Positions 1-64,000 of a stretch of DNA of 64,000 nt are shown here, one piece after another (within the stretch, counting starts at the first letter, position 1; each line of letters begins with the position of its first letter). The DNA comes from Auanema rhodensis (taxonomy: Eukaryota; Animalia; Nematoda), in NCBI GenBank assembly GCA_964057225.1, contig OZ059897.1, positions 9,796,001 to 9,860,000 of the forward strand. The letters are read 5' to 3'. Made by a program: the position numbers and the translations under genes. The notes beneath the pieces were generated by a model that had not been told where the DNA came from, did no database searches, and worked only from the letters and a program-made list of their open reading frames with translations.

Positions 1-1217
1 CGGGAAAATCAGAAGAATGTAAACAGATCCGAGGTTTTCATTATCAGAAAACGCTCAATGTTCATGTCCTTTTTCTAATTTTTTTCTCTATTAGGTACAT
101 GACGCACCCGGGTTGCACCCGTAGGCCTATTACATCGTGATCTCTTCTTATGTCTTATGTCAAAGTTGGAAAATATGACCAGTTATGATTTTTTCAATCA
201 GTAAATTTGATAATATGATGATGATAAAGAACAAAGTTTTTTAATAGAACAAGGAAGATAAACAATATTTTTATAGTGTTCAACTTTTCACAATAATACC
301 TTAATTCAACACAAAAAAAGGGAAAATTTTGATCTTTATATATGAATTTGGTCAACGGTAGCATTCAATCAAGCGTGGCGATATTAAGTAGTTACACTAT
401 CAACACTAGTCTTTTGGGGGGTTGTAGTTTCTGTCATGTTGTGTTCAGTACAAACGTTGAGATTAAGCATTAACTTAATGGCTATTGAAAACTTAAAACT
501 ACATGATCTTTCACATTATCATTTAGTTTAATATGTGATGTTAAAAAAGTTTGTAATCATTGTCGGAAATAAATGTTTCTAATGTACTTTCGAAATGAAG
601 CTTCTAAAAATAGTTTTTCTGCAGATATCATTTTTGAAAGACTACTATTCTCTTTTTGATCTTATTAAGGCAGTAGAAATTAGTGGTGATTGCTTGGTCT
701 TCCGTAGAGGTCATTACATCATCATCGAGGTACCTTTTCAAGTTTATAATCGTCATTCACGTGAATAAGCACGGAAAACAAAAAAATCTTGTTCAATTTT
801 TTTCGACAGGAAACTAACAAATAATTATGAAAGTTTGTTCAGAAGATATTATATATTGAATAGTTAGAGCCGTTTAATTTTCCTTTTAGTACGCTCAGAC
901 GCTATCATTAGGAGAAAAGAAATAAGAAATCTCGATTTTTCGGAACAAGGCTACATTTTACTTAACCGTGATTACCCTCAGTTTTTTTTGATTTCTTTGA
1001 ATTCAATTCACGTGATTACATCGTGGGCCAAAATTTCCTTGCAAATCTGGTACCATTAGTGTTCGCTCTACAAAAGCCGGGCTTTCTCTAACATACTCTC
1101 TGTTCTTGCATCGTCACGGTAGACCCTTCACTACAACAATTTCAGCTCCACCCCATACAACTGCAGCCAATTCTATCAACTGTTTGATCCCAGCTGTGGC
1201 CCCTCCCAAAGAAGTGA

Positions 1218-1226
1218 GTATAAAAG
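1218..1226 (+). promoter_or_regulatory. TATA box (GTATAAAAG) of the small secreted-protein gene
   Basis: Matches the nematode TATA consensus GTATAWWAG, about 70 bp upstream of the ATG at 1293. Confidence 0.6.
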
Positions 1227-1292
1227 GAACTGAGAAATTACATTATTCAAGCAGTACTCTGTCCAATATTTCAAAATTTGTAACTATATAAT

Positions 1293-1583
1293 ATGGCTGT
1301 CATGAAGCTTTTTCTGTTATTTATTATCTTCTCTGTTGTTGCTGCCCGATGGATTCCATATAAACAACTTCAAGCATTGAGAGCAAATCTGGACGATGAC
1401 GATTATGATTCTGACAGGTAAATATTAAACATTTCTAAATTTTTATTCATCTATATTCTTTCCAGTCGAGCTGTTTCGGAAAATGTTGATCTGGACACAG
1501 TTGACCAAGCATCATATGATAGGATGCGTAACGCCCTACACTCCATACACGCCCGAGTTGGGGCTATCGGCTTCTCCAAGTAA
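1293..1583 (+). CDS. Small secreted protein, 80 aa, 2 exons, unknown family
   Basis: Exons 1293-1417 and 1466-1583 joined by a 48-nt GT-AG intron. Signal peptide MAVMKLFLLFIIFSVVAA, upstream TATA box, downstream AATAAA near 1674. Not in the ORF track. Confidence 0.75.
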
Positions 1584-2374
1584 CCAATTATGGAAAAGTA
1601 CTATGATCTCTTGAAAATTTGCCAGGGACCTCAAAAGAATCTCAAAAACTGTAGAAAATTTTATGTATATAGCAATAAATATGATTTATTTGAATTTAAC
1701 TTAGAAAGCATGCCGATAATTCAGATAAATTACAATTACAATATATTTCATACAAACTAAAAACACATACAATGCTATAGCAAAGTTATCATAATCATAT
1801 CCTACATGAATATTACAGCAGGTGTTAAGCTGGTAAAGTTTTGGTTATATTTATGCCGTCTCACACGATAAGAGTACTTGGAGATTTTATGAAACAAGGG
1901 AATAGGATTAGAAATGAAATTGAAGCTGATCAAGTAGCAATAACAGAATACATTAGCATCTAGTTGTTGTTTTTAAAAGTAGTTTTGAATCCAGCCAAAC
2001 CAAATGGTTTTGCAGAATTCTTTAAAGCAATGTCTTCCACTAGAAGTAAAGAACAATCCCCAAAAAATACAAATCAGCTATAAAGAATGATCTTATCAAG
2101 AAACAGACAAATAACTGATGCAAGCAGGCTATTTCGGCCCTTCAATTAAGAACAGAAGTCCTTAATCAAAACAATTTATTTTTTTATAAAATTGAATCCC
2201 CAGATTGGAGAACAACTGAAGAGAGACGAAGGGTGAAGTAAACAGGATTGAACGAGGCTGAGCTCTTTCATTCTGACTAAATGTTATGCTATTTATGCTA
2301 ATGCAAAAGTTAATCGTAACATGACAAGAATTAGGAATACAATTATAAGTTAAGTTCATTGCGATAACTTCCCT

Positions 2375-3564
2375 TTAAATAGAAGGGCCGCGACTGTTTA
2401 CAGCTGTTACAATTTCTCTAACAATTTCTCCCTGTTTCTCTTTATCTGAAGCTTTTTCCAATGATCGTAAATCACCAAGAACCTAAAAAATTATAAATGA
2501 ATTAAATTAATAACAATGTCTTCACCTTCTTAGTTTTTCCAAAATAAATTTCATTGATAGTGGATCTCATTTTAGTTTCAAGGTCCTAAACATTTTATTA
2601 ATATTGATATTTATCAAATGATCAACCTCAATCAATCTACCCATATTAACAAGGTGAGGATTTTGTTCATTCAATGGACAATCTACTTCTATTTGGCGGG
2701 TTAGGGATCCTCCTAGATTCATAACACCGCTTCCATTCTTTACAGTTTTAAGCCAAAGCATAAGAGTGCTGGTTAGCTTATAATGAGCTTGTCGGCTTCC
2801 CTAACACGAACAGCGCTTTTATACACTTTAACAATTTTTTACTCACTCTTTCCACAATCTCCATGACATGAATAGAATCCCAACATCCCTGAACATTCTT
2901 AGCGCCGTCTCCTTCCTGAAAATATTTTCACAATGATGAAATGGGATAATTGTAACCTTCTTAATAAGAACAACAGCAGCAAATCCATGGTCGAGATCCC
3001 AAATATACACGGAGGATACACCTCCTTCGAAATACCTTAAACATTTTGAAGTTCAAAAATAACAAATATTTTTTAAAATACATGTCGCGGTAACTGGCAA
3101 ATGCAGCATTTGCTTCAATTTCAAGTTTACGAAGTTTTTCAGTTGGGTATGCAGGATCTTCAGCAGGTGGGTCATAAGTATTAGTCCATGGTGATCTTGA
3201 ATAAAAACAATTAAAAAAATACGAATGAGATAGATTACCTGTAGCTATCACCATCTCTGTTATAATCACATTTTAAATACTCTTTGCCCGTTTCTCTATC
3301 TTTAGCCACCTTCAACGGTTGATCCACAGTGCCTTTATTAATTTCGGCTTATATTAAATACTAATCACAACACAATTTTAAAAAATTACCAAGTAAATCT
3401 TCGGTTAAATGAGGCGTAAGCTCAATTAAACTTATCAAATTTCTCTCACAGTCTTGAGGAGGAAGACGCCTCATTAAATCAAGAGCACAATCCAACTGTT
3501 GGTCACTCTAGAACCATAGACACACATTTAACTTATTTTTAATTCATTTGATGTTGCTTACCAT
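2375..3564 (-). CDS. cap-2: F-actin capping protein beta subunit
   Basis: Spliced translation starts [19 protein letters not shown] and includes [31 protein letters not shown] and [10 protein letters not shown]...[10 protein letters not shown], which are CAPZB motifs. Confidence 0.95.
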
Positions 3565-4162
3565 GATTAACGCTTCTGATCTTTAGTAAATAGAAAGGTG
3601 CTCCTAATATTAATAAAATTAAAAAATAATATAATAAAATAAAATAAATAAGATTAGAGCACAAATGAGCAACAGGCAAACACAAGCATTAGTCAACAGA
3701 GTATGGATTCGTTAAGAGGGAAATTCCTTGTGGGACCATTTACGCACAATTACAATAAGAGTCCTTTAATAGTATTTCAAACATTCAAATATCAACAATT
3801 TTTTTGAAATCCATGGAATAGACTTCAACTATTTGAATTTTCCTCATATTATTTTGAAATTGTTTCAGTTTAATTGGAGTTTGGAATCGATTGTTCAAAA
3901 TTGGAGGCAATTCCAGTAAACGTCATTCCAGACGTACTTTGGAAGAGGTAATATTTAATGTTTTTATGTTTCTTGCGTTGTTTTTTAAACATTTTTTTGT
4001 AATTTTGTGGTTTTTCAATGTATTCATGAAATTTGATGTTTCGTATGCATTCTTTTCTAAGGTTTATATATCATCCCTATACTAATTGTTCAATTGTTTT
4101 GTTACTGTTATATGATGGTTTAGAAAAGCTCGCGAGTTGCTGCAGTTAGTAGGATCAGTGAT

Positions 4163-7100
4163 ATGAAACGGGGATCTGATCGAGACGAAAACGAGAGTAT
4201 TGGAATTAACGGCTTTGAGGTGTGTGTTTCTATGTTTTAAATCAATTTGGGATATATAAGATATCCAAATTGTTAGCCTTGCTATCTATCTTTGACTATC
4301 TATCGATGTTCTTATCTATTTTTCCAAGTTTGAACGAATGGTTTGTGTTTTCGTTTCTATGACGCTCCTTATCGGCTGAAATAATATTTCTTTGAAGAAT
4401 ACATTTTTAATTTCTTAATAGGAAAATTAATTATTAGTTTTCATGCACTTTACTCTCTCAACATGATCCTGAAATGCCAGTTGCTTTTGCTCATATTGAT
4501 TTTGCAGCTTGTCTGTGAGTGTTTGCTATCATCATTTCTGTTCTTTCATCTTTTTTTTTTTATCTGTATATTTTATCTTTCAACCGCCCTTTATGAAATA
4601 TCTGATATACACCCAGTTGTTATATATTTACTTTCCTACTGAGTTTGCTCTACCCAGTTAAAACTTATATTCTGTTTAGAAACGTTCCCCTTCACCAAAA
4701 AGACGATCAGCATTAGACGACATTGAAGTGACTCGATTAGAAAAAATGGACATTGTTAATGGACTCACCCATGATGATACTCAAAAAATAGCTATTCTTG
4801 ATTTTGGTGCTCAGTATGGAAAGGTTTTATTGCTCTCTGTTATGATCATATTAATATTTAAAATTCAGGTAATTGACCGTCGCGTCCGAGAAGCCAAAGT
4901 ATGTTCTGAAATGTTCCCATTGCATATAAAGGCAAAGGAGATCTTAGCCAAAGGCAACTTCGCGTATGTTAATTTTGAAAGTTTTTTTTTGGGAATATAT
5001 TATTTATAGAGGCATTATTATATCTGGTGGGCCAAGCTCAGTTTATGCCTCTGATGCACCACAGGTTGATCCTGAAATTTTCTCCTGTGGGTTGCCAGTG
5101 TTGGGGATATGTTACGGATTTCAGGTTTATCATTTTATTCAAATGTATAATTGCTATAGATCTTCAGCTCTTAAACAAAGGTCATAACGGAAGCGTTATG
5201 GCTGAACCTATTAGAGAGGATGGTCAATGCTTGGTTGATTTGGATACATCTTCTCCTATTTTTCATAAACTTCAACCTAAAGAAGAAGTTCTTTTAACAC
5301 ACGGAGACTCAGTATCTGAATCTTCGGTTGCTCCAGGATTTAAAGTTATCGCGAGAAGTGGTTCTCATGTTGCAGGTTCGATAAGTTGACATTTCTGTGT
5401 AACATATGTTTTAGCTATCGCGAATGAAGAAAAGAAGCTTTATGGAGTTCAATTTCATCCAGAAGTTGATTTGACAACCAATGGACGTCTCATGTAGGTT
5501 ATTCAATTATAAATCATAATATTAAACAAAATTTAGTTTTGAAAACTTTCTTTATCGTGTGGCTAATTGCCGCGGCGATTTTACAATGCACAATCGCGAG
5601 GAAGTTTGTATTTCGGAGATAAGAAAGATAGTAGGAGATAAAAAAGTATTGGTAAGTACACATTAGAACTAAGCTAATTACTTTTTTTTTTCATTAAGGT
5701 TATGGTGTCTGGTGGAGTAGACTCTACTGTATGTGCAGCTTTATTGCACAAAGCAGTTGGAAATGAGAGAGTTACAGCAGTTCATATAGATAACGGGTTC
5801 ATGCGTGAAAATGAAAGTGAAGCTGTTATCTCCAGTCTGAATGCCTTGAATCTCAAGGTACACGGTAATAACAAACTGTTTATGAACTACAAAAACGAAT
5901 ATGATTCCTAGGATTCAACTGTGAAATAGATTTTATGCAAGGAACCGCAAACGGATTAAAAGAAGAGACTAAGTTGGAAAGCACTCTTGAACCTGAAACA
6001 AAACGTCAAATTGTTGGAAATACATTCATCAGAGTTAAAGACAGAGTTATGGAAAAGGTACTCAACTGTTTGTTTCTCTTACTTATTGTTCTTGTTCAGC
6101 TTAAACTTAATCAAGACGAATACTTCTTAGCACAAGGCACACTTAGGCCTGATTTGATTGAGAGTGCCAGTTCTCTAGCTAGTGGGCATGCCGATACTAT
6201 TAAAACTCATCACAATGATACCGAATTAGTTAGAAAGTTGAGAGAAGCGGTTAGTATAAGATTAAAAATTTTGAATTATTTTTTGTAATTTAGGGTAGAG
6301 TTATTGAACCTTTAAAAGATTTTCACAAGGATGAAGTCAGAGAACTTGGCGCTAGTCTCGGACTACCTGAAGAGATTGTACAAAGACAGCCCTTCCCTGG
6401 TCCTGGCCTGTCTATAAGAATTCTCTGTGCAAACGTATTTAATATTCTTGAAAGTATTTTATGGTTATGCTTGTTTTAGAAACCATATAAGTGTGCTGAT
6501 TTCGAAACTACTCATGCGCGATTGAATATTATTACTAATATTCATAAAGTTCCTACTTTACCTGAAGATCAACGTTATCGTACATCTGTAAGTAGCCTAT
6601 ATCACAAATGTACTTTATTCTTATTTAAAATTCAGATCATGAATGCTTTGTCCGGTTGGAATGTAGAAAATCTTCTCAATCAGAAGTTTGAAATTTCTGC
6701 TACTCTTCTGCCCGTTAAGAGTGTTGGTGTTCAAGGAGACAGCAGGTTTTTAGCCATCTTTTTTATAAAATAGAGTGGAACGTTTTCAAGATCTTATTCT
6801 TATGTAGCTGCTCTGTCAACTGATCAAAGACCAATTCCTTGGAATTATTTGGCTAGTTATGCCCAAATTATTCCCAAAATTATGCATAATATCAACAGGT
6901 TTTTTTTTCAAATCTGATATAATTATATTTGTATGTTTTAAAGAGTTGTGTATGTGTTTGGACCTGTTGTAAAGCATCCAATTTTTTCCGTCACTCCAAC
7001 TTATCTGAGCACTTTCTCTGTTAGAAAATTACAAAAAGCTGATAAAATTGCGACTGATATTCTCTTTGGTCATGCCATCATTGATGGCAAACCTGTAGTT

Positions 7101-7474
7101 TTGGAAGATTGTAGTAAGAAAATTCAACAGGTACTTTGAATGTAATGTATTAATTAACATTTATTTGCTTATAGATGCCAGTCGTTATGCTTCCTATCCA
7201 TTTTGATAGAGATCATATCTTAGAACCTAATTCCTATCAACACTCTTTTGTTATTAGACCATTTATCACGGCCGATTTTATGACAGGAATCGCCGCAATT
7301 CCAGGAAAACACATTCCTGAAAAGGTATCAGTTTAAGCCTATTCTGCAACATATAATGGTTCGTTTTAGTCTGTGATAATGATGGCAGAAGAAATAGCTT
7401 CGCGTGTCATGGGTACATCTAGAGTAATGATTGATCTGACCAGCAAACCTCCCGGTACTACAGAATGGGAATAG
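4163..7474 (+). CDS. gmps-1: GMP synthase (glutamine-hydrolysing)
   Basis: [69 protein letters not shown]-terminal [10 protein letters not shown]. Start inferred from the first in-frame ATG. Confidence 0.95.
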
Positions 7475-8403
7475 TTTTTTTTCTTTGGCAATCCTAATAT
7501 TTTTAAAACGCTTTATTATTTTTCTAGTAACTCACGAAATTATTAAGCGAAAACACAATTACTTTGTAAAATTAAAACTTGTGGTTTACTGAATAGGCAC
7601 TTGACTTAGCATATATTACTTGTCTCGTATACGGGGTGCATATGGTTACGGCCATAAAATGCTTTTTAAACTTCTAAAATCAGACTCGTCGCATTTTGAT
7701 TTGCCTTTCAGTTAAATTGAGAAGCCTATAGTTCTACATTCCATGTGCCTTAACTTTTGTGTACGGAAAAGTATGTGATGTTAACTTGTTGTAGACATAT
7801 TAACGTTCTAGATTTAATAATTACTGCATTTGTTCGATTTCTATTTAATAATACCTGGAACTACAACGTAGTGGATAAATTTAGAATGCTTCATGAGATT
7901 TTTTAGTTTTAATTGAGAAACTCATTTTCTGTGCATTATTTGTTTAGATCAATAAAATCATTCTATCTAAGAACTATGTATTATAAAATATTTTTTACAT
8001 GTGATTTATTGCAAAGAATGTTGTTTTTCGAAGTTGTAATACTCGACTTCACTTTACATCTGTCCAGGATATATTCAAATATTGTTTGTTAAAGTTTATG
8101 AAAAAAATAAAAGAATTATCAAGCTAGATACGAATCATAGTTTAAATGGAACTTCAAAACAAATGAATCATATGCTAATAGTATAAAGTAGTCATACAAT
8201 AGACGTCAAATCGAAAATATGAGAACAGTGTGCTAGAAACAGACTTTTTTGATTTCTAAACCATACTTCAGTAGCTGTTTATAAAAAAATAAAGGTTATT
8301 TATTATTTAAATATAGTTAGAAATTGATTGGAATTTATATATATATAAAAGAAGTTAGTTTCAGTTTTGTATAAATAAACAAATAAGGAAATATTAATGT
8401 TAT

Positions 8404-10077
8404 ATGAATATGGAAGGAAGCAGTGTTGGTAATGAAAGAATTGTATTTGTTAGAAGACCCGGTAAGCTTTGTATTTTATGTTTTTAACTTTTCGATGTTT
8501 GAGGTGAAAATTCGCCACCATCTGCTGATTGCTTCCGTTGCGAGCCTTGCCATGTTCCTCTACCAGCGGAACTGAAACCCGACCAATGTATTATCCGAAC
8601 CTTGTTTCTTTCTGTTGATCCTGCACAGGTTTGTTTTTTTTATTAACTGATCAAATGAACCTATTGTAGAGATGCAGAATGAATCCTTCTACAGGTGTTG
8701 ATTATCTTGCCCCTTATGAACCAGGAGAGCTGGTTGATGGCCTTGAAGGCGTAGGTGTAGTAGAAGTAATTTCAGTTGGTCTTAAAAAAGTAATCAGATT
8801 TGTTAAGACTGCTTCAACTGGTTGCGTCTTGTCTGAAGGCGATATTGTAACTTCATGTGCACACTTATGGCCTTGGACACGCAAGTTCATTGCCGACTCA
8901 TCGGACTTAGTTAAAGTTAGTGAGCATTTATCAAGTATTCTATTCGTTATTATTAGGTGAACTTACCTCCTGGATTTTCTCCTTCAGTCATACTATCTTG
9001 TGCTGGAATTTCAGGAATGACTGCTCTAGTTGGAATTCGTAAGAAGGTTTGTTTTATTTTCATTGTTTTTATTTTTTCTGCAATTACAATTTTAATTCAC
9101 TAATTTGTTAACCATTAATTGGTTAGGATGACAACCGTTTAATCATTATTTAATTTCTAAATGAATTTGGAAGCTCACGTGAAACACCCACGTGAATGTT
9201 AAAAATATTAATACTCAAATGATATTTTATTATTTCTTCTTAGTTCACATGATTTAGGCATTGATCGATAAAACAATGCCTCAAACAATTATAATTTCTG
9301 GTGCTGCTGGTAGTTGTGGAACACTTGCCGGTCAGGTGAGAAATTAACTAACAGTATTAGAGTTATGTTTATTGCATAGATTGCAAGACTTGAAGGATGT
9401 ACAAAAGTTATTGGAATTTGTGGATCAGAAGAAAAGTGTGATGTGCTTGTAAGTATTAATTTAACTTTATTATTATTTTTATTTTCATATAGGTAAATGA
9501 ATTGGGATTTGATTCTGCTATCAATTACCGTGCAGAAGCTATCGGCGACAAGTTAAATCAAATTGCTCCTGAAGGTGTAGACATATATTGGGACAATGTA
9601 GGAGGCTTTGTTAGCGATGCTGTGATCCAAAAAGTTAGTGAAAAACATTTTTTGTTCAGTTTTTCTCCTTTTCTTTTAAAGATGAATACTGGTGGCCGAA
9701 TTGTTCTTTGTGGGCAAATAGCCGTTTATAATACTGATTTACCCTACCCTCCTCCTATTCCCGCTGAAACTGTCCAAATTATTCATGAGCGGAACATTAT
9801 GCGGTTTGCTTATTTTCATATTTTATTTGTATTCAATTTTTTCACAGTGAGAGATTTCTTTGCTTGGCTTACAAGGAAGAAATGGACAGTGCAGTAGCCC
9901 AACTTTCTCTTTGGCTCCAAGAAGGAAAACTCAAAGTTTGACTTATATTAAGATTTTTTTCAATTATTTTTGCTTAAGGTTCGCGAAACAATATATTCTG
10001 GTTTATCAACAGCTCCCGCAGCTTTTGTTGATATGATGGCCGGAAAAAATATCGGGAAAATGATGGTTCGTGTATAG
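8404..10077 (+). CDS. Prostaglandin reductase-like (PTGR2-type) MDR NADP-dependent oxidoreductase
   Basis: LSVDPAQRCRM, ISGAAGSCG, GICGSEEK, GVDIYWDNVGG, GRIVLCGQI, C-terminal GKNIGKMMVRV. Confidence 0.9.
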
Positions 10078-10396
10078 GTTCAATCACTTATTTGTATGCT
10101 TTGTAGATTTAAATGATCGATAGATTTCTATTAATCTTACACTTACTTTCGTGTAATTAATTCTTTCTTGTATAATAGACCACAACTTGGTAGTATTTCT
10201 GTTTGACCCAGGTTTTATAGTCGCTTTTTAAGCTGATCGCCAATTGGTAATTTTAAGAAAAATTAAAAAAAACAGTAAACATTGGAGGTTTTAAAACGTA
10301 ATAAATCTTCATATCAGTTATTCTTATGGCTTATTGGTTATTTACCTAAAATATTTGAATGATTATTTTGTTTTGTAGTTATGATAAATTTATAGA

Positions 10397-10927
10397 ATGG
10401 AAGTATTAAATGACCGGGTTACTCTACTTTCTAATTATGAAGTTTTAAATATTCTTCAAGAAACAAAGAAAATGGAAGATAAGAAATCCAAAGGAAAATC
10501 CCAAGCTTTAGGCACAGTTTTATTTGAGGTTTTCTTGCTTATTTTTCTGTCAAACTTTATTCTAATTATAGACTTCGAAATACCTAAGAACTACAGCTTG
10601 TTCTAGTCAAAGTCCTGAATGTATCTCCAATTTGATCAGAGAAATGAAAAAGTTCAATGTATTATTGTAATAGTTTATAAATTAGTTTTGAGAAAATCAT
10701 TTAGCTCACAGCTGCTGAAATTATGCAAATCATTAACCTGAGACCAACTACTGCAACTGAAGTACAGTTGATTGTTGAAGAATCAGAAGAACGCTTCAAA
10801 ACTGAAGAACAATTAGAAAACATAGTGAAAGTAAGCACATATCTCTTCAATCAGAACTGAATATATAAATGATTCATTTCAGATTATTACTGAAACGCTT
10901 CCACCACCCAAAGCTGTAGCTCAATAA
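10397..10927 (+). CDS. CRCP: RNA polymerase III subunit RPC9 / CRCP (Rpb4-like)
   Basis: [57 protein letters not shown]. Confidence 0.85.
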
Positions 10928-11089
10928 AAATATTTTAATTTCAGTTGTTATTGTTGTTGTTGTTTTCTCTCTCATTATGTTTTTGTATATAAACGTGAAA
11001 AAATGTCTTTTAAGGTGTTCAAACAGTAAGAAGTTAGTTCTTAGAAGTACTTAGAAGTGTTACTTTCAATCACTGTGCAATTTTTAAGC

Positions 11090-12876
11090 ATGGCAGCTCT
11101 CGATGTTATCGGTGGTTCGCCAGGTGATTCAAGTAGTAATGACAATGCTGCTGACTCTGTAGCATCCAGGATAGAGTGAATTTTCAGTATTCATTTGTTT
11201 TTTCATTATATTTGTTGTAGGAATTCGCCATTAAATCTAGACAATGTTTCTGTATTAATCGATACTACCGGTGATGGGGATAGAAAACCCATAACACATG
11301 CTGATGTTTTGAAATGCGACGAAGATGATGATAGTCACGAAGTTCGTTTCAATTAAAAAGAGATACATAAATTTGATTCACATGTAGGATATGAAACCAC
11401 CACAGCTTACTCGGGAAGAACCTGTCACAAATTTTGAAGTTAATAATGTAATACAAGAGCCTGAACAAGTTGATGCATTAAATACAATTATGGTAAGAAA
11501 ACAATGCAATATATAAGGATAACATGCTGAACACTTAAGATTTCTGCTGAAGATTTAGAAGAAGCAGGATTAGATATGGACAATTTAAATGAATTAACTG
11601 AAGATCAATTAAATACACTTATGATTATAGCAGAGAGAAGAGTCGTAAGTTACTAACTAAACTGGTGACTTTTATTGAAATTTAAAATTGTAGCAAAGAA
11701 CAGCAGGTGTGGTAAACGATGAAGAAGTGGAAGCAGAAACAACTCCCCAACATGTAGAACCTTTCAATGGTAATATATAATTCAATGTTTAAGCTGTTTA
11801 ATGTTTCAATTTATAGCAGAAAATGTAGAATCTAATGCAGCTTTAAACAATGATGCCATCACAATGATAATCACAGATGATGGAAGTCTTAAACTAACCG
11901 ATGCTAGTAATCAAAATTTTTTTGTAAGTTTAACTAAATCAGTTTTATGTACAAGGGAAATGAAACTTTTTAGTTTTCAAACGAACAACTTGCTGAAATG
12001 AACATAGACGTAAATAATTTAACGGATGAGAGTATTCAACAAATTGTGCAAATGGCCATGCCAGTTATAAATGTGTAAGTCAAGTTATTCTGAGGATATG
12101 TTCAAAATAAAACGATTTTAAGGGATAGTAAAGGAATATCTCGTCCTAAAGCTAATGATGAAGTACTTTTTGATCATTCCATGGTAAATTTTTAGCTTTA
12201 ATTTCAATTCGTGATTTTTGCTATATTTTAGGATCTTATGCAACCTAGTTCATCTTCTGGAATTAAGCAGGAAGTTTTACGAGCATCACAGTTAATAGGA
12301 GAGCAGGTAGAAATTCGAAAAGAAGGCAGGCCTGTAATAGCCACAATAAGATATGTAAGGAATGGTGGTAGCTATAAGGTTTGAACAATGTCATTTTACT
12401 GTTTACAGAAATACATTTTAGGTTCAATTCGAAGATGGACACTTTGAATGGATAACAGACGAACAAATCACATTACGAGGGACACGGCGAAGTGATCATG
12501 AAAGGCGTGTTCTACTGTTCTTCTCTAGCTCACTCCTTTTTTTCAGTTATCACAACGAAACAACGATACCTGCTCCTCGTGTAATACATTCATCATCATT
12601 ACCTAGTTGTTTAAAACGTTCCGCTTTACCGGAAGGATCCCCTTCAGGTGCGAAGCGGCAACATCTAGAACCGAACTTTTGTTGCCCTATATGTGAAAAT
12701 AAGGTGAGATATAACAAATATTTTGAAGTATCTTTTTTTATCAGGTTCATCAAAAAGAACCCGCTTATATTGTAATTCGAATCCCAGCTTGTGATGCTTG
12801 CACTAGGGAAAAAATTATTGTCCTGGATGATCAAGATGATAGGGGTCGAGGTGGTGGAAGTGGAGTCATGCAATAG
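11090..12876 (+). CDS. Uncharacterised protein: acidic N-terminus, internal repeat, Tudor-like domain and C-terminal CxxC...CxxC module
   Basis: Consistent multi-exon ORF. LIGEQVEIRKEGRPVIATIRYVRNGGSYKVQFEDGHFEWITDEQI is Tudor-like; NFCCPICENKVHQKEPAYIVIRIPACDAC is a putative zinc site. Confidence 0.7.
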
Positions 12877-13017
12877 CATTTATTTCTAAGCCCGAAGCTT
12901 GTTGTATATATATATTCTCCTGATCCCAATGCCAATAAATGCATAAACCTATCATTTCTATTCTTTATTCGTCAAATTTACAAGTTTTAAATAAATACAG
13001 AATGGTTAACACGTACT

Positions 13018-14797
13018 TTACTTCTTGGCTGAGCGGGCCATGAAACTGGCAATAGCTTGAGCACATTCTTTAGATTGCCATCTTTCTACGATGGTACGGC
13101 ATTCATCCTTTGGAAAGTATTAATACATGTTTCTTTTCTCAATATCTTACCTCATTGCATTTCAAAAGGGCGTCCTTGTGCATTCTGCGAAGAAGCATCT
13201 TATTGATTCTTAAGCTTTCTGGTGGAAGAGAAGCGAATTTATTGATAATTTTTTCGGAAGCCGATGAAAATTCGGTGTCAGCAACAACCTAAAATTGGTT
13301 TAATCACTCTATTCATCTACTATATAGCAACCTCAGAAATTAATCCGTATTCTTGAGCCTTTGCAGCTGTTAAAGTTTTTCCAAAGAGTAAAACCTCCGC
13401 GGCTCTCATCTGACCCATTAATAGAGGGAAAGTGTAGGACGAGCAACCCTCAGGGGATTGACCTAGAGTAGCAAACGGAGTATTGAATGTACTCTAAAAC
13501 GAACATGTGAAAAACTATATTATCTAGCTTTAAACTCAACCTTGTCGGATGCGAGAACATACTCAAACAAAGGAAGAACAGTGACTGCAATTCCTATCGC
13601 TGGACCATTAACCAAAGCTATTATTGGTTTCTCGTGGTTTATGTAAGCCTAAAAGAAAAAAATTTTTAAACTTTAGCGACAGCCTCTGACATTGATGTAT
13701 TCCTGAAGCACTTGGCCGGCATCTCCAGCCATTTTCTTGATCTCTTCCCTTGAGGCTGAGACTGCCTTGGCAAAATTTCCCAAGTCATTACCAGCACAGA
13801 AATAGGGTCCATTAGCTGAAATATTCTTGAAATAAGCGAGATTTCATACATCCATATGTTTTTTTAGTCAAGAGCTTACAAATGGTCAAAACTAAACAAT
13901 ACGCTGAAGAAATGAAAAAAAATGTTCTATAATTCCGCATTTGTTAGAAATTTTGGACATCCCCACTAGGAGATCCTAGCAAGATGACAATCAATTTCAT
14001 TGTTTTCAAACTTGGATTACGAAATATAACATAGATGATTCATAAAGTTTTAGTGCTGTGCATGCACATATATATGGAATAATAAAAAACGAACCAGCTA
14101 TAACTGTTACTGAAGTCGACTTATTCTCTGATGATGCTTGCAAACCAGCAATTATCCCTCTATACATGTCAATAGTTAGTGCATTAAATTTCTGTGGTCT
14201 ATTCAAAGTCATTTTGAAAACTTTTCCTTCAATAGTAATCTAAACTCTATCATTAAACTTATAATCTTCTTTCTATTTTTACGTCTAATCCATTGACGGG
14301 AGCTAAGCCTTCTACTGTGGCTGATGGCGCAGCATTATTCTCAGCACCAACCAAAGAAGCTACAAACTTAGCATATTCAACTTTGGCGTCATCCTTAAAA
14401 CAGTAAAAAAAATAATTTATATGAATTGTTACCGTTACCTGGCTCATTCCTTTGTTCTTGCTCCAAGCGTCAAATTTAGCACGGCCTGCAAAATCCATCA
14501 TACCGGGCCTACTTCCACTTACATCACCAGCAGAAGCCTAAACAGTAAAGTAAATATGGCACAATTTGAAAAACAAAACCTGTTTATAAAGAGCATAAAT
14601 TTTAAGTTTGTTCTCAACATCAGGTTCTTCTTTCAAAGTTTTAAGAAGAGATTGAGCTTTATCAAATTGATCTTGGGCACTGGAGAATTGTCTTGAAATA
14701 AATAGTTCAAAGAATAAGCTGAATTATAAGACCTGCGCGACAAATTTGCTGCCAAGGATGAATTGTTATTCAAGGCGGAAACAAAACGACGAATCAT
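13018..14797 (-). CDS. ech-4: Acyl-CoA-binding domain plus enoyl-CoA delta isomerase (ECI2/PECI-like)
   Basis: ACBP motifs [11 protein letters not shown] and [15 protein letters not shown], then crotonase motifs [46 protein letters not shown]-like segment. ATG directly follows TTTAG. Confidence 0.9.
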
Positions 14798-15282
14798 CTA
14801 AATTTTTCAACGGTATATAAATTATTAATATAATAAATATCAAGTAAAGGCCGTTAGTTTCATGAAAATGAAAGAAATATGAAAAGCGACCGCAACACAA
14901 CACAACAAGCCAATAGGGTTCAAAGTACAGGAATAGCACAGACCGGCTTATTTTGTGATAGCCAGTACAAAGTACACGCTCACAACATATATCATTATGT
15001 AGAATTTTACAGATTTCTTATATACTTGTTGCTTTAACATTAATACCATTAACATTTTATTTCGTTGATCAGACAGAAACCATGATTGATTATTCGTCAT
15101 ATTAAGCCCACTCGTTGTGTTGTGAAAGTGCGTGCCGATAGCAGTATTGTTGTGTAAGAATGCATAAACAAGTGCTTTGGTTAAGCCAGTTCATTTAGAT
15201 AACATTGCAATAAATAAAACATTAAGGTAAGCATAGATCAGGAAGCAACATAATTTATTGTCGATTGTGCATATGCGGAGAT

Positions 15283-17087
<1,805 letters not shown>

Positions 17088-17293
17088 ATTGTTCTAGAAA
17101 TCTGAAATATCGATCAATAAAAGAGAGAAAACGTTTAAAAAAATGGAAGCCAGGAACATAACCGCGCGCTATCGATAAAACTATATAAGAATGGACCGAA
17201 ACGAAGGTTTCTTAAAGTTACATAATTTAAACAAAAAAATAAAACATTGATTTCAAATAGAAGCGAGTGAGCAAGAATGAGTGTGGTGCAGAG

Positions 17294-17381
17294 TAGGCCA
17301 ATTAGATGGGAAGAGAGGCGGGAAAATGGAATAGGCCAATGACAGCGCGCCCTGTTTGCGCGCCGGTTTCGAAATTCGAAA
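17294..17381. promoter_or_regulatory. GC-rich promoter core between the divergent beta-tubulin and OXCT1 genes
   Basis: Two TAGGCCAAT boxes 38 bp apart, GGCGGGAAA (E2F-like) at 17317, GCGCGCC twice, and TTTCGAA/TTCGAA, all in an AT-rich background. Confidence 0.5.
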
Positions 17382-18076
17382 AAACTCAGAGAAGCCGAGG
17401 GCAGTTCGATGCGAGGCGGTCAATGCGAACGGTCTTTTTGGTTTTGGCTCCCGCACGGAAAATTACTATTGGAGCACGATTGTAAACATTAATGAAGGAA
17501 GAGGAAGAGATAAGATGTAAAAAAAAACATTATATTAAGACTGTTTGCAAATCGACTAAAAGATAAATCTTATAAATTAAAAAGAATTTAACCGGGATAC
17601 AAATGCTTTAGGAGTTTATTTCATTGTTATTTCTCTTTATATTGTTATCTGGATTTGAGGTATGCAAAAATTTCAAGGTGTATAGGGAAAGTGTTGAAAT
17701 TTATATTTTCTTCAATTGAAAGAAGCGGTCGGTTCGTTATCAGTTCACGTCATATCTGCATCTGCTTCTCTTCTCTTTGTTTTCTATTCCTAATCGGGGC
17801 CGATGCTTTTTTGAGATGAAATTGACATTGGAATGATATGTGTTCATAGCATTCACACACATCATACATCAATGCCTCTGCATACGCTGTTGTTCTCTCA
17901 TCAAGAAGCGGGCGGTATCTCAGTTGCCAACAGCTCCTAGTCTTTAAATTCTGTTTTCATTCTACTTCATGCTAGTCAGATGATAGTAGCACGCATTTTC
18001 TTTCTCTTTGTACTCCATTTGTTTCCCGATTCTTACGACTAATTCTCTGAGGTCATTTATTTCAGAGTTTCTCAGG

Positions 18077-20363
18077 ATGGTTACTTTCTTTAAATATTGT
18101 GTACGCAGTACACTTCCATATAAGGTTTCACATATCCTCTCTCGTTGACAACATTTATTTTTTTTAGCTTGTAGCGACCAGGAACTTATCCACATCATCA
18201 GCTTTAAACGTTAAAATTTTTGATAGTGCGAAAGATGCAATTAAAGATATTCCTAATAATGCTAAGTTACTTGTCGGAGGTTGATATAATTTTCACTGGA
18301 TTTAAAATTTATTGTTAAACATATATAGGATTTGGTATTTGCGGTATTCCGGAAAATCTGATCAGTGCTTTAGCTGAATCTGGTCAAACTGGCCTTACTT
18401 GTGTGTCTAATAATGCAGGAACAGATGAATTTGGTTTAGGCATGCTTCTAAAAAAGAAACAAGTAATTATTATTCAAACTTTGTTTATAAATTTTTCGTA
18501 ATCTAGATCAAAAAAATGATTTCATCATATGTGGGCGAGAATCATGAATTTGCAAGACAATACTTATCCGGAGAATTAGAACTTGAATTTACACCTCAGG
18601 TAATTTGATCTGTTATCTGTTTCTTGCTCGATGACCTTTTATCAAATATTCCGTGTATGAAACTACACATAATTGCTCTCATTCAATCACATTTCATTAT
18701 TTATTCAGGGTACATTAGCCGAAAGAATCAGGGCCGCAGGAGCTGGTATTCCTGCGTTTTATACTCCTACGGGGTATGGAACTTTAATTCAGGAAGGTGG
18801 ATCTCCCATCAAATATAGTCAAACTAAGAAGGGTGAAATTGAAATTTACAGTAAACCCCGCGAGGTATATCTTCGAATGTTACGATATTTACAATTACTG
18901 ATCTTATCTATAGACCCGTCAATATAATGGCATCAATTATGTTTTGGAAGATGCCATTTGGGGAGACTACGCTTTAATTAAAGCCTGGAGGGCTGATAAA
19001 TTGGGAAACATTCAATTTCGGTAAGAAATTAGCTGAAACTAACTTTTTATATCAAAAATTAGTCATTCCGCTGGAAATTTCAACAATCCTATGTGTAAAG
19101 CCAGCAAATGTACCATCGTAGAAGTTGAGGAAATCGTTGAACCAGGAGTTATACCTCCAAATGATGTTAGTCGCGATTCACTTTTAATATGGTGTTACAT
19201 GCTTTATTCAGGTTCATATCCCATCTATTTATTGCCATCGACTTATTTTGGGTAAAAACTATGTAAAACCCATTGAACGACCAATGTTTGCTTCGGTATA
19301 GTTTTTATTTTCTTTTCTTTTCTATTCATTGCTAAACAGTTGCTGTTTTATATTGTTTATTGTTTGCTTTTTTTTTCAGGAAGAAACTACTAAGAAGCCT
19401 TCAAGCCCAGCTGCTATTGTTAGAGAAATTATCGCTTCACGTGCTGCTCTAGAGTTCAGAGATGGCATGTATGGTCAGTGATTTCTTATCTTTGTTGTAA
19501 TTTTATGATACACGCTTTTAGTCAATCTTGGAATTGGAATTCCAACATTAAGTCCAAATTACATTCCAAAGGGAGTGACTGTTCATCTTCAAAGTGAAAA
19601 TGGAATTATTGGAGTTGTGAGTAATAGTGAAATAGAAGTTGTAATATATTTGCCCATTTTAAGGGGCCATATCCAAAGAAAGGAACTGAAGATGCCGATC
19701 TTATCAATGCTGGAAAGGAACCAGTTACATTATTGCCAGGTGCAGCAATTGTAGGAAGTGATGAATCTTTTGCTATGATTAGAGGGTCTGTAGTTTTTCA
19801 CGTAGATTTATCATAATTGAAAATGTAGATCCCATATGGACATTACTATTCTCGGAGCTCTCCAGGTTTCTGCTACTGGAGATCTTGCAAACTGGATGAT
19901 TCCAGTGAGTTAATAAATATCTCCTTTGTTTTCTTGAATAATAAAATTTCAGGGGAAATTGGTAAAAGGCATGGGTGGAGCTATGGATCTTGTCTCAGCT
20001 CCTGGAGCTAAAGTTGTAGTAGTAATGGAGCATTGCTCAAAGGATGGTAAATCTAAGATTTTACCTCAGTGTGAATTGCCTTTAACTGGAAAGGGTGTTG
20101 TTTCTCGCATCATCACTGATATGGTAGGATTTATCAGTAGTGTCCAGGAAAGGTGAATTTGATTTTAATAGGCTGTTTTCGATGTTATTGATGGTGGATT
20201 AGTACTTATTGAACATCGCAAGGATTTGACTGTTGATGATATTAAGAAAAAGACTGATGCTACATTCAAGGTTTGCCACAAGCAAAATAAATTGTTGTTC
20301 ACAGGCACTTTTCAGATTTCACCTGACCTGAAGGAGATGGGTCAATCACCCCTCAACCAATAA
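18077..20363 (+). CDS. OXCT1: Succinyl-CoA:3-ketoacid CoA transferase, mitochondrial (SCOT)
   Basis: [53 protein letters not shown] (catalytic Glu), [10 protein letters not shown]; basic N-terminal presequence. Confidence 0.95.
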
Positions 20364-20660
20364 TAGAGAACATATAGACATAATGTGAACCCAGGGTACC
20401 AAATTTTACTTAAGTTGTCAATGTCTCCAAGAGTCGCGAATGTATACTAATTTGTTCTTCATACAATTGTGATATAATATTTCCTTATTAGAGAATACAT
20501 TTCTATTAAATTTTTTATTGTTACTGTGTTCTATAAATATTTTATATACATCTACAGAGCATTAAATAATAGATTTTTAGATGTTCTGAGACATTAAGGT
20601 TTTCAATTGCTGCGCGCGATCAATAAACGAAATATGTTTGTCTTTGGACGCCACCTGCTG

Positions 20661-20675
20661 GGGCGCATATTTGAA
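20661..20675 (+). promoter_or_regulatory. CDE-CHR-like (DREAM/DRM) element upstream of the ACF1-like gene
   Basis: GGGCG-cata-TTTGAA with a 4-nt spacer, about 255 bp upstream of the ATG at 20930; TGCGCGCG near 20611. Confidence 0.35.
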
Positions 20676-20929
20676 TTCTCCTCTAAAATATTTTGGGGTT
20701 ATTTTGTTTTAAAATATAATTCTGTCTTGCCGTTTAACCTACAAATAAGTAGATAGTTTCTTTAATTTTATGTATAAGTTGCCATCCAGCATATTTTCAA
20801 GTCTAATAGAATTTCTAGTTGTTCACATCGTTGAAAATTTTTTATGTTCGTTGCATGACATATAGTGACGCAGAGGATATTTTGTGTCTCCTCTTAATTT
20901 CTTTAAATTGAATCAATTTTTCAGACGCG

Positions 20930-23900
20930 ATGCCCTTGTTACATAAGAAACAGTTTGAAAAAAATGATATTCCGACTGGTGTTAATCCAAATACCAAAGT
21001 ATACTATCTGGAATTAAGTAACGAAATTTTTACGAATTATGAGTAAGATATAGCTTTCAAATTCATTATTTAACTGTGATTTAGTGATTTTTTTGAACGA
21101 GTAATTGCTCTTAACTCCACGCAGTGGTCTTGTGAATTCACTGGTAAAACCGGATTAACCTTTTTTGAAGCTCAGCAGTCTGAACTGGAAGCCATGGTAT
21201 GATTAGCTAATTTTTGATTGTTAACAATAAGTTCTTCTATTACAGAAGGCTTTAGATGATTTTCCTAGATATTTGGAAATTCCTATTTTGTATATAATTA
21301 AAAACTTCACATGCCGAGGAAGATTTGATGATCTTTTAAATGATATTGCTTTATTCATGAAGGTGTTTTTGGTTATATTCTTGACAGTATTTAATTTCTT
21401 CTTGTAGGATCGATATTTCATCGGAGAAAAATGCTTATTTTTAGAAGATGGAGTTAAACGAGCTGCTAAAGTTTTAGATTGTCATGTCAATGCTGAAAGA
21501 ACTCAGCTTAATAATGAGGATGTGTAAGATGCTGCTTGAACTTGTAATGTAATGTTCCTTTTTAAGACCTAAAAAGGAAGCTATCATCCCAGCTGTTGAA
21601 TCTTATCGTTATATAGTTCAGCTCCTAGAAGACACCCCTGTTGAAGATGATGATGGAATTAGGGAATATGTATCTTGTTTTACCCTTTCACGTCATAAAC
21701 AAATAGCTTCTAAACCTAAACTAAAATTATTTTTGAAAAATTTTTGTTATTTAAATGGTACAATGTACGAAGTAAAGGTTGGTTTGGAAAGAATTCAAAT
21801 ATATATATATATTCCTCCTTAATTTAGGAAAAATATCTTAAAGACGAGGTTGTTGATAATTTAAAATGGGACTCAGTTATCGGAGGGCCACAGCCTTTAT
21901 TCCCCAAAACTCCAGTGCTTCAACGAGGCCGACAACCTAAGGCTCCTGCAGCCGTACCTGCAGGAATGACTACACCCGGTATGATTTTCCAATTAGATAT
22001 GTATATTTGTGGTCACTTTTAGAAACTAAACCAGCTGTTAAAAGGAAGTCAACAGGAGGAAAAGGAATGAGTGAAAAGAAGAAACAACAGGTTTGTGTGC
22101 CATTTAAGTAATTGAAAATATTTTTTTCTTCAGATTATGTTGCAACAAGAAGAACTATCTAATATGTTTGAAGCAGCTAAACGTTTCAATGTTGATCTTG
22201 TCAAGTGAGAAAAACAAATAAATATCAGAAAATAAAATATTTTTAGATACGAGCAAACTCAACGATTACTTAGTAGCAGTGAGATTAATGATTTGAAAGA
22301 GGAGATCAAAACAGCAAAAGAACAGGTTTTTATTATTATTATTCTATATTTTCTTCATATATTGTTTTAAGAATCGTGAAGCTGCTAAGGAACAAAAGAA
22401 GTTGAAGTTAAGAGCGAAGTTTGAGTGGAATAAGAAAAGAGATGATCTTGAATGTGATGATCTTAAGGTAGTAGAGTGCAGTCAATTACTATCTACTCTA
22501 TACCTTTTAGCCATTACCGTATTTATCCAGCCTTGAATTGCCCACCTTTATGAACGATGAGGATTTTGCGGAGTATTTAGCAATTTTACAATTTTTTAAT
22601 GGGTTTTTGGAGTTACTGCCAATTAAAGAAATACGAGGTTTGATAATATTACATACAGTTATTAATTTTGTGGTTAGGTACCTCACACATATCTTTATCT
22701 GAAATAGTTGTGGCTATCAGATGCAATGATCCTCAGCAGAGTCCTTACTGTGATTTAATGAGAATATTATTATCTGCTAGATCAGAAAGAGCTGACGAAG
22801 AAGATGGAAATGAAGGTTAGAATCAGATTCAGTTGTTAAATCATCTTCAATAAGTTTTATAGCTGAAATAGATAGTCGGGAAGAGCTTCAACTAATTCAA
22901 TTACAAAATTGTGATCCTGTGCATCCAGACTATGGAGAAGAAATCAAGGATATCACTCGTCTACATAGAGATATTCGTAAAACTCATGGTATTTAGTCTG
23001 AAATATATTAAAAACATTTTAAAATTCTTGTTAGGTGAACCTGTTCGACATTTACCTGTTGATTGGATGACTTTATCTGAAGTTCTCCGACTGCTACTAC
23101 TCACATCAGGGTATTATACTGGTTCTTCTACTCACCGGCACAGATTATTTGCTCGTGGTAATTATCGAGGGTTTGTAATTACATATTTTACAAGAAATTT
23201 TGAATTATGTTTTTTTTCAGATATGAGGATCCTGGATTCCAATTCCGTAACGATAATCCCGAAACTATGGAGAAATTACGAACGGTTAGTAGAAATATGA
23301 TTTGTCTTCTTAAAAGGGAATATTTCCAGGGTACTGTATTTGATTTAACTCCTGCAGAACGATTGGCTTTAATGCAAACTTTGATATACCAACTTTTAAC
23401 TTATAATAAGGTTAGGTCTTACTAGTATAAGTTTCTAGATTTTTAAAATTAATTTAGTTTCGCACTGTTCAAGAAGAACGTATTGCTCAGCTCTATGAAA
23501 CTAAACGTGAATTAAAAAAGCTACGGCAATGGGATCAAACTCAGGATCAAGTTAGTTTTCAAAAATCCGAAATGTTTATATTAAGTGTATTCAGGAAGCT
23601 ACCCAAGCTCGACTTGTTTGTGAATATGAAATAGAGAAGGAAGGAAAGCAGAAACCTCGCACAGCTGGTACTTTTAGTTTCTAACATACCACTTTCATTT
23701 TCTCAACTTATAGGAAAAGAAACCACTAGATTGAAGGCCCATTTGAAGGCAGTAAAAGAGAATAAGAGAGTTGACAGAGATGAACTTGAGCAGGTAATAT
23801 CCGTTTAATTTAAAATTTATTAATGGTTTGTTTAGATTTTACTTGATGGAGTCGAATATGGAGAATTGAATCTTGAAGATATTATCACTACTCGAGAATA

Positions 23901-26314
23901 TCAGAAGGAAAGTATGAAAGAAGTAGAATTACAACTTTTAACCGCTGTATATGATTTATCAAGTAAGAATTATGGATTTTGTTCTGCTTATTTTATTTCA
24001 TTTTTAGCTGCTTGTGGTCAGATTTATCTTGGTCGGGATAGAGCTTTCCGAAACTATTTTTTGATAGAGTCTATTCCTGCTGTTTTAGTTGAAAGCCCAA
24101 CTGAACGCGATCAAATAGGATGTTGCGGAGAACCTACACCTTTACAAGAATCTGTAAGAAACAACTATCCTTATTTTGCAAACAGGGTTTACTTTAGAAT
24201 GGATTTAAATCTGACACGGAAGCGAGAGAAATGGTGCTGGGTTGTACTGGTGAATCTCATTCTTGCCCTGTACATGATAATGAAAATAAAAAAGTATCCA
24301 GGTGGCATTATATTCAGGATGTTGAATCTTTAGATCAGGTATGTTAGACCTTGCTCATCAAAATATTTTATTCTATTCTAGATTATCAGCGCTTGTAATC
24401 CTCGTGGTCACCGAGAATCTGAGCTAGTTGAAGAGCTCAACTACTATAAAAGAAGAATTGTTGAAGTTATAAATAAAATGGTGAGGGCTTCACCAAGTTT
24501 TACGAATTTTTATAGTTTGTTTTCAGAAAACGAAAAAAAATAATAACCAATTTTCCCTTTCTGTTCTATGCCAAGCAGAAGATCCTAATCTTCAAGCAAA
24601 TTCTATTAATTTTGAGACTGAAATGAGAGAGTTATTATTAGATTTAGAAGAAAAGGTTATTTTCATGCGTATTTTCTTTTTAATTTTTTCTTTATTAAGA
24701 TGGAGCAAGGTTTAGTTGGCCATTTGCCAAGTGGTATTGATAGAGAGGAGTGGAGACAACAACTCTTGGATACCGGCGACATTTTGTGTACAGTATCTGA
24801 CGATATGTATCTTCGTGATGAATTAGTTTTCTCAGCTGAATGTGATAAAATAAATCCATCAAACGTTAAAAAGTGTGTTTTATACATACTTTGTGTACTT
24901 AACGTTTTGTTTACAGGCTTGGTATAGCTTTTCTACAGCTTGTTCAGGGCATAGGATTGAAATATTTCCGCAATCCATTCACTCATCCTTCTCAAACAGA
25001 GCGTAAGTTTATCAAATTTAAGCATCGCTAATTGTTCAACATTTAGCTGGAACGGTTAACGCTACTAAATGTTTCTTAAGTTGGCAAAAGGGTTTAATGA
25101 ACTGCGAATCTGCATCTGCTTTATCTCTGTTTTTATCTACATTAGAACCTTCTATCCTTTGGGACAAAAGTCGACTCCAAGTAAGAAAACACGATGGGTT
25201 GTCTTTGTAAAATAATCTCTTTCAGGGGAAATGCACCACATGCCGACGTAAGGCTGCAGCCGAAGAGTTGGTGTTATGTGTTGATTGTAATAAATGTTTC
25301 CATCCTACATGTGTCAGGCTTGCCCAGAATAACATTCCTAAAACATGGGCATGCTTCGATTGTGAATCATTCAGGAAAAAAAAGGCAGCTGTTGAGAAGC
25401 GCAAAGCAACTAGAGGTATTTTTTCTATATAAAGGACCAAGATTAATAATTGTTTTAAGAAGCTGCTATTCTCGCTGCTAGTGAAAGAGATATGAATGAT
25501 GATAGTATATATGAGAATTGGGAAAATGAGTAAGTTTTCAAGTTATTCTTCTGTAATAAGCATATTGGTTTAGTGGAGAGCAGGGTGATATCACCAGGAC
25601 TAGTAGTGGAAGAACTGTTAAACGGGTCACTTATAAAACAAGTTATATTTCTCACAATACTCCACCTCTCAAATCATCTCGCCGACAATCAGCTAAATCG
25701 AATATATACGATAGTGTGGATGAAGATGAGGAAGATGATGCTACAATCGTTCGTAACAATAAGAGGAAACGAGGTTTGAAGCTAACCAAATTCGTTTCAA
25801 ACGTTATGTATTGTAGAAGAGCTCTCCAGAGAATCTGCTCTCCGAACAGCATCCACAGGCCTACGGGAACAAGATTCGAATTCTAAAGAAAAAATGATTC
25901 GCCTTGAACAGAGTATAAGGGCAGCTATGAAGCAGGACTTTGCATGGCCATTTTTAGAACCTGTTAATGCAAAAGAGGTACTGTTTCCTGCATATATCTA
26001 ACTAAAACGTTTTTTTCAATTCAAGGTACCGGACTATTATGATATTATTCAAAATCCTATTGATCTTCGAACTATGATGAATAAAATAAAAAATCATAAT
26101 TACGATGCTCCAGAAGATGTACGGTCTGACATGGCACTTCTTGTTAGCAATTGTAAATTGTATAATGAAGAAGGCAGTGAGATATTTGAGGTATCGTTTA
26201 CAGACTCCATTTGTTTAGTTTGAAATCAATTTACAGTGCGCTGTTCAAATGGAGATATTTTTCGATGATAACATGAAAGAAGTTTTTGATAATAAGAGAA
26301 TACGACGGCGATAA
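20930..26314 (+). CDS. athp-2: ACF1/BAZ1A-like ISWI accessory subunit (WAC, DDT, WHIM, PHD, bromodomain)
   Basis: MPLLHKK...WSCEFTGKTGLTFFEA (WAC), LGRDRAFRNY (WHIM2), NPRGHRESEL (WHIM3), CTTC...CVDC...HPTC...CFDC (PHD), [26 protein letters not shown] (bromo). The C. elegans symbol is from memory. Confidence 0.9.
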
Positions 26315-26755
26315 ATGATTGTTTTTTGTTTTCTAAGTGTTAATATTTCATATAATTTCGGACGAAGATGTCATAATGTGTTTTTTCACACATGTTTGCT
26401 GGATTTGCTATTAATTACTATTAGTTTTACGGTTCTGGCATTGATTCTCATATTAATCATTCGACTTTCGTGATCTTCATTACTGCAATAGGTTAACAAC
26501 TTTTGCTTGGTGCACAAATTAGATTAAAAACGCTGGTTTCTTAGGTCTCAACCCAATTATTTGTAACCCTATGAAAACATATATCATTATGTTATTAATT
26601 TTTATATTGTGTTATTGTATGCAATTTAAAACTAATTAAAGCATTGATTATAAGCTGTTAACTTATTTTATTTTCGTAGATAACGATTATTACGGCTAGT
26701 ACGCAAATGTTTTTCTTTAACATACAAATACATCTTAGTGTTGTAACAATTAATC

Positions 26756-29244
26756 ATGGAGTCCTTCCCTTCTACATCGTCTGCCATTGATGAGGGTGAT
26801 TTGGTAAGGTTTTTTTGGTCAAGGTTCTTCAAGATTAAACTATTTGTAGTTGGTACCTTGCCCAATATCTACATCAACTCATGAAAAGAAAGTTCCTAAT
26901 GGGGAAAAGGTTTAATTATGCTTAACAATGATCTTCATTTATAATATAATCTAGGCAAGAAGTATGACACGGTTGCGTAGAATAATTGATGAGATGAATG
27001 AGTTATTTGAAGAAAACTTCGTTCTTACTGTTGTTAACCCTGTATAGTTCTTTTCATATTTTTTTGATCTTTATATCTTTTTAGAATACATCAAAACATG
27101 TGTCTTTTTATGGATCGAGACCTGTTGTCAAAGCACTATACACCTCAGACTTTGTTGAAAAGTTGAAGGAGAATCTCCCAGCAACCGATAAGGTAAGATT
27201 CTGAAGCGTTTTCTTGAATTATTTTTGGTTTTAGGCTTCTATTTATATGCCTTTCACTAATATCCGTAAAGAACCCAACGAGTATATGCAATCAGAAAGT
27301 CAACTATATTCAAAAGTAATAAAGCAGACATTGTTGTCATAACTTTATTTGGTTTTTTAGATACTGCGGCTTCTTGATTTGTACAACTACCCAGCTCGCG
27401 AACATTTCAGTTATAAATCGAAAGGAAGTCGAGTTAGTTTATTTCATTTTTCAAAAGTATAAAACAGTACTTTGTGAAACCCTCTTCATTTATTATTATC
27501 AGCTATGTTATGTTATGATTTTTCGCCAGCACTGCTCTTTTTTTTGGATATTATTCCTATTTCAGGGATGTTCTCCTCGACCAAAACCTGATTATTGGCC
27601 TAAAGATGTAAAATATGGTTCTTTATTATGTGGCAATATTGCTGGTTTAACCGAGCAAAGTAAGTTTTTAATAACAAACTTGTATGATATCATTTCATTC
27701 AGACTCCACTAGAATTTTTGAAAATAGAAAAGCTATGATTCTTTTGGTACTTAATGGTGTAAGACAGCATTATCGTACTTTTTTGAAACTAATGAATGGC
27801 GTGAAACATGCCGAGGAAGAGCCAGTAGATATTGAAGATGTTGCAAACTAGTACGTTATATTTGTATTGAAGTTATTAAAATTTTTCTTAGCGAGGAGTT
27901 GCATGCTGAAAGCTCCGAAAGCAAACCCGATTTAGTCAATATGGCTCATATAGATGACAAACCATCGTCTAGTGCGATGAAGTTAGGCTCTTCAGTCGAA
28001 GGTCGGTTTGACAAATAGTGACACAGGTGAAATTCTCACAAAAAAATTTAGGAGCAAGGGACTTGCCTAAATGTTCACCTTTTAAAAAAGCTAGAATTGT
28101 CAGTCGCCCAATAGGAGTAAATGAGAGTCGCCCGAAAAGGTATTGTTTGACTGATGTCTTTTCCATGTTTCCCCAGTCTAAATGGTGCTGTTCTTTTTCT
28201 GTTGTGACCATATTTACTTAGCGTTGTTTGGCCAAGACGAGCAAGATGTGGGCAAAGACCCACTTGCCAATTTGATCTCATCTTGGGGTAGTTCTGATTT
28301 ATAGTTTTATGCGTTTCTCGGCTTTTTAAACTTATTTATTATTAGTTAAGCAAGTTATTATAGAATAGTTTACCCTATTGGAGCTGTAGGCCGATCCCCA
28401 GCTGTTCGCCAAAAATGGCCAAATTTGTCTTTCGACTCACATTCGCGAAAGTTTGCTCTGATTAGCTTTCGAAGTTACTTTACCTTCTCTTCAGTATTCC
28501 ACGAACCAGGACACGACCCATTATCACACACAAGGATAGAGTATTCACTATTGATCCTAGTGCAAGGTTACCCTCTAAGCTGTTTTTGATTATCAAACAT
28601 TGCTATTTTTAAGAAATCGATGGTCACAATATGATGTTAGACCTATGATGGAAGCAGACTTACACCCCATGGAAGATGATGTGGTCCCAACAACATCATT
28701 TTCAATGATTTCCAATAATGAGGTTTGTTTATGACTCACTACATAATCTGACCCGTTGACCATTTTTAGATAATGGGTGGTTGTACTGTTATCATTGATG
28801 GCCAAGAATATGCAGTTGTTGATGCTGATGAGGCAGTTGAACCAACAGAAGTATATGAAGAAATTAATTTACCCGAAGAAAATGGAAGTTTGATCGAAAC
28901 TAATCGAGACACTCAAATCTTACAAGCGAATAGAGGTTTTAATTATTTTCATCAAGTTAACAGTCAACATGCTTGTTTAAGAAGTCAGTGTTTCACATCA
29001 TTCATCGAAAGATACATTGCCGATAGGAAACGGGAACCTTGTGCTGTCAGACGCCGAGGGTAACCTCGATTTCAGCGGTGACCATTCGCGAAATAATGTA
29101 AGTTTCAAACGGTTCAACACCAAAACGTACAATGATATTCAGTCCAACTCCGACATGTGCAACGTTATAAGAACTGTTGTCATTAACTCGCCTGAAGGTG
29201 GTGAATTTCAAAAATCCGTTGTGAAGATTTCTCGATCAAAGTAG
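26756..29244 (+). CDS. Putative transcription factor with a divergent NRF-1/EWG-type DNA-binding domain
   Basis: Manually spliced ORF: RSMTRLRRIIDEMNELFEENFVLTVVNPNTSKHVSFYGSRPVVK, KPDYWPKDVKYG, KAMILLVLNGVRQHYRTFL, an NLS-like PFKKAR and an acidic/hydrophobic C-terminus. The gene itself is well supported; the family call is by eye. Confidence 0.6.
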
Positions 29245-29368
29245 GGATAACATAGCTGATACGCTGTCAAGGTCATACATCTCTAGACAAGTAGTAGTGG
29301 CATTAATATTGTGTTCTCTCTTTTAATCTTTAGTTACATATTCTTATTATTATGTATTTATACTCTAA

Positions 29369-29432
29369 ATATATGTATTATATATATATATATATAAATA
29401 TATTTATATATAAATATATATAATACATATAT
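29369..29432. repeat. Near-perfect 64-bp AT-rich palindrome
   Basis: Two 32-bp arms centred on 29400/29401 with no spacer and one mismatch (29388/29413). Confidence 0.9.
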
Positions 29433-29961
29433 GTTCTTATTTGAAATTTAGCCTAGAATTGTTAGTGTTCATAATAACATTTTCTTGTCGCATCTTAGTC
29501 ATCATCCATAACATTGTTCTCATGAGGGTCTCAGTAGCAATCGCTTGTTATATTGTGCTTATGTTGTCACATAACTATACAGGAATTTTTTTTTGTTTTT
29601 ATTTTAATTTTTGAAACAGTTCTCGCACTGTATTTATACTTCTACTGAATTTCACGATGATTTTTAATTTACAAATTCCCGTTTCGTCCTATTCTTATCT
29701 AGTCTTCTCATGGAAGATTGTATGAAGCAATTTGCAGGTGCATTCATTTCTTTTCACAGCGGGATACAATCATGAACATGAAAAACAGTGAAAATTCACT
29801 ATCATGAGCATTTAGCCCAATTGATTGACTTGTTTCTCTGTTCTTCTTTTATTCTTGTGCTTTTCCTTGTTTAACAGATTCCATTTTTTTTATTTCCAGA
29901 GCGAAACAAAGCCGGCTTCATCCTTTGGGGTCCGGTCTTACTGTTAGTTATATGATACACA

Positions 29962-32900
29962 ATGTATGAGGAATGGCCCATCCTAGAATTTCCTGACATT
30001 GGTGCTAGTATTTTGGGTCTTTTTACCAAGTGAGCTCAAGCATAGTCGCTAAATAATTGAAATTTTATTTTAGAAACACCAGTGAATCTGTAGCATCTTT
30101 CTTACTTTATGAATTAACAAGGGAAGAAACTGAAGATGTTCCTTCTATACGTCTTAATACAGAGGATCAACTACGTTGGTCCATGCAGGTAATTGAAATT
30201 TATAATTTTTGAATCATATTCATTGCTTAGGTTCTTAATCATGCTCTGACATTTTCGTTTATGTCTAATCGTGAATATAACACCATACGTGGAGCTGTTA
30301 AAATATATCTTCATTGGCTACGAGCTTTAACTGATCTGCCTGATGGAACTATTCCAACTCCATTGTTAGATACTCCTGAAAAATACTTTAGGTTCTTGAT
30401 ATAAATTAAAAAATTGATAAATACTATCAACTTCCAGAACCATCATCGAGGCTTTACGATGTGTTTTCTGTAGGAGGGACGACGTATCTATTGATGAGAG
30501 AAAAGAGGTTTAACACTAAATGCTTAACGAGTATATTTTTTTGTTTTTTAGGGAGAAGTATCTAATGTCCCCCGAGGACTAGCTATTGAAAGACAAGCTA
30601 CAGAAATAGAAATAATTTTAGATACTGTTAAAGCTCTTACTCAATCTGCTAGTAGAAAATATCAAAACGAAGTTTGGGCTCGATCTTTAAGCTTCTTGCT
30701 GAACTCTGCTGATCTGTTGTTATCCGATCCTTTATCATCAGGTATGCTTTTGTCGTAGATATGTGCAGTTATGATTGGTTTAGAAGAGATGGGAATCAGG
30801 GTAGGTTCTCGTGTAGTTGACACATTGTTTGAATTATGGTTCCGAGCAGTATTAAATGAAGAAATTCCATCACCTACCTATTGGAGAACTTTATCTGTAT
30901 TATGTCGGAGATGGCGACATCATGTTAGTGTGCCTGCAATTTAGTTTGAATACGTTTGATTATAGGTAACTGTTATTGAGTCGTGGGCTCGCAAGCTTTT
31001 ATCAATGACAGTATTAGTTTGTCGAAAAATGTATGGAGATGAATACAGTAGAGTTCTTATACGTAAGTATATACATTTGCACTTTTCGGTTTCGCATTTA
31101 TTTATTTTTCAGACGATGATAGTATTATTCCTTTCGGTTTATTGCCGGCTACTGACGAAGGAGAGATTGACTTGTTATATCAAAGCTGGTTTAATCTTTT
31201 GTCGTTGCTCGGTAGTCCTGCTACTATTCTTAAGCACGATCCTTCACAAAATAAACCTATCCGTGAGTTATTTTACACGATCATAAGCTGAAAGAGTTAA
31301 ATTAGTTTTTAAATACTTGCTTTGCCATTTCGAATGCAACCAACCACTCAACCCATTTCTTGGAGCAAAATAGCATACTTATTATTTCACTTTTGTCATA
31401 CACAAATTAGTTTTTATGCTTAGTTACACTTCTTTATGAAAGTTTTGTTTTGATTTTGTAAAAGAGTTAAGAGTTATCTTAGAAAATTATAATTATTTCT
31501 TGTTAAATGAATATGGTTTTTTTTGCAGATGACGGAGAAAAAATAACAGTGGGTGCAAGTGAAGGATATATTGCCGCTCTACCTTTGTGCTTCTTCTTAG
31601 CCACTACTGCAATTCAGAGAATGGTAGATGTATTCTATGGTATATCTCTGTCATCCTCCAATTATGCAAGTTTTTTTTCCAGGTGATAACAGAGTCCCCA
31701 TAGAATTTAAAGAGTCCGACATATTAATAAGAAAGTGGACTCTTTCTTCTGCAGCAGGCAGTGAGGACACAACAAGCTATCGCCACAGGAGCGAAGTATG
31801 TTTTTTTCACCTTTGATTTTTACAATTACTGCTCAGAGGGGAGAAGCTGCCAGTGGAATAACTGACCACACCAAGGATACTCAATGCACGGATTCAACAC
31901 TGACGGGTGAACGTCGTGGATCTTGCTCATCATCTGTTAGTGGCCGTGATGCTCGTTTGTCTTCAGAAATGAGTAGGAAAACGCAAAAAAGACATTCAGG
32001 CATACTATGATGTATTAAACGAGTTTCGTTATATAATTTTTTCAGATCGTAGTGGCAAGAATGAAAGTGCTTCACAAACAGTGCAACCCCATTATAATCG
32101 TGCCGAGCCATCATTGAGCCAACATGCAACTTCATTGCCACCTTTACAGGTATTTCAATAGAAAAAACCCTCTTGAATAGCATATATACAGGTCACTTCG
32201 GGATCTCAAGTGAGTCGGACAGGCGAAAGTGTAAGTACACGTTTTGATGTAAATGGAAAGGCTAGTTTAACGTCATGCGGAAATGCTCGTCCATGTGCTT
32301 CTCACTTTGTTGGACATGCTTTAAATGGTAACCGTAATATCAGCTTACATAACTAATATTTGTATATACAGCAAACCCAGCATACCCCGCATATGTAGGT
32401 GAACGTGGTCCAAAAAGCGAGAGATTACTAAATCTTACTATGAATTGGTTACTTGAAGCTAGTACCGCAGGGCGTCAGGATAAAGAACGAACAAGTGGTG
32501 GAGATGTGACAGACGGTATGTTATAACACTAGTGGACATAACACATCGATGTTATCTTTTTCCTGTTTTGCATTTTGTTTTCCTAATATGATTGGGTTGC
32601 GCTTTTCTAGTCACTTTTCTTTCCAGTGTTTGTTACTTTTTCCTCTGTTCTTTCCTTTTTTGCCCGAAAGCTTTTTATATCAAACAAGTTTTTATCTCTA
32701 CATCAGTACTTTATACTATTCGTTTCGCTGCTACTCCCACTACTCTCTATCATTCTTTCTTTCTCAATTCCTCCTCACCTTCTATCTTGTTCCCGCGTTT
32801 CATCATGGTTGTTTAATGATTTGCATAATCGTCTCACAAGCGAAAATTTAAAACTTTTCGTTTCATATGTTTCCGCTGACGACCTTCCTCTCCCGTTTTC

Positions 32901-35900
32901 GATTTTGGAAGCTCTGCTCATCTTGTTCAATTGAGGTAGAATATCAAGATTGGGTTAGGCGCGACCTTTATGTTGTATGCGCACGTTCCATTGTTTGAAG
33001 TCCTCAATAATTCCTCTTCTTTACTCTATATTGGGACATACCAGCGGGATGTTCTTCACTTCGCCAGGATTCGTTGATTTCACTCTGGAAACATTCTTTC
33101 AATAAGCTCTTTATTTCTTTTTAATATGGTATTATTATGAATAACAGTAACATACAATTCTACCTGCCTTATTGACAGTTATTCAACCTTTATCTATATG
33201 TTTGCTCAGCCTTTCTCTTTACGTGGCAGATTTTCGATCTATCTTTTTCTTTCACTATCTCTATTTCATTAAGTTTAGCCCTCATCTCTCTAACATTTAT
33301 ATCCGACCTCTCTTTTTCCCTTTTCCTGTTCCATCTCTTCCTCTAATTCTCTTCATATATATCTTTCTCTTACTCTCACAATGTATGACAGTAGATCAGC
33401 TTTCTATAGACCGATGTGCCTCATAGACAACAGAATTGGAAACCGCGTATTCATATTCCAAATAAAGCCCTGTCACTGACAGCGGCAACCAGAAACTGAC
33501 ATTCTACTCTTACGGCGACATAAATATATTCTAACTTAACCTGACCAAAACGATCCCAGATTAGAACTACCATGTCCTCGTCGTGTTAGTAATAGATAGT
33601 CATGGTCATTCCTTATATTGATTGACTTGCAACACCTGATTCTCTATGCTCTTCCTCAAATAATGTCAGTAACCAAGATTTCGATTGTCTTCTGTTTGCT
33701 TTTCAACATTTCCACCAGTCGTCTGCCTTTTCTTAGCCTTCGTTATGTAACTAAAGCCATGAATAAGATGAAGTCGTCACTGAGAACCTCTAAATTTTGG
33801 AGCTAAAGGCAATTCTTTGGGTCTTTTTGCAAACTTTTCTGATAACTTCAGATTTTTTTTCGAGAGCTACTAAGTCGTCTCATATTTGTCGCCGCCTGTT
33901 ATTTGTCTATTGTCACTTTAGTCTTCCTTCCTCTTATAGATCCTTTGAGCAATCATTGAGCATTGATTAGTCGAAACTGTAGTGTTCTCTAAATTTCTCA
34001 GCAATAATAAGCATCTCCTTATGCTGCTTGCAACATTTTCATTGTTTTTAATTTAGATAGTGGGAAATTCATCATATATTTCCTTCTTGATTAATTCAGG
34101 TAGTAATGTCCATTAAAGTTTGCATTATTGCTTATATTTCTGACCTTCATGAACTTCAAGAACCTTCTTCCAAGTGTTTAGCAATGGTTTAAATATATCA
34201 TTCCTCATAATCAAATATTTTGATTTCTTTTCATCATACTCAGCGTTTTCCAAAATACAAGTTTTTGATTTACAATTTTCTAAACTTTGTTTCTAGACAT
34301 AAATAATCATGTGTTCCCCACTAGGCATTCACTTCTGTAACCGGTTGCGGCGTGTTTAATCGCCAGCCAGCCCCATCTTTCTCTTGCTACTCGATTTCAT
34401 CCCCACATACATACATATATGGACAACGTTTTCTACTACCTTCCCACCTGTTAGTTTTCCATATATAGCTTCACCGAATTCCTATATTTGCTCTTCATCT
34501 TCTCCCAAATCATGATATGCCACGACAATCGGATTCCTCTATTTCCACTGTGTCATGTGCAGCTATCTTGTCTGCTATAAACCCCATGTTTGGGAAGATA
34601 TGGGGGTTGTCACCTGTTGGCTTAATTCAAAATTCGGATATTTGTAAGTAGCAAATGCGCAACATTCTTTGTATATGCATCTAATTGTTATGTCCTTTTG
34701 ATTGTCATTATTGTATGTGTCTATCTATCTGTCTGCGTCTACAATCGACAGCCCTATATTCCACATTAACGTTTATTAGTTATTCCTTTTAATGCGAGAT
34801 TTTCAGATGTGATTTCGGGATTGTCGCTCCATTCTGTAGACCTAGACGACGTACCCGATGCAATGAATAGCGTAGTAGGAGAACGAACTTATGATCAGAA
34901 GCGTCGAAGTTTTGGTAACATTTTCTAAAAATTTAGAAAACGGAAGAGATTCATTTCAGGAAGTTCCTCGTCTTCCGTAGCCGGAGATGCAGCTTCAACT
35001 TCTGAAGTCATAGCTTCTTCGCCAGATCTGCTAGCAGTGGATGGTTCGCGCTTAATACAAGATAAAATACCTCAAATTTAATAATTCAGGAGTGTCCGCC
35101 GGACGGGCAGCAGCCTTAGCAGCTCTGACAAGAATTGTCTGCTCAAAATCAACTACAGAAAGGCTACCTAATTCACAGCTGGCTGGATACATGTCAACTT
35201 TATACCAAGCTCTAATAGAGGTGTTCTATATTGTGAAATTTCCCTCATTTTGAAAATTTCAGAAGGATCGTATTGTATTGTGTTCCTTATTTTACTATGG
35301 CCATTCCCTGTTTAGACTTGGTCTTCCAGCCATAGAAGCTGTTTTACCTCATTATTTATTTGCCCTTGATATAATTTTAATAGAAAGTTCTAAACTCAGG
35401 TTTGTTTTAAATTTTTATTTTATTTTTATTCATAATGTTTTAAGACTTCACCCTTCTATTCATGAGGTGGAAATGAGAAGATGCTGCTTAAGGGCTCTTT
35501 CTTCTGTTATTTGTTGGCCAACAACCTTTGGCATGAGCAAAATACCGCGTAGGAATCAAACCTCAATATTTGTATAAACTATAAATTCAGAATTATCCGA
35601 CTCCGCCAATTTAAAATCAAGCGCTGCAACTTATTTACATCTACGTTCTCGAATTTACAAAACGTTGGTTTTCAGTCTTAGAAATGAAACAGATCCTCTT
35701 AATCTTCAAATGACGCTAGGTATACTTAAACCGAATTATGTTTATTAAACTTCCTTACCATGCAGCCATGTGCACCGTTTTAATCGAAGAGAGTTGCAAT
35801 TTTGATTTGGGATTAACGGAAGAGCAAACTAGAGAAATGATGCGGATAACTATGTCCAAAAATGGGTCCCAACCTGAAAAAGGTTTTATTTTTTCTTATT

Positions 35901-38900
35901 TTACATTTTCAAAGTTTTTCTTTAAGGGCTTTGTGTTTCTTTTGTTCGCGGCCTTGTTTCCGCTGTTTGTGATAGAATTTGTCGATCTGAGTGGGCTGGT
36001 GAACATTCTGTTTCTCTTGCAGCTATAGATCTTCTAAATGCCCTTTCACATGTACATCCTACAGTTCTGTTCAATAATAGTAAGGTTTTTGTTTTGAATT
36101 TTATATTTTGGTTTGGCTGTTTAGAAGATGTTTCAACTGGGTTCCTCATAGTAGCATCATTATGCCGATTCATTGAAACGCAACTGATGAAACCTCCTCC
36201 ACTACATTCGAAAGATTTACATTCTACGGTATTTATTTTAAAATATTAGAATTCGAAACATCAAAATATTTACTTAATGATTCAATATGTATGTAACCGA
36301 ACGTGCGCTAGTGAAAAGTGAAAATGAAATGTTTCACGTGAACTAAAACGTGATGAACTATTTGAAAACTTCAGATAGACGTTTGAAAGTTTTTATCAAA
36401 AAACTTCATGATCTCTAAATACTTGAACATTCTCTATTTCAGGTTGTCGCAGCTTATAACTCTATTTCCGTTTGGTTGTGTGCTGCACCGTTGCTTGCGG
36501 AATGCGAAGGTGTTTTGAATACAGTAGCAGAAGCTGTGCAATTAGGAGTAACAGGATCCAAAAAACATGATGTAAGAAAATTTATTTTTAAGCTTAATCC
36601 TCATATTTTTGTTTCAGAGTTCGTCAGTGGAAACAGATAAAGAGAAAGAGAAAAAGGCTGCCAGTAAACGTGTACTTGAAGCAGCTGAGTATTTGATGTA
36701 TTCATTATTTTGCAATGTGGTAATATACCAAAAGCTAGTTTATATAAAAATATTTTATTGTTAGGGTCGAGGTTGCCGGTGGGCATTATGTGATGAGAGA
36801 AGATTGCTATACTTATATGGACCCTCTGCTATAGATACAACGAGATTCCAACATTTTCTAGTCAATGGTGATACACTTCTATCACTTCACGAAGCTTCTC
36901 ACATCACCGCTTTATCTAATGGTATGATCCTTTAACGTTCTAATTTTCTAATTGGCATTGTTTTAAGGAAATCCTTGTGTTCTCTATGTTCGTCGTTCCC
37001 CCATGCAAGCTGCCAGTGTTGGTGTAGCACGATTAAAACCTCATCCTGAAGGTTATAGGCCTGAGCTTGCTCCACCTCAAACCCCATTATCAGCTTTATC
37101 TAGTGACATTTTTGGTTAGTTTATTAGTTTATTAGTTTTTTAATATTATTCATTCCTTATTAAGGAAAGAAAGATTCAACTATGTCTCAGCACTCTGTTG
37201 CTTCTCGAACATCTGGTGTTTCCACTATGTCTAGTCTTTCTGAAAACTCAGGTTCGCTTTTCTAATTATATTTTAATTTTTAATTGTTATTATTTTAGCT
37301 GTATCTAATTTTTCCTCAAGTTCTACCATCACTCGCCAAAGTACTCTATCTTCTCAGTCTGTTGCCACTGGCTCTATCTTGAGCGGTGTTTCCAACGTGA
37401 GCGTAAAAACCACAGTATCTACCCCAGCTAATCTTTGTAAGTTCTTTTGATCCCTATTTAATTGTCTAGTGATGCCTATTCAGCTCAAACCGTTGTTCCG
37501 GAAGGGCAGGCTGTGTCAATGACTTCAAGCGGTTCAACAGTATCTGCTCCTGCCTCAACTTCGATTACAGCAACACCATCAACAGGTTCTATTAAGAAAC
37601 CTTTGGTCAGAGAGGGATCCAACAAAGATTTAATTTCCTCTCCAATTGGTCATCGTTTTGTTGTTCCACAAGAATTTTACAAATTAACGTGTAAACTGTA
37701 CGAATTATGGTCATTATGGTTTTGTTGACAAGTTTTTGTTTAGCGACACTACGATTAAAGTTCTCGAAGCGAACGCCGAAACCAAAAGTTTAATGGAGGA
37801 GCTTCAAAAAGTTGAAAATCATCCGCAGCGACAAAAGGGAAACGTATGGGCTTCACATAGTCGTGACGATCGAATTGTTGCACCTATCCAGTAAGCTATA
37901 TGTTGTTTCTATTCTCTTACCCCAGCTTTATAGAAGTGCCAGTACTTGTGAATCCATTCGTATTTTCCTTTATGATATGGGTCTAATCGATAAAGATGTA
38001 TTCAGCTCTGGAATAGTAATGCTAGATAGCGGTCAAAGGTTGTATACTGTAGTTATTTTCATTTTTCACTTATTGTCATATTTCAGCGCTGATTTCTATA
38101 GAGATCTCCATGACATGGTTGATAGCTGTCCTTCACGTTCCATTCAAACTGCTCATCTTTTTTATGTGAAAGAAGGACAAAGATCAGCTGTTGATATTCT
38201 TGATAATGCGGTAGGGCTACTATTCTTTTTGAAGTTTTGTTGAATGATTTCAAGTTCTGAACTTATTGAACCCAAAGCTATCAACCGATTATTTTATTTC
38301 AATGCCAAAAAAAAGAAAATATTCAATTATCCAACTTCAAAATTGAACATGCAGTCTGCATTAATCTCACATAAAAATTATTTTTCAGTTGAACATTCAA
38401 AATACTTCTTCTGACTTTTGTGGATTCCTTAGCGGTCTTGGTGAAGGTATTGAAGTTGGTGTTCATGATTCTTGGACTGGTCATTGGTCTACAGCTTTTA
38501 GCAGTGAAAGAAGTATTTTTTGACAGTTTTAACAAAATTGTAATTAATTATTATTCAAGAACCCTTAGAAGAGACAGAGCCTGTTGATCATTATATTATT
38601 GATGGTGTTACTCATGCTCTCTGGTGGTCAGATGCTGCTAATGAGCTAGCATTCTTAATGCCAACTGAGCGTAGTTTGCGTTTATTTAAACAAGATTTGA
38701 CATCACCGGCTGTCAGTTCGAGAAGTAAAAAACTTTTTTCTTTGCATTTCAATCATCAATCATATTTAGGAGGATCTAGCAACAAAAACACTTCAAATGT
38801 CTCCATGTCATCAGATGATTTGAAAGCTGACAACGGTTCTTTCGATAGGTAGTTTCCACTTGTTAAATTTCGTTTATATTTTGATTGCTATAGTACACAT

Positions 38901-39656
38901 CACAATGATGTCTTCCTTCAACCCCCTTCACGTCCGCGAGGAAATTCAAACCTAACAGATCGTGATGGGTTTGTTCCATATGGAGGAGGTGGAAGTAACT
39001 TAGGTATACTTAATAAATTTTCTATGTATTAATTTAAAATGAATTACAGGAGTTTCGCCTCCATCGAGAAGAAGTTCGGATTTACGTGTGATGTTAGTCT
39101 GGCTAGAGAAATCTGAGGACTTATATCATTTCCCTACTGGTCAGATTGATTTTTTTGTTGAATTTTCTGTTAAAATTACTATTTTCAGAAGAATTACTGT
39201 GTGCTTGTGATGACGGCTTTGATCGTTTACCTCTTACAAAGGGAGAAAAACCAGCGTATTGTGTTATATTTATGTACCAAATCGAACAAGGATTAATTCA
39301 TATCCGAACAAGGGGCTCTGCAAATAGGTATATTTCACTTAAACCATGTATATAATTTTAAAAATCAATATAAATTTAGGTTTGGTGAAGCCGGACCATT
39401 ATGTGATGGAATGGTTGTTTCATTTTCCTCCTTAGCTTCGTTTGTTCGTCTCACTTTGTTGAATATCAACAGAAGAAATGTGGCTGAAGTTGAAAAGTAA
39501 GTTTTATTTTCTAGAAAGTTTGAAATTATTTTGAATTTCATTTGTAGCTATCAGTTTTCTCACGTTAAACGGAAACAAGCAATAGTCGACTTCAGCAAAA
39601 AGTATGCTGCTACGCTAACCTATGAAGATTTCCTGACAAAACTGATTGTCAGGTAA
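29962..39656 (+). CDS. hgap-2: Ral GTPase-activating protein beta subunit (RALGAPB)
   Basis: MYEEW start, EDQLRWSMQVLNHAL, PTYWRTL...RWRH, GRAAALAAL, LHSKDLHSTVVAAY, KAASKRVLEAAEYL, GHWSTA, GPLCDGMVV, and HVKRKQAI near the end. Confidence 0.9.
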
Positions 39657-40502
39657 TTAAAGCCTAGTTACCGCTTGAATTTTTTCCTGTATATTCATAT
39701 AATAGGGTATTTATCATATTTTTACGGATTTTCACTTTTTTTATACATATCCTTGCATTCGCCTTGCTACTCTTGTGATATTTTGTACTCTAACTCTATT
39801 CGGTGCCTTAATATTATGTTGTTAAATTGCCTTATGTTGAAGTTTTATTCTTTTTTCTCTGTTAAAATGTGATTTTAATAAGCCTGATTGACCTAAATAC
39901 GCACTGTTTCCATCAAGAGTTTAAGTAAATTCAATACTGTTGACTATCAGGTTGTGCTCTCTCTCTCTTTGTGATATTCTAAGAAATTGATAATAGAATA
40001 TTATTAAATAATAACATACGTATAATAATCAATCTTATAATAATAAATATTCTTATGTATTTTTCTCTTTGTTTTGAATTCATAATATACAGTATTAACG
40101 GTAAACTTGTTGTATAACATGGGGAAAACAATGCTTTAAACCCTTCCGTTTGATTCAGAACTTGAATTTGGATTTTTAATTATAGAAAAATAGTTCAAAT
40201 AGAAGCTTTACGTCCAATATTGGAAAGTATTGCTGTTCACTATTGGTTATGAATGATTTTTTCATCCAGCTATGTCATGTTTTGATTTTTTCCAAGAATA
40301 TATGTTTTTCGAATTACATAAAAAACGATATTTATCTCCAATATTACGAGCAAAATGCATTTGATGTATATGCTTGTTGGATGATCGGATAATATAATAT
40401 TCAGTTTATTGTACAATTCTATCTGAATTATTTCCCGGAACATTTTAACTTCTATCAAGCTGTGGGCTCTACGAAATTTCTTTTATTTTAATATTTTAGG
40501 AG

Positions 40503-41191
40503 ATGAATATCTATATGCTTGTTGTTGTCTTTTTCCTCTTTGCATCACAATATGATGGAGTATCTAGCCAGGTAAACTTTCTTCTTTAATCAGATTGATT
40601 TTGAAATTGTAGACAAATGGCAAAGAATTGAAAACATTTGATGATATGGATGAAGATTTGGTTAAGGTTATGTTAGAACATTAAATGATGTTTTAAATGA
40701 GATTCTTACAGATGACACAAACATTCCCACCACCTGAAGTGCCATATAAGGAGAAGGAAAAGAAGGAGAAAAGTAACTTCCTAGATACTATAAAAGATTT
40801 CAGTGATGCTGTTAGCTATTTCGGGTTGTTTTCATATTTGTATTTGTTTATCTTCAGGTTTTGGAAACATTAGGAGGGTTTGTACGAAATGTTAAAGAGG
40901 TTTTTGGAGGTAATTATACATTACTGTAATATTGAAAATGTAATATCTCCTTGTATAGGCAAAAAGACTCCATGTGAAGAAAAGGCTGCTGAAGAAGAAA
41001 AGTTAATAAAAGGCAAACAGAACAGAGAAGAGAAAGCAGAGAAAGAAGAAACAGAAGTGAAAGAAGAGAAAGAAGATGATGAAGTAGAAAAACCAGAAAA
41101 GATTCAAAAAAGTTCAAGAAAACAAACACGAATCTCGAAGAAGAAGAAGGTGGATTCGGAGGATGATGAAGAAGACAATTATGAAAAATAA
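40503..41191 (+). CDS. Secreted, highly charged (Glu/Lys-rich) protein of unknown family, 5 exons
   Basis: Signal peptide MNIYMLVVVFFLFASQYDGVSS; four short in-phase GT-AG introns; AATAAA downstream. Confidence 0.75.
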
Positions 41192-42058
41192 TTCAAAATA
41201 CTTTAAATAAATTTAATAATATGAATCTATTAAATGAAATTGCATATTCCATTATCCAAATAAAGTTTGTTTCTTATTAATCTATATTTAAATATATAAA
41301 TTAAATGCTATTTAGTGAATATCATTTAATAATTTCAACAAACACAACCGTTTCGTCTTTTTTTTTGTTGAAAAAATGAAAGTGATGAGTATTTGCGTGG
41401 GCATTTATCATTTGAAAATAGTATGAATATGTCTCTCACACCTTTTATTTTATAATATTTATTATTATATTATTATAATAGAATTAAAAAAGAAATATAA
41501 TAGATTAAAAGAATACAAAAAATTGAAACTTTAGTCTTTATGAGAGTATATGATGCATTTGGGATGAACATATGTACATATACATACATACAAAGACATA
41601 AATTCGATTTTTTGTTTGCAAAGAAACGTAATGTAATACTAATGTTAGTACATTCGAAAGGTCAAACATGCTGATAATGGGAATATTTGTGGTTCAAATG
41701 ATAAAAATTCAAATTTTTAAATTTCTATCTCAAGAGAATATTACGAAAATCATATGTATGAACAGGCAGATCATTTCCGTTTTTTCTTATCTTGTGCTTT
41801 TCTTCAAATAAAATTCAAAAATTGTGATTACAGGAGAAAAGAGTTGAGTTTTCTTGAATTCTTATCGAGTATATGACTCAGGCCTTAAGAACATTATTGA
41901 TCATAGAATTTTATTTGTTGAGGCCAATTCTTCATATCTTTGCTATCAAATACTTCTATGTTTCATATGATCTAACCTGAATTTATTCCAATTTTCTATC
42001 TTAATTCTTAACTTTACATAGTATTTTCAATTATTTTTATTAATTTCAGAAAACAAAA

Positions 42059-43062
42059 ATGGATAAAAATCCTTATCAACCAACAAATATAGTGGAATAT
42101 TCTCCATTATATGAGAAAAAGCTATGTTTCGGAAAATTAGATTATAGAGTAAGTTAAGAAGAGTAAGATTATTCAAAAAGAATTTTAAATTTCAGACTGC
42201 TTCTCTTATTGTGGCCGTTATGGAGATATTCTATTGGATATATTATACAATTCTTCTAATGTTTGCAATATTAGAACATCGTGAAGCATGTAAGTATGGC
42301 TTTATTGAAGTTTCTACCACCCTTATGATATTATCTTTTACTTAAAACTCTTTTTTGAAACAGTTTAACTGACATTCGAATAGTAAATCTCTAAATCACC
42401 TTTGGGAACAAATTTTATTATAAAATGATATGAAAAAGAGAGACAATCTAAAGAGAGAGAGAGAGGGAGGGGGGGAAGAGGTGGCAAAAACTTCAACCGT
42501 ATATTTAAAAAGAAAAACATAATATTTAGGGAGTATTGTTGTCATGAGTGTTAATTTATTAATACTTACATCACAAGTAATTATAATCTTTGTTGGAATA
42601 ATAAAAAAAGGACCAAAACTACTTCAATCTCATCTCATTTATCTGGTATTTTATATATTTATATAACTATATAACATATAAATATTATTTTCTTATAGTG
42701 TTTAACACTTATTTGGGATCTTCTTTTAACTTTATCATTCTTTGCTATGGCTGTATTTCCTAGTGCACTTAGTGGAGCATTTGTTAATTATAAAGGAAAA
42801 CAATGGAATGGTATAACTTCAAATAACATTGAATGTCATTAATTTATCTTTAGCACGAGTCTTTGGAATAGTTATGGGATGTATATTAACACTTTGGTTT
42901 GTAGCCAGATTTGTAACAACCATCATCATATACCGATATTGGAAAATACTGAGAGCTGCTGAAGATGCACCTTTCTACAATCCATATACAGCTGCGATTC
43001 GGGAGAAGAATCCAAAATCCACATCATTCTATGATTCTACTCCTCCCGGAACTCCTGTATAA
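42059..43062 (+). CDS. Four-transmembrane protein (LAPTM/Mtp-like topology), unknown function
   Basis: KLCFGKLDYRTASLIVAVMEIF followed by four hydrophobic helices; cytoplasmic tail with FYNPY; ATG follows TTTCAG. Confidence 0.7.
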
Positions 43063-43704
43063 CAGTGTTTTGAGAACAGAAAAACAACAACATAACGTTC
43101 TTATGTTAGAAAAACTTTCTTGTAATAGTTTTGTATGAGAAATGAAACAAAACAAAACAAAAAAAGAAATTTCATCAAATGAATTGAAGTCTATTTTTAA
43201 TATTTTTCATTTTCAAACATTTACATCTGCATTATATAAAATGTATTGTTAATTATTTTTAAAAGAATTGTATATGATTTTCTTATTTCTTACTCATTTT
43301 TATCACAAAATATTTTGTTAATTGAATATTTTATTTTTTATTTGTTTCACTTCTTTAAGAAATTTGCTAAACATTTGAATTTTTTTAGTCAATATAGTAT
43401 ATCAGTTTGAATGAATCGAACTTTCCAGTATTTCAACAAAAAAAAATCTTCCAAACTGTTCGTTTTGATAAAAAAAGTTTTTTTTTCTCCAAAAAAAAGA
43501 TGGGTCTCTTTTCTCGAATATTTGATTCACCTTCCTCCCGGTAGTGTTTATAACCATATTCTAAAGATTTTTCTGATTTTCTTTCTGTTTTATTTATATT
43601 TTTTGAATAAAATATTTAAAAATTAATCTTTTCTTTTATGAAAAACGATTTCGATTTTCAAAAATGGGCGGACGATATCACATATTGGAAAGCAATGAAC
43701 AAAA

Positions 43705-46143
43705 ATGGCAGAAATTCACGAGAGAGCACATGCTGAAAATGGAAGAAGAAATGAAAATCATAAATAAATTAGATATATACGTATAGATATTCATATATAT
43801 CTATATAAAGAAATCAAAAAAAAAGATTTGTCCAGTTGAAACGTAGGCCGACTTTTCTCGAAACTTCAATTTCCAATTTGAAACCTCTTCATTCCAATCG
43901 TGGTGATGATGTAATATAATTCAAGTAAAAAAAAGATAGATTAGAGTATTATATCGACAAGTTTATCTATATTTATAGAAATTTGAATACAGAATCCTAA
44001 GGATTCTATGATTGATGAAGCCTTTGTTAAGTTTTATCAGGTTGTTAGAAAGTTCTTAATCAACTCTTATTTCACATAAATTTTGAATACATAGAGAATA
44101 TTAATGAAAACAACAAAATAACCAATCAGATAGATGTTTTTTAAAGAAATTTCTTTGAGAAACTCTCAGTGTTTATGGATATATGAGATAATTTCTATGT
44201 ATTTTTTTAGTTGTCGAATATAAAAGCAATATTGATAGGTATTTTCAGTTGGAGCTTTGTTACCATAGAAACCAACATCCATGTATGTTGTTCAGTTTCG
44301 GATTGTTAATCTTATCAGTTCATTTAACCTAAGACTCCCATTTTTTTCATTATTCTAGAACAAGTATGTACGCTTTAATACAAAATGATTAAAGATGTTG
44401 GATATAATAATATTTACTACAATTATTATTATATTTATGCTAATTTCATACTTTTAATATATTTTTTTAATATATATTTATATTTATATCATCTTATTCA
44501 TTTATGACTAATGATCATACTGATGAAATTAGAGAGATAATTGAAAAACAAACATCATCCAATTATAAGGTATTAGATTCATATTATACTTTTATTCTCA
44601 TTTTACAATTTTATTTTACTTGCAATGCTTATAGGCAGTTTCATATTCTGTGCTTCCACCTATAGGCTCTGCATCTTCGGTTAAAGCTCCTGTTCTTAAG
44701 CCAACTACTCCTCCAACTCCGAAAAATATCCCAGATTTAGACAGAATCAGTTTATTAGCTATTCGCAGAACAACACCACTCATTAAAAGCCAGCCAATAC
44801 CGATTATTAATCTTGCTGATTTGCCAGAGAATGAGCTCATATCTCATCGTTCATTACTATTATCAACTAGGCGAAATTCAAATGATGATAATACTGAAAT
44901 TGATGAGGACAGACTCGTTGAAGAGGAGGAACAACGTAAAAAATCTATAATCAGTGGAATCGCTTTCAAACTATCAGTTTCTGGCAATAGCTCTTCCGTG
45001 GATGCTGTAGAAGATAGTTTAGGTTTTGAGACAGTTTCATCCAAGTTGGCTAAAATTCCCAGTCAATTACCAAGTAATTTTCATTTCTTCCGTTTTTTTC
45101 ATATTTGATTTGTTTCTCTTTTGCTGTACAGGTATTGAAGGGTTACATAATGCTTGTGAAAGTTTATCAGAAAATAGGATCAATAACATACTGAATGCAT
45201 GCCGGTATTGAAATCTATTCAATAATTTTGTAAAAATCTGTTATGTTAAGACTGTATGATCATGAAAATCGAGGATATCTAAATTCACCTACAATTTTAA
45301 AATGTTTTGGAGAAGTAATTCCAAGTGTAATAGAACTTTTATTTTCAAAGAACTGTACATATTATAGTCACATTCAACGTCATCTCCATATCGGACATTG
45401 ATGAATTATTTATCTCCTGAAGGCGAACTTATTGATTATGCCAAGTTGTTAAAGCTCTTCCAAAGTCATATACAGGAAGATTTCAAAAATAATAGGTATG
45501 AATAGCTATTTGATGATTCAATCATTGCACTTTAAGAGACCCAATTCTTCCCGAGCTACTTCAAACTAATCCAAATTGGAGATTACTTCCTTCTGCGGCA
45601 CAAGAAGCTCGAGAGAGAGGAAGGCGACAGGTGAGCTTTATCTTTTTACTTTGGTATTAACAAATTTTTTACTTTTGTTAATAGGTTATGTTGGAAATTG
45701 AAGTTCTCATCATGCGACATCCCGAATTAGATATCGAACGTATAAAGATGGCAACAACGCAAACTGTTAGAAAATGTTTTCGCTTTCAGGAATAAGCTTT
45801 AAATTCATTTTAGGAGATTGAAACAACTGAGATGCAAATGATTCTTGAGCTTTACAGCATTAGAGAGCATTTTGATCCATTTCTTCAACGATTATTTTCA
45901 TGTTTTTTAACAGAAAATAACAAATTTCAGTAAGTTAATTTTCAATATAATTGTTTACAAATATTTTGTATATTCAAGTTTTTCTGCGTTTGTTGGTTGC
46001 TTAGAAAATATAAAACCTATAACGATCAAGAATAGAATATCAACTCCTAAAGCTCCATGGCTTGAACCACCCTTAGAGGTTTGATCATATTTTCAACATA
46101 ATAGCTATATTCTTCATTTTTTAAGGGTATACAGAAAAAATAA
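43705..46143 (+). CDS. Uncharacterised protein with degenerate EF-hand-like motifs; likely alternative start at 44504
   Basis: Exons splice in frame from 44504/44635 to the stop at 46143; RLYDHENRGYLNSPTILKCF and LIDYAKLLKLF. The upstream exons (43705-44040) are less certain. Confidence 0.6.
44259..44272. promoter_or_regulatory. X-box (RFX/DAF-19 site) GTTACCATAGAAAC
   Basis: Full match to the X-box consensus GTHNYY-AT-RRNAAC, about 230 bp upstream of the ATG at 44504. Confidence 0.65.
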
Positions 46144-46667
46144 AGAAAAATATATGAAATGATAAGATACAATTCTTGAAAAAAGTTCTCATTTTTTGGA
46201 ACTATTATATGAAACTATCAGATTTCTATTAATAACGATTGAATTATATATTTTATGTATTTTTTATGTATTAATTATTCGCAGGAATGCCAATCTACTT
46301 TCAAAAATGTTCAACACATGCGGGAAATTAATAAAAAATTTGAAAATGAAATTGTATTGTGCGCCATCATTATTTTAATGTCCCAGATTTAACGAGCGGT
46401 TGAAGTTTAGTTTATTAACAGAATACGCTTATTGAAAGCATATTAGTCAAGAAAAAACGAATACGAATTGAAACAGGAAGTATTATTCATTGGAATACAT
46501 TATTTAAAAATGACCAGAAAATTAACATGAAACAATAAGCGGGCTGATGGTAAACAATCAATCTTCTAATGAAATTGAGCAATAATCTAAAGTACTTAAA
46601 CGTGGATAGATTCAGTTCAAATAAAGTTATTAATTCACAGAAATATGATTAAATCAAATAAATAACT

Positions 46668-49600
46668 TTATGACCAAGCTGCTTTTAGAGCATTATTCCT
46701 GGCTAACCGTTTTGAAATAATAGAACCAACAATGAGACCGAAAAGGACAAGTGAAATAAGTAAATGATCAAAATCATCCTTCAATATGTCGAAAGTGCCA
46801 GATGGGTTAAGACGTGTGTAGAATAAGTCAACTCCATAAGCAAGCATAAGACTAGTGGATTCTAACCCGGAAGCACTGAAAACACATAGATTCATATTTG
46901 AATTCATTAATAAAAAAGATTCTTACGCTGTCTTGATTCCTCGTACACGGTAAACAGTTTGGTTATAGTTTACCATATCTTCGGTAGCAATACGTATTTC
47001 GGGCATGTACGGAATCATCATTTCTTCTCTCATCTCCTGAAAATTTTAAATATTTTATTTATTCTTTGTATAAAAAGTTATACTTGTGTGAGTTCGAGAG
47101 GGCGGTTAGCATCAATTAGTTTTCTTGAAACTTCATGAATGCCACCAAATGGCAAGGCAAGTAAAATAGATCTAGTTGTGAGACCTTGTTCTATAAGTTA
47201 AAATATTAAGAGTGCACTGGTAATTAGGGAATGTACCTGTTTCAGTTACGGCCATAGCATCAACTCCATGAGCATAAACATAGCTCTGAGCATTAACTTC
47301 TGGTGCTTTTTTGGTTGGAACAAATGAATCAAATTGCTCCTGAAACAACACTTAAATTCAATCAAGTAAATACTATTCAATTACCTCGTTGGTCAATTCC
47401 TCTCCTTCGTATAATTCAATAATTCCAATCTCAGTACGTCTGCTCTTTTCTGACCAATATGAGTAGACAACCCAATTTTCACAGTGAACAACATGAATAG
47501 GCTCCGCAACTTTAGTTGTTTTAGCAGTATGTACAATTTGTCCAGTAACAGAATCAATCATGTACAACATTAAATTTTGTGAAACATCATCCAAGGTAGC
47601 AACAGCAATCTATAAAAATATCGTTTGATAAATAAAAAGTATAACTATTACCAAATTAGGGTTAACATATTTATATTGAACATTTCTATCAATAAGTACA
47701 CGTCCTTGAGAGTGAACCTTTTCTGAAAAATGAAAAATAAAAAATATATATAAACCAATACACCTAACCATGTAGGGGTTTGCTCTTTACGCTAATGATC
47801 TTTTCAGATTTGCCTAAGTTGAGATCAACAGACCAGGTTGGTGAAGTTTTCAGTGTTTTCAGCGAAAGAACAAATCCTTCTAGACCTTTAGATGTAATAG
47901 ATGAGAAATACATTTCAGCTACAGTCGAATCAATCTCGCTTGTAATTGGTGGATAAAGAGAAACCTAAACATAGCCTTCAAAGAAGAATCTTTTCAAAAT
48001 GACGAACTCTGTTTCCTTGTTCAATAATTAATAGCGTTTGAAGATGATCAGTATCAGTAATTGGTAAAAGATTCACACTCTTGATTTGAGATGAAAGTTG
48101 TTTTCTTTCAACAATCGCTCCAGTAATAGGATTGAAGAATACAAGACAGCCTGCCTTAGTTTTCTAAAAAATATCTTTTTGAGAATATAAGAAAACAAAA
48201 AAACTTACAGCATCTTGGAAAGCAACGGCAGCTTGTCCATTGAGTTGATAGAGAGCAGTAGAGCGTTGAATGAACAAAGGTATCTGAATAAGATAATTAA
48301 CATTGGCTTACAAGTAGAATACTGACTCTCTCTTCTCCTAAATCAGACTTAAGTGATGCAAATCTTTCTCCAAGCCATAACTTCCATACAGTGCGACCAC
48401 CTTCACTGTCAATACCGAATACAGAACCATCGAGGGAAACAACAACAATAATTTTATGAAGATTAAAATAATCTCTTTCCAAAGAATTGTCGTCAGAACT
48501 GAAACGAATATTACTCATAGAGGAGAATATTAATTTCTTACAGATCATCCTTTGGAGTGTTCTTAACAATGTCGATAAGTTGAGAGAAAGATCCAACTTT
48601 CGATGAAATTCTCGAGAGAGATGCAATCTGCAAATTATATTTTTCACTTTGCTGATAGAAGCAGACAAACCTGGTGAATAGTACGGAAGAAGTATTTTTG
48701 AACTTGAATAACTTGAGAAATAACTCTTCTGATAAATGAAGAAATGATGTTACCTAGACAAATAGCAGCTTAATATATCAGAATGAAATCTGGAACTCAC
48801 CTTCTTGAGTTGCGAACTCATCTTCAATCATTCTTTGAGATTCAGACAGTGGCAAATCGACCATTTCCACAGAGATTAACCGAGCCAAACCTTCTTCACG
48901 ATGCCATTCAGACTGGACTTGAGCCAAATCGGATGCAATAACAAGGAATTCAATTCTAAATCAAACAAACAATACGAAGCGTTATGGGATCTTATAAACC
49001 TGCAATCTTGATAGACTACGAGAAGTTCAATTTCTTTCTTAACAGCACTGGAATAGACTTCCTTGACTTTAACATCAGAGAAAGGTAAATCAAGCTAAAT
49101 TAGTATGAATGAAATTTTTAAAGTCAAGTAACTAAAGTACAGAGAAAGTTTCTTTTCCACTAGCTTTATCGAATCCTAAAATCTTTCCATTGACAATAGC
49201 AATACCATGTTTCTCAACAGAAGAAACAGCATCAGCAGATTTAGACAATTTTTTAATCTGCGAATAAAAGAATATTAAAAGACTTATAAAAACAAAATTT
49301 ACCTCGGATTGTTTGGAAAGTGAATAAACTGTTGTAGAAGATTCGGCGATAACCGCAATTATATCGTCCTCGATAGATTTCACAGATCTGATATATCAGC
49401 AATGATATATGGGAATAATTAATAAAACTAACTTAATATTGGCAACATTCAACTGCTTTGTTGCTCCGGTAGCAACGTCAACGATATGCACTGTATTATC
49501 ATCGTGACAAACCACAAAACTAGAAGCAGAGAGGCACCTGGAAAAATATTATCTACGAAAGTTCATTTGGAATGTAACCGAGTCTAAGATATATATTTAA

Positions 49601-50503
49601 GAAATAGTAAAAAAACAAATAAGTTAAATATAACAAAAAAGACAACACATACTTCGAATTCCGAGTTCCTATGGCTACTGTGGTTTGAGGGTTAAGCTTG
49701 GAATCAGAGATGGCTGAGTAACTCAACTGAGTTCCCGTAAGGGAAACATAAACTAATTTATCTTTGAAGGACAAAATAGAACTCCAATCTCTGAAAATCA
49801 AGTCAAATCAAAATCAAAAACACTGTTTCAAAAATAGTACCCCTGTGGTGCTTGAATATTCCATTCTTCAGTTCCAGACAGACTGAATGAAGAAACAGCT
49901 CCTCCAGTACATGTAATCAAGGAAGATTTATGTAAAAGCAAAGAAGGTTGTCTATAAATATATATATATAGTTAATTGAAAAGCTTCAAGAAAATTCATA
50001 CACAGAAGGGAAAAGGTCAATCAAAACGTTTTGCCAGACCATTGCTCCCGTAACTTTATTCCATACTCGAACGACACGTCCACCGTCGGACAATGAATAA
50101 ACATCTAAATAATACATATTTAATTAGTTTAATGAAGTATTAATAAACTTGAATCATCAGAAACTATGGGAAGATCGGTGTTTCCATTATTTTCTTGAAT
50201 TCTTCTCCAGTCTAAATTAAATAAAATAAGGAACATACAATCTATTTCCCTTACTAATAGCTCCACTTCCGAGAGTAATAGAAGAGAAAACCTTCTCTTT
50301 GGTTGATACTAATAAATTATGTCCTTGGAAAGAAGTTCTATCAAACAAAACTTCCACTGGGCATCCTACATATTGGGTTCTCCTGAAAACGAACAGCTTA
50401 ACACGAAATGAAAACTTCGTTACCAGTCAAATTTCCCCACTTGATCTTCGAATAAGGCTAAACATATAGGAAGTAAAGCCAGAAACAGTATGTTTCGGCT
50501 CAT
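46668..50503 (-). CDS. emc-1: ER membrane protein complex subunit 1
   Basis: Signal peptide then [11 protein letters not shown]; [71 protein letters not shown]-terminal TM helix. Confidence 0.95.
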
Positions 50504-50695
50504 GATTTGACCCTAAACAAAACAAAAACATGAATTATGATTTACATATGATAGTTAAAAGTATAGAGTACATGAAACTCATAGTAGTAAAATGTACAAT
50601 TCAATATGCATAAAAACAAGTGGAATTTATTTAAATTTCAACAATGCGAACAAAAATTCATTCGCGACCCGTAATGTGAAAAGGTAGATGAGAGA

Positions 50696-53590
50696 CTAAT
50701 CTCTACGTGTACGATCTCTTTCCATAGACGCCATCAAGTTACGATCATGATAAGATGAACTCCTCTGCTTTCTAAAATCAGCAAGTAAGAGAATTTAAAA
50801 ATGAATACTTACCTAAACTGTTCATAAGGATCCATCCTGCTACCAAATCCTCTATACATCCCCGATTTATCTCGAACTTCGCCGGCATTTACAGGCTCCA
50901 CGATTCCCTGAAAAAGGAAAACCAATTTTCACAAAATGAAAGAAAAACTATACAGTTTCTTTAGCTCCTAAACCAGTTCCACTCCACCCCATCTTTTGCA
51001 TAAGTAGAGCTCCTTTATTTTCACCAGTAATAGGAGCAGAAGTACTATTCATATTAAAGCCAGTACTAAAAATATTGTTTTATATATAATTAAGGTGCAG
51101 CAAAATGATACAATGATGGAGGTGAAGGACTTCGTCTTTGGAACGAAACTCGATTAGGTGAACCAGACCTGGACCGTGAAAAAGATCTGAAATCTGTATA
51201 ATGTAAGGTAAAGTAAGAAACAACTAACCGTCTTCTAGGAGATCTACTACCTCTAGAACTTGATCTATTCGAAGAACTGTTAGATCTTGAGCGTCGTCGA
51301 TAGCTGGATGCGGATGATGATCTTGAACGAGAACGACTTCTGCTTTTACTCCTGCTTTTCCGTTCTTGCGATCTGAAGTTAACTAATGAGAAACTATAAA
51401 TGATACGGTTAATACTTTTTCTGTTCAATAAATTTGTTGAGAGCTACTTCTCTATCCACTTTCTCTAGTTGTAAATCATTCTCATGCTGCTTGTTTCTGA
51501 TCATTTGCTCAATTGTTCTTCTTTCACCAGACAGCTTGTCTTGCAAAACGGTTTTCAAGTGCATCTTTCGTTCAAAAAAATCAGATAAACCATTTTTTTC
51601 CCATCCATGACTGAAAAGAATCAAATCAAAATGAGCCATTAAAAATTTATGTTTGTAATCTACTTACGTGTCTCTGGGTTTATCAGAAGTTGGTGGAGCA
51701 TAGAAAGCGTCCATAGCCTCAAGTAATCTCTGTGATGGCGGTACGGGAGGTGGAAGCCTTAAGGCCGATGAAACTATAGGCTCATACTAGAAAAGTATAA
51801 TGTTATATCTACATACGAGTCATTTCTTACCGTTAAGCTCTCCATAGGGATCAAGGGCACCATAATACCAGCCGGAAGGGAATGGTATTGTGCTTTAGGA
51901 ATTAAATCTTCCTCATTGAAGGGATGTCCATCTATATCATCACCATCCGGGATATTCGGAGTCGAAAACGTCTCTGCAAATCAATTTGACAATATGCGTA
52001 CTATCGGATTAGAGCAAACCTGGTTTTGGAATTGGTACTCTAGAAGGAGGAGCAAAAAATCTTCCAAATGAGCCCACATTTCCAGAATTTTGATCTTCAA
52101 ATCTAGACTGTTGATCAAATCTTGATCTTCGTCCTGCTGGGGGAGCAATATTAGGATTAAAACCTGGATCTAAAATAGAATTTTACAAAATTTTAATAAA
52201 ATATAATAAACCAGCGCCATGATGAAATCTTTCCAACTCGGATTCTAAACTTTTGATTTGTTGTAGACAATGTTGAGCGAAGTTATTATGTTGTTGCTCA
52301 TAACCAGCGTACATAGCTTGAAGTTGTACATCGATATCCATTCCCAGCTGGAATAAAGATTGAATATACACACTATTTCAGCACTTACTTTGCAGTACTC
52401 AGCGGCTAAAACTTGTTTAGCATTATTGTAAATCAATAAAGGATTTCTCAATTGCTAAAAATATCAAAAAGGAATAGTTATTAATTTGGTTCTTTGTATA
52501 CTTTAAAACATTGATCATTAAAGTATTTGTGGCCTTCCCAAACACCAGCCAATTTTTCAAGTTTTGCATTCATATTAGGATCAGCTGCCATTTCAACAGT
52601 AAAGGCATACATTTGAGGAACATAACGTGAAAGCATTTGGGTGACAGGGTCTAGTTTTTTTCTTTGACTGAAATTTTAAGCAAGTTATTTTATATTTACA
52701 TAGATATAACTACCATTGATGAGCCCAATCATTAATTAAATACAGAATATTTAAACGAAAACTATCCGAGGACTCCAGGTCCTTAACTCTACAAATATAT
52801 ATATAGCTTTCAGAAATAGTATCTATACCGAACCTGTGAGATAAATACATAAGAATAACTTCACGCAATTGGTCCGTCTGACAATGTTCAAAAATCCATT
52901 TTTTAGATTGCTTTAACTTTTAAAATTAAAATTGTTATAAAAACTGGAAGCACCGAAATAGCATCCTTTGAACATTTGAGATTGTTAAGTTGGTCCAAAA
53001 TTTCAACAAAGGGAGTGAGATCTATTTGAGCTTTATTAATGTAAGCCGAGACTTTTTCCGATTCTGCTGCAGATATTCTTTTGGAAAACTCCATCTGTAA
53101 CTTTCATATGTTAACATTAAAGAAAAACTATTAGTCTACCTCTCGTACAGTAGCCTGAGAGTCTAACTGAGCCTTCAGGTTCCGTTCACTATCAATTATT
53201 TGTTGTCTAAGTCTATCTATTCTCATACGAATATCATCAACTTCAGAATGATGTCCGAAGGTTTGCATTTGTGAGGTATTTTCTCTATCTATTTGGTAAA
53301 ATATGGTAACAAGTCTAAATTCATAAAACACTAACTGCGTTCAATGCTACGATGTACGCAAAACTGATAGTAGTCACTGAATTGTCCTCCAAAAATAAAG
53401 TCAAACTTAGGATTTCCTTGATTTTCACGCTGAGTTTTCAGTTCCGATTCAGGACCAAATTTTCCAACAAAATCTGCCACCCTCTCAATAGTTATTCTTA
53501 ATTCTTCATCTGTTGAAGAAAATATGAAAATTGGATGAAAATGGATGGTCTACCTCTAGGAGGCATAGGTCCCTCATCATAGCGTGGCAT
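50696..53590 (-). CDS. CHERP: CHERP-like splicing factor (SURP, CID, RS-rich and G-patch domains)
   Basis: SURP domain IERVADFVGKFGPESE...PKFDFIFGG; CID with CSKDAIS and LNILYLINDWAH; LPAGIMVPLI; WEKNGLSDFF; RS tract; G-patch NKGALLMQKMGWSGTGLG. Confidence 0.9.
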
Positions 53591-55813
53591 TAATATCTAT
53601 AATAAACACTATGTTTTGAATGAGTACGAACAATATTCATCTTTAATAACGGAAGAGATTTAAAGTATTTATTTAAAAATCATGCATTTTACGGTTTACT
53701 TATACGAACGCTTTAAAATTTTACTATCCAAAAGTACGCTTAGAGTACTTGCGCAAATATGGTGTCTGACGCTTTTCATAGAAGCCTGAATTCTTTCAGC
53801 ATATAGTATATGAGTGGCATATGAGTAAAGATATGGCACCAAGTTGAAATAATTATATACTGATAAGGAAATAATCTTACTAGCGTGACTGATGTGTTTT
53901 TACACGAACATGGTGCTTCTTTCAATGCTTTTTAAAATCCATATATTCCCTATAAACTGTGGTCAATTATTTAATCAGTGCAAAAAACTTAATTTCATGA
54001 AAGATTGAGCTGTTTGAAAATTTTTGTCATTTCAATATCCTTTTCTTGTAAGTCAACACTAGTTTCATAATTATCTGAACTTCCTGCGAATAATAATGCC
54101 GATGGTTATGAGGAAAGCCTACCGTAACCCAATACGTTTGCCGATTAGCTTTGGCCTTTTCAAGATTAAAACGAACAAAAATGTTGAAAATGCTCAGCCA
54201 TGCTGGTGTACGTATGCGTATTGGAAAGTGACCAATAGTTTCGTTGGGAGCAGGTGAAACTAAAGAATACTAATGCGTTCAATTTCACATGCGTTTTTTG
54301 CACATGCACCATTGCTCTAGACTAATCAAAAAAGGAATTGATTAAAAGTACTGAAGATTATTAAAGTTATATCGTGAATTTTTTCATTGCAAAATGTTTT
54401 CTGCTCCAAAATGTAATTTGATAATTAGAAGAACGTGTGCTCCATCTATGTATGTCTATCATTGTTTGAGATATAGGGTCAAATTTCCGCCTTTCATAAA
54501 TATTATGATGCTTGAATTATATATTTAAAATTTGAAGATTATCTGAGAATATCTTCTATCACATTTTACTCTTTTCTTGAATTGAAAAATTTAGAATTTG
54601 ATCAGAAACTGATCAAGCTGTAAATTTCTAGCTTGAAATCGAGTATACTGGAATCAGAATTCATTTTCTATTTCAGAAACTGATATACTTTTATCAATTG
54701 ACTTCTCTCTAGTCTTCCTCATTTATTATTTTCATCACGTGGTCTTCGAATTTTATTATATAATAAATTTTGAACTTATCTCCATTAGCTACAATGGGCC
54801 ACAGTGCTGATATTATGATATTTTTTAAAAACTAAATGAAATGAAAATGCTATGATATGCTCTCCAATATGAAATTTTTTATAAATATCTCATTATATAT
54901 AAAGTATTTAGACATCTGAAAATAGTTTCACTGCTTGTTTTATATTTTTTTTTAGAATAGAGAAATTTTGATTACATGAAAATAAAGAGTTTAAGGCGAT
55001 CAGGCGAAAGATTAAAGAATTCGGAGTCTCATTCCGATGTTTCAATATTGTCTAAGATTTATTTCCTTTTCTTTGTAAATGTTCAAAATTAAGCTTTATT
55101 CTACTATCTGAATTATGAATATAAAGAAATATAATTATAAGAATAGGAGTTAGTTACTAATAATATACAATATGCTTCCATATTTAGTATAAAATTTAGT
55201 AATCAATGAATTTTAACTATTAAACGAAGTTTTTTGTTGACACAACTTGAAAAGATGGATGATTTTTCAATGTAAATAGGCAGAATAACTTTTTCATCCC
55301 GTTTAATAGTTTATGACTTTCTTTTTTTTGTATTGACATCTTATCCAAAAACAGCAACATTAAACATTGAACTTATGTATATTCATATTGAAAGTTTGAT
55401 CATTCATGCCACTTCTGTGAGATTCGTAAGAATATGAATAAGAAGTTGTTCATTGATTTGTAAGTTCTTATGAGTTACAATTTTTTTTATTTATAAAAGT
55501 CAATTAAACATCGAATTCAATGAAATCGACCAATGTATCCGATCAAATTGAAAAGCAATCCTTTTGAGTATCGAACATGCGATGCATTTGCAAAGGGAAT
55601 TCTTCATCTTCTCTTTCTATATATGCATGTTCTTATCACGTGTTCAAAACCGTCGGCTTATCTTTCGTTAAGCTTTTAATAGAAAGTAGTCTTCTTGATA
55701 TTTTCAACCTGGCTAGCTAATTGTCTGTTAAAACATAATCATATGTGTGCATCTTCTCCTCAAAATGTTCAATTTCTCGTTCTCAAAGTTCACGTCCTTT
55801 ATCGACAGATATT

Positions 55814-55843
55814 TCTTTCTCTTTCTCTCTCTCTCTCTCTCTC
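55814..55843. repeat. (CT)n microsatellite, imperfect
   Basis: ctttctctttctctctctctctctctctct. Confidence 0.8.
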
Positions 55844-56701
55844 TTTTAGCTTTCATTTCGAGATTTTAATTTGTGAATGCTTTTGCATATGCAGCTTATA
55901 TTGAGCAGCGCAAAGAACATTATTTTATGAGTTTTTTTACAATTTCATTTATTGTTATCGAATTTAATCCGCTGCTTTTAAAATTAATTTGAACTACCTC
56001 ATCGAACGATGAAATTTTGATAAAACTAATGGAATCTTTTGAAAGAAACTTTTTTTTTCTAATTAACGATGTCGCACTCATGATTTTTACAGTTAATTGT
56101 CTTGCTTCATGTATATAGTTTTAAACTGTGTGTAGATAACATAACTGGGTTTTTACTTTCATTTATTCTTTATTATGATTGAAAGTGATTGACTTCAGAA
56201 GTCATTAAGGTAGCTTTTACGTTCTCTTATCATAGGACACGCGCGAATGCAGATATGTTTTCCCTTTGATATAGATACGTGCTAGCTTATCACAAACATG
56301 TGTCAATCGCAAAGCTTTTATCTGGCACCTCTTTAAATGGAGATTTTTCGAGGAATTATCACGCAATAGATACAATTCTTGGCAACAGTTTTATTGTCTT
56401 ATCTGAAAAGACAACTGTTCTTGAACTATCAAATGATAACTCTAACTCTCCTATGTACATATTTTTTTTTACTTTGCAGGTAAAAGTTTTAAATTTTAAT
56501 TTTCATCAGTTTTTCTTTTCAGAAAATGTTCTAATAAGAATATTTATTGTTTTATGAGATTGATAGGAAAATATATCTATAGCTTTGTCACGAAAAGCTT
56601 AACTTTACTGCTCATTTGTAGATAAATAGGTGATAGATAGTTAGGTAGTTATGCATAGCGGTAAAATAGAAAAAATAAAACTGAAAAAGAGAGAGATGAA
56701 T

Positions 56702-56704
<3 letters not shown>

Positions 56705-56750
<46 letters not shown>
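56705..56750. repeat. (GA)23 microsatellite
   Basis: Perfect GA dinucleotide run upstream of the GPCR gene. Confidence 0.95.
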
Positions 56751-56753
<3 letters not shown>

Positions 56754-57794
56754 AGAGAGAAAGGAAAAAGAATCAAGAAACAGAGATAATATGGATTTAA
56801 AGAGAGTGAAGCTCATATTCACATCATTATGCTTATTCGCATCCTTTTTCAGATTATTCAGAGTTTAATTACAATTCGTATATAAACTTTGTTTATACTA
56901 GTCAAACACTATGGTAGAGTACGGCTTTGATGATTGCTCCGTTTTTTTTTTTTAAATTCGAACACTATACACGAAATTTGATTTGGTTTATGCTAAACAT
57001 TCATTTGTTACTTCCATATCAAGTTATAAACATCGAATAGATGAGCTAAACTGAAATTCAAAGCTGTACAGGTGCTATCACTCCCACTGCTCGTTATTAA
57101 TTCGCTCTACTAGACTTCAGGTGATAACTGAATTATTATATTTTTTTCAAATCTTAACTATGCGTTTATGACTTTTTCATCAGCATTTTGTCATATCGAA
57201 ATATGAAACTATATGTCCCATTAGACGGCACATAAGTGTTGTGTATAATGCCTTCTGTGCAATTATTCGGGGCGATTGCCCTCGGGGTTTCATACTCCTG
57301 TCGCACAAGTACATAAAACCAATCGAAGTGGAAGCATCTCAAGCCATTCCTCCGTTGTTCTTTACATTGAAAAGCCTTCCTATCGAGCCTTGGATCATCT
57401 TTCTCAACTACTATTCACTTACCATGTTGACACTGTTTCAATCATTTGCTCTACGATCTGTATCTCTGTTCGAAGCTTTTTTCATTTCAGAATGAAATGA
57501 TTCGTAGTAAGAGGCACTTGACCACATTATTTTAATATACCGTATACTTATTATTTTATAATATTTTTACATTTTAAAACATCTAATTATTCACCTTTAT
57601 TCACTTTTATTCACTTTTAAGATAATAATCTTTCATCTTTCACACGGTTTTAATCGTCTTGGTCTTGATTATATGATATCATTACACATTACACTAGCTT
57701 TTCATTTTAATATATGTTCTTATCTTTTTTTATCTTCCTAATAACATCATACTATTTAGGTGGTCAGTTAAGAACATCTCATTTTTAACTGAAA

Positions 57795-59402
57795 ATGAAT
57801 GAAAATATAACAAACATTACACAATTAGTTGAGGAAGATTGGTTAGATGAATGTGATTTAAGTCAATCACTTCTAGACCAACCATGGATTCGATACCCTA
57901 CTATGATTATTTACATGAGTGTTTTCTTCATTTGTTTGTTAGGTTTTCAACTTTAAAACTTTCAGCCTTATTCGTATATTTTTTATTAGGAAATCTTTTT
58001 ACCATCATTGTTATAATCGTTCATCCCATGATGCGAACAACAACTAATTTTTTCCTTGGAAACCTAGCTGTCGCTGATTTATTAGTGGCTGTCTTCTGTA
58101 TTTTGCAGAATATGATTCACATAGTTGGATTTGATCATGGAAATTGGCCTCTAGGTTAGTGAATTTAACGAATGTACTTATATCTTCAATATAACTGAAG
58201 GAGAAACAATGTGTCGGATGTACGTTCTTGTGCTTCATTTAGTACCATGTACAAGTGTTGGTATTCTTGTTTGTGTATCTGTAGAAAAATATATCGGTAA
58301 TCAAATTCCGTGTTCATTAATCTTTTCTATATTTATGAATTTAAGCGGTTTTGCATCCGTTGACTGCTTTAAAGGTATTGACACAACGTCTCCGTGTCAT
58401 GGTTACAATTGCAATTTGGATGGTCAGCTTGCTTACTAATCTTGTGTATTTCTTCTCAACAAAAGAATTTGTCTTTGGAGATCAAAGAGCATGTGGCAGA
58501 ACTGAAGAGTATGCACTATTTTCTTTCTTTTTTTCGTCTTATATCTCTCATTTAGAATGCGTTTATGGGTTACTATTTCATTTGTTATATGGTATGTATT
58601 CCCTCTCATCGTTCTAGCCTTCATTTATTCAAAAATTGGATTAGTTTTATGGCAAACGGGATCCTCATCTTTACGAACTAATCGTCAGAGTAGTGGTAAG
58701 AAAAATGTTACTGTTATTCTCAGTTTATTCTTTTTGTTCATAGCAGATTCTCAAGGAAGTGTTGGAGCTTCATGGAATATGGGTAATGGACGAGTTATTG
58801 TTTATAAACAAGAAAGTTTGTTACAAGTGCCTGACGAAAGACCAACTAAACGAAGCCCAAGAGATTTGGAGGGACGTAGAAAGGTAAGAATAACTACTAT
58901 TTTCCCTGAATTGAAAAGGGGCGTATTTGGATACAAACAAGCGTTTCAGGTTATTCGTCTTCTATTCTTTGTTGTCCTTTCTTTCGCTGTGCTCACACTT
59001 CCTCATCATGCTCGTCTTCTTGAAGCCGTGAGTATCCTTATAGAATCATATCTAAGCATTTTCAAATAATTCAGATGTGGAATCCCGTAGCAACATGCAA
59101 TTCAGATGTTGCCATTCTTCTACAACCACTTAGTTATATCTGCTTATTCGTTTCAAGTGCTATCAATCCAATTCTCTATGCCTTCTTATCTCGCAGATTC
59201 AGAGAGGCTGTCAGTGATATTCTCTACTGCCGGTAATGAATACATCAATTCTCTAATTTTATGAAAATGACTCTTTAGAAGAGGATTATTCACTCGTATC
59301 AATAGGTCAAGAACACGCACATTGGTTTCCGATGTGCCTGATGACTCTCGATCGCCATCCCCTCACCCTCATAACACTATTCGTTTAAACCGCCTACGCT
59401 AA
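57795..59402 (+). CDS. Rhodopsin-family neuropeptide GPCR (trissin-receptor/npr-20-like)
   Basis: N-glycosylated N-terminus (NENIT, NIT), GN in TM1, [52 protein letters not shown]. The subfamily is by recollection. Confidence 0.88.
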
Positions 59403-59633
59403 CCGCTAGATTACAAGTACTAGCACTAATGTAACCTTCCATGATCTGAATTTAAGTGTCATTTTCTCAATTGCATACGGAGTATAATCACGAACTCATC
59501 ATTACTATTATTACTATTGCTATTATTCATTATTTCATACAAACTAACACATAATGAATGTAATCCCGTTTATTAAATTACCTGAAACTATAACAATATT
59601 TCTAAAACGCTAATCTGTCATCACAAAAATCTT

Positions 59634-62600
59634 TTAAATGTATTTGTAAACGAGATCAACATTCCAAGCACTAGCAGTTATGGCCCAATCATAATTCTTT
59701 TCACGATGTTCCAGAATAGTTTTGGTGATTTCTTTCAAAGTATTGCTGACCATGTCTGGCCCGTGCAAATAGTGTGAAGCAACACCAACCAGGAACTGAT
59801 CAGATTCGGAATTCTGTAAAAACTCAATTATCTATCCCGAAATTCGGTTTTTTCCAAACCTCAACGGAAAATTCTATGTCCCAGCTTCCACATTTCTCAC
59901 CACTACAGGTCAAGAAAAGGAACATGTTGTTTTCTGGTTCTTGTATTGGCTGAGCAATGGAACAGTTTAGGATTCTGTTGTTATTCTCAGAAACAAGGAA
60001 AACAGACATCTGACCACTTCCTACAAAGAATTTTAAAAAACCATAAGCCAAATGTTTCTGACCTTCTGCTCGTATTTTATAAAGTGTAGAATTCTTTTCT
60101 TTTTTCTTTTCCAAAACAGTAATAGTACTAGGTCTAGCTAATTTCAATCTTTCTACAGCATATTTGAATCTTATATGGCTGAAAATATGATAAAGTTGTT
60201 GTTATATTTAGCTTCTATGTATTCCAGATGAATAGCGAAAAAGAATAAAAATTAAATTTACTTTTCTTGAATTCTTTTTCTTGTTGGAAAGTAAAATGGA
60301 ATCTCACAGTATGGATCATCATAATGACAAGTTAACTTTTGGAAATCTGAATTACTTATATGAATTATTAGCAAGAGGAAATGGATACCATTCTCAGAGT
60401 TCACAAATGGGATATCTTCAGCTCCACGGTGATCATGTGAAATGGCATAGAGTACTGTATCATTTAGCTTTACAGTACCATCTTTATTCAAGAAAAGCCT
60501 ATTAGAATGCTATAAAGAAAACAAAATCGAGAATATATCAAATTCACATATACTTACATAGAATTGAGTTCTTTTAGTTGTAGGATAGGAATCCGAATAA
60601 CGGAAAGGACCTCCAATTGCTGCTCGTAAGAAATAGAGCATAACAGTAAGAACCATAAAAACTCCGATGAGCATGTAAATGTAATGACGAATTCCAGTTT
60701 CTTCTTTTTCACGGACAGACACAGATTTCGTTAACAATGGTAACTAAAACCAAAAAAATAATAATTTTGCTCATGAGATCATCATACCAGAGATAAAACT
60801 ATCACAATGGCCGATAAAGCTACGAAAGAAGCAACTATTGGCTCAGGATTTGAGCTTGTTCTACCCATAATGGGAATAAATACAGATAGTAGCAATGTAG
60901 TTGAGTAAATGGTCATTGACAGCGATGGAAAATAGAACAGTATATGAACAACAGTTGCAGTTGTCTTACCTATATTAGATATGATTTATCAAAGAGATTA
61001 AGAATAAACTTACTGAGATTATCAACATTTACAAATTTTTTAAGAAGAGGAATCGCCATTAAGGAAAATAAGAATCCACTAGCAATATCATAGTAAGTAA
61101 AAACAGCTAAAACTAGTGAAACAAAAAGGAAGTGGACATTCTCAATTGCATGAGAATAAGCCTGTAAGCATATGAATTTGCATTAAACTACAAAAAGTTG
61201 CAGTTTTACCAGCTTTTGTTTCTCAGTTAAAGAATTTGTGAGGAATGTTTGGGTAGTACTGCCCACCCACACAACTGGGAATCCGTACAAGAGGAACGAT
61301 ACCCAATGATGTGTATACCAAGATAAAACTCCAACCCATTTATAACTTATTTTAGTCATTCTTAAGAGATGGAATTTTAATTTTTTGGAAAAAAAAATAT
61401 AAACATACCCGTAAGTCATAAAAATCATAACAGCAAAAACAAAGATGTAATTACGGATAGCTTTCAGATAAATAGGATCTGAAAAATTACATATACTCAA
61501 TTTTCTCTATAATCTATACCTCTAGAATATCCAATAATAAATATTAAAACAGAACAAATTATAACAACTATATTGACAATATGAGCCAATGATAAAGGAT
61601 AAACCACAACAAAAAGTCCTGAAATTTTATGAATGCAACAACTAAAATGTTATTGAAAATGAAACCTAAGAAATCGAAGAAAACACTTTTCTGATCTCCA
61701 TATTCAGCAGGTTTTTCCAAATATGGCGATTTCAAGAGATGTAGAAGAGTTGAATAAACATTTTCTCCTAAAACATAATTAAAGTAAATAGCTAAATAAG
61801 TTCTATAAAATACCTCCTCTCTGTAGAGATCCACTTGTAATTCTTTTTTCCTCATCAAACTCTGTATGCCACCAGTAACCATTTTGAACAAAAGCGAGAT
61901 CCAAACCTAAAGTATTGCATTCACCTGAAGAAGATTTAGAAAACGACTGTACCTGGAACTCGTCCATAATCACGGAAAATTCTGAAATCAGTATCTCCTG
62001 GATAAACACCACTTTGGAAAACTTCTTGACCGATAACGCTACAGTGAGGATGTACAGCAGCTTCCAAATATGAATTCAATAGCCATTGGTTGGAAGGACC
62101 TTCAGGCAACATATCAATTATTATAAGCAAGTATAATCAAATTACCAGCTTGGAATAAAAGTTCACGCCCTCCACTTCCACTAGCTTCTAAATTTATGAA
62201 AGCTCGAATGGAATGTCTCCAGTGATGTTTAGTAATAAACCCATGAGCTGCCTAATGTTTTAAAATATACTTATAATATGCTATCTTGATCTCACCAGCA
62301 AGCTAGATTCCTCAGCTCCGTTAAATAAAAATATTACATCATGCTTAAGATTTTGTGGTTGAGTAGATAAAAGACGGATGAGCTCTAGCATTAAGGCGCA
62401 ACTTATAAGGTCATCAGACCCACCTGGATGAATAGAGTTTAAACAACAATACTAATAAGCATCAATAACCGCTTCCAGTTGGCCAGCTATCATAATGACA
62501 ATTCAAGAGAACAGCTAACTGATTATCAGCTCCTTGCGCACCTAATCTAGCAATGACATTTGATACCTAAACATTAGGCATTTCGAAATTAAGCTACAGC

Positions 62601-63148
62601 GTCACACACATTTTTATAGCAAATGGAAAAACCATCAGTATCGAACTTCGGAACATCAAAACAGCCGGAAGGATTTTGAGTTTCAATCTCGAAGCGTACA
62701 TCAGATGAAGCATGACTTTGAATTGTTCTAAAATAAGATTAAACAAGGATATTTGAATGATGGGTATACTTGAGCTCAGAGTAAATTCTGTTTCTAGTTT
62801 GATATTCACATGCATACGATCCTGCTGGTTTAGGCCCAAACTCTGAGAGCTCCTTTAAGATTTTTTTGGCCCTTATCTCAGAAAAATGAGAATTATCTAG
62901 AAAATTAAATGAAATTTAATTAAAAGGGCACGCGTACCATAAGAAGGTGCTTTAGGGGACGGCAGGCAAACGTGTAAGTGAGTTGATAAAACAAGTAAAA
63001 CAAAGATAAAAATATATATTAAGATCCAATCAGAACGTATAAGAAGCTTATTGCTATCATGTTTTGCTTCTACCGGTTGATTGACTGTATCTTCTTGGGG
63101 GAGCAAGTGCCCAGATCGAGCACCTCGTCGTCGTACTTCAGACGACAT
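59634..63148 (-). CDS. ERMP1: ER metallopeptidase 1-like (M28 family, multi-TM)
   Basis: [72 protein letters not shown]...[14 protein letters not shown]. Confidence 0.92.
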
Positions 63149-64000
63149 TCATAAAATAGTCTAAATTAATTACAGAATGAAAAAAGTAATTAGCCGTAAT
63201 ATTTGCGCATCAATGTCACAAAACAGTGATGTTATCACTGTTACTTATCAGAGTCAGATAAACAAGTTTAGAAATCATATAAAACGCGGAGACACAAAAG
63301 AAGCAGAGACTAATAGCGTGGGCCAATTCGGACATCATTGAACCATGACGATTGCCCCCACTTAATGATATTCATACGTACTCTATATAACAATACAGTT
63401 AAAGTTATTCTGTGATCCAAACTTCACGACAAAAAATCACTATGATCAAAATGAAAGATTTAATTTTTTTAAAAAAATTCAAATGAAATTCTAAACAGAT
63501 AGAATGCTTGAATGTTATTATGAATCGTTATGTAATTCTTATGTACAACAAGACTCGTATTATTAATATCACATGAAACAGATTAATTAGGATTGTATTT
63601 CAGACAAAGGTTGACGATGGCTGAAATGTGATAAAATACAGAATGCTAAGAAAACATAAAAACATACTGATTAGCTCTGCAATTCTTGGCTTCAGCTTCT
63701 AATTCTTTGAGATATTTTATTCCTTGTATTTTTTGCTAAACTTACTTTTTTAAGAATGAAAATTTAGTGCTTAACAAACCTTATTTAATTTCTTAACCTC
63801 AGCAATTAAATTTTCAACTTCGTTATTCTTTTTCTTCAGAATATCTTCCTATGAAACAAACAAATAATATAAAGTTGCATACACCAATTAAAAAATACCA
63901 ATCTTGTCACTGTAGAAATTATTTTCTCTTTCTCAGAACGAACATTTGCAAGAGAATTAGTCTAAAACTTTTTTTAATTTACTTTAAACGGTTTAGAGCT

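What the first reader, a model, noticed from the sequence alone, without database searches (positions are those of the whole stretch)
26956..27800. Divergent NRF-1/Erect-wing-type DNA-binding domain in a nematode gene
Seen: spliced exons give RSMTRLRRIIDEMNELFEENFVLTVVNPNTSKHVSFYGSRPV, then KPDYWPKDVKYG, then KAMILLVLNGVRQHYRTFL. Known (recalled): human NRF-1 has, in the same order and similar spacing, TRLLRKLRATLDEYTTRVGQQAIVLCISP...FKVFGAAPL, KPIWWPEDIPWA and QALRTIVKNCYKQHGREDLL. A basic NLS-like motif and an acidic/hydrophobic tail follow, as in NRF-1/EWG. Nuclear respiratory factor 1 is commonly described as absent from C. elegans. Inference: this may be an overlooked, highly diverged nematode NRF-1/EWG family member. 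It is fragmented into tiny exons and almost invisible in the ORF track.
Basis: partly seen in the sequence, partly recalled or inferred. Interest (0 to 1): 0.85.

Follow-up and report, generated by a model that had tools for sequence, protein, structure and literature searches.

The report
Cryptic NRF-1/EWG-derived gene in Auanema-like nematode
A 16-exon, expressed and conserved nematode gene encodes a protein whose first 215 residues are very probably a highly diverged descendant of the NRF-1/Erect-wing dimerisation and DNA-binding module. Standard domain searches miss it, and the residues that read DNA in human NRF-1 are all replaced.

Summary

Its only database relative is an unnamed 429-aa protein of Auanema sp. 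JU1783 (68% identical, collinear locus, no Pfam domain).

Undirected searches do not find NRF-1:
- Pfam gives no hit.
- PDB sequence search gives no NRF-1 hit.
- The single-sequence AlphaFold model is unusable (pLDDT 36).

Three other results point to NRF-1/EWG (Pfam PF10491):
- Protein-language-model searches of 7.7 million clusters give PF10491 as best named family for aa 36-236. It is the top hit for the DNA-binding half alone.
- A profile built from 18 diverse arthropod NRF-1/EWG/P3A2 proteins matches two collinear, equally spaced segments. None of 20,000 shuffles reaches the observed score. Each half alone gives p of about 1e-4 and 7e-4.
- hhalign returns one 157-column collinear alignment, though at a weak P of 0.02.

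The base-reading residues R206, N242 and R244 of human NRF-1 align with Y, S and L. The GKPGWG loop is gone. I therefore call it a re-wired derivative, not a canonical member.

It is under strong purifying selection. No structural confirmation was possible. Homology about 0.85; interest moderate to high.

The parts
26756..29247 (+). Complete CDS (16 exons, 515 codons plus stop) of the NRF-1/EWG-like gene
   Evidence: 15 GT..AG joints in spliced contigs of four runs. The open 1548-nt CDS was built from them. The ATG at 26756 follows an in-frame stop and matches the start of the orthologue P0001.
26684..29354 (+). Extent of the longest transcript contig (5' UTR about 72 nt, 3' UTR about 107 nt)
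   Evidence: table 8, run X1 record 2 (1730 nt).
26955..27192 (+). Exons 3-4, aa 37-101: dimerisation-domain-like segment (helix, two strands, helix) with motifs L-R-x-I-I-D-E, V-L-T-V-V-N-P and F-Y-G-S-R-P-V
   Evidence: Aligns to NRF-1/EWG profile positions 36-84: 8.4 bits alone, and 1 of 10,000 shuffles reaches it. hhalign agrees. The low-confidence AF2 model shows H-E-E-H-H order. 77% identical to P0001.
27274..27797 (+). Exons 5-8 (introns included), aa 115-215: DNA-binding-domain-like segment, basic (pI 9.7), with motifs P-x-E-x-M...Q-L, K-P-x-Y-W-P-K-D and A-M-x-x-x-V-x-N...H-x-R
   Evidence: HMM segment 158-209 aligns to profile 161-208: 5.1 bits alone, and 7 of 10,000 shuffles reach it. 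The Atlas search with the orthologous part alone gives PF10491 as first hit (0.88, 180 shared features). Charge.
27566..27659 (+). Exon 7, aa 153-183: counterpart of NRF-1 'linker2', the loop that reads DNA bases in human NRF-1. It is the best conserved exon between the two nematodes.
   Evidence: 94% identical to the JU1783 orthologue. dN is 0.118 over aa 153-215. Human N242 and R244 align with S171 and L173 (residue roles from PMC10810270).
28052..28566 (+). Exons 10-12, aa 270-352: strongly basic region (pI 11.8) with NLS-like K-K-A-R and R-P-K-R clusters
   Evidence: Composition. 58-62% identical to the orthologue. NLS function is inferred only.
28614..28935 (+). Exons 13-14, aa 353-443: acidic region (pI 4.1) with a conserved block at aa 389-425. 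Candidate activation or interaction domain.
   Evidence: The block is 84% identical to the orthologue, with dN 0.09. hhalign finds no similarity to NRF-1 here. The function is inferred.

Best explanation
The gene encodes a nuclear protein whose N-terminal 215 residues descend from the NRF-1/EWG/P3A2 module. That module is a MADS-like dimerisation domain followed by a basic helical DNA-binding domain with a long DNA-reading loop. In this Auanema-type rhabditid lineage the module has diverged so far that Pfam no longer recognises it. The scaffold motifs remain in the same order and spacing: I-D-E helix, V-L-x-V-x-x-P strand, [FY]-G-x-R-P, P-x-E-x-M..Q-L, [KR]-P-x-x-W-P-K-D, and A-[LM]..V-x-N..H-x-R. 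The residues that read TGCGC in human NRF-1 (R206, N242, R244) align with Y126, S171 and L173. The G-K-P-G-W-G backbone-contact loop is not recognisable.

Shown: the gene is spliced, expressed and conserved under strong purifying selection. The loop exon is its most conserved part.

Inferred: it most likely still acts as a homodimeric DNA-binding transcription factor, with a target motif other than GCGCATGCGC. The basic region at aa 270-352 would serve nuclear import or additional DNA contact. The conserved acidic block at aa 389-425 would serve activation or partner binding.
For: Gene model and expression.

Orthologue and synteny: P0001 (Auanema sp. JU1783) is 68% identical. Gene order is the same over 14 kb and the exon boundaries match.

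Selection: dN is 0.14 in aa 37-215, while synonymous sites are saturated (pS about 0.8). Introns are 44-54% identical.

Undirected pointer to the family: Atlas feature search of aa 36-236 gives PF10491 clusters at ranks 2 and 3 (0.85, 179 shared features). The DNA-binding half alone gives PF10491 at rank 1 (0.88, 180 shared).

hhalign gives one collinear 157-column alignment, 36-208 against 98-268.

The DNA-binding-like part is basic, pI 9.7 against 9.3 for a canonical one.

The order of secondary-structure elements fits the crystal-structure description in PMC10810270.
Against: Pfam PF10491 does not hit P0001 even at E<=10, and no exon hits it. phmmer against PDB chains does not find NRF-1. 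The hhalign P-value is only 0.02, with probability about 2%.

The AF2 model is unusable (pLDDT 36), so the fold is untested.

The Atlas scores are below 0.9, and only 4 of the 10 best family-bearing hits agree. The tool flags this as a sign that the family may be wrong, and its thresholds were not calibrated for parts of proteins.

All three base-reading residues and the GKPGWG loop are lost, so DNA binding itself is not demonstrated.

My profile holds arthropod sequences only. The hypothesis came from a reader who had already seen the resemblance, so directed p-values overstate the evidence unless the Atlas pointer is accepted as independent.

No relatives were found outside one genus.
Confidence: 0.72

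Rival explanations
1. It is NRF-1-derived but no longer a sequence-specific DNA binder. It keeps the dimerisation domain and a basic surface and works as a cofactor, chromatin-associated protein or non-specific binder.
For: R206, N242 and R244 equivalents are Y, S and L, and the GKPGWG backbone-contact loop is missing (residue roles). The dimerisation-like half gives the stronger profile match.
Against: The loop exon that corresponds to the DNA-reading linker2 is the most conserved part of the protein: 94% identity and dN 0.118. The segment is strongly basic. Both facts fit a retained but re-specified nucleic-acid contact.
Confidence: 0.2
2. It is a lineage-specific orphan nuclear protein unrelated to NRF-1. 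The shared short motifs and the language-model hits are chance or convergent.
For: No hit in Pfam or PDB sequence searches. hhalign probability is about 2%. Atlas scores are below 0.9 with mixed families among the top ten. Only one genus has it.
Against: Two separate Atlas queries converge on the same family out of millions of clusters. Two halves each match the correct part of the profile, at p of about 1e-4 and 7e-4, with the same spacing. 0 of 20,000 shuffles reach the observed score.
Confidence: 0.12
3. It belongs to another family with a MADS-like dimerisation fold (SRF/MEF2 type) or to a GTF2I-like helical family, rather than to NRF-1.
Against: No Pfam SRF-TF or GTF2I hit even at E<=10. 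These clusters rank below PF10491 in both feature searches. The SRF resemblance is expected for an NRF-1 dimerisation domain.
Confidence: 0.04

Closest known systems
NRF-1 (nuclear respiratory factor 1, vertebrates); crystal structure with GCGCATGCGC DNA (Liu et al. 2023, PMC10810270)
   Same: The order of elements is the same: N-terminal acidic stretch, helix and beta-hairpin and helix dimerisation segment, linker, basic helical domain with a long loop carrying a W-P-x-D motif, then a helix ending in N-x-x-x-x-H-x-R. The spacing between the two best-matching segments is the same. The DNA-binding part is similarly basic.
   Different: About 24% identity over 157 columns. R206, N242 and R244 align with Y, S and L. 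The G-K-P-G-W-G loop is missing. There is an insertion of about 11 residues between helix alpha5 and the W-P motif. No similarity was found after the domain. It falls below the Pfam threshold.
Drosophila Erect wing (EWG), sea-urchin and arthropod P3A2 (Pfam PF10491 Nrf1_DNA-bind)
   Same: It shares the ecdysozoan form of the loop motif, W-P-K-D, where arthropods have W-W-P-K-[DE]-L-P-W. It also shares the [FY]-G-x-R-P motif and the I-D-E helix.
   Different: The arthropod proteins are almost invariant across this domain, with more than 130 invariant columns in A2 and 348-378 bits to PF10491. The nematode protein scores 7-10 bits against a profile built from them.
SRF/MADS-box dimerisation fold
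   Different: There is no SRF-TF Pfam match. MADS proteins bind DNA through the MADS domain itself and lack the second helical domain.

Membership tests
NRF-1/EWG/P3A2 (Pfam PF10491 Nrf1_DNA-bind) | Match to the Pfam PF10491 profile at or above its gathering score (23.5 bits) | tested here: not met
   hmmscan of the orthologue P0001 gives 0 families at E<=10. The single exons of the window give none. The spliced 515-aa protein itself could not be submitted, because it has no reference. My own arthropod profile gives 7.0 bits (full length) and 10.1 bits (domain).
NRF-1/EWG/P3A2 (Pfam PF10491 Nrf1_DNA-bind) | Collinear dimerisation domain, linker and DNA-binding domain with the family's scaffold motifs in order | tested here: met
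   hhalign aligns aa 36-208 with 98-268 of the family alignment in one piece of 157 columns. HMMER segments 35-82 and 158-209 fall on profile 36-84 and 161-208. Both halves are individually better than 99.9% of shuffles.
NRF-1/EWG/P3A2 (Pfam PF10491 Nrf1_DNA-bind) | Three-dimensional fold of the two domains (alpha1-4 plus beta1-2; alpha5-7 with linker2) | tested here: inconclusive
   The single-sequence AF2 model has pLDDT 36. Only the order of predicted helices and strands agrees with the crystal-structure description. No fold search was run on so poor a model.
NRF-1/EWG/P3A2 (Pfam PF10491 Nrf1_DNA-bind) | Base-reading residues R206, N242, R244 (human numbering) | tested here: not met
   By the alignments they correspond to Y126, S171 and L173 (positions). 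All three are invariant in the arthropod set, as R210, N246 and R248 in A2. Their roles are described in PMC10810270. The R206 position rests on the low-confidence part of the hhalign alignment. The ungapped alternative gives L125, also not Arg.
NRF-1/EWG/P3A2 (Pfam PF10491 Nrf1_DNA-bind) | G-R-G-K-P-G-W-G backbone-contact loop (G220, G223, W224) | tested here: not met
   No equivalent motif is present. The aligned stretch reads S-Y-K-S-K-G-S-R-G-C-S. The loop is invariant in A2.
NRF-1/EWG/P3A2 (Pfam PF10491 Nrf1_DNA-bind) | Homodimeric binding to GCGCATGCGC | not testable with these tools
   This needs EMSA, ITC or SELEX. The palindrome is absent from the 64-kb window even with one mismatch, but only 0.24 matches are expected by chance, so that says nothing.
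NRF-1/EWG/P3A2 (Pfam PF10491 Nrf1_DNA-bind) | Conserved C-terminal blocks of the family (D-G-T-V-S-I-I-Q and V-S-M-Y-Q-T-V-V) | tested here: not met
   hhalign alternative alignments find nothing beyond aa 208. The last exon, which looked faintly similar by eye, is poorly conserved in JU1783.

The most novel reading that the evidence does not exclude
Rhabditid nematodes did not simply lose NRF-1. A cryptic, fast-evolved NRF-1 descendant with a re-specified DNA-reading loop persists in at least the Auanema lineage. It may also persist, unrecognised because of tiny exons and extreme divergence, in other Rhabditina including Caenorhabditis. It would then be a transcription factor with a new target motif, and it would offer a route to how nuclear control of mitochondrial and housekeeping genes was rewired in nematodes.
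Probability: 0.3. Interest if true: 0.78.

Novelty: new variant of a known kind. Interest (0 to 1): 0.62.

Why it matters
NRF-1/EWG is an old metazoan promoter factor with an almost frozen DNA-binding domain. The arthropod proteins collected here are nearly invariant across it. From general knowledge, no member is recognised in C. elegans, and work on worm mitochondrial biogenesis assumes the vertebrate regulators are missing.

A conserved, expressed gene that keeps the NRF-1 scaffold but has replaced every base-reading residue would be a rare natural case of this domain being re-specified rather than lost. It supplies a concrete protein whose binding motif and targets can be measured. It also supplies a seed for profile searches in other nematodes.

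There is a practical lesson too. The gene is split into 48-166-nt exons. Its one deposited orthologue is unnamed, lacks any domain call and is truncated at the C-terminus.

Tried and rejected
1. Pfam on single exons gave nothing relevant, because the exons are too short.

2. PDB sequence searches with exon 7 and with P0001 gave no NRF-1 hit.

3. An Atlas search with exon 8 alone gave only noise.

4. The exhaustive phmmer search could only be given one exon (48 aa). It found a single relative, P0001. Two word-indexed searches with P0001, whole and as domain only at E<=10, found only P0001 itself. No deeper alignment could therefore be built.

5. An alignment of P0001 with the window's exons as separate rows (A1) was misaligned by MAFFT and was discarded.

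6. The single-sequence AF2 model had pLDDT 36. I did not run fold searches on it. I ran no further search on an alignment seeded with NRF-1 sequences, because that would impose the NRF-1 fold and be circular.

7. I had noticed by eye a C-terminal resemblance to NRF-1: I-R-T-V-V-I-N against Y-Q-T-V-V-T-N, and G-C-T-V-I-I-D against D-G-T-V-S-I-I-Q. I rejected it. hhalign finds no alignment there, and the last exon is poorly conserved in JU1783.

8. An acidic ORF in 28182-28304 is intronic, not part of the mRNA.

9. Intron positions do not coincide with the exon ends visible in the canonical NRF-1 loci. By eye they are offset by 4-5 codons, so they give no support.

10. No NRF-1 palindrome occurs in the window, which is uninformative.

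11. Literature searches for an explicit statement on NRF-1 in nematodes gave nothing decisive.

12. Among the metagenome loci fetched with the degenerate W-W-P..P-W-A-N-V-R pattern, L003, L024, L025 and L032 carry the vertebrate-type exon and could be human. After their first listing they were not aligned, saved or searched further.

Full report
**What is there.** The region is eukaryotic, with 33-37% G+C and introns of about 45 nt ending in TTTCAG- or TTTTAG-type acceptors. Four small runs of one study hold 44% of the sampled words of 26700-29300. When laid on 26300-29700, each contributes one contig of 1.6-1.7 kb that skips 15 segments, all GT..AG. These joints give 16 exons of 48-166 nt between 26756 and 29244. 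The transcript contig runs from 26684 to 29354. The joined CDS is open for 515 codons. An acidic ORF at 28182-28304 lies inside the 224-nt intron 10 and is not in the mRNA.

**Relatives and conservation.** No tool could take the spliced protein by reference, so I searched with its exons.
- An exhaustive phmmer search with exon 8 (48 aa) found one protein, P0001. It is 429 aa and matches at the same position, 187-232.
- Its source names P0001 'unnamed protein product [Auanema sp. JU1783]', and it has no precomputed Pfam domain.
- Two word-indexed searches with P0001, whole and as domain only at E<=10, returned only P0001 itself.
- P0001 is 68% identical to the window's protein: 77% in aa 37-101, 70-76% in aa 102-232 and 84% in aa 389-425.
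- Its locus L001 is collinear with the window over 14 kb. Both have a WAC/PHD/bromodomain gene upstream and a RALGAPB_N gene downstream. The exon boundaries are the same.
- The deposited model is truncated. An orthologue of exon 15 lies beyond its annotated stop.
- Synonymous sites are saturated (pS about 0.8) and ordinary introns are 44-54% identical. dN is only 0.14 in aa 37-215 and 0.09 in the acidic block.

The gene is therefore expressed and under strong purifying selection. The window comes from a rhabditid nematode allied to Auanema (lineage).

**Undirected tests of the NRF-1 idea fail.**
- Pfam finds nothing in P0001 at E<=10 and nothing relevant in single exons.
- phmmer against all PDB chains does not find NRF-1.
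- AlphaFold2 on P0001:30-240 without an alignment gives pLDDT 36. Only the order of predicted elements can be read from it: helix, two strands, two helices, then helix, long loop and helices. That order fits the published description of the NRF-1 dimerisation domain (alpha helices around a beta hairpin) and DNA-binding domain (alpha5, long linker2, alpha6-7).
- I ran no fold search on this model.

**An undirected pointer does exist.**
- The ESM-Atlas feature search with P0001 aa 36-236 returns an unnamed molluscan cluster first (0.91). Two PF10491 Nrf1_DNA-bind clusters follow at ranks 2 and 3 (0.85 with 179 shared features; 0.82).
- With the DNA-binding half alone (aa 108-232), the first hit of all clusters is a PF10491 cluster (0.88, 180 shared features).
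- The tool's own caveats apply. Scores under 0.9 are leads, only 4 of the 10 best family-bearing hits agree, and nothing was calibrated for parts of proteins.

**Directed test.** To obtain genuine family members without typing sequences, I scanned metagenome contigs with a degenerate DNA pattern for W-W-P-x-[DE]-[ILV]-P-W-A-N-V-R.
- 36 loci matched, including five full-length ORFs from what look like transcript contigs.
- Two of the five were checked and score 348 and 378 bits to PF10491.
- An alignment of the five (A2) retrieved 1826 proteins. The 120 listed are arthropod EWG/P3A2/NRF-1 proteins, all carrying PF10491.
- Four loci with the vertebrate-type exon, which could be human, were left out of everything after their first listing.

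From 18 sequences under 75% identical to each other, I built a domain profile and ran it with all HMMER filters off.
- Scores are 7.0 bits for the full window protein (E 1.8e-4 for one target), 10.1 bits for its aa 31-240, and 5.7 and 7.8 bits for P0001.
- Two segments match, aa 35-82 on profile 36-84 and aa 158-209 on profile 161-208. They are collinear and have the same spacing as in the family.
- None of 20,000 shuffles of the domain reaches either score, and the reversed sequences score about -1.
- Tested apart, the dimerisation half gives 8.4 bits (1 of 10,000 shuffles reaches it). The DNA-binding half gives 5.1 bits (7 of 10,000).
- hhalign of the two-species alignment against the family alignment returns one 157-column alignment, aa 36-208 against 98-268, at 24% identity. 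Its P-value is only 0.022 and its probability about 2%. The tool version gives P 0.021 for the dimerisation part.

**Weighing the evidence.** Each line is weak alone. Taken together, I put homology at about 0.85.

**What has changed.** The NRF-1-DNA structure paper names R206, N242 and R244 as the base-reading residues. It names T201, Q202, G220, G223, W224, S245, D246, K253, W258 and T259 as backbone contacts.
- In the arthropod alignment these are invariant, four positions further on: R210, N246, R248, G224, G227, W228 and so on.
- In the nematode protein the alignments place Y126 at R206, or L125 if the stretch is aligned without a gap. They place S171 at N242 and L173 at R244.
- The G-K-P-G-W-G loop has no counterpart.
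- What is kept is the scaffold: L-R-x-I-I-D-E, V-L-T-V-V-N-P, F-Y-G-S-R-P-V, P-N-E-Y-M...Q-L, K-P-D-Y-W-P-K-D and A-M-I-L-L-V-L-N...H-Y-R. The W-P-K-D form of the loop motif is the arthropod one.
- The exon encoding the loop is the best conserved exon between the two nematodes, at 94%. The segment is as basic as a canonical one, pI 9.7 against 9.3.

**Mechanism.** The steps shown are splicing, expression, conservation and probable descent from NRF-1/EWG. The mechanism itself is inferred. I think the protein most likely dimerises through aa 37-101 and binds DNA through aa 115-215 with a specificity other than GCGCATGCGC.
- The basic stretch at aa 270-352 (pI 11.8) could serve as an NLS or an extra DNA contact.
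- The conserved acidic block at aa 389-425 could be an activation or partner-binding region.
- Nothing after aa 215 resembles NRF-1.

The main rival within the homology reading is loss of sequence-specific binding. The main rival outside it is a chance resemblance in an orphan protein.

**Family placement and novelty.** It works like, and probably descends from, NRF-1/EWG. It fails two defining tests, the Pfam threshold and the base-reading residues, so I do not file it as a canonical member. I call it a new variant of a known kind.

An orthologue is deposited but is unnamed and has no domain call. The claim that nematodes otherwise lack the family therefore rests on general knowledge about C. 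elegans only. The literature searches gave no explicit statement. The scan's earlier notes on this genome contain nothing on NRF-1.

**Side observation.** Intron 10 holds a block at 28185-28279 that is 89/97 identical between the two species, against about 50% for the other introns. It has no Rfam match and no stable fold on either strand. It remains unexplained.

Noticed in passing
window 28185-28306 (intron 10 of the gene); L001 about 7448-7545: This noncoding block is 89/97 columns identical to the orthologous intron of Auanema sp. JU1783. The other 12 introns are 44-54% identical and synonymous sites are saturated. It is not in the spliced contigs, has no Rfam family and has no stable fold on either strand. 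A 66-nt in-frame cassette exon is possible in the window, but the same frame has a stop in JU1783.
   Followed up: partly
L001 8537-8658 and about 8700-8790: The deposited protein of Auanema sp. JU1783 (P0001, 429 aa) is a truncated gene model. Sequence orthologous to the window's exon 15, and probably exon 16, lies downstream of its annotated stop. The last exon is poorly conserved and seems to end about 7 codons earlier.
   Followed up: partly
window about 20800-26310 (+) and about 29956-34900 (+): The neighbouring genes are a WAC/WSD/PHD/bromodomain protein (ACF1/BAZ1A-like) upstream and a RALGAPB_N-domain protein downstream. Both are collinear with L001 exon by exon. The RNA contigs of the upstream gene end at about 26535-26611.
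   Followed up: partly
window 29366-29432: An AT-rich simple repeat (TA/TATA-type) lies just after the 3' UTR. The read tool skipped it as a repeat.
   Followed up: no
Atlas result for P0001 aa 36-236: The nearest cluster of all (0.91, 205 of 256 features) is an unnamed 210-aa molluscan family without any Pfam domain. It ranks above the PF10491 clusters and might be another unrecognised NRF-1-like lineage. Its sequences could not be fetched.
   Followed up: no
L003, L024, L025, L032 (metagenome contigs): These contigs carry the vertebrate-type NRF-1 exon and may be vertebrate, possibly human, contamination of metagenomes. They were listed once and then left unused.
   Followed up: no
L002/L028, L008, L009/L020 (metagenome contigs): These carry non-arthropod NRF-1-type exons with S-K-P-G-W-G and W-W-P-[SN]-D-L-P-W-A-N-V-R. 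In all of them the exon starts at A-Q-L-R and ends at K-K-R-V, so exon boundaries are conserved in canonical NRF-1 genes. The nematode gene does not share these boundaries.
   Followed up: partly
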